NCBI GenBank assembly: GCA_003641425.1
Contig: QNAH01000001.1
Span: 1 to 33,227 of the forward strand
Length of the DNA: 33,227 nucleotides
Reading direction: 5' to 3'
DNA from: Candidatus Zixiibacteriota bacterium
GTDB taxonomy: Bacteria; Zixibacteria; MSB-5A5; GN15; PGXB01
The notes under the pieces were generated by a model. It had not been told where the DNA came from. It searched no databases and saw nothing but the letters and a program-made list of their open reading frames with translations. Made by a program: the position numbers and the translations under genes. Below are positions 1 through 33,227 of this stretch, one piece after another; positions within the stretch are counted from its first letter, which is position 1, and every line of letters begins with the position of its first letter.

Positions 1-1
1 C

Positions 2-2200
2 GGGCGGGACAGTGTTCGTTATTCATACGGGGGGCTAAGCTTTGGTGAACCGTCGCAGGGACGAACTTTTTCGCCAAGCTCCAAGACCTTGCCCGATCTG
101 GCGCTGATAAATATAAGCGACCCCTTTGCCGGTTACGGGAACGAAGATGTAAGTCTGATATCCAATTATTCCGGGGCGGAGAAGATGGGCGGTGATTACA
201 CCTATGCCACCCGCGATCAACGCTATTACCGGATTGTTGCCAAACACCAGTTGCCGCGCGAGATCGGCTCGGTTTATGGTTCGTTTAGCTACGAAAGTCT
301 GGGCGATGCCGCGCCCCGATGGAATGTCGATTGCCGCCTGCCGCATAACGGCGCCGAGAATGTCGAGCTTATGGGCGGGGCAAGTTTTGATCTGCTGACC
401 AAATTCAAATCGGATGTGAAAGTACTGTACAAATCAGTTAAACGCGATTATTATGAGCATTGTTATTATTTCGATTACGAACATGCGCCGCGCGAGGAGT
501 TCGAGATGTACAACGGCGAGCTCTCGGTCAACGGCTGGCTGATGAAAGACCTTTTCATCAATGCCGGATTCGGAATTGCCGGCGACGACAGCAAAACCGG
601 CGATGGCGTCCTGTTCGATGACGTTGCGGCCTATGCAGAACAAAGGCCTAATCCCGGTACTGATCTATATTACCTTTTCTATAGATGGGATGACTTCTGG
701 ACTGTTACCGAGACAATTGATGAGGCTCATTATTATGATGCCTTTAAAAGATATAAAAGCAGTGCAATCAGCGGATTTCTTCAACTGAAAAAACAGATCA
801 AGTATAATGCTGAAATCTGGTCTGATTTTGAATTTTCAAAATCGACATTCAGAAAGTATGTTAATTATTATCCGACAGTCGGATATAATACAGAATATGT
901 GGATAATATCGGTTTTGATGCCCTGGGCAATGAGACCAATGATGAAAATGGTTTTGCCGATATTCCTAATCCAATGTGGCTTACTGCATCACTGGGCGGG
1001 AAACTTCTGGAAGATAAATACTTCATTAAAGGCGCAATCGATTTTGAGTTATTCGATCCTGGTGCACTTGTATTCCGTGATCCTTTAAATCCGCTTGATC
1101 CTGATGGAGTTAATGACTATCAATTGGATACCTCGGATATGACCGACGCCGACATCAAGAGCAACGTGGGTTTTCGGGCGGCGGTCGGTATATCTCTGAC
1201 CGAATCGATTGATCTTTTCGGAAATGCTTCGATCAGTTATGCATATCCATCATATAATAGCCTATATAACGGTTATTCATTTATGGAGACAAGGATAGGC
1301 GCCGGTTCATATTATATTTTCTCAAATCCCGAACTTGACCCGGTAAAATACGCTAATCTGGAACTGGGAATTATGAGCACTTGTCGTGACATAAACACTG
1401 CTATATCCTATCAAAGGCGTCTTGAAGAAAATTCGATTGTAACTTCCCATGTATCGGGTATCCCCTATGCCTATGATATGCTGGCCTCGAGTGGCGGGCA
1501 GAACAGTACGAATGCAATTGTATTAAGCTGTCGGCAATCGGGAAATCATCTTCTAAGCGGATCTGTATCAGCAGAAATTGCATGGCATGATTGGTATATT
1601 TCGACAGAAGGACTCAACATAGCCTGGATGCATCCCTATGGGACACCACTTCCAAAGCAAAAATTTACCACCTACAAATTGTCGGGCTCGATTGGTTTGA
1701 ATCCGAATGCGCTCGATCTCGATCGTGACAGGTTGTTTGGTAAGGTACTATCGCGTCTGGCAGTGAATCTGTCGTTTAATTATAGAGGCGGCCTGCGTTA
1801 TACTCTCTTGGAACCTTATGCCGCCGTTAGCCTTGGTTCTGTACAACATCGGCCATTGTCGGAGATTGGAGCGAAGAAAGCCAAAGACTTTTTTGAAATC
1901 AACCTTGCCATTGCGGCGCATCTGGCCGATTTCCGCGGGGCAAAGATGTCGCTCAGCTTTGAGATCCTCAACCTGTTCGACCGGGATAATTATCTTGATG
2001 TCTACGGCGCTACCGGCGAGCCTGACTACGATGGATATGATCAAACAGAGGAATATGATGCCCGTGTAGTAAATTATGAAAATGACCCGCTTGACAGTTC
2101 CGGACTGACATTCGCCGAGAAATACTCGCTCAAACAGGATGATCCGAACAATTATTATCGCCCGCGGATGTTCCGGATACTGGCCCGTCTGGAGTTTTAG
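2..2200 (+). CDS. TonB-dependent-receptor-like outer-membrane beta-barrel protein (5' partial, continues left of window)
   Basis: The frame is open from nt 2 with no stop, so the TTG at 89 is probably internal. Composition is Y/G/D/N-rich with alternating strands. 'ILNLFDRDNY' and the terminal '...MFRILARLEF' (aromatic last residue) are typical of TBDR/OMP barrels. TAG stop at 2198-2200. Confidence 0.6.
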   Translation, partial: GRDSVRYSYGGLSFGEPSQGRTFSPSSKTLPDLALINISDPFAGYGNEDVSLISNYSGAEKMGGDYTYATRDQRYYRIVAKHQLPREIGSVYGSFSYESLGDAAPRWNVDCRLPHNGAENVELMGGASFDLLTKFKSDVKVLYKSVKRDYYEHCYYFDYEHAPREEFEMYNGELSVNGWLMKDLFINAGFGIAGDDSKTGDGVLFDDVAAYAEQRPNPGTDLYYLFYRWDDFWTVTETIDEAHYYDAFKRYKSSAISGFLQLKKQIKYNAEIWSDFEFSKSTFRKYVNYYPTVGYNTEYVDNIGFDALGNETNDENGFADIPNPMWLTASLGGKLLEDKYFIKGAIDFELFDPGALVFRDPLNPLDPDGVNDYQLDTSDMTDADIKSNVGFRAAVGISLTESIDLFGNASISYAYPSYNSLYNGYSFMETRIGAGSYYIFSNPELDPVKYANLELGIMSTCRDINTAISYQRRLEENSIVTSHVSGIPYAYDMLASSGGQNSTNAIVLSCRQSGNHLLSGSVSAEIAWHDWYISTEGLNIAWMHPYGTPLPKQKFTTYKLSGSIGLNPNALDLDRDRLFGKVLSRLAVNLSFNYRGGLRYTLLEPYAAVSLGSVQHRPLSEIGAKKAKDFFEINLAIAAHLADFRGAKMSLSFEILNLFDRDNYLDVYGATGEPDYDGYDQTEEYDARVVNYENDPLDSSGLTFAEKYSLKQDDPNNYYRPRMFRILARLEF

Positions 2201-2247
2201 GCTGATCGCCGGGTAATGGCAATTAAAATGTGAAAATAAATTGCAGA

Positions 2248-2492
2248 GGTGGGTTTTGTAAACCGCCTTTTTATTTTGGGGCTTTGTTTACACACCCCTG
2301 AATCCCCTCTCAAGAGGGGACTAAAAATTGATAATGCTATTAAATTATCGTATGGTCAATCATATATTTCCATGGCGATAATGATTTTATTAAGTAATCT
2401 ATTTGATGTATTTATTTCTTCAACCCCTCTGGAGAGGGGTACCCGATAGCCGCCAACGGCGGATGGAGGGCGGGGTGTGTAAACCGGGCCCC
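2248..2492. repeat. Nested inverted-repeat, MITE-like intergenic element
   Basis: 21-nt imperfect terminal inverted repeats, GGGGCTTTGTTTACACACCCC (2278-2298) and GGGGTGTGTAAACCGGGCCCC (2472-2492), are complementary at 18/21 positions. Each is flanked internally by a GC palindrome: CCCCTCTcaagAGGGG (2304-2319) and CCCCTCTggAGAGGGG (2424-2439). The core between them is AT-rich. A third partial copy, GGGTTTTGTAAACCG, lies at 2251-2265. Confidence 0.55.
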
Positions 2493-2627
2493 GATATCAG
2501 ATAAAACCTTATCTTATTTATCTGCTTTATCTGCAACTTTCATTTTATTCTTTCGTCTCATATAATAATTGACTAATATAATCCCGCAATTCTATTGGAA
2601 GGTATATTCAAAAGAGGAAGGACCACA

Positions 2628-3338
2628 ATGAGGGCTATTAAAATTATCTTACTGATGGCGGCGGGTGTGCTGATGTTTTCATCGGTGTCGGCCGGGCCAT
2701 TGACCAATTTCCAGGGCGGAATCAATCTCCTGCTCGGATTTCCGCAGGGTGATTTTAAGGATGAAATCAATAAAACCGGGGTCGGGATCGGCGGCGAATT
2801 CATCTATTCACCCGGAAACTCGCTGTTTGGGATCGGAGCCTCGCTCGGTTTTATGGTGTACGGGCACGAGACCCGCTCGGAGCCGTTCAGCTATACCATC
2901 CCCAATGTTTTTGTCGATGTCACCACCGACAACAATATATTTCTGGGGCATCTGCTGGTAAGGATACAACCGAAACTCGGCCCGATCAGACCTTATGGCG
3001 AAGGACTTATCGGTATGAATTATCTCTACACCAAGACATCGATTAAGGATCAGGGGGATATCGGCGAGACTATCGCGAGTTCGACCGATTTCGAAGACGC
3101 TGTATTCAGTTATGGTGTCGGCGGCGGAATGATGGTTCAGCTTTATTCCGGCGACCCGACCGGGGGAAAACTGTGGCGGCTAATGCTTGATCTCAGGATG
3201 CGTTATATCATCGGCGGCGAGGCGGAGTATCTCAAAGAGGGTTCTATCACTTTTGAGGATCTGAATGTTTATTATGATGTCAGTAAATCCAAGACCGACC
3301 TGATGACGGCGCATATCGGCCTGGCATTCGAGTTCTAG
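2628..3338 (+). CDS. Small outer-membrane beta-barrel protein (OmpA-like/OMP_b-brl type), signal peptide
   Basis: ATG at 2628 is preceded by GAGGAAG. N-terminus is MRAIKIILLMAAGVLMFSSVSA. The body is G/Y-rich with alternating strands. C-terminal '...HIGLAFEF' ends in Phe. I prefer this start to the alternative-codon start at 2595. Confidence 0.7.
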   Translation: MRAIKIILLMAAGVLMFSSVSAGPLTNFQGGINLLLGFPQGDFKDEINKTGVGIGGEFIYSPGNSLFGIGASLGFMVYGHETRSEPFSYTIPNVFVDVTTDNNIFLGHLLVRIQPKLGPIRPYGEGLIGMNYLYTKTSIKDQGDIGETIASSTDFEDAVFSYGVGGGMMVQLYSGDPTGGKLWRLMLDLRMRYIIGGEAEYLKEGSITFEDLNVYYDVSKSKTDLMTAHIGLAFEF

Positions 3339-3362
3339 GAAACTTGATTTTATAAAATTTCA

Positions 3363-3391
3363 GGGACAGGTATAAAAGCCTGTCTCTTTTT
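3363..3391. terminator. Intrinsic (bidirectional) terminator between convergent genes
   Basis: GGGACAGG-tataaaag-CCTGTCTC is an 8-bp stem with one G.U pair. It is followed by TTTTT and preceded by an A-run. Confidence 0.6.
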
Positions 3392-3402
3392 ACATAATCC
3401 AC

Positions 3403-4704
3403 CTACTTCATCAGCAGCATCTTCTTGGCTTCTTTGAAATCGCCCGTCTTGATTTCGTAGAAATATATTCCTGACCGAACCGTGTAACCATCCTCGTCGG
3501 TACCATCCCAATTGATCGTGTACTGTCCCGCCTCCTGTCTGGTATTGACCAGCCTTTTGATTTTCCGGCCGAGAGTGTTATAGATGGAAATCTCGACATC
3601 GGTTTTTGACATCAGCGAATATTTGATGCTGGTCGATGCGTTAAACGGATTCGGATAATTCTGCGACAGGATGAATTTACCGGGAAGAGTCGGCCGATTA
3701 TCATCGGGTGTATCGCTTGGTTCATGCTCATAAGAATAAACCCCGTCACCGAGTGTGGCAAACCATACCACACCCGAAACTGTGACAGCGATATCTGTGA
3801 CCGAAGCATTACTTCCGATTCCGGTGAATCGATTGAATGTCGTCCAGACAGCACCGTCGAATTGCGATATCCAGACCTGGTTCGGATTAGTCCAGCTATG
3901 GCCGACCCAGATATATCCAAGACTGTCCATCGCCACTGCAGTGACCGCTCCCGGAGCAAGACCGTCGCCGGCCTCGGTATAATCGACCCATTCCGATCCC
4001 CGGTCGAATCTATTGAGTCCGGTATTGGTGCCGAACCAGATGTAGCCTGAGGGATCCTGCATGATGACATTGACAGTATCGTCGAGCAAACCGCTGTTCG
4101 ACTCCTCGTACGTGGTCCAGTTACCGTCGAGATCGAGTTTCGAAACTCCATTACGTGTCCCAAACCATTTGTTTCCGTCGCTGTCAATCAGCGATGCCAG
4201 GATATTATTACCGGCCAGACCGCTGTCGATAGTATAATGGGCTACCGTGGTGGTGTCGGCATCATGTTTGACGACACCCGCGCCGAATGTCCCCAGCCAG
4301 AGGAAACCGGAGTCATCGACCACCATCGTCTTGATATCGACATAATCCAGATGATCTTCCTGATTAAACTGATCCCACTCCGATACACCATCGAAACTTC
4401 CAACACCGAATGTGGTCGCGAACCATAAATTACCTGCCGGATCGGAGGTTATATCATTGATGGCGTCGTTGATCAAACCATTGAAATGATTATATACGGG
4501 CCAGTCGTTACCGTCGAATTTTTGCACCCCCGCCCCGCCGCTTCCGAACCAGATATTTCCGGCTTCGTCGGCGTAAAGAGAATTTACATAATTGCTGACA
4601 AGATTTTCCAATTCGTCATACGCTGTCCAATCGGCCTGAACCAATGTGAAAAAGAGCGACAAAATCAAAACCAATATGAAAATCTTTAAGTATTTGAATT
4701 CCAT
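3403..4704 (-). CDS. Secreted beta-propeller protein (two-component-regulator-propeller / Reg_prop-like repeats) with T9SS C-terminal sorting domain
   Basis: Signal peptide MEFKYLKIFILVLILSLFFTLVQA. Repeated D..G.(I/L)WFGT..G(V/L) units. The C-terminal tail 'LSQNYPNPFNASTSIKYSL...GIYFYEIKTGDFKEAKKMLLMK' matches the Por/T9SS type-A tail pattern. Confidence 0.75.
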   Translation of the reverse strand: MEFKYLKIFILVLILSLFFTLVQADWTAYDELENLVSNYVNSLYADEAGNIWFGSGGAGVQKFDGNDWPVYNHFNGLINDAINDITSDPAGNLWFATTFGVGSFDGVSEWDQFNQEDHLDYVDIKTMVVDDSGFLWLGTFGAGVVKHDADTTTVAHYTIDSGLAGNNILASLIDSDGNKWFGTRNGVSKLDLDGNWTTYEESNSGLLDDTVNVIMQDPSGYIWFGTNTGLNRFDRGSEWVDYTEAGDGLAPGAVTAVAMDSLGYIWVGHSWTNPNQVWISQFDGAVWTTFNRFTGIGSNASVTDIAVTVSGVVWFATLGDGVYSYEHEPSDTPDDNRPTLPGKFILSQNYPNPFNASTSIKYSLMSKTDVEISIYNTLGRKIKRLVNTRQEAGQYTINWDGTDEDGYTVRSGIYFYEIKTGDFKEAKKMLLMK

Positions 4705-4985
4705 TTTTTTCTCCTTGTTTTATTATATGACGTAAAAACTAAGATAATATAGCAATAAAGTTGGCCCAAATAAATACCGGCCTTACTCGCCCTGAGATTG
4801 CTTTATAAAATGAGCGGGTGGAAAAGCCGCAATCATAACTTTTCAGCTTGCAAAAAAAGCAATCGCGTATTATCTTTAACTTATTGAGCGACAATAAAGT
4901 AATATGTCGTTAGCAATTGCCCAACGGCACAATGAAGTGTGATATTTTTTTATCGGGTCGGCAATAATGATGAGGAATTGGCGTG

Positions 4986-7976
4986 ATGAATATTAAATTA
5001 TTTATATCGGCTTTTTTATTATGTGCATTGATTCTTTCTAGTTTTGCTTTGTCCGGCGAGATTGCACCGGAACTTACCGCCCGGATATCGAACTTGTCCG
5101 GTGATGATATGATCCCGGTTATCATCACGCTAAAAAAGCCGGCCTATAAATCAAATCTTAAATCCGATATGGCCAAACGTTACAAAACTGCCGCAGAGCG
5201 TCATCTGGCCGGGGTGGAACAATTAAAAAGCGAGGCCGCGACACTTCAAGGCGATCTTATATCATCATTAAATCAATTACAGCAATCCGGGCTTGCCGAA
5301 AATGTAAAAAGCCGCTGGATAATTAACGGCGTCACCGCCGACCTGGCCCGATCCGAGATTGCAGACATCGCTTCACGTCCCGATGTTGCGATGGTATATG
5401 AACTCCCCGGATTACATCTGGTCGAATCATCATCTGATTATGCCGCTGCATCTCCGCAACTGCTGTCATCGTCCCCGGAACCGAATATTAAGCTGGTGGG
5501 AGCCGATTCGGCCTGGGCGCTGGGATATAACGGCGCCGGACGGATTGTCTGTTCATTCGATACCGGGGTCGAGGGGATTCACCCGGCGTTATTCGACAAA
5601 TGGAAGGGACATGACGGCGACTCAGCCGCGGCCTGGTTTGATCCTATCGGCATGGAATCGTTTCCGCATGTCTTTGGTTTTCTGGGCGATGACGGTACCC
5701 ACGGAACTCATACAATGGGTATTATGGTGGGGGCGTGTGATACCATGCGATTTGATAAAGACAGTATCGGGATCGCTCCGGGCGCCAAATGGATTTCCGC
5801 GGCGGTCGTCAGCCTGGCAGGTGTTTCCCTTATCGATGCTTTCGAATGGGCGGCCGATCCCGACGGCGATCCGAATACCATCAGCGATGTTCCCGATGTT
5901 ATTAACCACAGTTGGTATAATTTGGAGCTCGATTGCAGTGATTATTTCCACGAGATGATAGAGAACACCGAGGCGCTTGGTATTGTAAATGTATTCGCCG
6001 GCGGAAATAGCGGTCCCAATTCCCGCACTATGACGAATCCGGCAAATCTGGCCTTCGATTCTCTCGACTGCTTTGCGGTTGGATCGATTTATTACGGCGA
6101 CAGTATCGTCTCCGGATACTCTTCGCGAGGTCCATCTGACTGTAACCCGCTTTCGATTGATATGATCAAGCCGAACCTGGTCGCCCCCGGCGACAGTATC
6201 TGGTCATCGACCGGGTCAAATTATGTGTCCCGCGCAAGCGGGACCTCGATGGCGGCGCCGCATGTATCCGGAGCGGTGGCGATTCTGCGTCAGTATGCTC
6301 CCGATGCCACTGTCGATGAAATCAAGCAGGCGCTTATTGCTGGCGCGGTGCACCCGTCAATGGGTGAACCGTACCCGAACAACAATTACGGCTGGGGCGT
6401 GCTTTACATTCCGTCGGCACTCGAAGCGCTCGACTCAATCATGCATTCCCCCGTCGCAGATCTGCGCATCTACTCTTTCGATCAAAATCCGGTACTCCCC
6501 GGCGATACCGTTTCGGGCACGGTGGTGATAAAAAATGTTGGATCGGATATCGATGGTGTCATTGCAAACATCGCGGCGACGGCCGATGGGATGGATCTGC
6601 TGGTCAATTCCCTCCAATTCGGGACAATTTCATCCGGCGATACCGCCCACAGCGACATACCGTTCCGTGCCCTGGTGCATGATACCGTGACCACCGGGAC
6701 ATTGCTTTCTGTGGATATCGAGATGACCGGGGCCGGGGGTTATCTCAATCCGGCTCACCTGTATATCAGGGTCGGAACCGCACCCGAAGTTTCATATTAC
6801 ACGCACAGCAACGGTGCGCTGGATTTCACCATTTCCAATTTCGGAGAGTACGGTTTCGCCTTTTATTCTTTTTACCCGCTCAATTACAGCGGATTTCGTT
6901 ATCTCGACATGACCCGGAATGACCTGTTCGAGGGCGCTTTTCTGGTCGGTACCGATTCGGCCCATATATCGGATGGTGTCCGCAACATAGCCGGGGAACC
7001 GGACAATGATTTTGCGGTCGCTCCCGGCGGGGATCTGGTTGTCTGTACGCCCGGAACCAAAGCGGATCAGCAGACCTATTCGGTCTTTGATGACAGTAAG
7101 GCCGAAAATCCGATTGGTCTGGAAATTACCCAGAAAACTTACACATGGAACGATCCCCCCGCAGACAACATTGTCATTATGGAATATATCATAAAAAATG
7201 TCTCCGACAGTCTTATCGATAGTATCTATGCCGGTCTATTAATGGACTGGGATTTGCATTCGGGCCGAATTGATAGCGGCAACTATAATCCGGACAGTGA
7301 TATGGGATATATGTGGCATGGGCTGACCGGGTCCCCTGATGTCGTGCAGGCCAAGTACCGCGGGATATGTGTTCTCAGCGAGGAAGGCATGACGACACAT
7401 AAGATGGTATCGATTAATGAGCAGTCTAATACCAAGTACACCCTTTCGGAAGGAACGAAATACCAGGCGATTGCCTCGAATATTCTTGGCGGAAATCCCT
7501 TCAACATGGAGGCCGATTTCTGGGTGACTGTCGGTACCGGACCGTTTAACCTGGCGCCGGGGACAATGGACACAGCGGTGTTCGCATTGGTGGCCGCCGA
7601 TACGACACTTGACAATCTCATTGCCGCGGCGGCCGAGGCCCGAAATATGTATGATATCGTGACCAATATCGAGATTATCGATAATGAAATTCTTCCGGAA
7701 AGATTCGCACTTGATCAGAATTATCCCAACCCATTTAATCCATCGACGACGATTTCGTTTTCGCTGACAAAACGATCTCATGTTGAATTATCGATTTACA
7801 ATCTTCTCGGGCAAAAAGTGATCAATCTGATCGACAAGGAACTTTCGGCCGGAAATTACAGGACATCATGGGATGGGCGCGATAAATTCGGGGATGAAAC
7901 GGCCGGCGGGGTATATTTTTACCGGCTGAAGACGGGTGAATCGAGTCAGACACGCAAGATGGTTCTTCTGAAATAG
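4986..7976 (+). CDS. Subtilisin-like S8 serine peptidase, N-terminal propeptide, T9SS C-terminal sorting domain
   Basis: Signal peptide is present. Catalytic motifs are Asp (VCSFDTGV), His (HGTHTMGIMVG) and Ser (SGTSMAAPHVSGAVAIL). C-terminus is 'LDQNYPNPFNPSTTISFSL...GVYFYRLKTGESSQTRKMVLLK'. A GTG at 4983 is an alternative start. Confidence 0.9.
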   Translation: MNIKLFISAFLLCALILSSFALSGEIAPELTARISNLSGDDMIPVIITLKKPAYKSNLKSDMAKRYKTAAERHLAGVEQLKSEAATLQGDLISSLNQLQQSGLAENVKSRWIINGVTADLARSEIADIASRPDVAMVYELPGLHLVESSSDYAAASPQLLSSSPEPNIKLVGADSAWALGYNGAGRIVCSFDTGVEGIHPALFDKWKGHDGDSAAAWFDPIGMESFPHVFGFLGDDGTHGTHTMGIMVGACDTMRFDKDSIGIAPGAKWISAAVVSLAGVSLIDAFEWAADPDGDPNTISDVPDVINHSWYNLELDCSDYFHEMIENTEALGIVNVFAGGNSGPNSRTMTNPANLAFDSLDCFAVGSIYYGDSIVSGYSSRGPSDCNPLSIDMIKPNLVAPGDSIWSSTGSNYVSRASGTSMAAPHVSGAVAILRQYAPDATVDEIKQALIAGAVHPSMGEPYPNNNYGWGVLYIPSALEALDSIMHSPVADLRIYSFDQNPVLPGDTVSGTVVIKNVGSDIDGVIANIAATADGMDLLVNSLQFGTISSGDTAHSDIPFRALVHDTVTTGTLLSVDIEMTGAGGYLNPAHLYIRVGTAPEVSYYTHSNGALDFTISNFGEYGFAFYSFYPLNYSGFRYLDMTRNDLFEGAFLVGTDSAHISDGVRNIAGEPDNDFAVAPGGDLVVCTPGTKADQQTYSVFDDSKAENPIGLEITQKTYTWNDPPADNIVIMEYIIKNVSDSLIDSIYAGLLMDWDLHSGRIDSGNYNPDSDMGYMWHGLTGSPDVVQAKYRGICVLSEEGMTTHKMVSINEQSNTKYTLSEGTKYQAIASNILGGNPFNMEADFWVTVGTGPFNLAPGTMDTAVFALVAADTTLDNLIAAAAEARNMYDIVTNIEIIDNEILPERFALDQNYPNPFNPSTTISFSLTKRSHVELSIYNLLGQKVINLIDKELSAGNYRTSWDGRDKFGDETAGGVYFYRLKTGESSQTRKMVLLK

Positions 7977-8057
7977 GCTGAAGTTAATCAACGGCTTGCG
8001 GGCGGGTAAAATAGTCAAAAACGGACCTGTTTCAGGAACAATTGGCTATAATTTGTG

Positions 8058-8085
8058 TTGACAAAACCATAAAATTTTATATACT
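8058..8085 (+). promoter_or_regulatory. Sigma70-type promoter for tRNA-Glu
   Basis: TTGACA (8058-8063), a 16-nt spacer, then TATACT (8080-8085). The -10 element ends 16 nt upstream of the tRNA 5' end. Confidence 0.6.
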
Positions 8086-8101
8086 AGCGGCACGCTTTTG
8101 C

Positions 8102-8179
8102 GTCCCCATCGTCTAGCCCGGTCTAGGACACTGCCCTTTCACGGCGGCAACAGGGGTTCGAATCCCCTTGGGGACGCCA
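8102..8179 (+). tRNA. tRNA-Glu (anticodon UUC), CCA encoded
   Basis: GTCCCCA...TGGGGAC forms the acceptor stem. The anticodon arm is CTGCC-CTTTCAC-GGCGG and the T-arm is AGGGG-TTCGAAT-CCCCT. It is close to colinear with E. coli tRNA-Glu. GCCA 3' end. Confidence 0.95.
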
Positions 8180-8189
8180 AAATTTACGG

Positions 8190-8224
8190 ATCGGCGGTTC
8201 ACTTTCGAACCGCCGATTTTGTTT
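8190..8224 (+). terminator. Rho-independent terminator after tRNA-Glu
   Basis: ATCGGCGGTTC-actttc-GAACCGCCGAT is a perfect 11-bp stem, followed by TTTgTTT. Confidence 0.85.
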
Positions 8225-8356
8225 GGCTTCTTCTATTTACGTGAAATACCCCGCCCCTCAAATCGTTTTTGACCAAGCGGTTTGTTTATTGGTTTGCAGA
8301 TTTACTATGGAATAGTATATTAACAATCTTGAAAAAATAAGCGTAGTTGTTCTGAT

Positions 8357-10258
8357 ATGCTGAAACAAAAAATGAATGATATAAAAGTCCTGATCAGCGA
8401 AAGGGGTTATATCGACCGGTATCGCTACCTGGTTATGGCTCTGCTTCTGAATGTGCCGGTCATCTATGTCATTCTCATGCTGGATGTGAAACAGGCCGAT
8501 TTTACACTTCTGAGCTGGTTCTATATCTCTACGGTCATCCTGGGTTATTATGTTTTGCCATTGCTGATTGTCTCAAGTGCTCTATTTATGCTTTTATTCC
8601 CATTCAGAAGACTCCTTTATTTTGTCACCGGCGCCGTGACGGTGATTTTTGTATTTTATCTTTTGATAGATCACTTCGTCTATGTCATCGCTAAGATACA
8701 TATCGATCTTTTCTGGCTTGAGTGGATAATAAACGATCTCGATGCGTTCGGCCTGCAGCCCTCCACATTCCGCAATGTCCTGCTGGTTCTGCTGGGTATT
8801 ATCGCATTGGAATTCGGTATTTTCCAAATTGCAAAGAAAATAAAAAAACCGAAATATATGATCCTGATATTCTCGGTATTATTAATCCTTGCCTTTGCCG
8901 CCAGTCAGATTATCCATGTCGTCGCCTATCAGCAGAACTACAGCCGGATAACCAGCCTTACGCCCTATTTCCCGATTTATGTTCCTGTAACATCCCATAA
9001 GAACGCCGATAAGTTCGGGAACCTGATTCCCATTTCCGAGGATGACGCTCAGGCTGTATCGGGTGATTTGAACAGCTCACTATATTATCCGCGGGCTGAA
9101 TTGAAATATTCGACACAGTCCGACACGGCACTTCCCAATCTCGTTATTATTTTTCTGGAAAGCTGGCGGATCGAAATGATGAATGACACAGTAACCCCGA
9201 ATATATTCGCCTTATCTCAAAAATCCTCGGTATTTACCAATCATTTCTGTTCCGGGAATTCGACAATTGCAGGGACATTCGGTCTGTTCTACGGAATTCA
9301 TCCGACATATTGGACAGCCGTGAAGGCCAATAGTGCCATAATCGATAATCCGGTATTGATCGATCATCTCAAAGAAAAACAATACGCCTTTGGCATCTAT
9401 GCCAGATCCAATTTTGTTCGACACAAGATCAAGGATGCTATTTTCCGCGGGATCGAGGTTCATGAATCATTTGCCGGGAAGACTAAAATCGAGCAGGACA
9501 GGGATATGACCGACCGGGTTATCTCTTTCATCCGCGAGCAGACAAACAGATCGAATCCATTCATGGCTTTTACATTTTACAAATCCAATCACTTTCCCTA
9601 CGAGTATCCCCCGGAGGACTCCATCTTTATGCCGGCTGAAGATATCAACCTTATGTTTGCTGATGATGACACTGACCCTGTGTACTATCGGAATGACTAC
9701 ATGAATTCGACTCACTATGTCGATGCACTCATAGGCGATATTATAAGGCAACTGGATTCGCTCGGACAGATGGAAAAGACTATTGTCGTTATCACCACCG
9801 ACCATTCCGATGAACTGAATGACAATCGGGCCAACTACTGGGGCCACGGCAGTAATTTCACAAAATATCAGTCAATGGTACCATTTGTTCTTTATATACC
9901 CGGCCGGAAACCCGCGCAGATCGATTATACTACCTCGCATATTGATTTGGTGCCGACTCTTATGCAAGAAGTTTTCGGTTGCGAGAACGATATTGATGAC
10001 TACAGCAACGGGAGAAATCTTTTCGAGAAGCCGAACGGTATTCGTCCGATCGTAGTCGGAAGCTATGTCAATCATGCCTTTGTGATAGAAGACAATGTTT
10101 ACGAGATATACCCGATGTACACGAAAAAGTATAAGCTTGATAATATCGAAGAAAAAGCATCTCCCCCTCCCCCGGATATTTTAAAAAAAATAATGGATGA
10201 AATAAATCATTTTTATAAAAATAGCGATTCCGATCAAGACGGTATAACCGGGAAGTGA
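8357..10258 (+). CDS. yejM: YejM/PbgA(LapC)-like inner-membrane protein: multi-TM DUF3413-type N-terminus plus periplasmic sulfatase-fold domain
   Basis: There are about 5 N-terminal TM helices. The segment 'LYYPRAELKY...NLVIIFLESWR...FTNHFCSGNSTIAGTFGLFYGIHPTYW' is colinear with E. coli YejM 'VQYPLSELRY...VLLITVDGLN...FTRHMSSGNTTDNGIFGLFYGISPSYM'. 'VVITTDHSDE' and 'WGHGSN' also fit. Confidence 0.8.
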   Translation: MLKQKMNDIKVLISERGYIDRYRYLVMALLLNVPVIYVILMLDVKQADFTLLSWFYISTVILGYYVLPLLIVSSALFMLLFPFRRLLYFVTGAVTVIFVFYLLIDHFVYVIAKIHIDLFWLEWIINDLDAFGLQPSTFRNVLLVLLGIIALEFGIFQIAKKIKKPKYMILIFSVLLILAFAASQIIHVVAYQQNYSRITSLTPYFPIYVPVTSHKNADKFGNLIPISEDDAQAVSGDLNSSLYYPRAELKYSTQSDTALPNLVIIFLESWRIEMMNDTVTPNIFALSQKSSVFTNHFCSGNSTIAGTFGLFYGIHPTYWTAVKANSAIIDNPVLIDHLKEKQYAFGIYARSNFVRHKIKDAIFRGIEVHESFAGKTKIEQDRDMTDRVISFIREQTNRSNPFMAFTFYKSNHFPYEYPPEDSIFMPAEDINLMFADDDTDPVYYRNDYMNSTHYVDALIGDIIRQLDSLGQMEKTIVVITTDHSDELNDNRANYWGHGSNFTKYQSMVPFVLYIPGRKPAQIDYTTSHIDLVPTLMQEVFGCENDIDDYSNGRNLFEKPNGIRPIVVGSYVNHAFVIEDNVYEIYPMYTKKYKLDNIEEKASPPPPDILKKIMDEINHFYKNSDSDQDGITGK

Positions 10259-10466
10259 TTGCTCTTCCCTTGATCAGCGGCGGCTTGGATTTCATGAGTC
10301 GCCAGAAGATTTGAAATTGTGATTTCCAACCTATTGCCGTTCTCTCGATTAAAAGTTATATTGAAAAATCAAAAAAGCATTAGGGCATGCCGTAAATTCT
10401 TTCCGTTTTTGATGTGTGTCCGGATAACAGAATAAACAGCCGTGACCGGCATATTAAGAGGTAGCC

Positions 10467-12377
10467 ATGTATCAAAAAAACAGGATCATGCAGGGAATAG
10501 CTCTTCTTATTCAAGTGACCATAATTATGGTTCTTATTACAGGTTTTATCTCCGCAGAGACGAGAAGCCTGGTAAGAGATTCAATCCCCGACAAATACAA
10601 ATGGGATTTAAGTCATATCTATCCTGACTGGTCGGCGTGGGAAACCGACCTAGCCAGACTGGAGCCTCTTATTGATTCCTTTCAGGCTTTGCAGGGTTCG
10701 CTTTCCGGAAGCGCAGATAATCTTCTCAATGCTTTCAGGATGCGTGACAGAATAGACAGGCTGTTCGACAGTGTCTCCACTTATGTCGGATTGAAATATA
10801 CCACCGACCAGCGTAATAACCAAATCGGCGCCAGATATCAAAGAGCCCGGGTTTTAAGAAAAAAGAACAGAATCAGCAGATCGTGGTTCAGCCCCGAATT
10901 GCTTCGGATAAACAGAGATATTCTGCAGTCCTGGCTGGCCGGTAAGCCTGCCCTGAATGTATATCGGCTCGAAATCGAGATGGAAATCCGCAGGCAGAAG
11001 CATACTCTCGATGCGGCCCGGGAACAACTGCTTTCCTATTTTTCGAGTTTTCAGGGTTCCCCGGTACGGATTTATAATGCTTTGACCACCGCCGATAAAA
11101 AACATCCGATTGTCGAGATTGCCGACAGCGGTATTGTAACATTGACCGATGGGCGATATATGAATTTGCTTTCGACCAGCCGGAATCAGGCTGACAGAGC
11201 TCTGGCTTTTGACAGTATGATGACAACCCACAGCAACAAAGAGAACACCTTTGCCGCCATTTATAATTCAGTCCTGCAACGCGACTGGGCGACGGCCCAG
11301 GCGCGTAATTATGCCACCACTCTTGAAAGTTATCTTGACCATGACAATATCCCCACTGATGTTTTCACGAATCTGATAAAAACGGTCAAAGAAAATTCCG
11401 GGGCAATCAGAAGGTATTTTACGCTAAAGAAAAAGATGTTGGGGCTTGAGGAATTTCATATGTATGACCGTTACGCGCCGCTTACAGATTTCGATGCGAC
11501 CTATGAATATGATGATATTGTCGATTGGATCATCGAATCGGTCGAACCGCTTGGTCCGAAATATCAATCCAGGGTAAGAGAAGGATTTGAGAACCGCTGG
11601 ATCGACGTTTATGAAAATGAGGGCAAAAACTCCGGCGGTTTTTGTTCGGGTGTCTATGGGGTCCATCCTTATATTCTGGTAAATTATAATGAGACTATCG
11701 GCGAGATGTTTACAGTAGCCCACGAGATGGGTCATGCTTTGCATTCGGTTCTTGCCAATGAAAACCAGCCCTATGCCACAACCGGCTATTCGATTTTTGT
11801 CGCCGAAGTCGCCTCGACAGGGGCGGAGAATTTGCTGCTGCGTTATCTATTGAGTAAAACACAGGATCCAAAGGAAAGAATTCATCTCCTGCAAAAAACA
11901 ATCGACGGTCTTTATGGGACATTTTATCGTCAGGTTCTTTTTGCCGATTTCGAGTGGCGCGCTCACAAGATGGTGGAAAGCGGAGAGCCGGTGACGGCCA
12001 AATCCCTGAATGAATTATACTTGCAGGTCATTGACGATTTTTACGGCGACACCATGGCAAAGGATTCCCTGCTTGGATATTACTGGACAAGTGTCCCGCA
12101 TTTTTACTTCGGGCCTTACTACGTATATAAATATGCCACCAGCTATGCGGCATCGACACACCTGATTAACAGGATCATGTCAAGCGATGGAGCCGGGAAA
12201 CAAAAGGCTGTCGACAGATACCTGGGCCTGCTCAAAGCGGGCGGCAGCGACTATCCGATGAATCTGCTGAAAAATTCCGGAGTGGATATGTCCGACCCTG
12301 AGACCTATCTGGCCATTATAAGACTTACCGATGAACTGGTGTCGCAACTGGAGTCGGAGATGGCGAAGTTGGAATAA
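10467..12377 (+). CDS. pepF: Oligoendopeptidase F family (M3B zinc metallopeptidase), N-terminal signal/anchor
   Basis: HEMGHALH zinc motif with a downstream E (FVAEVAST). Length and overall layout are typical of PepF. SD AGAGG lies upstream of the ATG at 10467. Confidence 0.85.
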   Translation: MYQKNRIMQGIALLIQVTIIMVLITGFISAETRSLVRDSIPDKYKWDLSHIYPDWSAWETDLARLEPLIDSFQALQGSLSGSADNLLNAFRMRDRIDRLFDSVSTYVGLKYTTDQRNNQIGARYQRARVLRKKNRISRSWFSPELLRINRDILQSWLAGKPALNVYRLEIEMEIRRQKHTLDAAREQLLSYFSSFQGSPVRIYNALTTADKKHPIVEIADSGIVTLTDGRYMNLLSTSRNQADRALAFDSMMTTHSNKENTFAAIYNSVLQRDWATAQARNYATTLESYLDHDNIPTDVFTNLIKTVKENSGAIRRYFTLKKKMLGLEEFHMYDRYAPLTDFDATYEYDDIVDWIIESVEPLGPKYQSRVREGFENRWIDVYENEGKNSGGFCSGVYGVHPYILVNYNETIGEMFTVAHEMGHALHSVLANENQPYATTGYSIFVAEVASTGAENLLLRYLLSKTQDPKERIHLLQKTIDGLYGTFYRQVLFADFEWRAHKMVESGEPVTAKSLNELYLQVIDDFYGDTMAKDSLLGYYWTSVPHFYFGPYYVYKYATSYAASTHLINRIMSSDGAGKQKAVDRYLGLLKAGGSDYPMNLLKNSGVDMSDPETYLAIIRLTDELVSQLESEMAKLE

Positions 12378-12407
12378 TATGAACGGCCCAAAATACCCGG
12401 TGTCGAT

Positions 12408-13886
12408 TCAACGATACTCTGCGGCGGCCTCACGGGCCAGGTCAACCAGGGCCCAGTATGGCGGTGTGTAGCCGTTCTGTTCTTTGAATCGCAAGGCCGA
12501 TGTAATCAACTGTTTTTTTATCTTTCGGTGTTTTTGTGAAAACCACTCGTTTTGCAGGGCGGCGGTTGCATTCATTCCCTCTGGTATGGGACCTATTCCG
12601 CCGAAAAGGTTCAGAACCATACTATACAGCCGGGCAATTCTTGCAGTCGGCAGCATGTACCAATCATAATCGAGCTGATCTCCCCGATCAGCGCCTTCGA
12701 GCATGACATCCACTACCGCATTGTCCAGGTGATCCTTGTATAATGTTTCATGATCGCGCCACTCGGCCACGACCCGGATCTGTGAGTCGTATTCGAGATC
12801 GGATGGCTCCTGGGTGGTGAAATGTTTTACACCGAATGCGGCCAGCCATGATTTCACTCCGGGGCTCGAGATATGTGATAATGCCGACCACAGCCGGATG
12901 CCGACATGGCGGTATGCATCCGAAACCACCTCGGAGCAGAATAGTCTTGAGGACTCCCCCGTGTCCATAGTGAAATCATACGGAATATGTTCGGTAAACG
13001 CCCTTTGAAGAGCGTGCTCCGCTGCTTTATGAGGAAGCATCGGGTCGGAGCGCATGGCCGGCAAATCGGACCGGAGTCGGAGGATCATCACTCTAAGTTT
13101 CGTGTCTCTGAAATAATCATCAATAGCCGCAACCGCCACACCCATTTCGATATGCGACTCGATCATCGAAATGGCGCCGGTGTTTTTATCGATATACAGT
13201 AGCGCGGCATGAGAAAAATTGCCGGGATAGTCATTGCCGCGGGCGATCAGGGCCGAAGTCGGCGCGCCGCCGCGAGAAATAAGAATGTCGCCGCTGTGAA
13301 CAGTGACACCGAGAATTTCCGCCGAGGGTGTGGCCGATGGTTCTTCGGTTTCTATGATTACTCCCGGTATTGCGTGTTCTAGTGACTGCAGAATGATTTC
13401 CTCGATAGCTGTCCGACAGCCGTACAAAAGTCGATAAATACGATCACGTGCCGGCCCGGCGTTCATATCCCATCCGGCAGACTGGTTTTTTACGGACTTT
13501 CGTAAACGGCTATAATAATTTGCATATTCCGGCAGCCGTAACGGGCAGGCGGCCAATACTACACTAAGTTCAAAAAAAGCGGTTTCCATTTCTGTAAACA
13601 AAGGGACATCGGGTGAGAAAGTATCTGATTCAACAATAATAAGAAGACTGTCGATCCGGGTCAAATCCGAAGAAATTTGATCAGCAAGACCGTCACATCC
13701 GACAGCCCTTGCCTTTTGAAATCTGTTTTCGAGTAATGACCAGTATTCATTGCTGTCCCAGGCAAAAGGTTGCTTATCTGTGCCGGGCACCAGAGGCAGT
13801 GCGGTGTCAGGTATCAGTAAGAGTAAATAACAAATGCATAGAAGTGCAATGATGCCTGCAAACCATCTTGTAAATCTGTATTTCAT
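12408..13886 (-). CDS. Membrane-anchored protein with YiiX/YaeF-type permuted papain-like (NlpC/P60 superfamily) domain
   Basis: N-terminal TM helix (WFAGIIALLCICYLLLLI). 'GDILISRGGAPTSALIARGNDYPGNFSHAALLYID' and later 'IPYDFTMDTGESSRLFCSEVVSDAYRHVG' follow the His...Cys permuted order of the YiiX family. The ATG at 13886 is preferred over the TTG at 13892. Confidence 0.55.
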   Translation of the reverse strand: MKYRFTRWFAGIIALLCICYLLLLIPDTALPLVPGTDKQPFAWDSNEYWSLLENRFQKARAVGCDGLADQISSDLTRIDSLLIIVESDTFSPDVPLFTEMETAFFELSVVLAACPLRLPEYANYYSRLRKSVKNQSAGWDMNAGPARDRIYRLLYGCRTAIEEIILQSLEHAIPGVIIETEEPSATPSAEILGVTVHSGDILISRGGAPTSALIARGNDYPGNFSHAALLYIDKNTGAISMIESHIEMGVAVAAIDDYFRDTKLRVMILRLRSDLPAMRSDPMLPHKAAEHALQRAFTEHIPYDFTMDTGESSRLFCSEVVSDAYRHVGIRLWSALSHISSPGVKSWLAAFGVKHFTTQEPSDLEYDSQIRVVAEWRDHETLYKDHLDNAVVDVMLEGADRGDQLDYDWYMLPTARIARLYSMVLNLFGGIGPIPEGMNATAALQNEWFSQKHRKIKKQLITSALRFKEQNGYTPPYWALVDLAREAAAEYR

Positions 13887-14087
13887 ACACAATTATAATT
13901 TTATTATAGATTTTTAATCAAAGCCCGGATAGCATTATCACTGCCGTTTTAAAATGCTCCCGTTCTTATGTCAAAGTAAAATATAAACCCGACAATTCAT
14001 ACATATTTGTAAGAAGTCGGGGTTAAAAAAAGATATTCGGCGTATGATGCTTTATTATATTGAATCAAAATACTTCAACACGAATTT

Positions 14088-14960
14088 TCATGATAAGGCG
14101 TCCATGCCTGCCCGGGCCGCCTCCCATCCCAAAATAGCCTTTTTTCTGTTGCTTCCCCATCGATAGCGGTAGATAATGCCGGTTTTTGCGATTACCCGAT
14201 GACACGGAATGAGATATGCAACCGGGTTGACCGCAACGGCATGCCCGACAGCGCGGACCGCATTCGGCTGTCCGATTATAGCGGCAATATCCTGATAGCT
14301 CACAAGGGATCCCTCGGGAATGGTCAACAGTGCGCGCCAGACATTTACCTGGAAATTTGTACCCTTAAGCAGTAGTCTAAATTTGCTCTTTTTATTGGCA
14401 GTTTTGGATGTGAATATATTTTCAACAATGGATTCTGTCACTTTTGAATTTTCGGCAAATATCGCATTGGGCCATAAATTCTGCAAGTGGTTCAATGATT
14501 TCGTCTTATTGATGGAATCGAGAAATCCGAGGTGGCATATTCCCCTGTCCGTTTTTGCGATCAGACACTCACCGAAAATAGTATGATGATGACCGTATTC
14601 GATCCTAAGACCGGTTCCATATTGCTTGTATTCACCGGGGGTCATAGCGTCGAAGGTGACAAACAGGTCATGAAGACGCCCGGGGCCGGAAAGGCCCGTA
14701 TCCAACGATGCGTCAAGCAGATTTCCTGATTCCGCCAGTTTATCTTTGGCGTATTCAAGAGTCAGAAATTGCATGAATCGAACCGGGCTGATACCGGCCC
14801 AGCGTTTGAACAGCCGATGAAAATGGTATTTGCTTAGATTAACGCTTTTTGCGATTTCATCAAGATCAGGCCGTGACTTGAAATTGGCTTCAATAAATTT
14901 GATAGCCTGTTCGATTCGCCGATAATCCTCGGACAATTGTGATAATCTCTTTTTGGTCAT
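14088..14960 (-). CDS. AraC-type HTH regulator fused to methylated-DNA-[protein]-cysteine S-methyltransferase (Ada/Ogt-like)
   Basis: The N-terminal region has an AraC HTH (LSKYHFHRLFKRWAGISPVRFMQ). The C-terminal region has the MGMT active site 'LIPCHRVI' followed by 'YRWG'. Confidence 0.85.
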   Translation of the reverse strand: MTKKRLSQLSEDYRRIEQAIKFIEANFKSRPDLDEIAKSVNLSKYHFHRLFKRWAGISPVRFMQFLTLEYAKDKLAESGNLLDASLDTGLSGPGRLHDLFVTFDAMTPGEYKQYGTGLRIEYGHHHTIFGECLIAKTDRGICHLGFLDSINKTKSLNHLQNLWPNAIFAENSKVTESIVENIFTSKTANKKSKFRLLLKGTNFQVNVWRALLTIPEGSLVSYQDIAAIIGQPNAVRAVGHAVAVNPVAYLIPCHRVIAKTGIIYRYRWGSNRKKAILGWEAARAGMDALS

Positions 14961-15215
14961 GGTTCAAGTATAACTTTGTCCGGCAAACAATTCCACCCAA
15001 ATCTTGCCTTTATTTACAAAAAGTACCGACACTCGGACGCAGAGCCGGGGTTCAATACTATACTAAAGTGTATTTGTTTATTTTCTTGGAAGTAAAAATC
15101 AGTAAGATGAGTAATAGCATAAAGTAAACAATCATAGCAAATTATACCGGACATCAAAACATAAAAAGGAGCAGGGTAGTTAATTATCCTTGTGAATTTT
15201 ACAATTTTTGTGTTT

Positions 15216-15237
15216 CCATGACAATTCCATGACAATT
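15216..15237. repeat. Perfect 11-bp tandem duplication CCATGACAATT x2 upstream of hemA
   Basis: Read directly from the sequence. A third ACAATT lies at 15201-15206. Possible operator, function unknown. Confidence 0.5.
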
Positions 15238-15326
15238 GAGTTTTGATATTATTATAGATTGGGCCTCACAATGATGAAACTAAGACAAAGAAAAGCTGAG
15301 AAATAACAGGATTGGGATTGAAAAAA

Positions 15327-16388
15327 ATGGAATTCGGCATAATTGGTTCATCGGTCTGGCAACAAAATCTTCCTCTACTTGAATCACTGACTCTTGATCG
15401 CGAAGACAAAATCGAAAAGCTTCATCAATTGAAGGCAAAGCTTGAAATCAGCGAATTGATTTATCTGGCCACCTGTAATCGCGTGGAGTTTATTTATGCT
15501 TCAACTGGCAGATTTTCGAACAGCGAAATTTTCCATCGCCTTCTTGATTTCTTCTTTTCCGGTGGAAAGAAAATCAATTTTTTCCCGAATGACTTTTATC
15601 AGTATTCCGGCCGTGATGCCATAACCCATCTTTTCAGGACGGTTTCATCTCTGGAATCGCTGGTGATGGGAGAGGCGCAGATCGCCGGACAATTCAAATC
15701 TGCTTATGTCGAAGCCATCGAGTCCGGACTGGCCGGTCCGTTTCTCAGCAAACTTGCGGATCAGGCCCTCAATGTGGCCAAAAAAATTAAGCGCGAGACT
15801 GAAATAGGCAAGGGTGCTCAGTCGATGGCCTCGCTGGCCTTTTCCGAGCTGGAGGCGCATTTGAAGGATCGCCGGGATGCGACCATCGCTCTGATCGGGG
15901 CCGGTGAAATGACGCTTAAATTTGCCAAGTATATCAATAAGGCTGGCCTTGGTAATGTTCTTTTTGTAAATCGTTCACATGATAAAGCTGAAAAGCTTGC
16001 CGATGAATTCGGGGGCCGGGCGGCAGCATTAAACGATTTTTTGCTAGCTCCAGTAGCTATGCAGGCTATTGTTTCGGCGACTGCTTCCCCTACCCCCATC
16101 TTTAATGTGGATTTTCTAAATAGGCTGGATTCGACAGAGTCGCAGATTCTTTGTATCGACATGGCCATCCCTCGTGACTTCGCAGGTGAGTATTTAGCTG
16201 ACGACAGGGTGCGGCTGGTGGATATTCCATATTTGAAAGCCCGATCAAACGGAAATCTCCGCAAGAAATTTCTCGAGACCAGCAAGGCCAATGAGATTTT
16301 GAAACAGTCGGTACACAGATTTCTCACGGATCGTATGGAAATCTCGATCAAGCCGATTTTCCAGGAAAGTTACAATGAATCGATTTAA
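15327..16388 (+). CDS. hemA: Glutamyl-tRNA reductase, terminated early by an in-frame TAA (see 16389..16595)
   Basis: 'YLATCNRVEFIY' catalytic-Cys motif, NADPH-binding 'LIGAGEMTLKFAKY', and 'CIDMAIPRD'. ATG at 15327, with a TTG at 15312 as an alternative. The TAA at 16386-16388 falls inside the expected C-terminal dimerisation domain. Confidence 0.85.
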   Translation: MEFGIIGSSVWQQNLPLLESLTLDREDKIEKLHQLKAKLEISELIYLATCNRVEFIYASTGRFSNSEIFHRLLDFFFSGGKKINFFPNDFYQYSGRDAITHLFRTVSSLESLVMGEAQIAGQFKSAYVEAIESGLAGPFLSKLADQALNVAKKIKRETEIGKGAQSMASLAFSELEAHLKDRRDATIALIGAGEMTLKFAKYINKAGLGNVLFVNRSHDKAEKLADEFGGRAAALNDFLLAPVAMQAIVSATASPTPIFNVDFLNRLDSTESQILCIDMAIPRDFAGEYLADDRVRLVDIPYLKARSNGNLRKKFLETSKANEILKQSVHRFLTDRMEISIKPIFQESYNESI

Positions 16389-16595
16389 CTGGCCCAGACG
16401 GCCCTTGAAGATCTATTCTCCAAGAAGATCACATCGCTCAACGATGACGAAAAACAGGCCGTTTTGAGGCTGGTCACCAAGATTATCGGACATACCGCCT
16501 TCCAGCCGGCCAGAAAACTCTCCGATCGTCTGGCGCAAGTGCATTCTCAGTTAAACCTTGAAGATCTGGTAATACCGAAAAAGAGCGCCAGTTGA
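16389..16595 (+). other. In-frame continuation of hemA beyond the TAA (68 codons, HemA C-terminal-domain-like)
   Basis: Same frame as hemA. It has no start codon or SD of its own. It translates to LAQTALEDLFSKKITSLNDDEKQAVLRLVTKIIGHTAFQPARKLSDRLAQVHSQLNLEDLVIPKKSAS, which resembles the '...KLLHxPxxxLK' end of HemA proteins. Its TGA (16593-16595) overlaps the hemC TTG start (TTGA). Confidence 0.65.
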
Positions 16596-17506
16596 AACCG
16601 GTCAGTCTTATTATCGGGTCTAGAGGTTCGAATCTGGCCCTATATCAAGCTAATCTAATAAAATCAGTTCTCGAAAAAAAACATTCGTGCCGGGTGTCGA
16701 TCAAAATCGTTAAAACGTCCGGCGATAAAATAGACGACATATCCTTCGACAAGATGGAAGGTAAGTGTTTCTTCACCAAAGAATTGGAAGACAGCCTCTT
16801 AAGCCACGAGATCGATCTTGCCGTACACTCTCTCAAAGATCTGATGACGGTACAGCCGGATGGGCTTAAACTCGGCGCCGTAGGGTATCGCGCGGATCGC
16901 CGGGAGATGCTTCTTATTAGAAAGGAATCAAGGATCGGCAACGGTGTTCTTCCCGTGAAAGAGGGCGGAATCATCGGTACAAGCTCCGCCCGCCGAAAAT
17001 GCCAGATCAATTTTCATAACGACTCTCTTCAGATAAAAGACCTGCGCGGTAATGTCCCCACCCGCGTTAATAAGTTGAGACAGGGGATGTACGATACCAT
17101 CGTCATTGCCGTCGCTGGAGTGAAGAGACTCGGGCTTGATCTGTCCGACCTGGATGCAATCGAACTTGAGCCGGAGACTTTTCTTCCCGCTCCTGCTCAA
17201 GGCATTCTTGGTATTCAGATCCGCAGCGATGATGAAAAGACGGATGCTGTCGTGTCGAAAATGAACTCCTGTGATGCGGCGGCCGAGGCCGCACTGGAGC
17301 GCGGATTGCTGGCGGAATTCGATTCCGGATGTTCACTGCCGCTTGGCGTCTATTCCGAAATTGAAAGCGAACGATATCGCCTGAAGGCGGTTCTGGGAGT
17401 GCCGGCAGCCGAAGGTTGGGGCAGCATTAGAAGTGTCGATATTTCCGGTGACAACATTGATGATGTTGTCATGAACGCCTTCAGGAGATTGAACGAGGAT
17501 GAATAA
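16592..17506 (+). CDS. hemC: Hydroxymethylbilane synthase (porphobilinogen deaminase)
   Basis: 'IGSRGSNLALYQA', 'GNVPTRVNKL', 'IVIAVAGVKRLGL' and the cofactor-Cys region 'FDSGCSLPLGVY'. Confidence 0.92.
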   Translation: MKPVSLIIGSRGSNLALYQANLIKSVLEKKHSCRVSIKIVKTSGDKIDDISFDKMEGKCFFTKELEDSLLSHEIDLAVHSLKDLMTVQPDGLKLGAVGYRADRREMLLIRKESRIGNGVLPVKEGGIIGTSSARRKCQINFHNDSLQIKDLRGNVPTRVNKLRQGMYDTIVIAVAGVKRLGLDLSDLDAIELEPETFLPAPAQGILGIQIRSDDEKTDAVVSKMNSCDAAAEAALERGLLAEFDSGCSLPLGVYSEIESERYRLKAVLGVPAAEGWGSIRSVDISGDNIDDVVMNAFRRLNEDE

Positions 17507-17508
17507 TC

Positions 17509-18210
17509 ATGCGTCTCGCCATCACCCGACAATTGTCTCAAATTGATGATATCATTCATATCGCCTCGGCCAGAGGTATCGAAATAGTTTCTCTTCCTTT
17601 GATAAAAACAGAAAATCTCAAGTTTAAAATCGACGAGAATAAAATGCGGCAGGTAGACTGGCTCTTTTTTAGTAGTGTCAACGGGGTCCATGCTTTTTTT
17701 GAAAGATTGCGGGAATTGGATATCCACCCGCGCCAGGAAACCAAAATAGGGGCGATCGGGATGAAAACCGCTGAAGCGCTTGCCTATTACGGACTTAAAG
17801 TCGATTTTGTTCCGGAAGAAGCATACGGGAAAAATCTGTTTCTCGAATTTCTAAAAAAGGTGGCGAGCGGCAAAGAAACGGTCATGTATTCGCGCGCTAA
17901 AAAAATTGTCTTTGACCCCGAATGTCTTTTCCGGCTGGCTGGCATAGGGTATTATCCCGTTGTCAGTTACGAGGCCAGAGAAGGTGATATTTCGGAAGGG
18001 GTCGTTTCGTCTCTGTCAGAGACGAATTTTATATTGTTCACGGCGCCGTCAACGATAAGATCATATCATAAAAAGTTTGGAATACCGATTGCCAGAACGA
18101 TTGCAATCGGCCGAACGACAGCCAAAGAAATGGACTTGCATAATTGGCAAATATTCAAAATAATGGATATACCCAAAGTAGATATGGTATTGAATTATAT
18201 TGGAAGTTAA
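17509..18210 (+). CDS. hemD: Uroporphyrinogen-III synthase
   Basis: Its position is between hemC and hemL, 2 nt after the hemC stop. It has the HemD size and the 'DWLFFSSVNGV' / 'FTAPSTIRSY' pattern of the two-lobed fold. Confidence 0.8.
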   Translation: MRLAITRQLSQIDDIIHIASARGIEIVSLPLIKTENLKFKIDENKMRQVDWLFFSSVNGVHAFFERLRELDIHPRQETKIGAIGMKTAEALAYYGLKVDFVPEEAYGKNLFLEFLKKVASGKETVMYSRAKKIVFDPECLFRLAGIGYYPVVSYEAREGDISEGVVSSLSETNFILFTAPSTIRSYHKKFGIPIARTIAIGRTTAKEMDLHNWQIFKIMDIPKVDMVLNYIGS

Positions 18211-18269
18211 GTCGGCCATTTTTTGAGGGCGGCCGCCGGCGCTAATTTGCTAAACCAGAGGTAAGGAAA

Positions 18270-19577
18270 ATGGAAGAGAAAAATTTGATAACCGATAGAT
18301 CACGGGAGCTTCTGGAAAAATCGATCAAAGTTATCCCCGGCGGTGTCAATTCGCCGGTCAGGGCATTCAAGTCCGTGGGCGGTTCGCCGCGTTTTATAGA
18401 AAGAGGTGAAGGCGCCTATCTTTTTGATGTCGATGGAAACCGCTATCTTGATTTCTGCTGTTCATGGGGTCCGCTAATCCTGGGGCATGCCGATCCGGAT
18501 GTTGTCGAGGCCGTTAAAAGTCAGGCTGAGAACGGCATGACATTTGGAGCCACAACCGAACTGGAATTTCGACTTGCCGATTTTATTGTCAGCCATGTCG
18601 AACCGATCGAAAAAATCCGCTTTGTTTCATCCGGGACCGAGGCGGTTATGTCGGCCATTCGGACCGCCCGCGGTTTTACCGGACGCGATCTGATTCTCAA
18701 GTTCGACGGCTGCTATCACGGGCATTCTGATTATCTTCTGGTCAAGGCTGGGTCGGGTCTGGTTACTTTTGGTCAGCCGTCGTCAGCCGGCGTTCCGGAA
18801 AGCATCACCAGCCAGACAGCGGTGTTACCTCTTGATGATGAAGAGGCGCTCGAAGATTTCTTCCGGGAGCATGGCGACAATCTGGCCGCCGCCATTATCG
18901 AAGGCATTCCGGCCAATAACGGGCTTCTGGTACAGCGCCATGATTTTATGCGCTTGCTGAGGGCGCTTACCGAAAAACATGGGGTACTGCTGATTCTCGA
19001 CGAGGTTATCACCGGCTTTCGCCTTGGGCTCGAAGGCGCTGCGGCGTATTACGGCATTCATCCCGACCTGCTTACTTATGGCAAAATTATCGGCGGCGGT
19101 ATGCCGGTTGGTGCCTTCGGCGGACGAGCCGAGGTTATGGATAAGTTATCACCACTTGGCCCTGTTTATCAGGCCGGAACATTATCGGGTAATCCTCTGG
19201 CAATGGCCGCCGGATTGGCAACTCTTGCGAAGCTGGCCGACGGCCGCCTTTATTACGAACTGGAAAATAAAAACCGTCTGTTTGTTCGCGAAATCACGGA
19301 GCATCTTCGCGAGTATACGGTCAATGTTGCCGGGGTGGCCTCGATTTTCTGGATCATCTTCCAGAAAGAACTTCCGCGTCGGGCCGATTGTATTGACCCC
19401 GACGGTATCTCGCATTATAACAGGATGCATGAAAAGGTTCTCAACAGCGGGATATATATTCCCCCGTCTGGTTATGAGGTCTGTTTTATATCATCGGCAC
19501 ATTCGGAGGATATGCTTAAAGAAGCCGCGGCAACTCTGGTCGACGCCATCAAGCGGGAGGCACACCGGTGGGCCTGA
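18270..19577 (+). CDS. hemL: Glutamate-1-semialdehyde 2,1-aminomutase
   Basis: 'IPGGVNSPVRAF', 'SGTEAVMSAIRTARGFTGR', 'LILDEVITGFR' and the PLP-Lys region 'TYGKIIGGGMPVGAFGG'. Confidence 0.95.
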   Translation: MEEKNLITDRSRELLEKSIKVIPGGVNSPVRAFKSVGGSPRFIERGEGAYLFDVDGNRYLDFCCSWGPLILGHADPDVVEAVKSQAENGMTFGATTELEFRLADFIVSHVEPIEKIRFVSSGTEAVMSAIRTARGFTGRDLILKFDGCYHGHSDYLLVKAGSGLVTFGQPSSAGVPESITSQTAVLPLDDEEALEDFFREHGDNLAAAIIEGIPANNGLLVQRHDFMRLLRALTEKHGVLLILDEVITGFRLGLEGAAAYYGIHPDLLTYGKIIGGGMPVGAFGGRAEVMDKLSPLGPVYQAGTLSGNPLAMAAGLATLAKLADGRLYYELENKNRLFVREITEHLREYTVNVAGVASIFWIIFQKELPRRADCIDPDGISHYNRMHEKVLNSGIYIPPSGYEVCFISSAHSEDMLKEAAATLVDAIKREAHRWA

Positions 19578-20593
19578 AGGACAGCAACTTTATAAAGGCA
19601 TGCTACGGCCGCAACGATGGACCGGTGCCGATCTGGATTATGCGCCAGGCGGGACGATACTTGCCGGAATACCAGGCGGTCCGCGAAAAGGTCACATTTC
19701 TCGAACTGTGCCGAACCCCAGATCTTATCGCCGAAGTGGTCAAACAACCGATCGACAGGTTTGACCTGGATGCCGCTATACTCTTTTCCGACATTCTTAC
19801 AATCCTTGAGCCGATGGGTGTGAAGGTGGGATTTCCCGAGGGCGGTCCGGAGATAGAGGCCCCGATAACCGGGCCGGATGATATCAATCGGCTGATCGAT
19901 TTCGATATTGAGGCTGAGATGCCGTACGTGATGAATGGCGTAAAAAAAATCAAAGAGATCCTGCCGGATAAACCCCTTATCGGTTTTGCCGGTTCTCCGT
20001 TTACAGTCGCCTGTTATCTGATACAGGGCAAGGGATCGAAAAATTTTGATTTTGCCAAAAAATTTATTCATAAATACCCCTCGGCGGCCCGTCGCCTGAT
20101 TGATTTCCTCTCGGTGATTACCGCGCGATACCTAAAGGCGCAGGTCGATGCCGGAGCTGACGCCGTTCAACTATTCGAAAGCTGGGGCGGTATTCTTTCC
20201 CGCGAGGATTTCAAGACGATGTCGATCGATGCTTCGAATAAAATATTCGGGACTCTTGCATCAGCCGAAGCGCCGCGAATACTTTTCGTGAACAACATCG
20301 CCCCTTACCTTGATATGATAAAAGACGTGGATTGCGAGGCGGTCGGTATCGATTACCGTACCAGCCTTGCCGATGCCGCCAGATCCCTGCCTGGTAAAGC
20401 GGTGCAGGGGAATCTTGATCCGGCGGTACTATTTGGCTCGGTCGAGCATGTGCGGGAAAAAACATCACGGCTCCTTGACAGTATCGATGATCTCTCCCGC
20501 CTGATTTTTAATCTCGGCCACGGCATTATGGTCGAAACACCGATTGAATCGGTTTATGCCATGGTGGAAGAGGTTCACAATTACAGGAGATGA
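19568..20593 (+). CDS. hemE: Uroporphyrinogen decarboxylase
   Basis: 'PIWIMRQAGRYLPEY' signature. The GTG start overlaps the hemL 3' end by 10 nt. Confidence 0.92.
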   Translation: MGLKDSNFIKACYGRNDGPVPIWIMRQAGRYLPEYQAVREKVTFLELCRTPDLIAEVVKQPIDRFDLDAAILFSDILTILEPMGVKVGFPEGGPEIEAPITGPDDINRLIDFDIEAEMPYVMNGVKKIKEILPDKPLIGFAGSPFTVACYLIQGKGSKNFDFAKKFIHKYPSAARRLIDFLSVITARYLKAQVDAGADAVQLFESWGGILSREDFKTMSIDASNKIFGTLASAEAPRILFVNNIAPYLDMIKDVDCEAVGIDYRTSLADAARSLPGKAVQGNLDPAVLFGSVEHVREKTSRLLDSIDDLSRLIFNLGHGIMVETPIESVYAMVEEVHNYRR

Positions 20594-21993
20594 ACATGAC
20601 GTCCGGAAATGGAATAACATCGGTTCCGGTCGAACTGCTCAGAAAGTATGATCGTCCCGGACCAAGGTACACCAGCTATCCCACAGCGCCGGTCTGGTCC
20701 GAAAAAACCGGGCCTCGTGACTATGCCAACGCATTGAAATCCGCCTCGTTACACGCCGGCCGATCGTTGGCCGCGTATGTGCATATCCCTTTCTGCCGTA
20801 AGAGGTGCTACTATTGCGGCTGTAACACCTATATCACCAGGAGCGGCAAGCGTGTCGAAAATTATGTCGGAACTCTTATTGAAGAAATGGAGCAAACAGC
20901 CGGGCACCTGGGCGGGCGCAAAAAAATAAGTCAGCTTCATTTCGGCGGCGGTACACCGACCTTTCTGAATATAATGCAATTTGATTCAATCCTGAAAGAT
21001 TTCGGGAGATATTTTGAATTTACGCCGGACTGCGAAAAGTCACTTGAGATAGATCCCCGCGTGACCACATCAGAGCAGCTTGAATTCCTGGCCTCTCGTG
21101 GTTTTAATCGTATCTCGATCGGGGTGCAAGACACCGACGCATTGGTACAGAAGGCTATCGGTCGGATTCAATCCTATGAACTTGTCAGCCGGGTCGTGGA
21201 ATCCTGCCGTAAACTTGGCTTCAAAGGCGTCAATATCGACCTGATATACGGCCTGCCACGCCAATCCGAACTTCGATTCCATGAATCACTTGCGAAGGCA
21301 ATCGCACTGAAGCCGGACCGGGTGGCCCTGTACAACTTCGCCTATCTGCCCGGGATAAAGACACATCAAAGCAGAATTGATCCCGATGATCTGCCTCCGG
21401 CGGAGATAAAATACCGGCTTTTTGCCGAGGCGGTCAGGATGTTCACCGGCGCGGGGTATCGGCAGATTGGTATGGATCATTTTGCATTGCCTGATGACGA
21501 ACTTTCCGTGGCCCAGAACGATGGCCGGCTCTACCGCAATTTTATGGGTTACACGGTGCAATCATCGCCCGATATGATCGGCCTGGGCATGTCGTCGATA
21601 GGGTATATCAACAGTTCTTTCTTTCAGAATCAATCCGGGCTGGAGGCTTACATGAACGCTGTCAGCGACACGGGCCTGGCCACCTACCGCGGGATGAAAC
21701 TGTCTGATGATGATCTGGTTCGGCAGACAGTGATTATGTCACTGATGTGCAACTTTCGGCTTGACTTTTACGATATCAGGAAACAGTTAGGAATCGATTA
21801 TCTCACGTATTTTTATGATGAGCACCAGCGTCTGGCCGAGTTCTTTGCCGATGGCCTTCTTGTCATGCGTAATGGCGGAATCGAGGTTACTCCCGTAGGA
21901 CGGACGTTTATCCGGAATATCGCCATGACGTTCGATAGTTATTTAAGCAAAGACCCGCCCGGTAGCAAGCCGACATTCTCAAGAACAATTTAA
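20590..21993 (+). CDS. hemN: Oxygen-independent coproporphyrinogen-III oxidase-like radical SAM enzyme
   Basis: 'YVHIPFCRKRCYYCGC' CxxxCxxC radical-SAM cluster motif, 'HFGGGTPT', 'RISIGVQD', and the HemN C-terminal region. ATGA overlap with hemE. Confidence 0.9.
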   Translation: MNMTSGNGITSVPVELLRKYDRPGPRYTSYPTAPVWSEKTGPRDYANALKSASLHAGRSLAAYVHIPFCRKRCYYCGCNTYITRSGKRVENYVGTLIEEMEQTAGHLGGRKKISQLHFGGGTPTFLNIMQFDSILKDFGRYFEFTPDCEKSLEIDPRVTTSEQLEFLASRGFNRISIGVQDTDALVQKAIGRIQSYELVSRVVESCRKLGFKGVNIDLIYGLPRQSELRFHESLAKAIALKPDRVALYNFAYLPGIKTHQSRIDPDDLPPAEIKYRLFAEAVRMFTGAGYRQIGMDHFALPDDELSVAQNDGRLYRNFMGYTVQSSPDMIGLGMSSIGYINSSFFQNQSGLEAYMNAVSDTGLATYRGMKLSDDDLVRQTVIMSLMCNFRLDFYDIRKQLGIDYLTYFYDEHQRLAEFFADGLLVMRNGGIEVTPVGRTFIRNIAMTFDSYLSKDPPGSKPTFSRTI

Positions 21994-22014
21994 GATCATT
22001 ACAGTACGATCATA

Positions 22015-22713
22015 CTATCCATCGGGAGTGAATTTATATCCGGCGCCCCGTATGGTGTGAATATACTTCGGATTGGATTGATCCGTCTCAAAGACTTTTC
22101 TCAGCCTGACAATAAAATTATCGACCGTCCTGCTGGAGGGATAGACATTGTATCCCCAGACGGCATTGAGTAGCATGTCACGGGTGACAACCTCGTTGGC
22201 ATGCTCGGCCAGAAACTTCATTATCATCACTTCCTTCTGGGAAAGCTCCATCTCTCCGGAGATTCCAAGAGCACGATAGGTATTGAAGTCTATCCAATAT
22301 TTTCCAAATCGATAGCGATCGTCCTCCAGGGTGTTGGTGCTGTACCATACCTGTCTTCGGAAAATAGCCGCCACCCGAAGCATGAGTTCCTTAAGGTTAA
22401 ACGGTTTGGTCATGTAATCATCACCGCCGGCCAGAAGACCGGCGATACGATCATCTTCGCGGTCACGAGCGGAAAGAAACAGGATCGGGATCCGTCCGGC
22501 TTCCTTCCGGATCCTCCTGCACACATCAAGTCCGTCCTTTCCGGGAAGCATGATGTCGAGAATAATAAGGTCGAAATCGCCCTGGCGCCAGTACTCAAGG
22601 GCCGCCTGGCCGTCGCCCGCAACAACCGTATCGTAACCTTCAGCATCCAGGTTCAACTGGATCCCGTCGGCGATATGCTCTTCGTCCTCGACTATCAGGA
22701 TTTTTTTCCTCAT
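22015..22713 (-). CDS. OmpR/PhoB-family response regulator
   Basis: Receiver domain motifs (ILIVEDE...DLIILDIMLPGKDG...MTKPF). Winged-helix output domain (...TIRGAGYKF). Confidence 0.92.
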   Translation of the reverse strand: MRKKILIVEDEEHIADGIQLNLDAEGYDTVVAGDGQAALEYWRQGDFDLIILDIMLPGKDGLDVCRRIRKEAGRIPILFLSARDREDDRIAGLLAGGDDYMTKPFNLKELMLRVAAIFRRQVWYSTNTLEDDRYRFGKYWIDFNTYRALGISGEMELSQKEVMIMKFLAEHANEVVTRDMLLNAVWGYNVYPSSRTVDNFIVRLRKVFETDQSNPKYIHTIRGAGYKFTPDG

Positions 22714-24045
22714 CTACGAAACCAGGGGAAGCGTTATTGTAAATACCGAGCCGCGGCCGATACCCTCGGACTCGACCTTTATCCGGCCGCCACGATTTTC
22801 GACGGTCTGCCGGGCAAGATACAGGCCCAGGCCGGTCCCCTTGACTGTCCGCGTGGACTCGTTGTCGATCCGGTAAAAACGATCGAATATATTTCCCTGC
22901 TCCTCTTTAGGAATTCCGACCCCATTGTCGGCGATGGAAATTCTTGCCGACCCCGAGTCTTTTGAAAGACTCACAGTGACAACGCGGTCATTCGGATCGG
23001 AATATTTAAGTGCGTTTTCAACAATCATCCGAATCGCTCTTTCCAGCGCCTGATAATCGGTTCTGACATTGACATTGGGCTCGATCCGCGTCTCGATTCT
23101 TCCTCCCAGTCCTCTGATCAGGGGTTCGAAATTACTCAAGTATTCATTCAGATCAACGGCCAGGTCGGTCGGTGTCAGGTTAAGCTTGTAATCGTTTCTG
23201 GAAGAATGTCCCGCATCGAGAACATTATCCACCATGCCGTCAAGTCGGTAACAGTCATCAAGCATCTTGGCGTAGAGCTCCTGTTTTTTATTTTCATCTA
23301 TTTTTCCGGCCTGAAGCGTCTGAATGTACAATCGTAGCGATGTCAGCGGCGTTCGAAACTCATGAGTGACGGCGTGGATAAAATTCTGCTGGCGGAATTT
23401 AAGCCCCTCCGACCGCTGCAAGGTGCGGTAAATCAAAAAGGCCCCGAATAGAATGATGATGACAAAAAAACTGCCTTCCGATGCAAACATCTTTATCCGG
23501 CCGGCAATTTCCCGCTCCATTTCTTCCCTAACTGCCGGAGATATTGAAAACATCTCGGGGCTAATCCAGTTCATCCCCTCGCCACCGTGATGGCCGGTGG
23601 GATCAAAGACTACGGTTCCTTCCAGGCTCGCAAGCGATTTCTCAGGATAATGAGGGTCGAAGTAAACGGTCCCGCCGGCGATATCCGCATAAAAGGTCGA
23701 GTCGATGCGGCCCAGGACGACCGGTTTACCATCGCCGTCTTCATTCGTCGCAAAGCCTATTATTGCGCTGTCGCTTAGAAGACCATCGAAAAAATCCCCG
23801 GTGTTTTCTGTAACATTCATTGCATATGACAGCATGCCAAGTTTCTGTTGAAAGCAGCGGTTTACGGCCAGCACTGTGATCTCGATCCGTTGATTTAGAA
23901 GCTCGGCCTTGTGGCGGCTGAGTTGTTTGCTTAAATCTATCTGATATATTATCCACCAGGACAATTGCGCCAGGCAGAAGACCACCAGGATCAAAAAGAT
24001 GACCAATGCAAACCGGGTCGGCTTAAGCCCTTTTTTAAACTTCAT
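22714..24045 (-). CDS. Sensor histidine kinase (two TM helices flanking a periplasmic sensor region of roughly 150 aa)
   Basis: HisKA H-box 'HEFRTPLTSL'. HATPase N/G boxes (VENALKYS, DNGVGI, GTGLGLYL). Its stop abuts the start of the response-regulator gene. Confidence 0.92.
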   Translation of the reverse strand: MKFKKGLKPTRFALVIFLILVVFCLAQLSWWIIYQIDLSKQLSRHKAELLNQRIEITVLAVNRCFQQKLGMLSYAMNVTENTGDFFDGLLSDSAIIGFATNEDGDGKPVVLGRIDSTFYADIAGGTVYFDPHYPEKSLASLEGTVVFDPTGHHGGEGMNWISPEMFSISPAVREEMEREIAGRIKMFASEGSFFVIIILFGAFLIYRTLQRSEGLKFRQQNFIHAVTHEFRTPLTSLRLYIQTLQAGKIDENKKQELYAKMLDDCYRLDGMVDNVLDAGHSSRNDYKLNLTPTDLAVDLNEYLSNFEPLIRGLGGRIETRIEPNVNVRTDYQALERAIRMIVENALKYSDPNDRVVTVSLSKDSGSARISIADNGVGIPKEEQGNIFDRFYRIDNESTRTVKGTGLGLYLARQTVENRGGRIKVESEGIGRGSVFTITLPLVS

Positions 24046-24614
24046 AAAAAAATACGTTGCAGTTTATGTTTTACTCGATTCCGCCCTTTACGGTATCTTA
24101 CGTCGCAAATCTGTAAAATAATGTAATTATATCTGCTTGCGATTGTCAATTCGGGGAATATTCGAAAAAACCGGATTAAAAGGAAGTAAAAACTTCTGTA
24201 CTGTCCGGTGAAGATTTTATTTCGATCAAAACACTATCCGATAATTTGCCACCTCCCTCCACTTCGGGAGCCTCCTGCGCACCCCGAAAATGAAAAAATG
24301 GCCCGTACAAATAAAGTCCGGAATATTGACTTAAGTAAAATCATAGCGTGAGTGACCCTATAAAAAAGATAATAAAAGTTGTGTTTTAGTCATGGGCGGC
24401 ATTTTAATAGTTCTGATATTCCAAAATATTTCCGCGGCCATACATTTTGTCCTACCTTTAAGATAATCATGAGTATAATTTAGTAGTGGACAAAATAGGG
24501 ATTACTTTGTATGATAATGGAAAATCAAACTTAGTTTGAAGCGAAGTGTAATGTCCTCAACGATTTAACCAGCCTGTGCAAAGGGCTTAAACCTGTGAGG
24601 AGGTTTTTGATACC

Positions 24615-25265
24615 ATGAAACGTTTGTTAATTGTTCTGCTGGCCATGCTGATTTGTATTCCCAGCGTCTATGCCCGCAAAAAATCGAAAAAATCAGGTGT
24701 TATTAAAGACAATATTTACACCGACGCCGAGTATAATTTTACCATCAAAATTCTGGAAAACTGGGAAGCGAAACTTCAAAAACCCAAAAAGATGATTCGC
24801 CTTGCCCTGACTCAGCGGGATCACGAGATTCCGCCTGAACTGATGCAATTCCCGAGTATGGCTATGGTGCCGACTCTTAATATCCATATCGGTAAAGTGG
24901 ATATGCCGCCGGCGGTATATGTCGATTCACTGGTGAGCTTAACTTATTCTTCAGACGTCAAAAAGGAAGTGATGAAGGACCTCATGGCTCTGGAGGAAAA
25001 TGTCACTTTCGACGGGTTAAAAACTACACAAAAAGACCGGATCAAGATCGACGAAAAAGAGGCCTGCCAATGGCAGGGTTCCGTCAACTATACCAAAAAA
25101 TTGGGGATGGGCGATACCATTCCGAGGGTGTACAGTGTTGGAATAGTTGCGTTAAAAAAGGGTGATCTGATGATGACCTGTTTGATCGAGACTGAAAGCA
25201 TGTTTTTCACAGATATTTTCAAAGAGGTCCTCGAGATGGTCCATACTATCGAATGGCCGGATTAA
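24615..25265 (+). CDS. Secreted hypothetical protein
   Basis: Strong SD GAGGAGG. Signal peptide MKRLLIVLLAMLICIPSVYA. I recognise no motif. Confidence 0.7.
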   Translation: MKRLLIVLLAMLICIPSVYARKKSKKSGVIKDNIYTDAEYNFTIKILENWEAKLQKPKKMIRLALTQRDHEIPPELMQFPSMAMVPTLNIHIGKVDMPPAVYVDSLVSLTYSSDVKKEVMKDLMALEENVTFDGLKTTQKDRIKIDEKEACQWQGSVNYTKKLGMGDTIPRVYSVGIVALKKGDLMMTCLIETESMFFTDIFKEVLEMVHTIEWPD

Positions 25266-25290
25266 TAATCAGAAAATATATTCAATTTTG

Positions 25291-25323
25291 AAAAGGCAGG
25301 GTTATAAATCCTGCCTTTTTTTA
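25291..25323 (+). terminator. Rho-independent terminator
   Basis: AAAAGGCAGG-gttataaat-CCTGCCTTTTTTT. Confidence 0.85.
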
Positions 25324-25434
25324 TATTCAAAGAATATTGATCTTCTATCCGTATCTTAAGTGATGCCCGATCGTAAACAATTTTAGTCCACTATTTCTTC
25401 CTTTCCGGTCCGCAGTATACAAGGGGGTTGCTTC

Positions 25435-26706
25435 ATGAGTATTTCAACCAGAACATTGTTTCTGTTGGTCTTTTTTGCTTTGTCAAATGCGGCCGTCGCC
25501 GGCATCGATGAAGACAGCATCTTCTATAAGATTGTCCGCCCCGCCTATCCCATGACCTGGCTGGAGGCGCGTGATTCGGCCGCGGCGCTGGACGGATACC
25601 TGGCTGTGATAAGCGATCAAGCCGAACAGAAGACAATTACCGCTTTGCTGAACGGTACCGAAACAGCATGGATTGGCGGCAGCGATGTTGTTGTCGAGGG
25701 ACGCTGGCGATGGTCGAACGGCGAGACATGGATTTTCGACAATTGGATACCGGGACAGCCCGATACCGCGGCCGGAATGGATTACGCCGTCATGGATCCG
25801 GGGGGCATTTATAGCTGGCGGGCCGCTTCCGGGACCGCCGATGCTTTCGTGGTCGAGTGGGATTGCTGCCGTTCCGGATTTACCGGGAATGTCAACTGCG
25901 ATTCGCAGGGCGCCATAAATATCCTCGATATCTCCTATCTGATCAATTACCTGTATAATTCGGGACCATCGCCCTGTTGCCGTGATCTGGCAAATGTCGA
26001 TGGTGATTCCGATAATAATGTAAATCTGCTGGATGTACTAAGGATTATCAATTTTCTTTATATCAGCCATGAACCTCCATCCGAATGCGGACCGGGTGTC
26101 ATTGAGCCGTTCGATACCACAATCATTGTCGATCGTCTGGGAAAAGAATGGGATGTATCATATGGGGTACATTTCTACGGCATGGATCCGGCCAATTTCA
26201 ATTTTGGTCTGGGCGCCGGCTTTTTCCCGCCGTTTGTAAATCCCGAGTTCCTCTCGCCGGGGGATTCCGGCTACCCCGTGCCTGATGATCCCATGGGAAT
26301 ACTGGCGACGACTATCAATGGAGAAAGCCGTGCCTATAAGCTTGACGCCCTGATCGGGCACGAAGTGGTCAATGATCGATTCGACAACATCTATGTCGCT
26401 CCCGCTTACTGACCGCTTAAAAACCTGGCTGTCGTGTACAGCCGAGAGATCAATGGCGAAATATTGACCCTTGCGGCCAGCGGATGGACCTATAATTTCT
26501 CCTTTGTCCTTTATGATCATGAAACCGAGACAATGTGGCTTCCGGTAAATGTCGGCGACGGCGGCCCCAACAGTTGCGGTTGTGTAATGTGGGGCTTTGC
26601 CGGACCGTTTGCCGGACGGTTTCTTCATGCCTACCCCTCGAGCAATACCAACTGGAATATCTGGTGGCCGGAACACCCCGACACCAAGATTATGAAAACG
26701 GAATAA
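25435..26706 (+). CDS. Secreted C-type-lectin / dockerin-like / DUF3179 fusion protein containing one in-frame TGA (26410-26412), either candidate selenocysteine or a nonsense mutation
   Basis: SD AAGGGGG plus a signal peptide. C-type lectin-like region (WLEARDSAAALDGYLAVISD...WIGGSD..VEGRWRWSNGETW). Dockerin-like duplicated EF-hand (GNVNCDSQGAINILDISYLINYLY / ANVDGDSDNNVNLLDVLRIINFLY). The ORF-track pieces 25435..26412 and 26434..26706 are in the same frame. Joined, they form one DUF3179-like domain: ...INGESRAYKLDALIGHEVVNDRFDNIYVAPAY[TGA]PLKNLAVVYSREINGEILTLAASGW...VLYDHETETMW...WWPEHPDTKIM. Confidence 0.6.
26426..26444 (+). promoter_or_regulatory. SECIS-like hairpin downstream of the DUF3179 TGA
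   Basis: uGGCUGU-CGUGU-ACAGCCg is a 6-bp stem plus a closing U.G pair. The apical-loop GU lies 24-25 nt from the U of UGA, nearly the same spacing as in the SelW-like gene. Confidence 0.4.
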
Positions 26707-26830
26707 GCCAATTTTATATCCGGGGCCGGACAATACAACATATTCGGTCTCGATATTATTCTTGAATTCTGCAAAAATATTCGATCTATTTATCGTAATT
26801 ATGTTTATTGAAATCCAAAAAGAGGTTTTT

Positions 26831-27064
26831 ATGAAAATTAGTATAAAATACTGTGTTGAATGAAATTACCTGCCCCGTGCCGTCGGTCTGGCGGATGCTG
26901 TCAAAAAAAGATTTGGATTGGAATCCCGATTAATAAAAGGGGGCGGGGGCGTTTTTGAGGTCGCCTTCGATAACAAAGTCTTTTACAGCAAAAAGGACAA
27001 TCGTGGCCGTTTCCCGACCCATGAAGAGATATTCGAATTAATCGAAAAATATCAAAACACGTAA
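26831..27064 (+). CDS. SelW-like / Rdx-family selenoprotein (CxxU), 77 aa with in-frame TGA at 26861-26863
   Basis: SD AGAGG lies 5 nt upstream of the ATG. The translation is MKISIKYCVE[U]NYLPRAVGLADAVKKRFGLESRLIKGGGGVFEVAFDNKVFYSKKDNRGRFPTHEEIFELIEKYQNT. It follows the Rdx pattern (I.YC..C/U....RA...A..L...FG....LI.G.GG.FEV......++SK...GRFP...E+). It is absent from the ORF track because of the TGA. Confidence 0.85.
26876..26897 (+). promoter_or_regulatory. SECIS-like hairpin of the SelW-like gene
   Basis: The core is CCGUC-GGUCU-GGCGG (26880-26894). A lower extension with a bulged G is possible. The GGUCU apical loop resembles the E. coli fdhF SECIS loop. The first loop G is 24 nt from the U of UGA. 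Confidence 0.6.
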
Positions 27065-27271
27065 TTCGCTTAAGCATCTGTAGAATATTGGAAATTATTA
27101 ATAATACAAATGATGACAATATGTGTGCCTGCAAGCGCAGGATTAACAAAAATATGCCGGAAGAAATCAGAAATCCTCGAAATTCCACCAGCGAAAAGAC
27201 TGAGATTTTACCGCTTTTAAGCACATCTTCGTGCCGATGTGCCTGATTGCCGGCAATAACAATGGGTAGCA

Positions 27272-27886
27272 ATGTCAGAAGAAAATGGGGCATCAAAATC
27301 CGAAAAACTATCCAATCCCCAAACCTGGGTGGATGTACACGGTGATTTTCTTTTCGGATATGCTATCCTGCGATTGAAGGATACCTCTACCGCGGAAGAT
27401 GCTGTGCAGGAGACTTTTTTAGCCGCCCTGAATGCCAGGGATTCTTTCAGGGGCCAGTCCGGCGAACGGACCTGGCTCGTTTCTATCCTTAAGAACAAAA
27501 TCATCGACCATTTTCGTCGCCTCAGCCGGGAGGTCGATTTCCACAATAATGATATTGACGTAATCGATGATGATTTTATTGCATCCGGCCCGAGAGCGGG
27601 TACCTGGAAAGCCGGTCAAAGACCATCCGAGTGGGTAGTCGACGCTGCCGACCTTGCCGAACAAAAAGAATTCTGGGAATATCTGCGCAAATGCATCGAT
27701 CGGATGCCGCCGCATATCGGGATGGTCTTTATCCTGCGCGACATCGAGAATATGAAAAATGAAGATATCTGTAACGTTTTGACGGTTCAGCCGACTAATC
27801 TGAGAGTAATATTGCACCGTGCGCGAAAGCGTTTACGCCGGTGCCTTGAAAAAATATGGCTGAATACCGAAAGGAGCGAACGGTGA
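27272..27886 (+). CDS. ECF-type RNA polymerase sigma-70 factor
   Basis: Region 2 ('DAVQETFLAAL...ERTWLVSILKNKIIDHFRR') and region 4 ('ICNVLTVQPTNLRVILHRARKRLRRCL'). About 200 aa. Confidence 0.9.
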   Translation: MSEENGASKSEKLSNPQTWVDVHGDFLFGYAILRLKDTSTAEDAVQETFLAALNARDSFRGQSGERTWLVSILKNKIIDHFRRLSREVDFHNNDIDVIDDDFIASGPRAGTWKAGQRPSEWVVDAADLAEQKEFWEYLRKCIDRMPPHIGMVFILRDIENMKNEDICNVLTVQPTNLRVILHRARKRLRRCLEKIWLNTERSER

Positions 27887-28209
27887 AAAAAAGGCCGGGT
27901 ATGTCGGCAAAGGCGATGCTGATGATGTCGAAAGCGATGGGCGGTTTTATGCCTACCTGTCGCGAAGTGTCGCAGCTGACATCACGAGAGTTTGATGAAA
28001 AACTTTTGTTCCGTCAGCGGCTCGGTATCAGACTTCACCTGATTTTCTGCAAATGGTGCCGCCTTTACAGGAATCAGCTTCAATTTATAGATAATTTCCT
28101 CCGCCGATATTCGGCAGATGTCGAAAAAGCCCCGATCGGCATTGAAATCAGTCTTTCCGATGAAACCCGCGACCGTTTCAAGCGTGCCATCAAAGATAAT
28201 AGCAAATAA
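27883..28209 (+). CDS. Soluble zinc-binding (ZAS, HxxxCxxC) anti-sigma factor
   Basis: The GTG at 27883 overlaps the sigma stop (GTGA), with AAGGAG 7 nt upstream. 'C-REVSQL...' followed by 'HLIFCKWC' gives the C...H-x3-C-x2-C ZAS motif. There is no TM segment. Confidence 0.75.
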   Translation: MKKRPGMSAKAMLMMSKAMGGFMPTCREVSQLTSREFDEKLLFRQRLGIRLHLIFCKWCRLYRNQLQFIDNFLRRYSADVEKAPIGIEISLSDETRDRFKRAIKDNSK

Positions 28210-28398
28210 CCCGCAATTTCTAAAACCCCTCGAAAATAATTATCCTTTTCAATAACAAAGACTTATATGATCTACAATTGAATTTAACCAGAGTATTTTC
28301 AATAGCTGTCCACTTTTTATGTAACGAAAAGCGATACCGGGCGACTAAGAATCAAAACAATAAAAGGGATTAACAAACCCAGGCAAGGAGAAGAAACT

Positions 28399-28521
28399 AT
28401 GTCGATGATGTGCAACAAAGAAAGCTGTAAAGCAAAGAGAGGTATGTGCGGGCATGAAAAGATGATGATGTGGGGAATTTTGATAGTCTCCGCAATCGGT
28501 CTTTCTTACTGGCTTATTTAG
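28399..28521 (+). CDS. 40-aa Cys/Met-rich single-TM micro-protein
   Basis: SD AGGAG lies 8 nt upstream of the ATG. The translation is MSMMCNKESCKAKRGMCGHEKMMMWGILIVSAIGLSYWLI. The N-terminal half has 3 Cys, 1 His and 7 Met. The C-terminal half is a TM helix. It is below the ORF-track size cutoff. Confidence 0.55.
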   Translation: MSMMCNKESCKAKRGMCGHEKMMMWGILIVSAIGLSYWLI

Positions 28522-28571
28522 AGATGGGACAAAAAGCAGGAAATATTAACAAATACAAAGAAGGAGTAATA

Positions 28572-29378
28572 ATGATGAAAGCAATGAAAAACATGATTTT
28601 AGGTCTGTTGCTGACTGGGGCGATGATGACGACCGCGGCGGCCCAAAAAGATCCGGGTAATCCCTGTGGTCATAAGAACGGCATGATGTTTCATATCGAT
28701 GACCCGATGAGCCGCAATTCGGTGACTTTCAAGAGTACCGCCCCTCTGGAGGATATTGTGGGGACCAGCAATGAGATAACCGGCTACATTCAATTCAATC
28801 CGAGCCATCCCGAAAACGGCGGTCATGGGGAGTTTACCGTTCCGGTGGCCAGTCTCAATACCGGAATTCCTCTGAGAGATGAGCATCTGCGAAGCGCCGA
28901 TTGGCTGAATGCCGGCGCGTATCCCGACATCAAACTGACCGTCAAGAATATCAAGAATATAAAGGAAGTCAAATCGTCGGGTGATGCCCAGACATACGAC
29001 ATAACTTTCATGGGTAATCTGTCTTTTAACGGAAAGACCCGATATACCAAGGTCAAAGGGCGGATGACCTACCTTCAGGAAAGTGAAGCCACGAAACAAC
29101 GTATGCCGGGTGATCTGGTGGCGGTTCGCGCGGAGTTAAATATCCCGCTGGCGGAGTTCGATGTAATCGGACCGGAGGGAATGGGTATTATCGGCTCCAA
29201 GGTCGGCAAGACAATCGATGTCGAGATCAGCCTGATGGCAAGCACCCGAGCATCGTCACTTGCCGCCGAGGCCGGGAATCCGTGCGGGGACAAGGCGATG
29301 AATCCCTGTAATCCCTGCGGTGGGAAATCAATGGACGCGCACAATCCGTGCGGGATGAAGAAGAGCGACTCAAGGTAA
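28572..29378 (+). CDS. YceI-like periplasmic protein with NPCG-repeat Cys-rich termini
   Basis: SD AAGGAG precedes the ATG at 28572, followed by signal peptide MMKAMKNMILGLLLTGAMMTTAAA. YceI-like core ('SVTFKSTAPLEDIVGTSNEITGYIQF...VPVASLNTGIPLRDEHLRSADWLNAGAYPDIKL'). GNPCGH follows the signal peptide. The tail is GNPCGDKAMNPCNPCGGKSMDAHNPCGMKK. Confidence 0.75.
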   Translation: MMKAMKNMILGLLLTGAMMTTAAAQKDPGNPCGHKNGMMFHIDDPMSRNSVTFKSTAPLEDIVGTSNEITGYIQFNPSHPENGGHGEFTVPVASLNTGIPLRDEHLRSADWLNAGAYPDIKLTVKNIKNIKEVKSSGDAQTYDITFMGNLSFNGKTRYTKVKGRMTYLQESEATKQRMPGDLVAVRAELNIPLAEFDVIGPEGMGIIGSKVGKTIDVEISLMASTRASSLAAEAGNPCGDKAMNPCNPCGGKSMDAHNPCGMKKSDSR

Positions 29379-29397
29379 AAAGGCAGGTCAGGTAATT

Positions 29398-30456
29398 ATG
29401 AAGATAATGAACAAACATGCAATCGCCCTGGCAATGACTCTGATTGTCGCGGTAGCAAGCATTTTACCGATCGGGCCGGTAAAGGAAGCGGGCGCCCGGT
29501 CCAATAACGGACCGGGCGTTCGCCCCAATAATGATAACGGTGAAATACCGGAATCGGATTTGATATATGTAACCGGCAGCAGTTTTGCAATGGGGTATGA
29601 TCAGGCTTATGAGGACGGGCGCCCGGTGCACGAGGTAACCCTTAATCCTTTTTATATAGATCGATATGAAGTAACCAATGCCCGGTTCAGGGAATTTGTC
29701 GATGCTCCCGGTTATGTAACGACGGCGGAGCACGGCGGTTACTGCTGGGCGTATCTGGAGGGCGCCGAAGATTTCCAGAGGATTTTGGGTGCCTACTGGC
29801 GTCAGCCGGAGGGACCGGGTTCCTCGATCGAAAACCGGCTGAATCATCCGGTGGTCTGTGTCAGCTGGCATGACGCCGCCGCATATGCGGCCTGGGCTGG
29901 TAAACGCCTGCCGACCGAAGCGGAGTGGGAATATGCCGCCCGCGCGGGCGCCGACGATCATTACAGAGCCGACACCGGAGAGCATCATGGCGGGCAGGAT
30001 CATGCAACGGTCGCCAATGATCACTCGCCGTCCTCGAAAAGCCATCGTAACAACATGGAATTCCATGCCATGGGCGCTCAACAGTCCGGTGAGAATCAGG
30101 TCCGGGCCAATATCTGGCAGGGCACATGGCCGGATGTCAATCATCTCGATGACGGCTTTTTCTACACTGCGCCGGTGGGAGGTTTTTCCCCCAATGATTG
30201 GGGCGTGCATGATATGATCGGCAATGTCTGGGAATGGACCGCCGACTGGTATGCGCCTGATTATTATCTGAACTCACCGGCAAGCAATCCATCGGGTCCG
30301 GACAGCGGCGACAACCGGGTGGCCCGGGGCGGGAGCTGGTTCTGCAGTCCCAATTACTGCGGCGCTTACTCGACTCATTACCGCGGCGCCAGTCCGCCGG
30401 ATCATGCTTTCAATAATGTCGGATTCCGGTGTGCCGCTGATGCCGATTACGAGTAA
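29398..30456 (+). CDS. Formylglycine-generating-enzyme (FGE/SUMF1) family protein, exported, with His-rich insertion
   Basis: Signal/anchor at the N-terminus. 'HPVVCVSWHDAAAYAAWAGKRLPTEAEWEYAARAG', 'GNVWEWTADWY', and 'RGGSWFCSPNYCGAYSTHYRG...VGFRCAAD'. Both FGE active-site cysteines (C-x4-C) are present. A His-rich insert of about 50 aa lies at nt 29950-30100. Confidence 0.85.
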   Translation: MKIMNKHAIALAMTLIVAVASILPIGPVKEAGARSNNGPGVRPNNDNGEIPESDLIYVTGSSFAMGYDQAYEDGRPVHEVTLNPFYIDRYEVTNARFREFVDAPGYVTTAEHGGYCWAYLEGAEDFQRILGAYWRQPEGPGSSIENRLNHPVVCVSWHDAAAYAAWAGKRLPTEAEWEYAARAGADDHYRADTGEHHGGQDHATVANDHSPSSKSHRNNMEFHAMGAQQSGENQVRANIWQGTWPDVNHLDDGFFYTAPVGGFSPNDWGVHDMIGNVWEWTADWYAPDYYLNSPASNPSGPDSGDNRVARGGSWFCSPNYCGAYSTHYRGASPPDHAFNNVGFRCAADADYE

Positions 30457-30479
30457 GACGTAAGAGAAGGAGGAGAATC

Positions 30480-30581
30480 ATGACTGCGAAAACAAAAAAA
30501 ATAATTGTCACGACGCTGTTCCTGACTGCGGTTGTACTGGCTGTCTGGCAGATTACGGGCGGCGGGATTTTACGAGAGTAA
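30480..30581 (+). CDS. 33-aa single-TM micro-protein
   Basis: Very strong SD GAAGGAGG lies 6 nt upstream of the ATG. The translation is MTAKTKKIIVTTLFLTAVVLAVWQITGGGILRE. Confidence 0.5.
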   Translation: MTAKTKKIIVTTLFLTAVVLAVWQITGGGILRE

Positions 30582-31126
30582 TATTATTACCAAAACGGTA
30601 ACCCGCGACTCTTTCCGACTGGGTCTTCTTCCGACCCCGTCGAGTATGATCGACAAACATATGCTCTCGGTAATATCATTGCTCGGGCCGTTATGGTTTG
30701 TGACACTTGTTTTATCCTGGCGCTCACGGCGCAGATTGAACCGGGCCGGTTCATGAATGGTACGGTCGATCTCGGATATCGGTTGAAAACCTCTATCGTC
30801 TTTCTCATTCGGCGGCATCGACTGCCCCCTGATCGACTACCGGATATTTACGGACGAATTCAATCAGCATGATCAACCCGATAATGAGAAAGACGGCGTC
30901 GTTGAAAATGAAAATGAGCGGCAGGTCGGCGTTCATGTAATGCCCGGCCAACACGGCGGCAAGGATCAAAACCGAAATGGTATTTTTTTGATATTTGAAG
31001 GCTGTAAGACGGCCGGGAAAAAGATAAAATACATATTAAGTATCACAGGCGCGATATATAAATTCCTTGATTTTTTCAGCCCATAGATAATAGGTTGAAA
31101 AAAATATATTATCGTTAGGAATAATA

Positions 31127-31357
31127 ATGGCTCGCGCACCATTTCAGGTCCTGGTATTTCCTTATTATATAAATAATGACGGGAATATCGTTTATGCCGT
31201 TTTTAAACGTCGGCCTGATAACGGAGATTTCTGGCAACCGATTGCGGGAGGTGGAGAGGATGACGAGACGCCTTTGCAGGCCGCCTGCCGGGAGGATTTC
31301 GACCCAAATAAACATATAATAAAAAGCCGACGAACCGGACCCATACCCAACCGGTAA
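31127..31357 (+). pseudogene. Truncated NUDIX hydrolase remnant
   Basis: 'FQVLVFPY...YAVFKRRPDNGDFWQPIAGGGEDDETPLQAACRE' is a NUDIX N-terminus with the start of the Nudix box (G-x5-E-x7-RE). The expected 'U-x-EE-x-G-U' and the rest of the fold are replaced by unrelated sequence (DFDPNKHIIKSRRTGPIPNR*). Confidence 0.55.
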
Positions 31358-31467
31358 CGTAAAATAAGATAAAGTTAACCATGACGCAACCATTGACAGA
31401 TAAGAGTGTAATATAGCATAATCCGCCCATATCGATAATTGTCATTTGTTTTTAAAAGGATTGAAAT

Positions 31468-32931
31468 CTATTCGGTGCGGAGGGCTTCGACCGGATCGAC
31501 CCGGGCGGCGCGCGAGGCGGGATAAAATCCGGCGGCGAGGCTAACCAGCAGGCCGAATAAAAGCGCGGTCAGGATCAGCCAGGGGGGCAGGGCGAAGAGG
31601 TCCATCTCGGGGATGTCCTGTTTTTCCATGATTACTTTTATTACCAGTGATGCCGCGCGGGTAATGACCCACCCGAAGATAATTCCGAAGACCGCGCCGA
31701 TGGACCCGATCAGCCCGGATTCGGCCAGGAAGAGAAGTCGTATGTCGCGCTCATCGGCCCCCAGCGATTTCAATATGCCGATTTCGCGTCGGCGTTCGAT
31801 GATTGACATCACCATCGTATTGACAATGCCGAGCGAGGCGGTGATGAGGGCGATCAATCCGATGACACCGAGGCCCATGTCGAAATAGATAAAGAATTTT
31901 TGCATCTCGGCGAATTGTTCGGCATAGCTGAAGGTCCTGAAGCCCATCGCCTTGATCGAATCGCGTGCCGAGGTGTATGTTATATTCGGGTCAAGATTGA
32001 CGGTTACTTTGGGATAGAAACGTCCTCCCGCTTCGTCTCCGGTACCGAGCAGATTTCCGCTTTGCAAAGCGGCGAAAAGATCGGCCGGATTATCGGACAT
32101 CCCGCCGTAACTGAATCGTTCGGCGGTGGCAGTCGGTATGATAACCGGTTTGATGCGCATCATACCTCCCTGCCCGCCTTCCATGACACCGCGGATAATC
32201 AGCGTATCCCTCAGCACCGCTTTGGCATTGAGGAAACCGTCAAGAAAACGCATCATGGCATTGCCCAGTTCCCGGCGGACGATACGTTTGGTATAGGCGG
32301 CATGTATCAACGAATCAAAATGTATTTCTTTGATGCGCTCTTTGAGAGTGCTGTCCATTTTCGGGATGATATGTACGATACCGCTGTCGATGCTGGCGAC
32401 ACTGACTGAGATGATAAGAGTGTCGCCAATCAGCGAATCGGCCTTGCCGATATTAAGCAGGTGGAGGAATTGCTCGGTCACGATGGCTTCTTTGGCGCAG
32501 TCGCTTTCGAAAGCCGAACCGGCGGCAAAATGTGAATATGCTTTTGTGTTCATCGCCTCGACCGAAAGCGCCTGGGCCGAGATGGACAACTCTGTATCGG
32601 AAATATTTGCGGTCAGGTCGAAGTCATCGAAAGGATAGGCCAGTTTGACGCCGGGCAGATCGGAAATGGCGGCGACAGCACGGGCATCGAGAATCGCGGG
32701 TGGCATGGTGTCGGTCGGTTGAGCATCTCCGGGCGGATAGACCTGCATAGTATTGAAAAGATCGAGTTTCTCGTATTGCTCGGAGACATTCCTCTGCATC
32801 CCGGCCCCGAAGGATAACATCGCCACGAAAGCGGCGATGGCGATTATAACGCCTGAGACAGTCAAGAAGGCACGCAGTTTCATGCGCCATAGGTTGCCGG
32901 TTGAGATAGACACAAAATCCCTGAAAGTCAT
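31468..32931 (-). CDS. ABC transporter permease, FtsX/MacB-LolCE family
   Basis: N-terminal TM helix, a large periplasmic domain, and a C-terminal FtsX-type 3-TM bundle ('GIVNTMVMSIIERRREIGILKSLGA...'). It ends 'RAARVDPVEALRTE'. ATGA overlap with the upstream ATPase gene. Confidence 0.88.
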   Translation of the reverse strand: MTFRDFVSISTGNLWRMKLRAFLTVSGVIIAIAAFVAMLSFGAGMQRNVSEQYEKLDLFNTMQVYPPGDAQPTDTMPPAILDARAVAAISDLPGVKLAYPFDDFDLTANISDTELSISAQALSVEAMNTKAYSHFAAGSAFESDCAKEAIVTEQFLHLLNIGKADSLIGDTLIISVSVASIDSGIVHIIPKMDSTLKERIKEIHFDSLIHAAYTKRIVRRELGNAMMRFLDGFLNAKAVLRDTLIIRGVMEGGQGGMMRIKPVIIPTATAERFSYGGMSDNPADLFAALQSGNLLGTGDEAGGRFYPKVTVNLDPNITYTSARDSIKAMGFRTFSYAEQFAEMQKFFIYFDMGLGVIGLIALITASLGIVNTMVMSIIERRREIGILKSLGADERDIRLLFLAESGLIGSIGAVFGIIFGWVITRAASLVIKVIMEKQDIPEMDLFALPPWLILTALLFGLLVSLAAGFYPASRAARVDPVEALRTE

Positions 32932-33227
32932 TTTGTTGCCCCCGGTTCAGTCTCTCCCGAAGTATTATCTATAATCTGCCCGTAGTGCATGCGGACGATC
33001 CGGGCGGCATAGCGACCGGCAAGTTCGAGATCATGAGTTACCATGACAACGGTCAGACCTTTGCGGTTGAGATCAGTCAGCAGATCGGCGATCTGTATAG
33101 AATTCCCCTGATCGAGGTTGCCGGTCGGTTCGTCGGCAAAAAGCACCTCCGGATTTTTGACCAGCGCCCGGGCGATCGAAACCCGCTGTTGCTCACCGCC
33201 GGAGAGATCGGCGGGGTGATGATCGAC
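32928..33227 (-). CDS. ABC transporter ATP-binding protein (LolD/MacB-type), 5' partial (start lies right of window)
   Basis: The frame is open to the window edge. ABC signature '[15 protein letters not shown]', Walker B '[12 protein letters not shown]' and H-loop 'MVTHD'. Confidence 0.9.

Follow-up and report, generated by a model that had tools for sequence, protein, structure and literature searches.

A DUF3179-family gene split at an in-frame TGA in a Candidatus Zixiibacteriota contig is probably a single gene for an exported selenoprotein

The closest described relatives of the gene analyzed here are selenoproteins of the DUF3179 family (PF11376), which PMC9312934 and PMC13188914 list as a prokaryotic selenoprotein family with the motif UxxC/T and credit to Zhang & Gladyshev 2007 (Olavius algarvensis symbionts). 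NCBI likewise names one of the matches to our sequence 'DUF3179 domain-containing (seleno)protein'. An earlier note on this DNA had announced a candidate new selenoprotein and did not regard DUF3179 as a recognized selenoprotein family; both statements are contradicted by these sources, in which the family has stood as a selenoprotein family since 2007. Because DUF3179 is already listed, the gene described here is a mis-annotated new member of a known selenoprotein family rather than the founder of a new one, and it adds neither a new selenoprotein family nor a new recoding mechanism. It lies in a stretch of 33,227 nucleotides of contig QNAH01000001.1, the whole of which we refer to as the window, and all features given below are on the + strand. 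The gene resembles the catalogued DUF3179 selenoproteins in belonging to the same Pfam family, in having its putative selenocysteine (Sec) at the conserved first Cys, in having Cys homologues, and in carrying a stem-loop directly 3' of the UGA. As in other selenoproteins of the family, its UGA aligns with a conserved Cys and UGA-containing homologues occur in other organisms.

The gene is currently represented by two open reading frames, 25435..26412 (325 aa) and 26434..26706, which lie in the same frame, as the earlier note had stated. The first ends at a TGA (26410-26412), after which 7 sense codons lead to a GTG at 26434 and the frame continues to a TAA at 26704-26706. If the TGA is read as one residue, the two halves join into a 423-aa protein with the junction ...NIYVAPAY-TGA-PLKNLAVVYSREINGE, and the complete selenoprotein gene (25435..26706) would comprise 423 codons with UGA as codon 326 and a TAA stop. 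Gene callers now split 25435..26706 into two ORFs, with an equivalent split at orthologous loci. The public NCBI annotation gives a 325-aa protein ending at the TGA (P0001).

The joined product contains a single Pfam match to DUF3179 that spans the TGA (residues 264-422, 26224..26700; E 5.9e-26, 92 bits against a gathering threshold of 27), confirming that the two halves read as one continuous DUF3179-type domain, with the qualification that this is a short, single-module form of the domain. The match covers only profile positions 4-149 of the 292-position PF11376 model, at which point the protein stops, so that the window protein has no full-length match to the model. The short form holds clade-wide, with C-terminal parts of about 88-100 aa. 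All residues that are invariant among 46 homologues (H85, E86, D137, W144, and G166) are present in the window protein, as are A76, Y77, N89, D90, W183, and W186, which are at least 93% conserved in the same 46 sequences. In the AlphaFold model of a Cys homologue with 45% identity (P0002), the DUF3179 domain is predicted with pLDDT above 90 throughout.

We aligned the window protein with 46 Cys-form homologues to give a 47-sequence DUF3179 family alignment, the consensus of which at the junction is PVAVTYCPLCNxAVVYxR. The motif given in the earlier note (VAVTY-C-PLC) was therefore right, and the TGA (26410..26412, residue 326) falls on the first Cys of the CPLC motif, a column occupied by Cys in 45 of the 46 Cys-form homologues. 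The second Cys of the motif is Lys in the window protein (U-P-L-K). This had been considered unusual, but the +3 position is Cys in only 24/46 Cys-form homologues, and in 136 Sec forms the residue at +3 from Sec is V in 99, I in 13, A in 11, Q in 4, R in 3, C in 3, K in 2, and E in 1.

A search for orthologues of the interrupted gene alongside Cys-containing ones found TGA at the equivalent codon in 136 distinct sequences from many phyla, with the hairpin described below kept in the TGA forms, and TGC or TGT in 10. Since the scans used peptide patterns from the Sec clade, the 136:10 ratio applies to that clade rather than to DUF3179 as a whole. TGA was present in 64 of 78 GTDB species-representative loci, and TGA-bearing loci came from Zixibacteria, Ignavibacteria, Calditrichota, KSB1, Latescibacterota, Krumholzibacteria, Bacteroidota, Poribacteria, Anammoxibacter, Acidobacteriota, and others. 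All six of the orthologous loci found first, with 51-69% protein identity to the window domain, keep the TGA, followed in frame by 97-116 conserved codons wherever the contig extends far enough. Across orthologues, the frame 3' of the TGA is open for about 88-116 codons, and substitutions in it favor third codon positions just as they do upstream, indicating that the downstream frame evolves as coding sequence.

These data bear on the null hypotheses of a mutation or an error. Under the first of these, the gene would be a pseudogene or carry a nonsense mutation particular to this strain, with a TGY>TGA change truncating the protein at residue 325 and leaving the downstream ORF as a decaying remnant. 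The public 325-aa annotation would fit such a truncation, and the lectin region of L005, a short orthologous contig, is frameshifted. Against this stand the same TGA codon in 136 distinct sequences, the open downstream frame with its third-position bias, and a truncated product that would lack half of a compact domain. TGA conservation and downstream constraint effectively refute this null hypothesis, to which we give almost no chance. A sequencing or assembly error at 26410-26412 is just as hard to credit, as it has nothing in its favor beyond the general prior for metagenome assemblies. Three metagenome contigs from different samples (L089, L090, and L091), independent of the window and 99% identical to it, all stop at the same TGA, as do the cluster containing the 325-aa NCBI protein and all more distant orthologues. 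We reject an error on the evidence of these contigs.

Directly downstream of the TGA lies a bacterial SECIS-type hairpin (26426..26444), in which 26426-26432 pairs with 26438-26444 around the apical loop CGUGU (26433-26437). The structure reported by the earlier note is real: the stem has 7 bp, including one U.G, with an energy of -9.3 kcal/mol, and the loop G and U are 24 and 25 nt past the U of the UGA. The hairpin begins 13 nt past the UGA, with 20 nt (26413-26432) separating the UGA from the loop. The bacterial SECIS constraints set out in the Fig. [quoted passage not shown] With a stem of 7 bp, a loop of 5 nt that has G and then U at its second and third positions, a spacing of 20 nt, and the energy given above, the window hairpin agrees with all four constraints of the bacterial SECIS model (bSECISearch). 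An Rfam search returned no SECIS family, either at gathering thresholds or at E <= 10.

As a single sequence, the window hairpin is modest relative to chance (z = -2.5, with 5 of 200 shuffles folding equally well), and its significance thus rests on comparative data. The core 5 bp are paired in 97-100% of 133 distinct rows, and 5 of the 7 pairs show compensatory changes on both sides; none of 500 shuffles matched the observed values, and slid controls were much less paired (16-61%) than the hairpin position. Stem variants include GGCUG/CAGCC, GACUG/CAGUC, GGGUG/CACCC, GGUUG/CAACC, UGCUG/CAGCA, and GGUCA/UGACC, and the hairpin is held at a fixed distance from the UGA across the clade. In most other clade members, a C.A mismatch takes the place of the closing U-A pair, giving a 7-nt loop, CCGUGUA, with the G at position 3. 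The stem is kept by none of the 10 TGY (Cys) forms. Cys-form paralogues from the same genomes as Sec forms (L048:4230 and L140:2699) have the T-A-V-Y-S/K peptide encoded by other codons and no stem. We rejected the MFE of the whole region as a means of telling Sec from Cys forms, since the Cys forms, which are richer in GC, fold just as strongly; what separates the two is only the covarying stem at its specific position. We consider the hairpin a conserved and covarying candidate SECIS with putative SelB binding.

The hairpin also bears on whether the locus might produce two polypeptides, a 325-aa product ending at the TGA and a 90-aa product reinitiated at GTG 26434, possibly assembling afterwards. 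The GTG is 21 nt past the TGA, and at several loci gene callers likewise place a second ORF, of 81-109 aa, in the corresponding position. However, the peptide encoded by the 7 codons from TGA to GTG (P-L-x-x-x-A-V) is conserved and can be aligned to the continuous Cys forms, the GTG is the Val codon of a conserved A-V-V-Y-S peptide, and no purine-rich Shine-Dalgarno-like stretch precedes GTG 26434. Together with the SECIS geometry of the covarying hairpin, these observations make reinitiation highly improbable.

Read-through of the UGA by a standard tRNA (Trp, Cys, or Gly) or under a reassigned code, rather than as Sec, is also very unlikely in our assessment. The inserted residue is not identifiable from sequence alone, which leaves some room for a standard tRNA, but the UGA aligns with Cys in the classic Sec/Cys pairing, a hairpin with bSECIS features goes with the TGA and is lost in the TGY forms, and a second known selenoprotein gene adjoins. 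TGA terminates 6 of the 22 other long ORFs in the window, indicating that the code is not reassigned and that recoding of UGA is local; a search of the 33-kb window for other TGA-interrupted genes gave only spurious out-of-frame cases. The adjoining gene (26831..27064), 124 nt downstream, is of the SelW/Rdx type, with the CxxU motif C-V-E-U and its UGA at 26861-26863. The earlier description of it as SelW-like with an in-frame UGA is borne out by scores above threshold for Pfam Rdx (62.3 bits) and TIGR02174 (50 bits, cutoff 34.2), and it scores 87.5 bits against NF041051 (cutoff 88). A hairpin with the loop UGCCGU (-10.4 kcal/mol) follows its UGA. The neighbor shares the CxxU motif with the SelW/SelT/SelH (Rdx) bacterial selenoproteins but is unrelated in sequence to DUF3179, and is relevant here only as a sign that the organism decodes UGA as Sec. 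None of selA, selB, selC, and selD is within the window, and selC (tRNA-Sec) was also found in none of 60 related loci. A different contig has selA followed, about 800 nt downstream, by two split DUF3179 genes in tandem.

Considered together, the comparative data strongly support the core of the earlier reading, in which UGA stands for Sec where the CPLC motif has its first Cys, a SECIS-like hairpin follows, and a SelW-like gene lies next to it. From its sequence and that of its relatives, 25435-26706 is very likely one gene for a 423-residue DUF3179-family selenoprotein with predicted export, and the in-frame TGA at 26410-26412 almost certainly encodes selenocysteine. On the basis of comparative evidence and the established bacterial mechanism, we infer that Sec is actually inserted: the hairpin at 26426-26444 would act as a bacterial SECIS during translation, recruiting SelB carrying Sec-tRNA(Sec) so that the UGA at 26410-26412 specifies selenocysteine instead of ending translation. 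The Sec would then replace a near-invariant first Cys, giving U-P-L-K here and C-P-L-C/A in Cys forms. From its N terminus, the predicted product would consist of a cleavable signal peptide followed by C-type lectin, dockerin-like, and single DUF3179 modules.

The N-terminal modules are recognizable to different degrees. A signal peptide of the signal-peptidase-I type (25435..25500; MSISTRTLFLLVFFALSNAAVA followed by G at the cleavage site) is predicted by eye from the sequence. Lectin-clade orthologues begin with similar leaders, which lack a Cys after the hydrophobic stretch; in 99 of the 107 other complete clade members, a Cys does follow such a stretch. Export is thus predicted to be the rule in the clade, and the view that an exported context is odd for Sec is not borne out. 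The C-type lectin domain (25549..25767, residues 39-111; Pfam PF00059, Lectin_C) scores 30.8 bits against a cutoff of 22.6 as a partial match to profile positions 2-75 of 107, with a Q-P-D tripeptide visible in its sequence; the domain also occurs in the orthologues L012, L092, and L097 and in P0004 and P0007. The dockerin type I-like module (25903..26058, residues 157-208; Pfam PF00404, Dockerin_1) exceeds its cutoff marginally (25.0 bits against 22.9) but shows two D/N-rich Ca-binding-type repeats, NCDSQGAINILD and NVDGDSDNNVNLLD, and the segment is kept in orthologues of the lectin-dockerin clade. Fusion of these modules to DUF3179 was found in Zixibacteria and Ignavibacteria-type MAGs. Within the DUF3179 domain, a C-G-C motif (26575..26583, residues 381-383) lies inside a short insertion specific to the lectin-dockerin Sec clade; among the lectin-clade members listed, every one has it (11 of the 132 Sec forms whose C-terminal part is complete), and it is absent from the closest Cys homologue, P0002.

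These features set the window protein apart from the catalogued DUF3179 selenoproteins, for which MBW1804167.1 and MDJ0986319.1 serve as references and with which we compared it through their published description. The published motif UxxC/T is replaced by U-P-L-K in the window protein and by U-P-L-V/I/A/Q/R/K in its clade, where Cys at +3 occurs in only 3/136 sequences, and the short single module, the N-terminal lectin and dockerin modules, and the CxC insertion are further differences. We found the lectin-dockerin-DUF3179 selenoprotein arrangement described nowhere in the searchable literature. Cys-form members of the family, such as P0008, P0010, and the Scalindua and Brocadia proteins (about 290-380 aa), share with the window protein R/K-A-Y, H-E-x-V-N-D, C-P-L, S-G, D, W, and W..W..HPDT. 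They differ in having Cys for Sec, in about 150 extra residues that correspond to the latter half of the Pfam model, and in having no conserved hairpin after the Cys codon.

Searches against the PDB found no structural or sequence relative with known activity: Foldseek gave nothing at E <= 0.001, and a sequence-profile search gave nothing meaningful. The best partial Foldseek matches were to Rieske-like folds (NirD 2jo6, with a probability of 0.35 and a TM of 0.52 normalized to the target), which we set aside as too weak to use. Recurrent neighbors in other clade members are a 308-aa protein without a family match and ArsS. Since neither the 308-aa protein nor ArsS adjoins lectin-dockerin clade loci, and the radical-SAM gene that adjoins L001 is of another family, no functional transfer to the window gene is justified. 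For the biochemical activity itself, we propose that the protein most likely has an extracytoplasmic site for redox chemistry or for handling chalcogens or metals, with Sec as its one reactive residue, and that the lectin and dockerin modules probably tether the protein to glycans or a cell-surface scaffold.

A broader joint reading of the clade is possible but rather doubtful as a whole, and we offer it tentatively. In this reading, the short single-module DUF3179 proteins would form an extracytoplasmic clade that almost always uses Sec (136 TGA versus 10 TGY), consisting mostly of lipoproteins in the FCB group and other phyla with a near-identical SECIS. In Zixibacteria and Ignavibacteria-type bacteria, the module would have been fused to lectin and dockerin and have gained the CxC insertion, making this branch a selenoenzyme on an extracellular scaffold, either glycan-binding or cohesin-docked. 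If this is true, the protein would have one Sec and no resolving Cys at +3, and its substrate would be external, for example a peroxide, a metal, or a species of chalcogen or metalloid. The repeated occurrence of ArsS next to other members of the clade hints weakly at arsenic or selenium chemistry.

In public records the window gene appears split into two ORFs or truncated, as do well over a hundred of its relatives, and joining the two ORFs gives back a complete protein with predicted export. The SECIS of this DUF3179 clade is conserved enough to serve as a search pattern, and the lectin-dockerin fusion provides a handle for studies of localization and function. For the family, these findings would mean that in one branch of an uncharacterized group of proteins, found in phyla represented mostly by MAGs, Sec is used with few exceptions and outside the cytoplasm.

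The upstream ORF (25435..26412, + strand), which encodes 325 aa and stops at the TGA at 26410-26412, and the downstream ORF (26434..26706, +), which begins with GTG at 26434, occupy a single frame with only the TGA and 7 sense codons between them, as the earlier note had described. Reading TGA as one residue gave a 423-aa product in which Pfam searches detected Lectin_C (residues 39-111), Dockerin_1 (residues 157-208), and DUF3179 (residues 264-422), the last as one unbroken match across the TGA that scored 92 bits (cutoff, 27). Because only positions 4-149 of the 292 in the DUF3179 profile were matched, the joined protein represents a short, single-module DUF3179 form. Its N-terminus, MSISTRTLFLLVFFALSNAAVA followed by G, looks like a putative signal peptide. 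The public gene call (P0001, the 325-aa NCBI protein) still ends at the TGA. We also observed a weak NCBIfam match (E 0.037) between the dockerin segment (residues 150-206, about 25882-26052) and the C-terminus of the NF045500 model, "Omp28-related selenoprotein," which hints that another selenoprotein family may carry a similar dockerin-like tail.

In an alignment of 47 family sequences, including full-length Cys-form relatives, the consensus was PVAVTYCPLCNxAVVYxR, and the TGA fell on the first Cys, a column occupied by Cys in 45 of 46 homologues. This placement agrees with the earlier note, which had also regarded the Lys at the second Cys position as unusual. Since the +3 position of the Cys-form homologues is Cys in only 24/46 and Ala in 19, the Lys is unremarkable for the family.

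The earlier note had posed a nonsense mutation or a sequencing error as its null hypothesis, and TGA-bearing orthologues were sought. The six orthologous loci found first, which came from one complete Zixibacteria genome, from other MAGs, and from contigs of JGI, ENA, and Logan, all carried TGA at the same codon, with DUF3179 domains 51-69% identical to that of the window and a conserved in-frame region after the TGA (97-116 codons wherever the contig was long enough). When GTDB species genomes and JGI metagenomes were scanned with a clade alignment as query, 158 loci with 176 instances of the motif were recovered; of the 146 distinct 99-nt segments, 136 had TGA and 10 had TGC/TGT; as the patterns derived from Sec-clade peptides, this ratio holds for this clade and not for all DUF3179. 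TGA was present in 64 of 78 species-representative loci, often as tandem copies, under the labels Zixibacteria, Ignavibacteriaceae, Calditrichota, KSB1, Latescibacterota, Krumholzibacteriia, Bacteroidota, Poribacteria, Anammoxibacter, Acidobacteriota, and others. After the TGA, substitutions favoured third positions, as they did before it, which together with the 136 distinct TGA segments rules out a nonsense mutation. Sequencing error is ruled out by the same TGA in the orthologous loci and in three metagenome contigs (L089-L091) 99% identical to the window, and a code change by the use of TGA as an ordinary stop in 6/22 long ORFs of the window.

The proposed SECIS-like hairpin also stood up to analysis. 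Positions 26426-26432 pair with 26438-26444 (+) in a stem of 7 bp, including one U.G, with a CGUGU loop 20 nt from the UGA and a predicted energy of -9.3 kcal/mol. The hairpin satisfied all four constraints of the bacterial SECIS model as presented in a figure legend (PMC13188914, Fig. 2), but alone it gave only z = -2.5 against shuffles, and the weight lies with the comparative evidence. An Rfam search returned no matching SECIS family. An ungapped alignment of the 136 Sec-form segments gave 97-100% pairing in the core 5 bp, and 5/7 stem pairs showed both-sided changes, including a G-C to A-U change in 27 rows in which Ala-to-Thr was matched by a synonymous AGC-to-AGU change. None of 500 shuffles reached the observed values, and slid-register controls dropped to 16-61% paired. 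The stem was kept in 0/10 TGY forms, two of which (L048 and L140) are paralogues sharing genomes with Sec copies and encode T-A-V-Y-S/K from different codons. The pairing, covariation, controls, and loss in TGY forms thus indicate that the stem is selected at the RNA level and tied to the UGA. A 17-nt stretch, GGCTGCCGTGTACAGCC (alignment A3, columns 23-41; window 26426-26444), is nearly invariant in nucleotides across many phyla and could act as a search pattern for the DUF3179 Sec clade.

The central proposal of a new selenoprotein family fails because two reviews (PMC9312934, PMC13188914) already tabulate DUF3179 (pfam11376) as a selenoprotein family with motif UxxC/T, and NCBI names one match "DUF3179 domain-containing (seleno)protein." Both reviews credit the family to the Olavius symbiont metagenome study of Zhang & Gladyshev 2007. 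In contrast to the published motif, Cys occupied U+3 in only 3 of the 136 Sec-clade segments, the other 133 having V, I, A, Q, R, K, or E there; a CxxC-type partner is normally absent. We consider it very probable that this TGA truly encodes Sec and is served by a conserved SECIS, the family being one already known to include selenoproteins. The window gene adds a new member to it, one that is mis-annotated and carries an unusual fusion of domains, and does not found a new family.

In most Sec-clade members, U is preceded by about 135 residues and followed by about 89, and 99/107 complete non-lectin members have a lipoprotein-type leader (a hydrophobic run then Cys); an extracytoplasmic location is predicted for the clade. 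The lectin-dockerin sub-clade (the window gene and loci L001/L011, L002, L004, L005/L013, L012, L092, L095, L097, L098, and L099; Zixibacteria and Ignavibacteriaceae MAGs where labelled) is marked by lectin and dockerin modules within an N-terminal part of about 320-350 aa, by a leader whose hydrophobic run is not followed by Cys, and by a short C-x-C insertion (CGC at 26575-26583 in the window). Two Krumholzibacteriia-type members bear a different N-terminal extension. A frameshift breaks the lectin region of L005 (positions 1-450, ENA ERZ23495065 scaffold), and the near-identical L013 copy is intact; the break may be genuine or may stem from misassembly of the 1.4-kb contig. At L002:6844-6987 (-) (JGI 3300062553), an 801-aa neighbour has Peptidase_C1 together with Lectin_like and Dockerin_1 domains, indicating that other secreted enzymes of these organisms also make use of lectin plus dockerin modules.

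Among 79 loci analyzed for neighbourhood, two neighbours recurred in other members of the clade. A conserved protein of about 308 aa (for example L014:3622-4545, -), for which neither Pfam nor NCBIfam gave a match, lay directly downstream of the Sec gene in 15 loci, in MAGs labelled KSB1, Calditrichota, Latescibacterota, and Cytophagia. It has a signal peptide and a C-terminal half with a beta-barrel look. The second, ArsS ("arsenosugar biosynthesis radical SAM (seleno)protein"; TIGR04167, 427 bits), lay 1-2 kb downstream of short-form DUF3179 Sec genes, mainly in Latescibacterota, at 7 genome loci (L031, L034, L044, L051, L054, L066, and L083) and several metagenome contigs (L127, L128, L135, and L139), which could reflect functional linkage or mere clustering of selenoprotein genes. 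Neither was found beside lectin-dockerin loci in these 79. On the contig of protein P0009 (JGI 3300072015, 16.3 kb), a selA gene is followed about 800 nt downstream by a tandem pair of split DUF3179 genes (140+81 aa and 129+85 aa), one of which has VAITN, not a final Y, before its stop.

Within the window, the neighbours comprise an ECF sigma/anti-sigma pair, a two-component system, and genes for haem biosynthesis in a cluster, besides a SelW-type gene. The SelW/Rdx-type gene (26831-27064, +), 124 nt downstream, starts MKISIKYCVE-U-NYLPRA (C-V-E-TGA, TGA 26861-26863) and is broken at the TGA in ORF lists. Its product passed Pfam Rdx and TIGR02174 thresholds, in line with the SelW-like assignment made earlier, and scored 87.5 bits against the NF041051 cutoff of 88; its hairpin loop starts only ~14 nt after the UGA, slightly under the 16-37 nt of the consensus SECIS model. 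Directly downstream of both selenoprotein genes are an ECF-type sigma factor (27272-27886, +) and, overlapping it by 31 nt, an anti-sigma factor (27856-28209, +; NF052368). A YceI-like protein (28470-29378, +) has N-P-C-G repeats (GNPCGHK near the N-terminus and GNPCGDKAMNPCNPCGGKSMDAHNPCGMKK at the C-terminal end), with what looks like a Cys-rich tail that might bind metal. The contiguous haem/tetrapyrrole cluster (15312-21993, +) encodes GluTR, porphobilinogen deaminase, HemD, a class-III aminotransferase, URO-D, and a HemN-like radical SAM protein. Two Por_Secre_tail proteins with C-terminal type IX secretion sorting domains, at 3403-4704 (-) and 4983-7976 (+), one with Reg_prop repeats and the other a 997-aa subtilase, indicate that a T9SS is in use alongside dockerin-type modules in this organism.

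The AlphaFold model of P0002, the closest full-length relative modelled (Cys form, 45% identical), was mostly beta with pLDDT >90 over the domain. Comparison with PDB structures gave no significant neighbour, the best being a weak partial Rieske-like match, and a PDB sequence-profile search found no relative with a solved structure. Because Sec takes the place of the family's only near-invariant Cys, it is most likely the reactive residue of an extracytoplasmic site, probably one that is redox-active or chalcogen-/metal-binding, and the lectin and dockerin modules would anchor the protein to glycans or at the cell surface.

Follow-up and report, generated by a model that had tools for sequence, protein, structure and literature searches.

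The closest described systems each share part of the organization reported here. In Streptomyces coelicolor, SigR is paired with RsrA, a small soluble anti-sigma factor with the ligands C11, H37, C41, and C44, and the pair has thiol-redox proteins in its regulon and a built-in feedback loop. In E. coli, a sigmaE-dependent promoter within rpoE drives rseA, and the periplasmic YceI is encoded beside a small membrane protein, the cytochrome b561 YceJ. YceI proteins bind lipid or polyisoprenoid. The sigmaF–NrsF bufferin operons (e.g., Caulobacter CC3254-57), which make copper-chelating RiPPs, are controlled by an ECF sigma factor; besides small membrane proteins, they encode a Cys-rich polypeptide that is exported and an oxidase that modifies Cys. 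The Caulobacter sigmaF, which has the motif GTAACC-N16-CGAA, responds to both Cr and Cd (PMC3511200). FGEs use Cu(I), bound at a site of two cysteines (cited in PMC12452194).

Here, we analyzed a window of 33,227 nucleotides, the whole stretch of DNA under study, from a Candidatus Zixiibacteriota MAG (G000; 2.9 Mb, 86.5% complete). The first-pass annotation had described eight consecutive plus-strand redox genes as one cluster whose composition it could match to no described system, and we likewise found no system of such composition described in the literature. All eight ORFs are present at the coordinates given and the cluster is real, but its members are not eight equal partners: the core comprises six genes, in the order ECF sigma factor, ZAS anti-sigma factor, a 40-aa Cys3His peptide (micro40), a YceI protein with Asn-Pro-Cys tails, an FGE homolog, and a membrane protein, TM115. 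This order was seen again in about 11 other MAGs, ranging from Zixibacteria-type genomes to a Phycisphaerae MAG and including G010, G035, and G044. It is present in 11 of the 63 YceI-anchored loci, a count that is not independent because many loci stem from related MAGs; the promoter described below is represented in about eight lineages. Judged from sequence, the core genes and their operon form a single predicted regulon of one ECF sigma factor, held by a cytoplasmic ZAS anti-sigma factor.

The sigma gene (27272–27886, plus strand) encodes a member of the TIGR02943 family (177.1 bits, cut-off 162.2), with Sigma70_r2 and Sigma70_r4_2 as its Pfam content, i.e., regions 2 and 4 only. Its orthologs are 42–57% identical across 11 loci; the one in L058 also lies above the family cut-off, and the one in L045 slightly under it. 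The next gene (27883–28209, plus strand) encodes a small soluble ZAS anti-sigma factor, as had been proposed: it has the arrangement C-x25-H-x3-C-x2-C, has no hydrophobic segment, and matches NF052368 with 57.7 bits against a cut-off of 50, while its score against Pfam zf-HC2 (17 bits) is below the cut-off of 22.2. The Zn-type ligands (C35...H61LIFC65KWC68, numbered from an ATG at 27856) are kept in 11 orthologs. A GTG at 27883 that overlaps the stop codon of the sigma gene is a plausible start, with AAAGGAG 6 nt upstream; an alternative start is the ATG at 27901. The pair resembles SigR–RsrA in the small soluble anti-sigma factor and its ligand spacing, in the thiol-redox proteins of the regulon (here CMD/AhpD-like proteins, in relatives), and in a predicted built-in feedback loop. 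It differs from SigR–RsrA in that the sigma factor belongs to TIGR02943 and not to the SigR group, the promoter is another one, the output consists mainly of exported or envelope proteins, and feedback would act via a promoter within the sigma gene that gives the anti-sigma factor alone. Redox sensitivity is not universal among ZAS proteins.

Control of the downstream genes by the ECF sigma factor, also suggested earlier, is borne out by a predicted ECF-type promoter upstream of 28399 (TGTAACGAAAAGCGATACCGGGCGACTAA, 28320–28348, plus strand), which occurs in all orthologous loci and nearly nowhere else. Its consensus, TGTAAC-N16-CGAC[TC]AA, is invariant in sequence and spacing in 10 loci and is missing from each of the 50 loci without the sigma factor. 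In the 2.9 Mb of G000 there are just two perfect matches, this one and a second inside the sigma gene (TGTAACGTTTTGACGGTTCAGCCGACTAA, 27770–27798, plus strand). Across 12 genomes, the perfect matches amount to the in-cluster sites plus at most one extra, which was found ahead of CMD-AhpD(U)-sigma genes, ahead of DUF3179(U) genes in G035 and G065, and, in G066, ahead of a gene for an unrelated secreted beta-helix protein. We predict that this motif is the cognate promoter of the sigma factor. No site of this type was found upstream of 27272 or 26831, and within the window the DUF3179, SelW, and sigma genes all lack such a promoter.

The internal site precedes the anti-sigma start by about 85 nt and spans the codons for C-N-V-L-T-V-Q-P-T-N in sigma region 4.2. 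Motif-compatible codons are used there in 11 of 11 orthologs, while nearby synonymous sites vary; from local codon usage, the joint chance of this choice is about 1e-14. In L054 the Pro is replaced by Ala with the codon GCG, so that CGAC is preserved, and in L062, the most distant one, the internal and the operon promoters alike read TGTAAG, which amounts to co-variation. These patterns indicate a putative internal promoter that is preserved through codon choice in every ortholog. As in E. coli rpoE–rseA, a sigma-dependent promoter in the sigma gene would drive the anti-sigma gene; unlike there, the element coincides with region 4.2 codons, is codon-maintained across phyla, and co-varies with the target promoter.

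The micro40 gene (28399–28521, plus strand) encodes a conserved peptide with a Met-rich Cys3-His head and a C-terminal TM helix; the composition given by the first-pass annotation (3 Cys, 1 His, and 7 Met) is correct, and the peptide is conserved in nine other loci. It also occurs in a Myxococcales locus, and in L127 a 74%-identical homolog opens a sigmaF/NrsF bufferin (copper) operon, the promoter of which (TGTAACC-N15-CGTATTA) is nearly the same as the one found here. Like the bufferin operons, the present system combines predicted ECF control with small membrane proteins, a Cys-rich polypeptide for export, and an oxidase of a Cys-modifying type. However, its sigma factor is only 18% identical to theirs, its anti-sigma factor is a soluble ZAS protein instead of the six-TM NrsF, its oxidase is an FGE instead of an MNIO, and its Cys carrier is a folded YceI protein with tails instead of BufA. 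A Pfam search of the window found none of the bufferin cluster parts BufA, MNIO (DUF692), DUF2063, and DoxX. The system thus works like a bufferin cluster, yet is not a member; what they have in common is micro40 and the style of promoter.

The exported YceI-fold protein (28572–29378, plus strand; PF04264, 81.5 bits) has an N-terminal hydrophobic signal that, as read from the sequence, ends in AAA-Q. It carries GNPCG near its N-terminus and four NPC units, including C-N-P-C, in its C-terminal tail, which confirms the five units counted earlier; the tails are kept in orthologs, and this is the sole clustered NPC motif in G000. Between 4 and 14 NPC units are present in all 14 YceI proteins that adjoin an FGE, and none in 26 of the 33 that do not. 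G033 and G036 have an NPC-tailed YceI protein and no FGE anywhere in the genome; therefore, the tails function without the enzyme. In L061, the sigma factor, ZAS protein, and micro40 drive a Cys-free YceI–TM115 pair, so the regulon needs no Cys tails.

The FGE homolog (29398–30456, plus strand; PF03781, 244.8 bits) is exported or anchored and belongs to a distinct clade. It has the fold and family of FGE/SUMF1, its closest solved structures being true FGEs (S. coelicolor, T. curvata, and human; E 3e-68), and it keeps both active-site cysteines, as noted before, in the Cu(I)-binding C-x4-C of GGSWFCSPNYC, where CSPNYC aligns with CHDSYC of the S. coelicolor enzyme. Unlike FGE/SUMF1, it has an N-terminal export or anchor segment, always lies beside an NPC-tailed YceI protein, and occurs in hosts without a CxPxR sulfatase. 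The His-rich insert is likewise confirmed: a loop of 55 aa replaces the canonical one of 22 aa and is variable, mostly His-rich, across the clade. Orthologs are confined to genomes that have the cluster. On contigs with enough flank, FGEs of at least 54% identity all adjoin YceI or TM115, whereas those of 49% identity or less never do.

The reading we favor, with somewhat better than even confidence, is that of an ECF/ZAS regulon for thiol stress with an envelope output, feedback through the anti-sigma factor, and an FGE that acts on YceI tails. Thiol-reactive stress, from oxidants or from thiophilic metals such as Cu(I) or Hg(II), would disrupt the Zn-Cys site of the anti-sigma factor and free the sigma factor, which would then transcribe the envelope operon of micro40, YceI, the FGE homolog, and TM115. 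Extra anti-sigma factor without extra sigma factor, made from the internal promoter, would provide the negative feedback that ends the response. The output would be an exported YceI lipocalin with flexible Cys-x-Pro repeat tails and its membrane partner TM115, together with micro40, a membrane-anchored Cys3His peptide common to copper-responsive bufferin operons. The co-made copper-type FGE oxidase would most likely act on the YceI tails or exchange Cu(I) with them; the tails are the probable target because no sulfatase was found and the enzyme occurs only beside NPC-tailed YceI. Neighboring genes in other phyla encode AhpC/TSA, Thioredoxin_3, DoxX, CMD/AhpD, and MerT-HMA with a MerA-like reductase, and defense against thiol-reactive stress, by soft metals or oxidants, is the likely role. 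Of the copper-, thiol-, or selenium-related envelope stress module under ECF control that had been hypothesized, the ECF part is thus retained through the promoter and the thiol/soft-metal part through these neighbors and the bufferin micro40, but SelW and the eighth gene drop out. We advance a bolder version only tentatively: the FGE clade may have left sulfatase maturation to act on the (Cys-Asn-Pro)n tail of YceI, either converting Cys to an aldehyde or relaying Cu(I), and the sigma factor may carry its own promoter in the codons of its recognition helix. If true, the sigma factor would have a self-referential element for its feedback, one that is conserved and co-varies across phyla.

The same copper features could instead serve supply and not defense, with the tail cysteines, micro40, and the His-rich loop collecting Cu(I) and delivering it to an FGE whose substrate is another protein or a small molecule. 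The retained two-Cys Cu(I) site, the His-rich loops common across the clade, and the presence of micro40 in copper-linked bufferin operons are consistent with this explanation, which we nevertheless regard as unlikely: the FGE never occurs without an NPC-tailed YceI protein but the tails exist without the FGE, G000 offers no alternative motif-bearing candidate substrate, and the stress-type sigma/ZAS control better suits defense.

YceI and TM115 form the most widespread pair (44 of the 63 loci, in many phyla), mostly without Cys, an FGE, or this sigma factor, and in YceI the pair includes a member of a family of lipid/polyisoprenoid binders. This distribution would fit a core that carries an isoprenoid or quinone for membrane protection, with Cys tails as sacrificial antioxidants and the FGE as a lineage-specific add-on in a side role. 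There is a precedent in Azospira, where sigmaF/NrsF is reported to govern a sacrificial Met-rich periplasmic peptide (PMC4436054). However, such a module leaves the strict tie of a distinct FGE clade to the tails unexplained, and thiol oxidation by an FGE is irreversible and allows no recycling; we consider it about as improbable as copper supply. TM115 itself (30480–30756, plus strand) is modeled as about 115 aa of TM, beta-hairpin, and TM; its family consists of unnamed proteins with no Pfam family and no heme-ligand pattern. The YceI–TM115 pair resembles E. coli YceI–YceJ in placing an exported YceI protein beside a small membrane protein, but the partner here has two TM segments with a beta-hairpin and no heme-ligand pattern, and YceI has Cys-Pro tails. 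The 33-aa TM peptide annotated at 30480–30581 is no separate gene but the 5' remnant of TM115 (27 codons from its start, followed by out-of-frame residues), the 3' part lying in another frame up to 30756; a 74-nt deletion at 30558–30562 breaks the gene in the window, and it is intact in L126, a 99%-identical JGI contig from another sample.

Strong similarity to bona fide FGEs, the merely 86.5% completeness of G000, and a single arylsulfatase-like gene with the atypical motif CSVTR in G044 could be taken to mean that an ordinary sulfatase-maturing FGE came into the operon by accident, its sulfatases lying on unassembled parts of the genome. We consider this very improbable: no CxPxR sulfatase was found in G000, G010, or G035, genes of the sulfatase fold are altogether missing from the last of these (100% complete), the sulfatase-fold proteins of G000 and G010 are only of the YejM/LtaS type without CxPxR, and the clade always adjoins YceI or TM115. 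Since no CxPxR substrate was found, we file the protein as FGE-family by sequence and not as a sulfatase maturase, and its substrate is probably a new one in host genomes that lack a canonical sulfatase. In the YceI tail motif itself, C-N-P-C-G-G-K, the Arg that belongs to the FGE consensus CxPxR is missing.

The two candidate selenoprotein genes lie upstream of the core, and G000 has Sec machinery (tRNA-Sec and two selD genes). The first (25435–26706, plus strand) encodes an exported protein with C-type-lectin, dockerin, and DUF3179 domains (Pfam, 92 bits), and its candidacy holds: the in-frame TGA at 26410–26412 falls in the motif Y-U-P-L-K (W-U-P-L-C in G065), and the TGA is kept in 13 of 19 homolog matches among relatives. 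DUF3179 has already been catalogued as a selenoprotein family (PMC9312934). Because its orthologs in G035 and G065 sit directly behind the sigma factor's promoter, the DUF3179(Sec) protein of the window is a likely member of the regulon, which in relatives would be shared by DUF3179(Sec), AhpD-like (Sec), and CMD proteins. The second gene (26831–27064, plus strand) encodes a SelW/Rdx-family protein with C-V-E-U at the TGA at 26861–26863, and it too stands as a candidate selenoprotein (PF10262, 62 bits; NCBIfam SelT/W/H, 87.5 bits, just under the cut-off of 88), with a SECIS-like hairpin no better than shuffled sequence (z 0.3). Membership in the cluster was not upheld for SelW: it adjoins the module in none of the 63 related loci fetched, so that recurrence in relatives extends to the core and not to SelW, which is a mere neighbor. 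Chance juxtaposition of unrelated redox genes without common regulation, to which the missing promoters of SelW and DUF3179 and the complete absence of the module from two same-genus genomes (G001 and G002) might point, is refuted for the six core genes, whose order, promoter, and internal site persist across phyla and show co-variation, and it remains only for SelW. In six loci, the gene ahead of the sigma gene encodes an AhpD-like CxxU selenoprotein.

The eight consecutive open reading frames described in the first-pass annotation are all found on the plus strand of the window. They encode a lectin-dockerin-DUF3179 protein (25435–26706, with an in-frame TGA at 26410), a SelW/Rdx protein (26831–27064, motif C-V-E-U), an ECF sigma factor (27272–27886; TIGR02943, 177 bits with the cut-off at 162), a small anti-sigma factor (27856/27883–28209; ligands C-x25-H-x3-C-x2-C, above the NF052368 cut-off), a 40-aa Cys3His, Met-rich TM peptide without family, termed micro40 (28399–28521), a YceI protein with five Asn-Pro-Cys (NPC) units (28572–29378), an FGE-sulfatase-domain protein (29398–30456; PF03781, 245 bits), and a 33-codon ORF without family (30480–30581). 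The genome, G000, is a 2.9-Mb MAG in 465 contigs with a completeness of 86.5%; its relationship to publicly named MAGs places it among the Zixibacteria. The presence of tRNA-Sec and of two selD genes makes it legitimate to read TGA as selenocysteine. One selD copy (C217:4819-5640) itself contains an in-frame TGA, as in Sec-type SelD, and the other, on C392, has no in-frame stop. An Rfam scan of 24000–31500 returned just two sub-threshold chance matches.

Upstream of 28399, where the first-pass annotation had proposed searching for a promoter of the sigma factor, we found TGTAAC-N16-CGAC[TC]AA at 28320–28348. The motif is present in 10 of 10 comparable spacers between anti-sigma and micro40 or YceI, with invariant spacing in otherwise diverged sequence, and is absent from all loci without the sigma. 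The whole of G000 holds two perfect matches, both within the cluster formed by sigma, anti-sigma, micro40, YceI, FGE and TM115 (a ~115-aa two-TM protein), and the perfect matches in eleven other cluster-bearing genomes comprise the in-cluster sites and at most one other; the reversed pattern, used as control for this count, gave 0–1 match per genome. The motif resembles the experimentally mapped promoter of Caulobacter sigmaF, GTAACC-N16-CGAA (PMC3511200); a paper on P. syringae ECF18 contained no motif. No promoter of this type was found 5' of the sigma gene in the window. We consider it very probable that the cluster is one sigma-dependent regulon. What the first-pass annotation observed largely holds; its proposal of an ECF-controlled redox/metal envelope module finds support for these six genes and, at the level of the regulon, for the selenocysteine-containing DUF3179 protein, but none for SelW. 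A near-match in G000, GGTAAC-N17-CGACTAA at C44:11641 (+), lies 36 nt from the contig end, its downstream gene being unassembled. An extra perfect promoter in G066 (L217; G066:C76:6374-6402) is located ~65 nt 5' of a gene for a secreted right-handed beta-helix / FG-GAP-like protein, which may likewise belong to the regulon there.

The second perfect match in the window (27770–27798) lies within the sigma gene itself, in the codons for C-N-V-L-T-V-Q-P-T-N of region 4.2, ~85 nt 5' of the anti-sigma start. All orthologs use TGT, AAC, CCG and AC[TC] at the motif positions, with adjacent synonymous positions varying freely, and at locus L054 Ala takes the place of Pro with a codon, GCG, that leaves CGAC intact. 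Based on local codon usage, the chance of motif-compatible codons is 0.5–13% per locus, the product over 11 loci is ~1e-14, and the joint chance is still negligible when these are counted as ~8 independent lineages. In the Phycisphaerae locus L062, the internal residues are C-K, encoded by TGT AAG, and the operon promoter 5' of its FGE also reads TGTAAG-N16-CGACTAA; this co-variation is the strongest single argument for one sigma reading both promoters. The internal promoter is probably functional, and would let sigma drive production of the anti-sigma but not of itself, a predicted negative feedback. Our literature search gave no citable source for an internal rseA promoter and no description of a promoter encoded in region 4.2 codons; such an element, driving the anti-sigma alone, could serve synthetic ECF switches.

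At four loci (L044, L045, L048, and L050), a third site precedes a CMD gene, with AhpD(Sec), sigma and anti-sigma behind it, and these genomes may have positive feedback too. The AhpD/CMD-like gene (L037:10920-11456(-), L038:10951-11484(-), and also L044, L046, L048, and L050) carries an in-frame TGA in N-x-C-H-Y-U-I-E-H-H (CxxU); at these six loci it shares the strand of the sigma gene, lies 13–50 nt 5' of it, and is preceded by a second, Cys-type CMD gene. A sigma-70-like promoter, TTGACA-N17-CATATT, is conserved 5' of AhpD(Sec) at L044:~6090-6140 and in the same place in L045, L046, and L048, where it overlaps the near-palindrome GTTAAATATTTGCATATTAAC, which a second regulator might use as its operator.

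Close YceI orthologs are present in 7 genomes among 60 relatives, three of which (G010, G035, and G044) share with the window the order sigma, anti-sigma, (micro40), YceI, FGE, next gene. A scan by YceI alignment, with one genome per species, gave 63 loci in many phyla, to which all window proteins were compared by tblastn. TM115 adjoins YceI at 44 of the 63 loci, FGE at 17, sigma with anti-sigma at 11, micro40 at nine, and the AhpD-like gene with in-frame TGA at six; DUF3179 occurs within about 6 kb at two and SelW adjoins at none. Because of these counts, and since no further widely common neighbour of YceI was found over the 63 loci, the YceI–TM115 pair is the evolutionary core, of which the six-gene module is a specialised form. 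The recurrence that the first-pass annotation asked about is seen for sigma, anti-sigma, YceI, and FGE, and the idea that all eight genes form one conserved unit is ruled out by the absence of SelW next to the module in every related locus examined. One otherwise intact cluster has a premature stop in micro40 that leaves it with 21 codons (L046:7829-7894).

The 33-aa TM peptide, previously taken as a gene of its own, is the stump of TM115. In relatives, the gene 3' of FGE encodes 113–123 residues with two TM helices and the conserved blocks WQATGGDYYTK, DPLAAAGFYD, and GLLPTPxGxxDKH; the window ORF agrees with this family over its first 27 codons, and the remainder (AAGFYES...GLLPTPSSMIDKH...TM) continues in another frame to 30756. 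A JGI contig from another sample, L126, which is 99% identical to the window, has TM115 intact (MTAKTKK...WQITGGDYYTKFEVVEQVETELDPDDPLVAAGFYES...), and comparison of the two places 74 nt absent from the window between two GGCGG repeats, at 30558–30562, either as a strain variant or as an assembly error. L126 (JGI 3300022552) is in turn missing about 126 nt from the 5' part of FGE (window 29501–29615), its FGE is called as two pieces, and a mutated stop codon adds 4 codons, so that a different operon gene is broken in each assembly. The TM115 family comprises more than 100 sequence clusters, none of which has a name or a Pfam domain, and Pfam and NCBIfam searches gave no family for TM115 or micro40. 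The predicted TM115 model consists of a TM helix, a beta-hairpin, and a second TM helix (mean pLDDT 75), and a fold search with it returned no solved structure at E < 0.001.

Both selenoprotein calls are sound, but SelW is a neighbour only. Of 19 homolog matches to DUF3179 in relatives, 13 retain the TGA, and PMC9312934 already names the family among the UxxC/T selenoproteins; SECIS folding gave a moderate hairpin 3' of this TGA (z -1.84), and the sequence 3' of the SelW TGA folded no better than its shuffles. In G035, the sole extra-cluster perfect promoter lies ~50 nt 5' of a dockerin-DUF3179 gene with TGA at Y-U-P-L-E, and in G065 it lies 24 nt 5' of a DUF3179 gene with W-U-P-L-C. These sites in two independent genomes therefore place DUF3179(Sec) in the regulon of this sigma. 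The window DUF3179 gene is two genes 5' of the sigma gene, no terminators were predicted between DUF3179, SelW, and sigma, and the three may be co-transcribed. Counts of terminators and sigma-70 promoters equal those in shuffled sequence, the sole clear feature being a terminator at 25290–25320, 3' of the upstream gene. This strong, terminator-like hairpin (14 pairs and a T run) follows the gene for a secreted 216-aa protein, and sets the left border of a possible DUF3179–SelW–sigma transcription unit. The mature N-terminus of a DUF3179(Sec) protein in G035 (L216, G035:C78), ...TACNPNGGKH..., resembles one YceI tail unit (NPCNPCGGK).

The solved structures nearest to the FGE homolog are genuine FGEs (S. 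coelicolor at 3e-68, T. curvata, and human SUMF1), far ahead of EgtB, PvdO, and PorK, and the Cu-binding C-x4-C is preserved. The recognition motif of FGE is the sulfatase signature CxPxR. Yet a canonical sulfatase signature is missing from every frame of G000, whose one sulfatase-fold gene (window 8357–10258) is of the multi-TM YejM/LtaS type without CxPxR or SxPxR; G010 has a single membrane-type gene without CxPxR, and G035, which is 100% complete, lacks any gene of the sulfatase fold. One arylsulfatase-like protein in G044 (L108, G044:C129) has C-S-V-T-R instead of C-x-P-x-R. Among the 60 relatives, the FGE ortholog is restricted to cluster-bearing genomes. In a reverse scan of metagenome contigs, all FGE homologs of at least 54% identity with enough flank adjoin YceI or TM115 (the exception, L131, is a short contig with little flank), and none of the 70-odd homologs of at most 49% identity does so. 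Within the clade, GGSWFCSPNYC is fixed and the loop, mostly His-rich, has 23–71 residues, compared with 22 in the canonical loop. These features point to a non-sulfatase role, which matters for FGE enzymology and aldehyde-tag biotechnology.

All 14 YceI proteins next to FGE have 4–14 NPC units, and 26 of 33 without FGE have none, the exceptions being mostly truncated contigs; the YceI tail is also the sole clustered NPC motif in G000. Because the C-N-P-C repeat gives Cys-x-Pro, the first three positions of CxPxR, we regard the tails as the likeliest candidates for FGE substrate or Cu(I) partner. That FGE acts on them is a tentative proposal, which we rate as rather doubtful. Caution is due on two counts: in G033 and G036 the YceI tails are rich and the genome lacks FGE, which also rules out that the tails need FGE, and at L061 the sigma module drives a Cys-free YceI. 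A pseudo-substrate within the His-rich loop was dismissed, as the conserved SPSxKSH is unlike CxPxR and is missing in short-loop members.

The regulatory kind, an ECF sigma with a ZAS (soluble zinc-binding) anti-sigma, is already known. We found no paper joining YceI, FGE, and an ECF sigma, and no description of the cluster's effector set, of an FGE clade without sulfatases, or of the two unnamed membrane proteins micro40 and TM115. With its sigma, anti-sigma, promoter, and targets, the module would provide lineages known from metagenomes alone with a defined ECF/ZAS regulon, and three unnamed families, TM115, micro40, and DUF3179(Sec), would gain a stress-response context. The window anti-sigma is a soluble protein with the ligand spacing of RsrA. 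The regulon in relatives includes CMD/AhpD-like proteins; at KSB1-type loci AhpC/TSA, a thioredoxin-like protein, DoxX, and another ECF sigma precede YceI(NPC)–FGE–TM115, and at L062 the flanking genes encode MerT-HMA, a MerA-like reductase, DsrE, and CMD. A micro40 with 74% identity opens a sigmaF/NrsF bufferin operon, the products of which protect against copper (PMC11626156). Together, the anti-sigma type, the regulon members, the neighbours, and micro40 in the bufferin operon point to a trigger in thiol-reactive stress, caused by soft metals or oxidants, which the context favours slightly. In G010, a Fur-family regulator and a KatG-like gene, named by eye from N-terminal sequences, lie ~4 kb 3' of the module (L038:501-3255).

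Follow-up and report, generated by a model that had tools for sequence, protein, structure and literature searches.

A SelW-like gene with an in-frame UGA and a conserved SECIS-type hairpin in a Candidatus Zixiibacteriota genome

Does the TGA at codon 11 of a short reading frame in a Candidatus Zixiibacteriota contig end translation, or does it stand for selenocysteine (Sec)? The frame lies on the forward strand of the 33,227-nucleotide stretch of DNA analysed here (the window, to which all positions refer unless a contig is named), and its features are collected in Table 1. We conclude with high confidence that the frame is a functional gene for a SelW-like selenoprotein and carries a SECIS of the SelB type.

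Table 1 Features of the SelW-like locus in the window.
Feature	Position	Strand	Description and evidence
SelW-like / Rdx-family selenoprotein CDS	26831-27064	+	77 aa plus TAA stop (27062-27064), ATG at 26831 (sequence reading); predicted Sec is codon 11; translation, profile matches
Shine-Dalgarno-like AGAGG	26821-26825	+	5 nt before ATG; sequence reading
Cys8 codon TGT	26852-26854	+	First residue of the C-V-E-U redox motif; alignment A2, 2LJK/2FA8
In-frame UGA, predicted to be read as selenocysteine (U11)	26861-26863	+	Conservation in orthologues and across the phylum
SECIS hairpin	26880-26894	+	CCGUC 26880-26884 with GGCGG 26890-26894; loop GGUCU 26885-26889; covariation

Read through the TGA, the frame gives a product of 77 residues, MKISIKYCVEUNYLPRAVGLADAVKKRFGLESRLIKGGGGVFEVAFDNKVFYSKKDNRGRFPTHEEIFELIEKYQNT. 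The initial annotation had described this product by its N-terminal segment around the TGA at codon 11 and its GGGGVFEV and GRFP segments, and had reported a Shine-Dalgarno (SD) sequence. Every one of these elements is found in the sequence, and purine-rich SD-like motifs occupy the same place in three orthologues (L024, L025, and L026).

Because codon 11 is TGA, gene callers truncate the gene. The list of open reading frames made under translation table 11 gives only a 48-aa tail ORF (26918-27064) at this locus, and the public protein collection contains, for the same contig, a 64-aa call (P0002) that starts just past the TGA. The statement that the gene is unannotated, with no ORF listed, therefore holds for the full-length frame and fails for the locus as a whole: the gene is mis-called, by truncation, rather than wholly uncalled. 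With its start placed after the UGA, the public call loses the whole CxxU redox motif and strand β1, and the main value of the correction lies in annotation.

A run of seven A residues lies inside the coding sequence (26902-26908, +). A protein call on a 1,933-nt contig (P0004), 95% identical to the SelW-like product, can be accounted for if the run is one A shorter there; the call starts at an ATG overlapping the TGA and is later back in frame. The one-A difference is probably a homopolymer length error or a variant in the other assembly. A simple scan of positions 26600-27400 for sigma-70 promoters and terminators found none.

The read-through product is a member of the Rdx family. PF10262 (Rdx, formerly PF05169), whose gathering score is 22.6, matches the product with 62.3 bits when U is replaced by C; residues 2-72 align with profile positions 1-73 of 74, so that the match spans the TGA. 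TIGR02174 (CXXU_selWTH, NCBIfam) is matched with 50 bits, compared with a cut-off of 34.2, when the TGA is read as Sec or Cys. The best-scoring NCBIfam model is NF041051 (SelTWH_Campy), the equivalog of Campylobacter-type SelT/SelW/SelH proteins. Its match covers positions 1-69 of 70 and reaches 87.5 bits against a cut-off of 88, and the gene is therefore not assigned to this equivalog.

The nearest solved structures in a sequence search of the PDB are all Rdx proteins (2LJK, 2FA8, 3DEX, 2OJL, and 2OKA), with E values of 5e-8 to 7e-4. In the two alignments shown, those of 2LJK (MIEN1, E = 4.8e-8) and 2FA8 (Atu0228, E = 8.7e-8), the CxxC motif aligns on C8/U11. Both redox-motif positions, Cys8 and U11, are invariant in a protein alignment of 17 homologues (alignment A2). 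The earlier reading of the product as following the Rdx/SelW pattern, with the motif C-V-E-U, is thereby borne out.

A single-sequence AlphaFold2 model of low confidence (pLDDT 66) places strands at residues 8-10, 32-36, and 41-46 and helices at residues 11-28 and 64-75. The order of these elements is compatible with the thioredoxin-like Rdx fold. A Foldseek search of the same model against the PDB gave no match at E <= 0.001, and membership of the Rdx family is accordingly assigned from the sequence. Since the Rdx match begins at residue 2, leaving no room for a signal peptide, the product is predicted to be cytoplasmic.

To follow the TGA across relatives, we scanned 285 genomes of the same phylum with TIGR02174. 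The family is present in 57 of them, and 57 of the 58 matches contain one in-frame TGA. In each of the 32 Sec-form genes that were extracted, the TGA is the CxxU position, the fourth residue of Y-C-x-x-U. Comparison with Cys-containing homologues places the TGA on the second Cys of CxxC in 2LJK, 2FA8, and the single Cys form of the phylum scan (L028), which has TGT at this position.

Closer relatives give the same picture. Two same-genus orthologues (59-60% identity) have exactly one in-frame TGA each, and two metagenome contigs (79% and 52% identity) have TGA at the same position. The ENA gene calls of the metagenome relatives give W at this codon, which looks like an artefact of gene calling under a code in which TGA is Trp. 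A sequencing error at the TGA is ruled out by the retention of the codon in 57 genomes and by the conservation of the SD, the start codon, and the ten codons upstream. A protein search of the genome-contig collection with the SelW-like product returned no related loci.

The initial annotation also named a hairpin downstream of the UGA, with its loop 24 nt away. This hairpin is present (Table 1); counted from the U of the UGA, the loop begins at a distance of 24 nt and its G-U falls at +26/+27. Its reality rests on comparative data, namely covariation and codon bias, and not on single-sequence folding. For the comparison, the 32 Sec-form genes were aligned without gaps from the UGA to +54 (alignment A1), where the helix joins columns 19-24 with columns 30-35. 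In this alignment 79.7% of the cells of the named helix pair, whereas controls with a slid 3' partner reach no more than 58%. Covariation scores 0.212, compared with a shuffled mean of 0.109, and none of 500 shuffles attains this value, related sequences being treated as independent.

The individual base pairs agree with this result. The pair 21-33 links two Ala codons at their synonymous third positions and is therefore free of protein-level selection; it is CG in 21 genes, GC in four, GU in two, AU in one, and UG in one, with three mismatches. Column 33 is G in 21 of the 22 sequences with C in column 21, compared with 2 of the 10 others (Fisher p = 3.6e-5, related genes counted as independent). 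At the pair 22-32, both bases have changed in one sequence (L036), from G-C to U-A, and the pair 24-30 is C-G in 31 of 32 sequences and U-G in one. The stem has 5-6 bp and contains no bulge in any of the 32 sequences. The consensus of the apex is R-G-U-Y-U; all 32 sequences have G26, at least 90% of them have U27, and A25-U29 can close a GUY triloop in most homologues.

Could the hairpin be a by-product of the conserved peptide A-x-S/G-L-A, with recoding directed by another signal or absent altogether? We consider this very unlikely. It is true that the Cys form L028 can form three of the base pairs from a similar peptide, that the 32-sequence alignment yields no consensus structure with RNAalifold, and that single-sequence folding is no better than that of shuffled sequences (z = -0.46 for 26861-26915 and +0.26 for 26840-26940). 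However, the constraint acts at synonymous sites, as seen in the third-position covariation and in codon choice. We used Fisher tests, in which related genes are counted as independent, to compare the hairpin codons with those chosen for the same amino acids in the rest of these genes. The Ser of the loop is AGU, and not UCN, in 24 of 25 cases, compared with 9 of 116 elsewhere (p = 1e-18). The Leu is YUG in all 32 genes, compared with 75 of 120 elsewhere (p = 4e-6). The codon before the loop, whose third base closes the stem, ends in C in 31 of 32 genes, compared with 140 of 394 four-fold codons elsewhere (p = 2e-12). These effects are large in size despite the treatment of related genes as independent. 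In addition, the UGA sites of two unrelated proteins of the genome, SelD and a DUF3179 protein, share with the SelW-like gene an N-G-U-N-U apex at +24 to +27. The G-U lies at +26/27 in the SelW-like gene, at +25/26 in the DUF3179 gene, and at +24/25 in the SelD gene.

Taken alone, the RNA has a different minimum free energy (MFE) structure, in which CUGCC (26870-26874) pairs with the same GGCGG. This structure has an energy of -10.4 kcal/mol, compared with -6.8 kcal/mol for the named hairpin, a difference of 3.6 kcal/mol. It is not conserved, since 51% of the cells of alignment A1 pair and the covariation is below the shuffled mean. A shifted register (columns 19-22 with columns 29-32) shows no covariation. 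A scan of the window at the Rfam gathering thresholds found one tRNA only. On the comparative evidence the named hairpin is a conserved fold under RNA-level constraint. The earlier proposal thus stands as to the hairpin itself, now backed by covariation, and falls short in that the hairpin is neither the MFE structure nor, by itself, better folded than shuffled sequences. A SECIS model for the lineage, consisting of a 5-6-bp stem, an R-G-U-Y-U apex, and a G-U at +24 to +27, could help to find further selenoproteins.

The genome contains most of the machinery for Sec. The assembly, 86.5% complete, comprises 465 contigs with a total of 2.9 Mb. A tRNA-Sec gene, corresponding to selC, is located at C264:4337-4432; RF01852 matches it at 4339-4431 with 71.8 bits, compared with a gathering score of 47, and it is called tRNA-SeC with the anticodon tca (UCA) by ARAGORN. 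Two copies of selD score above the cut-off (403 and 364 bits). One copy (C217:4819-5640, +) has a TGA at 4846, in the classical active-site position SCAG-U-ASKLGP, followed by GGCCAA-AGUUU-UUGGCC, which can also be drawn as a 7-bp hairpin (GGCCAAA-GUU-UUUGGCC). By its sequence, this copy is the third Sec-type gene of the genome. The other copy (C392:1688-2614, -) is a Cys form (GLGCACK) and shares an open frame with an upstream domain, which we take from sequence reading to be NifS/cysteine-desulfurase-like; the frame runs off the contig. This copy is an apparent NifS-SelD fusion.

A C-terminal piece at C94:7698-9150 is very probably SelB. It matches positions 140-577 of TIGR00475 with 131 bits, under the full-length cut-off, its N-terminus being lost at the contig end, and it carries the SECIS-binding domain PF09107 (SelB-wing_3, 51 bits). 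The gene selA was not found in the 86.5%-complete assembly, the only match being a 21.9-bit hit to an aminotransferase. Because both same-genus genomes have selA (483 bits), its absence is likely an assembly gap. A search of the genome for selABCD thus recovers selC and selD, selB as a fragment, and not selA. The claim that the organism uses Sec is supported by the tRNA-Sec, the SelD gene with its UGA, the SelB fragment, and the adjoining DUF3179 gene with its TGA.

With this machinery in place, it is extremely unlikely that the ribosome inserts a standard amino acid at the UGA, either Trp or Gly under a reassigned code or Cys via mis-charged tRNA-Sec, and that no selenoprotein is made. The W in the ENA calls of the two relatives would fit such decoding, and insertion of Cys at the UGA is compatible with the sequence. 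However, TGA ends 406 of the 1178 open frames of at least 300 codons in this genome (34%), which rules out genome-wide reassignment of TGA. Moreover, the genome has a canonical tRNA-Sec, SelD, and a very probable SelB fragment, and a reassigned codon would not need a conserved SelB-type hairpin.

There is next to no probability that the TGA is a true stop, in a decaying pseudogene or ahead of a downstream ORF of 48-64 aa that alone is made, as the truncated calls and the missing selA might suggest. At 50-80% protein identity, conservation extends over the SD, the start codon, and the ten codons that precede the TGA, Cys8 among them, and this excludes a pseudogene. The Rdx match begins at profile position 1 and crosses the TGA, a codon retained in nearly all homologues, and the truncated product would be without redox motif and strand β1.

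Returning to the functional selenoprotein gene, we infer Sec insertion, SelB binding, and redox chemistry from the sequence as follows. When the ribosome reaches the UGA, SelB with Sec-tRNA(Sec) would be held by the mRNA hairpin, a 5-bp stem with a pentaloop containing G-U. Selenocysteine would be inserted at the UGA, and translation would go on rather than end. The resulting 77-aa thioredoxin-like product would most likely cycle between the selenol/thiol form and a Cys8-Sec11 selenenylsulfide and serve as a thiol-disulfide oxidoreductase whose substrates would be glutathione-like or protein thiols. Together, the SelW-like, Sec-type SelD, and DUF3179 genes suggest that this uncultured lineage decodes UGA as selenocysteine, and they provide context for other in-frame TGAs of the genome.

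HemL encoded in the window shares 73-76% identity with that of three MAGs, and the one among them that bears a phylum name is Candidatus Zixiibacteriota, which fits the host lineage. Within its own taxonomic family, the SelW-like gene is confined to this genus (3 of 33 genomes), and in several other families of the same class it is found in most sampled genomes. In both same-genus genomes, it directly follows a homologue of the window gene at 24615-25265. In the window, a DUF3179 gene lies upstream of it (25435-26706, +). Read through a TGA at 26410-26412, this gene would give a product of 423 aa with Lectin_C, Dockerin_1, and DUF3179 domains, the DUF3179 match covering profile positions 4-149 of 292 only. 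The TGA is followed by the hairpin GGCUGU-CGUGU-ACAGCC. The lectin-dockerin-DUF3179 gene is absent at this position in both same-genus genomes and looks like an insertion specific to this genome. The adjacency of two selenoprotein genes would therefore also be specific to this genome.

Downstream, positions 27272-28209 (+) contain an ECF sigma factor gene (Sigma70_r2 and r4_2) overlapping an ORF for a weak zf-HC2 anti-sigma match. In the same-genus genomes the sigma/anti-sigma pair does not neighbour the SelW-like gene, so the apparent redox cluster of the window is not conserved synteny.

A 52-aa ORF lies downstream of the SelW-like gene (27088-27246, +; MEIINNTNDDNMCACK...LPLLSTSSCRCA) and has CxC motifs near both ends (C-A-C-K ... 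LPLL..SSC.C). All three genomes of the genus have an ORF of this kind, 49-52 aa in length, 23-36 nt after the SelW-like gene, and no other sampled member of the phylum has one in this place. Between the two relatives compared, the differences by codon position number 7, 9, and 20, a pattern that suggests a coding sequence. Searches of Pfam, NCBIfam, and the protein collection gave neither a family match nor a homologue for the micro-ORF. The SelW-like protein and the CxC micro-protein might form a genus-specific pair of a selenoprotein and a Cys-rich protein, with a role in redox or metal handling; we regard this as unlikely. If it is true, the CxC micro-protein would be the first defined partner of a SelW-like protein.

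How does the locus compare with known systems? The SelW-like hairpin shares the string GGUCUG with E. coli fdhF. The earlier designation of the loop as fdhF-like is apt for a small loop containing G-U and inapt in two respects: the bulged U is absent, and the loop G-U is 3 nt further from the UGA. The SECIS of E. coli fdhF has a 17-nt upper hairpin from +15 to +31, with a bulged U17 and an essential G23/U24 in the loop (PMC8659212). Both elements are in-frame hairpins of about 15-17 nt located just 3' of the UGA, with G-U in the apical loop, and the genome has a SelB winged-helix domain. The bulged U17 of fdhF is on the 5' strand, at which the SelW-like hairpin has no bulge. The SelW-like element as a whole sits 3-4 nt further downstream. 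Its G-U lies at +26/+27, compared with +23/+24 in fdhF, its stem starts 16 nt after the UGA compared with 11 nt, and in place of the GGUC tetraloop of fdhF it has a pentaloop, which can also be seen as a GUY triloop closed by R-U.

Eukaryotic Rdx proteins (selenoprotein W and MIEN1/C17orf37) resemble the product in that 2LJK is its best structure match, with CxxC on C8/U11. The order β-α-β-β-α in the pLDDT-66 model is compatible with these proteins. In contrast, eukaryotic SelW relies on a 3'-UTR SECIS and on SBP2/eEFSec, whereas the bacterial gene has an in-frame hairpin of SelB type.

The closest counterpart is the bacterial SelW-like family, which, as the initial annotation had noted, is not new. 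SelW-like proteins with CxxU have been catalogued since 2005, in the selenoproteomes of the Sargasso Sea (PMC1088965) and GOS (PMC2398784), and in marine metagenomes no bacterial selenoprotein family is more abundant. They occur in many bacterial genomes, with few Cys homologues (PMC1794560). A bacterial SECIS is recognised as a hairpin that follows the UGA directly and has a small apical loop containing G (PMC1088965). The biochemical role of the family is described as a probable redox function, from the CxxU motif. The present gene agrees with this family in its length of about 75 aa, its N-terminal CxxU, and its full-length profile match. Sec forms dominate here (57 of 58) as they do in the GOS data (427 Sec forms compared with 56 Cys forms; PMC2398784), and the SECIS comes straight after the UGA with a small apical loop containing G. 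Nothing essential differs. The host lineage, Zixibacteria, lies outside the coverage of the selenoproteome surveys (PMC1088965, PMC2398784, PMC1794560). The gene is thus a mis-annotated member of a known family that fits the family description in every respect; it leaves existing knowledge of the family unchanged, and its recognition is a repair of annotation rather than a discovery.
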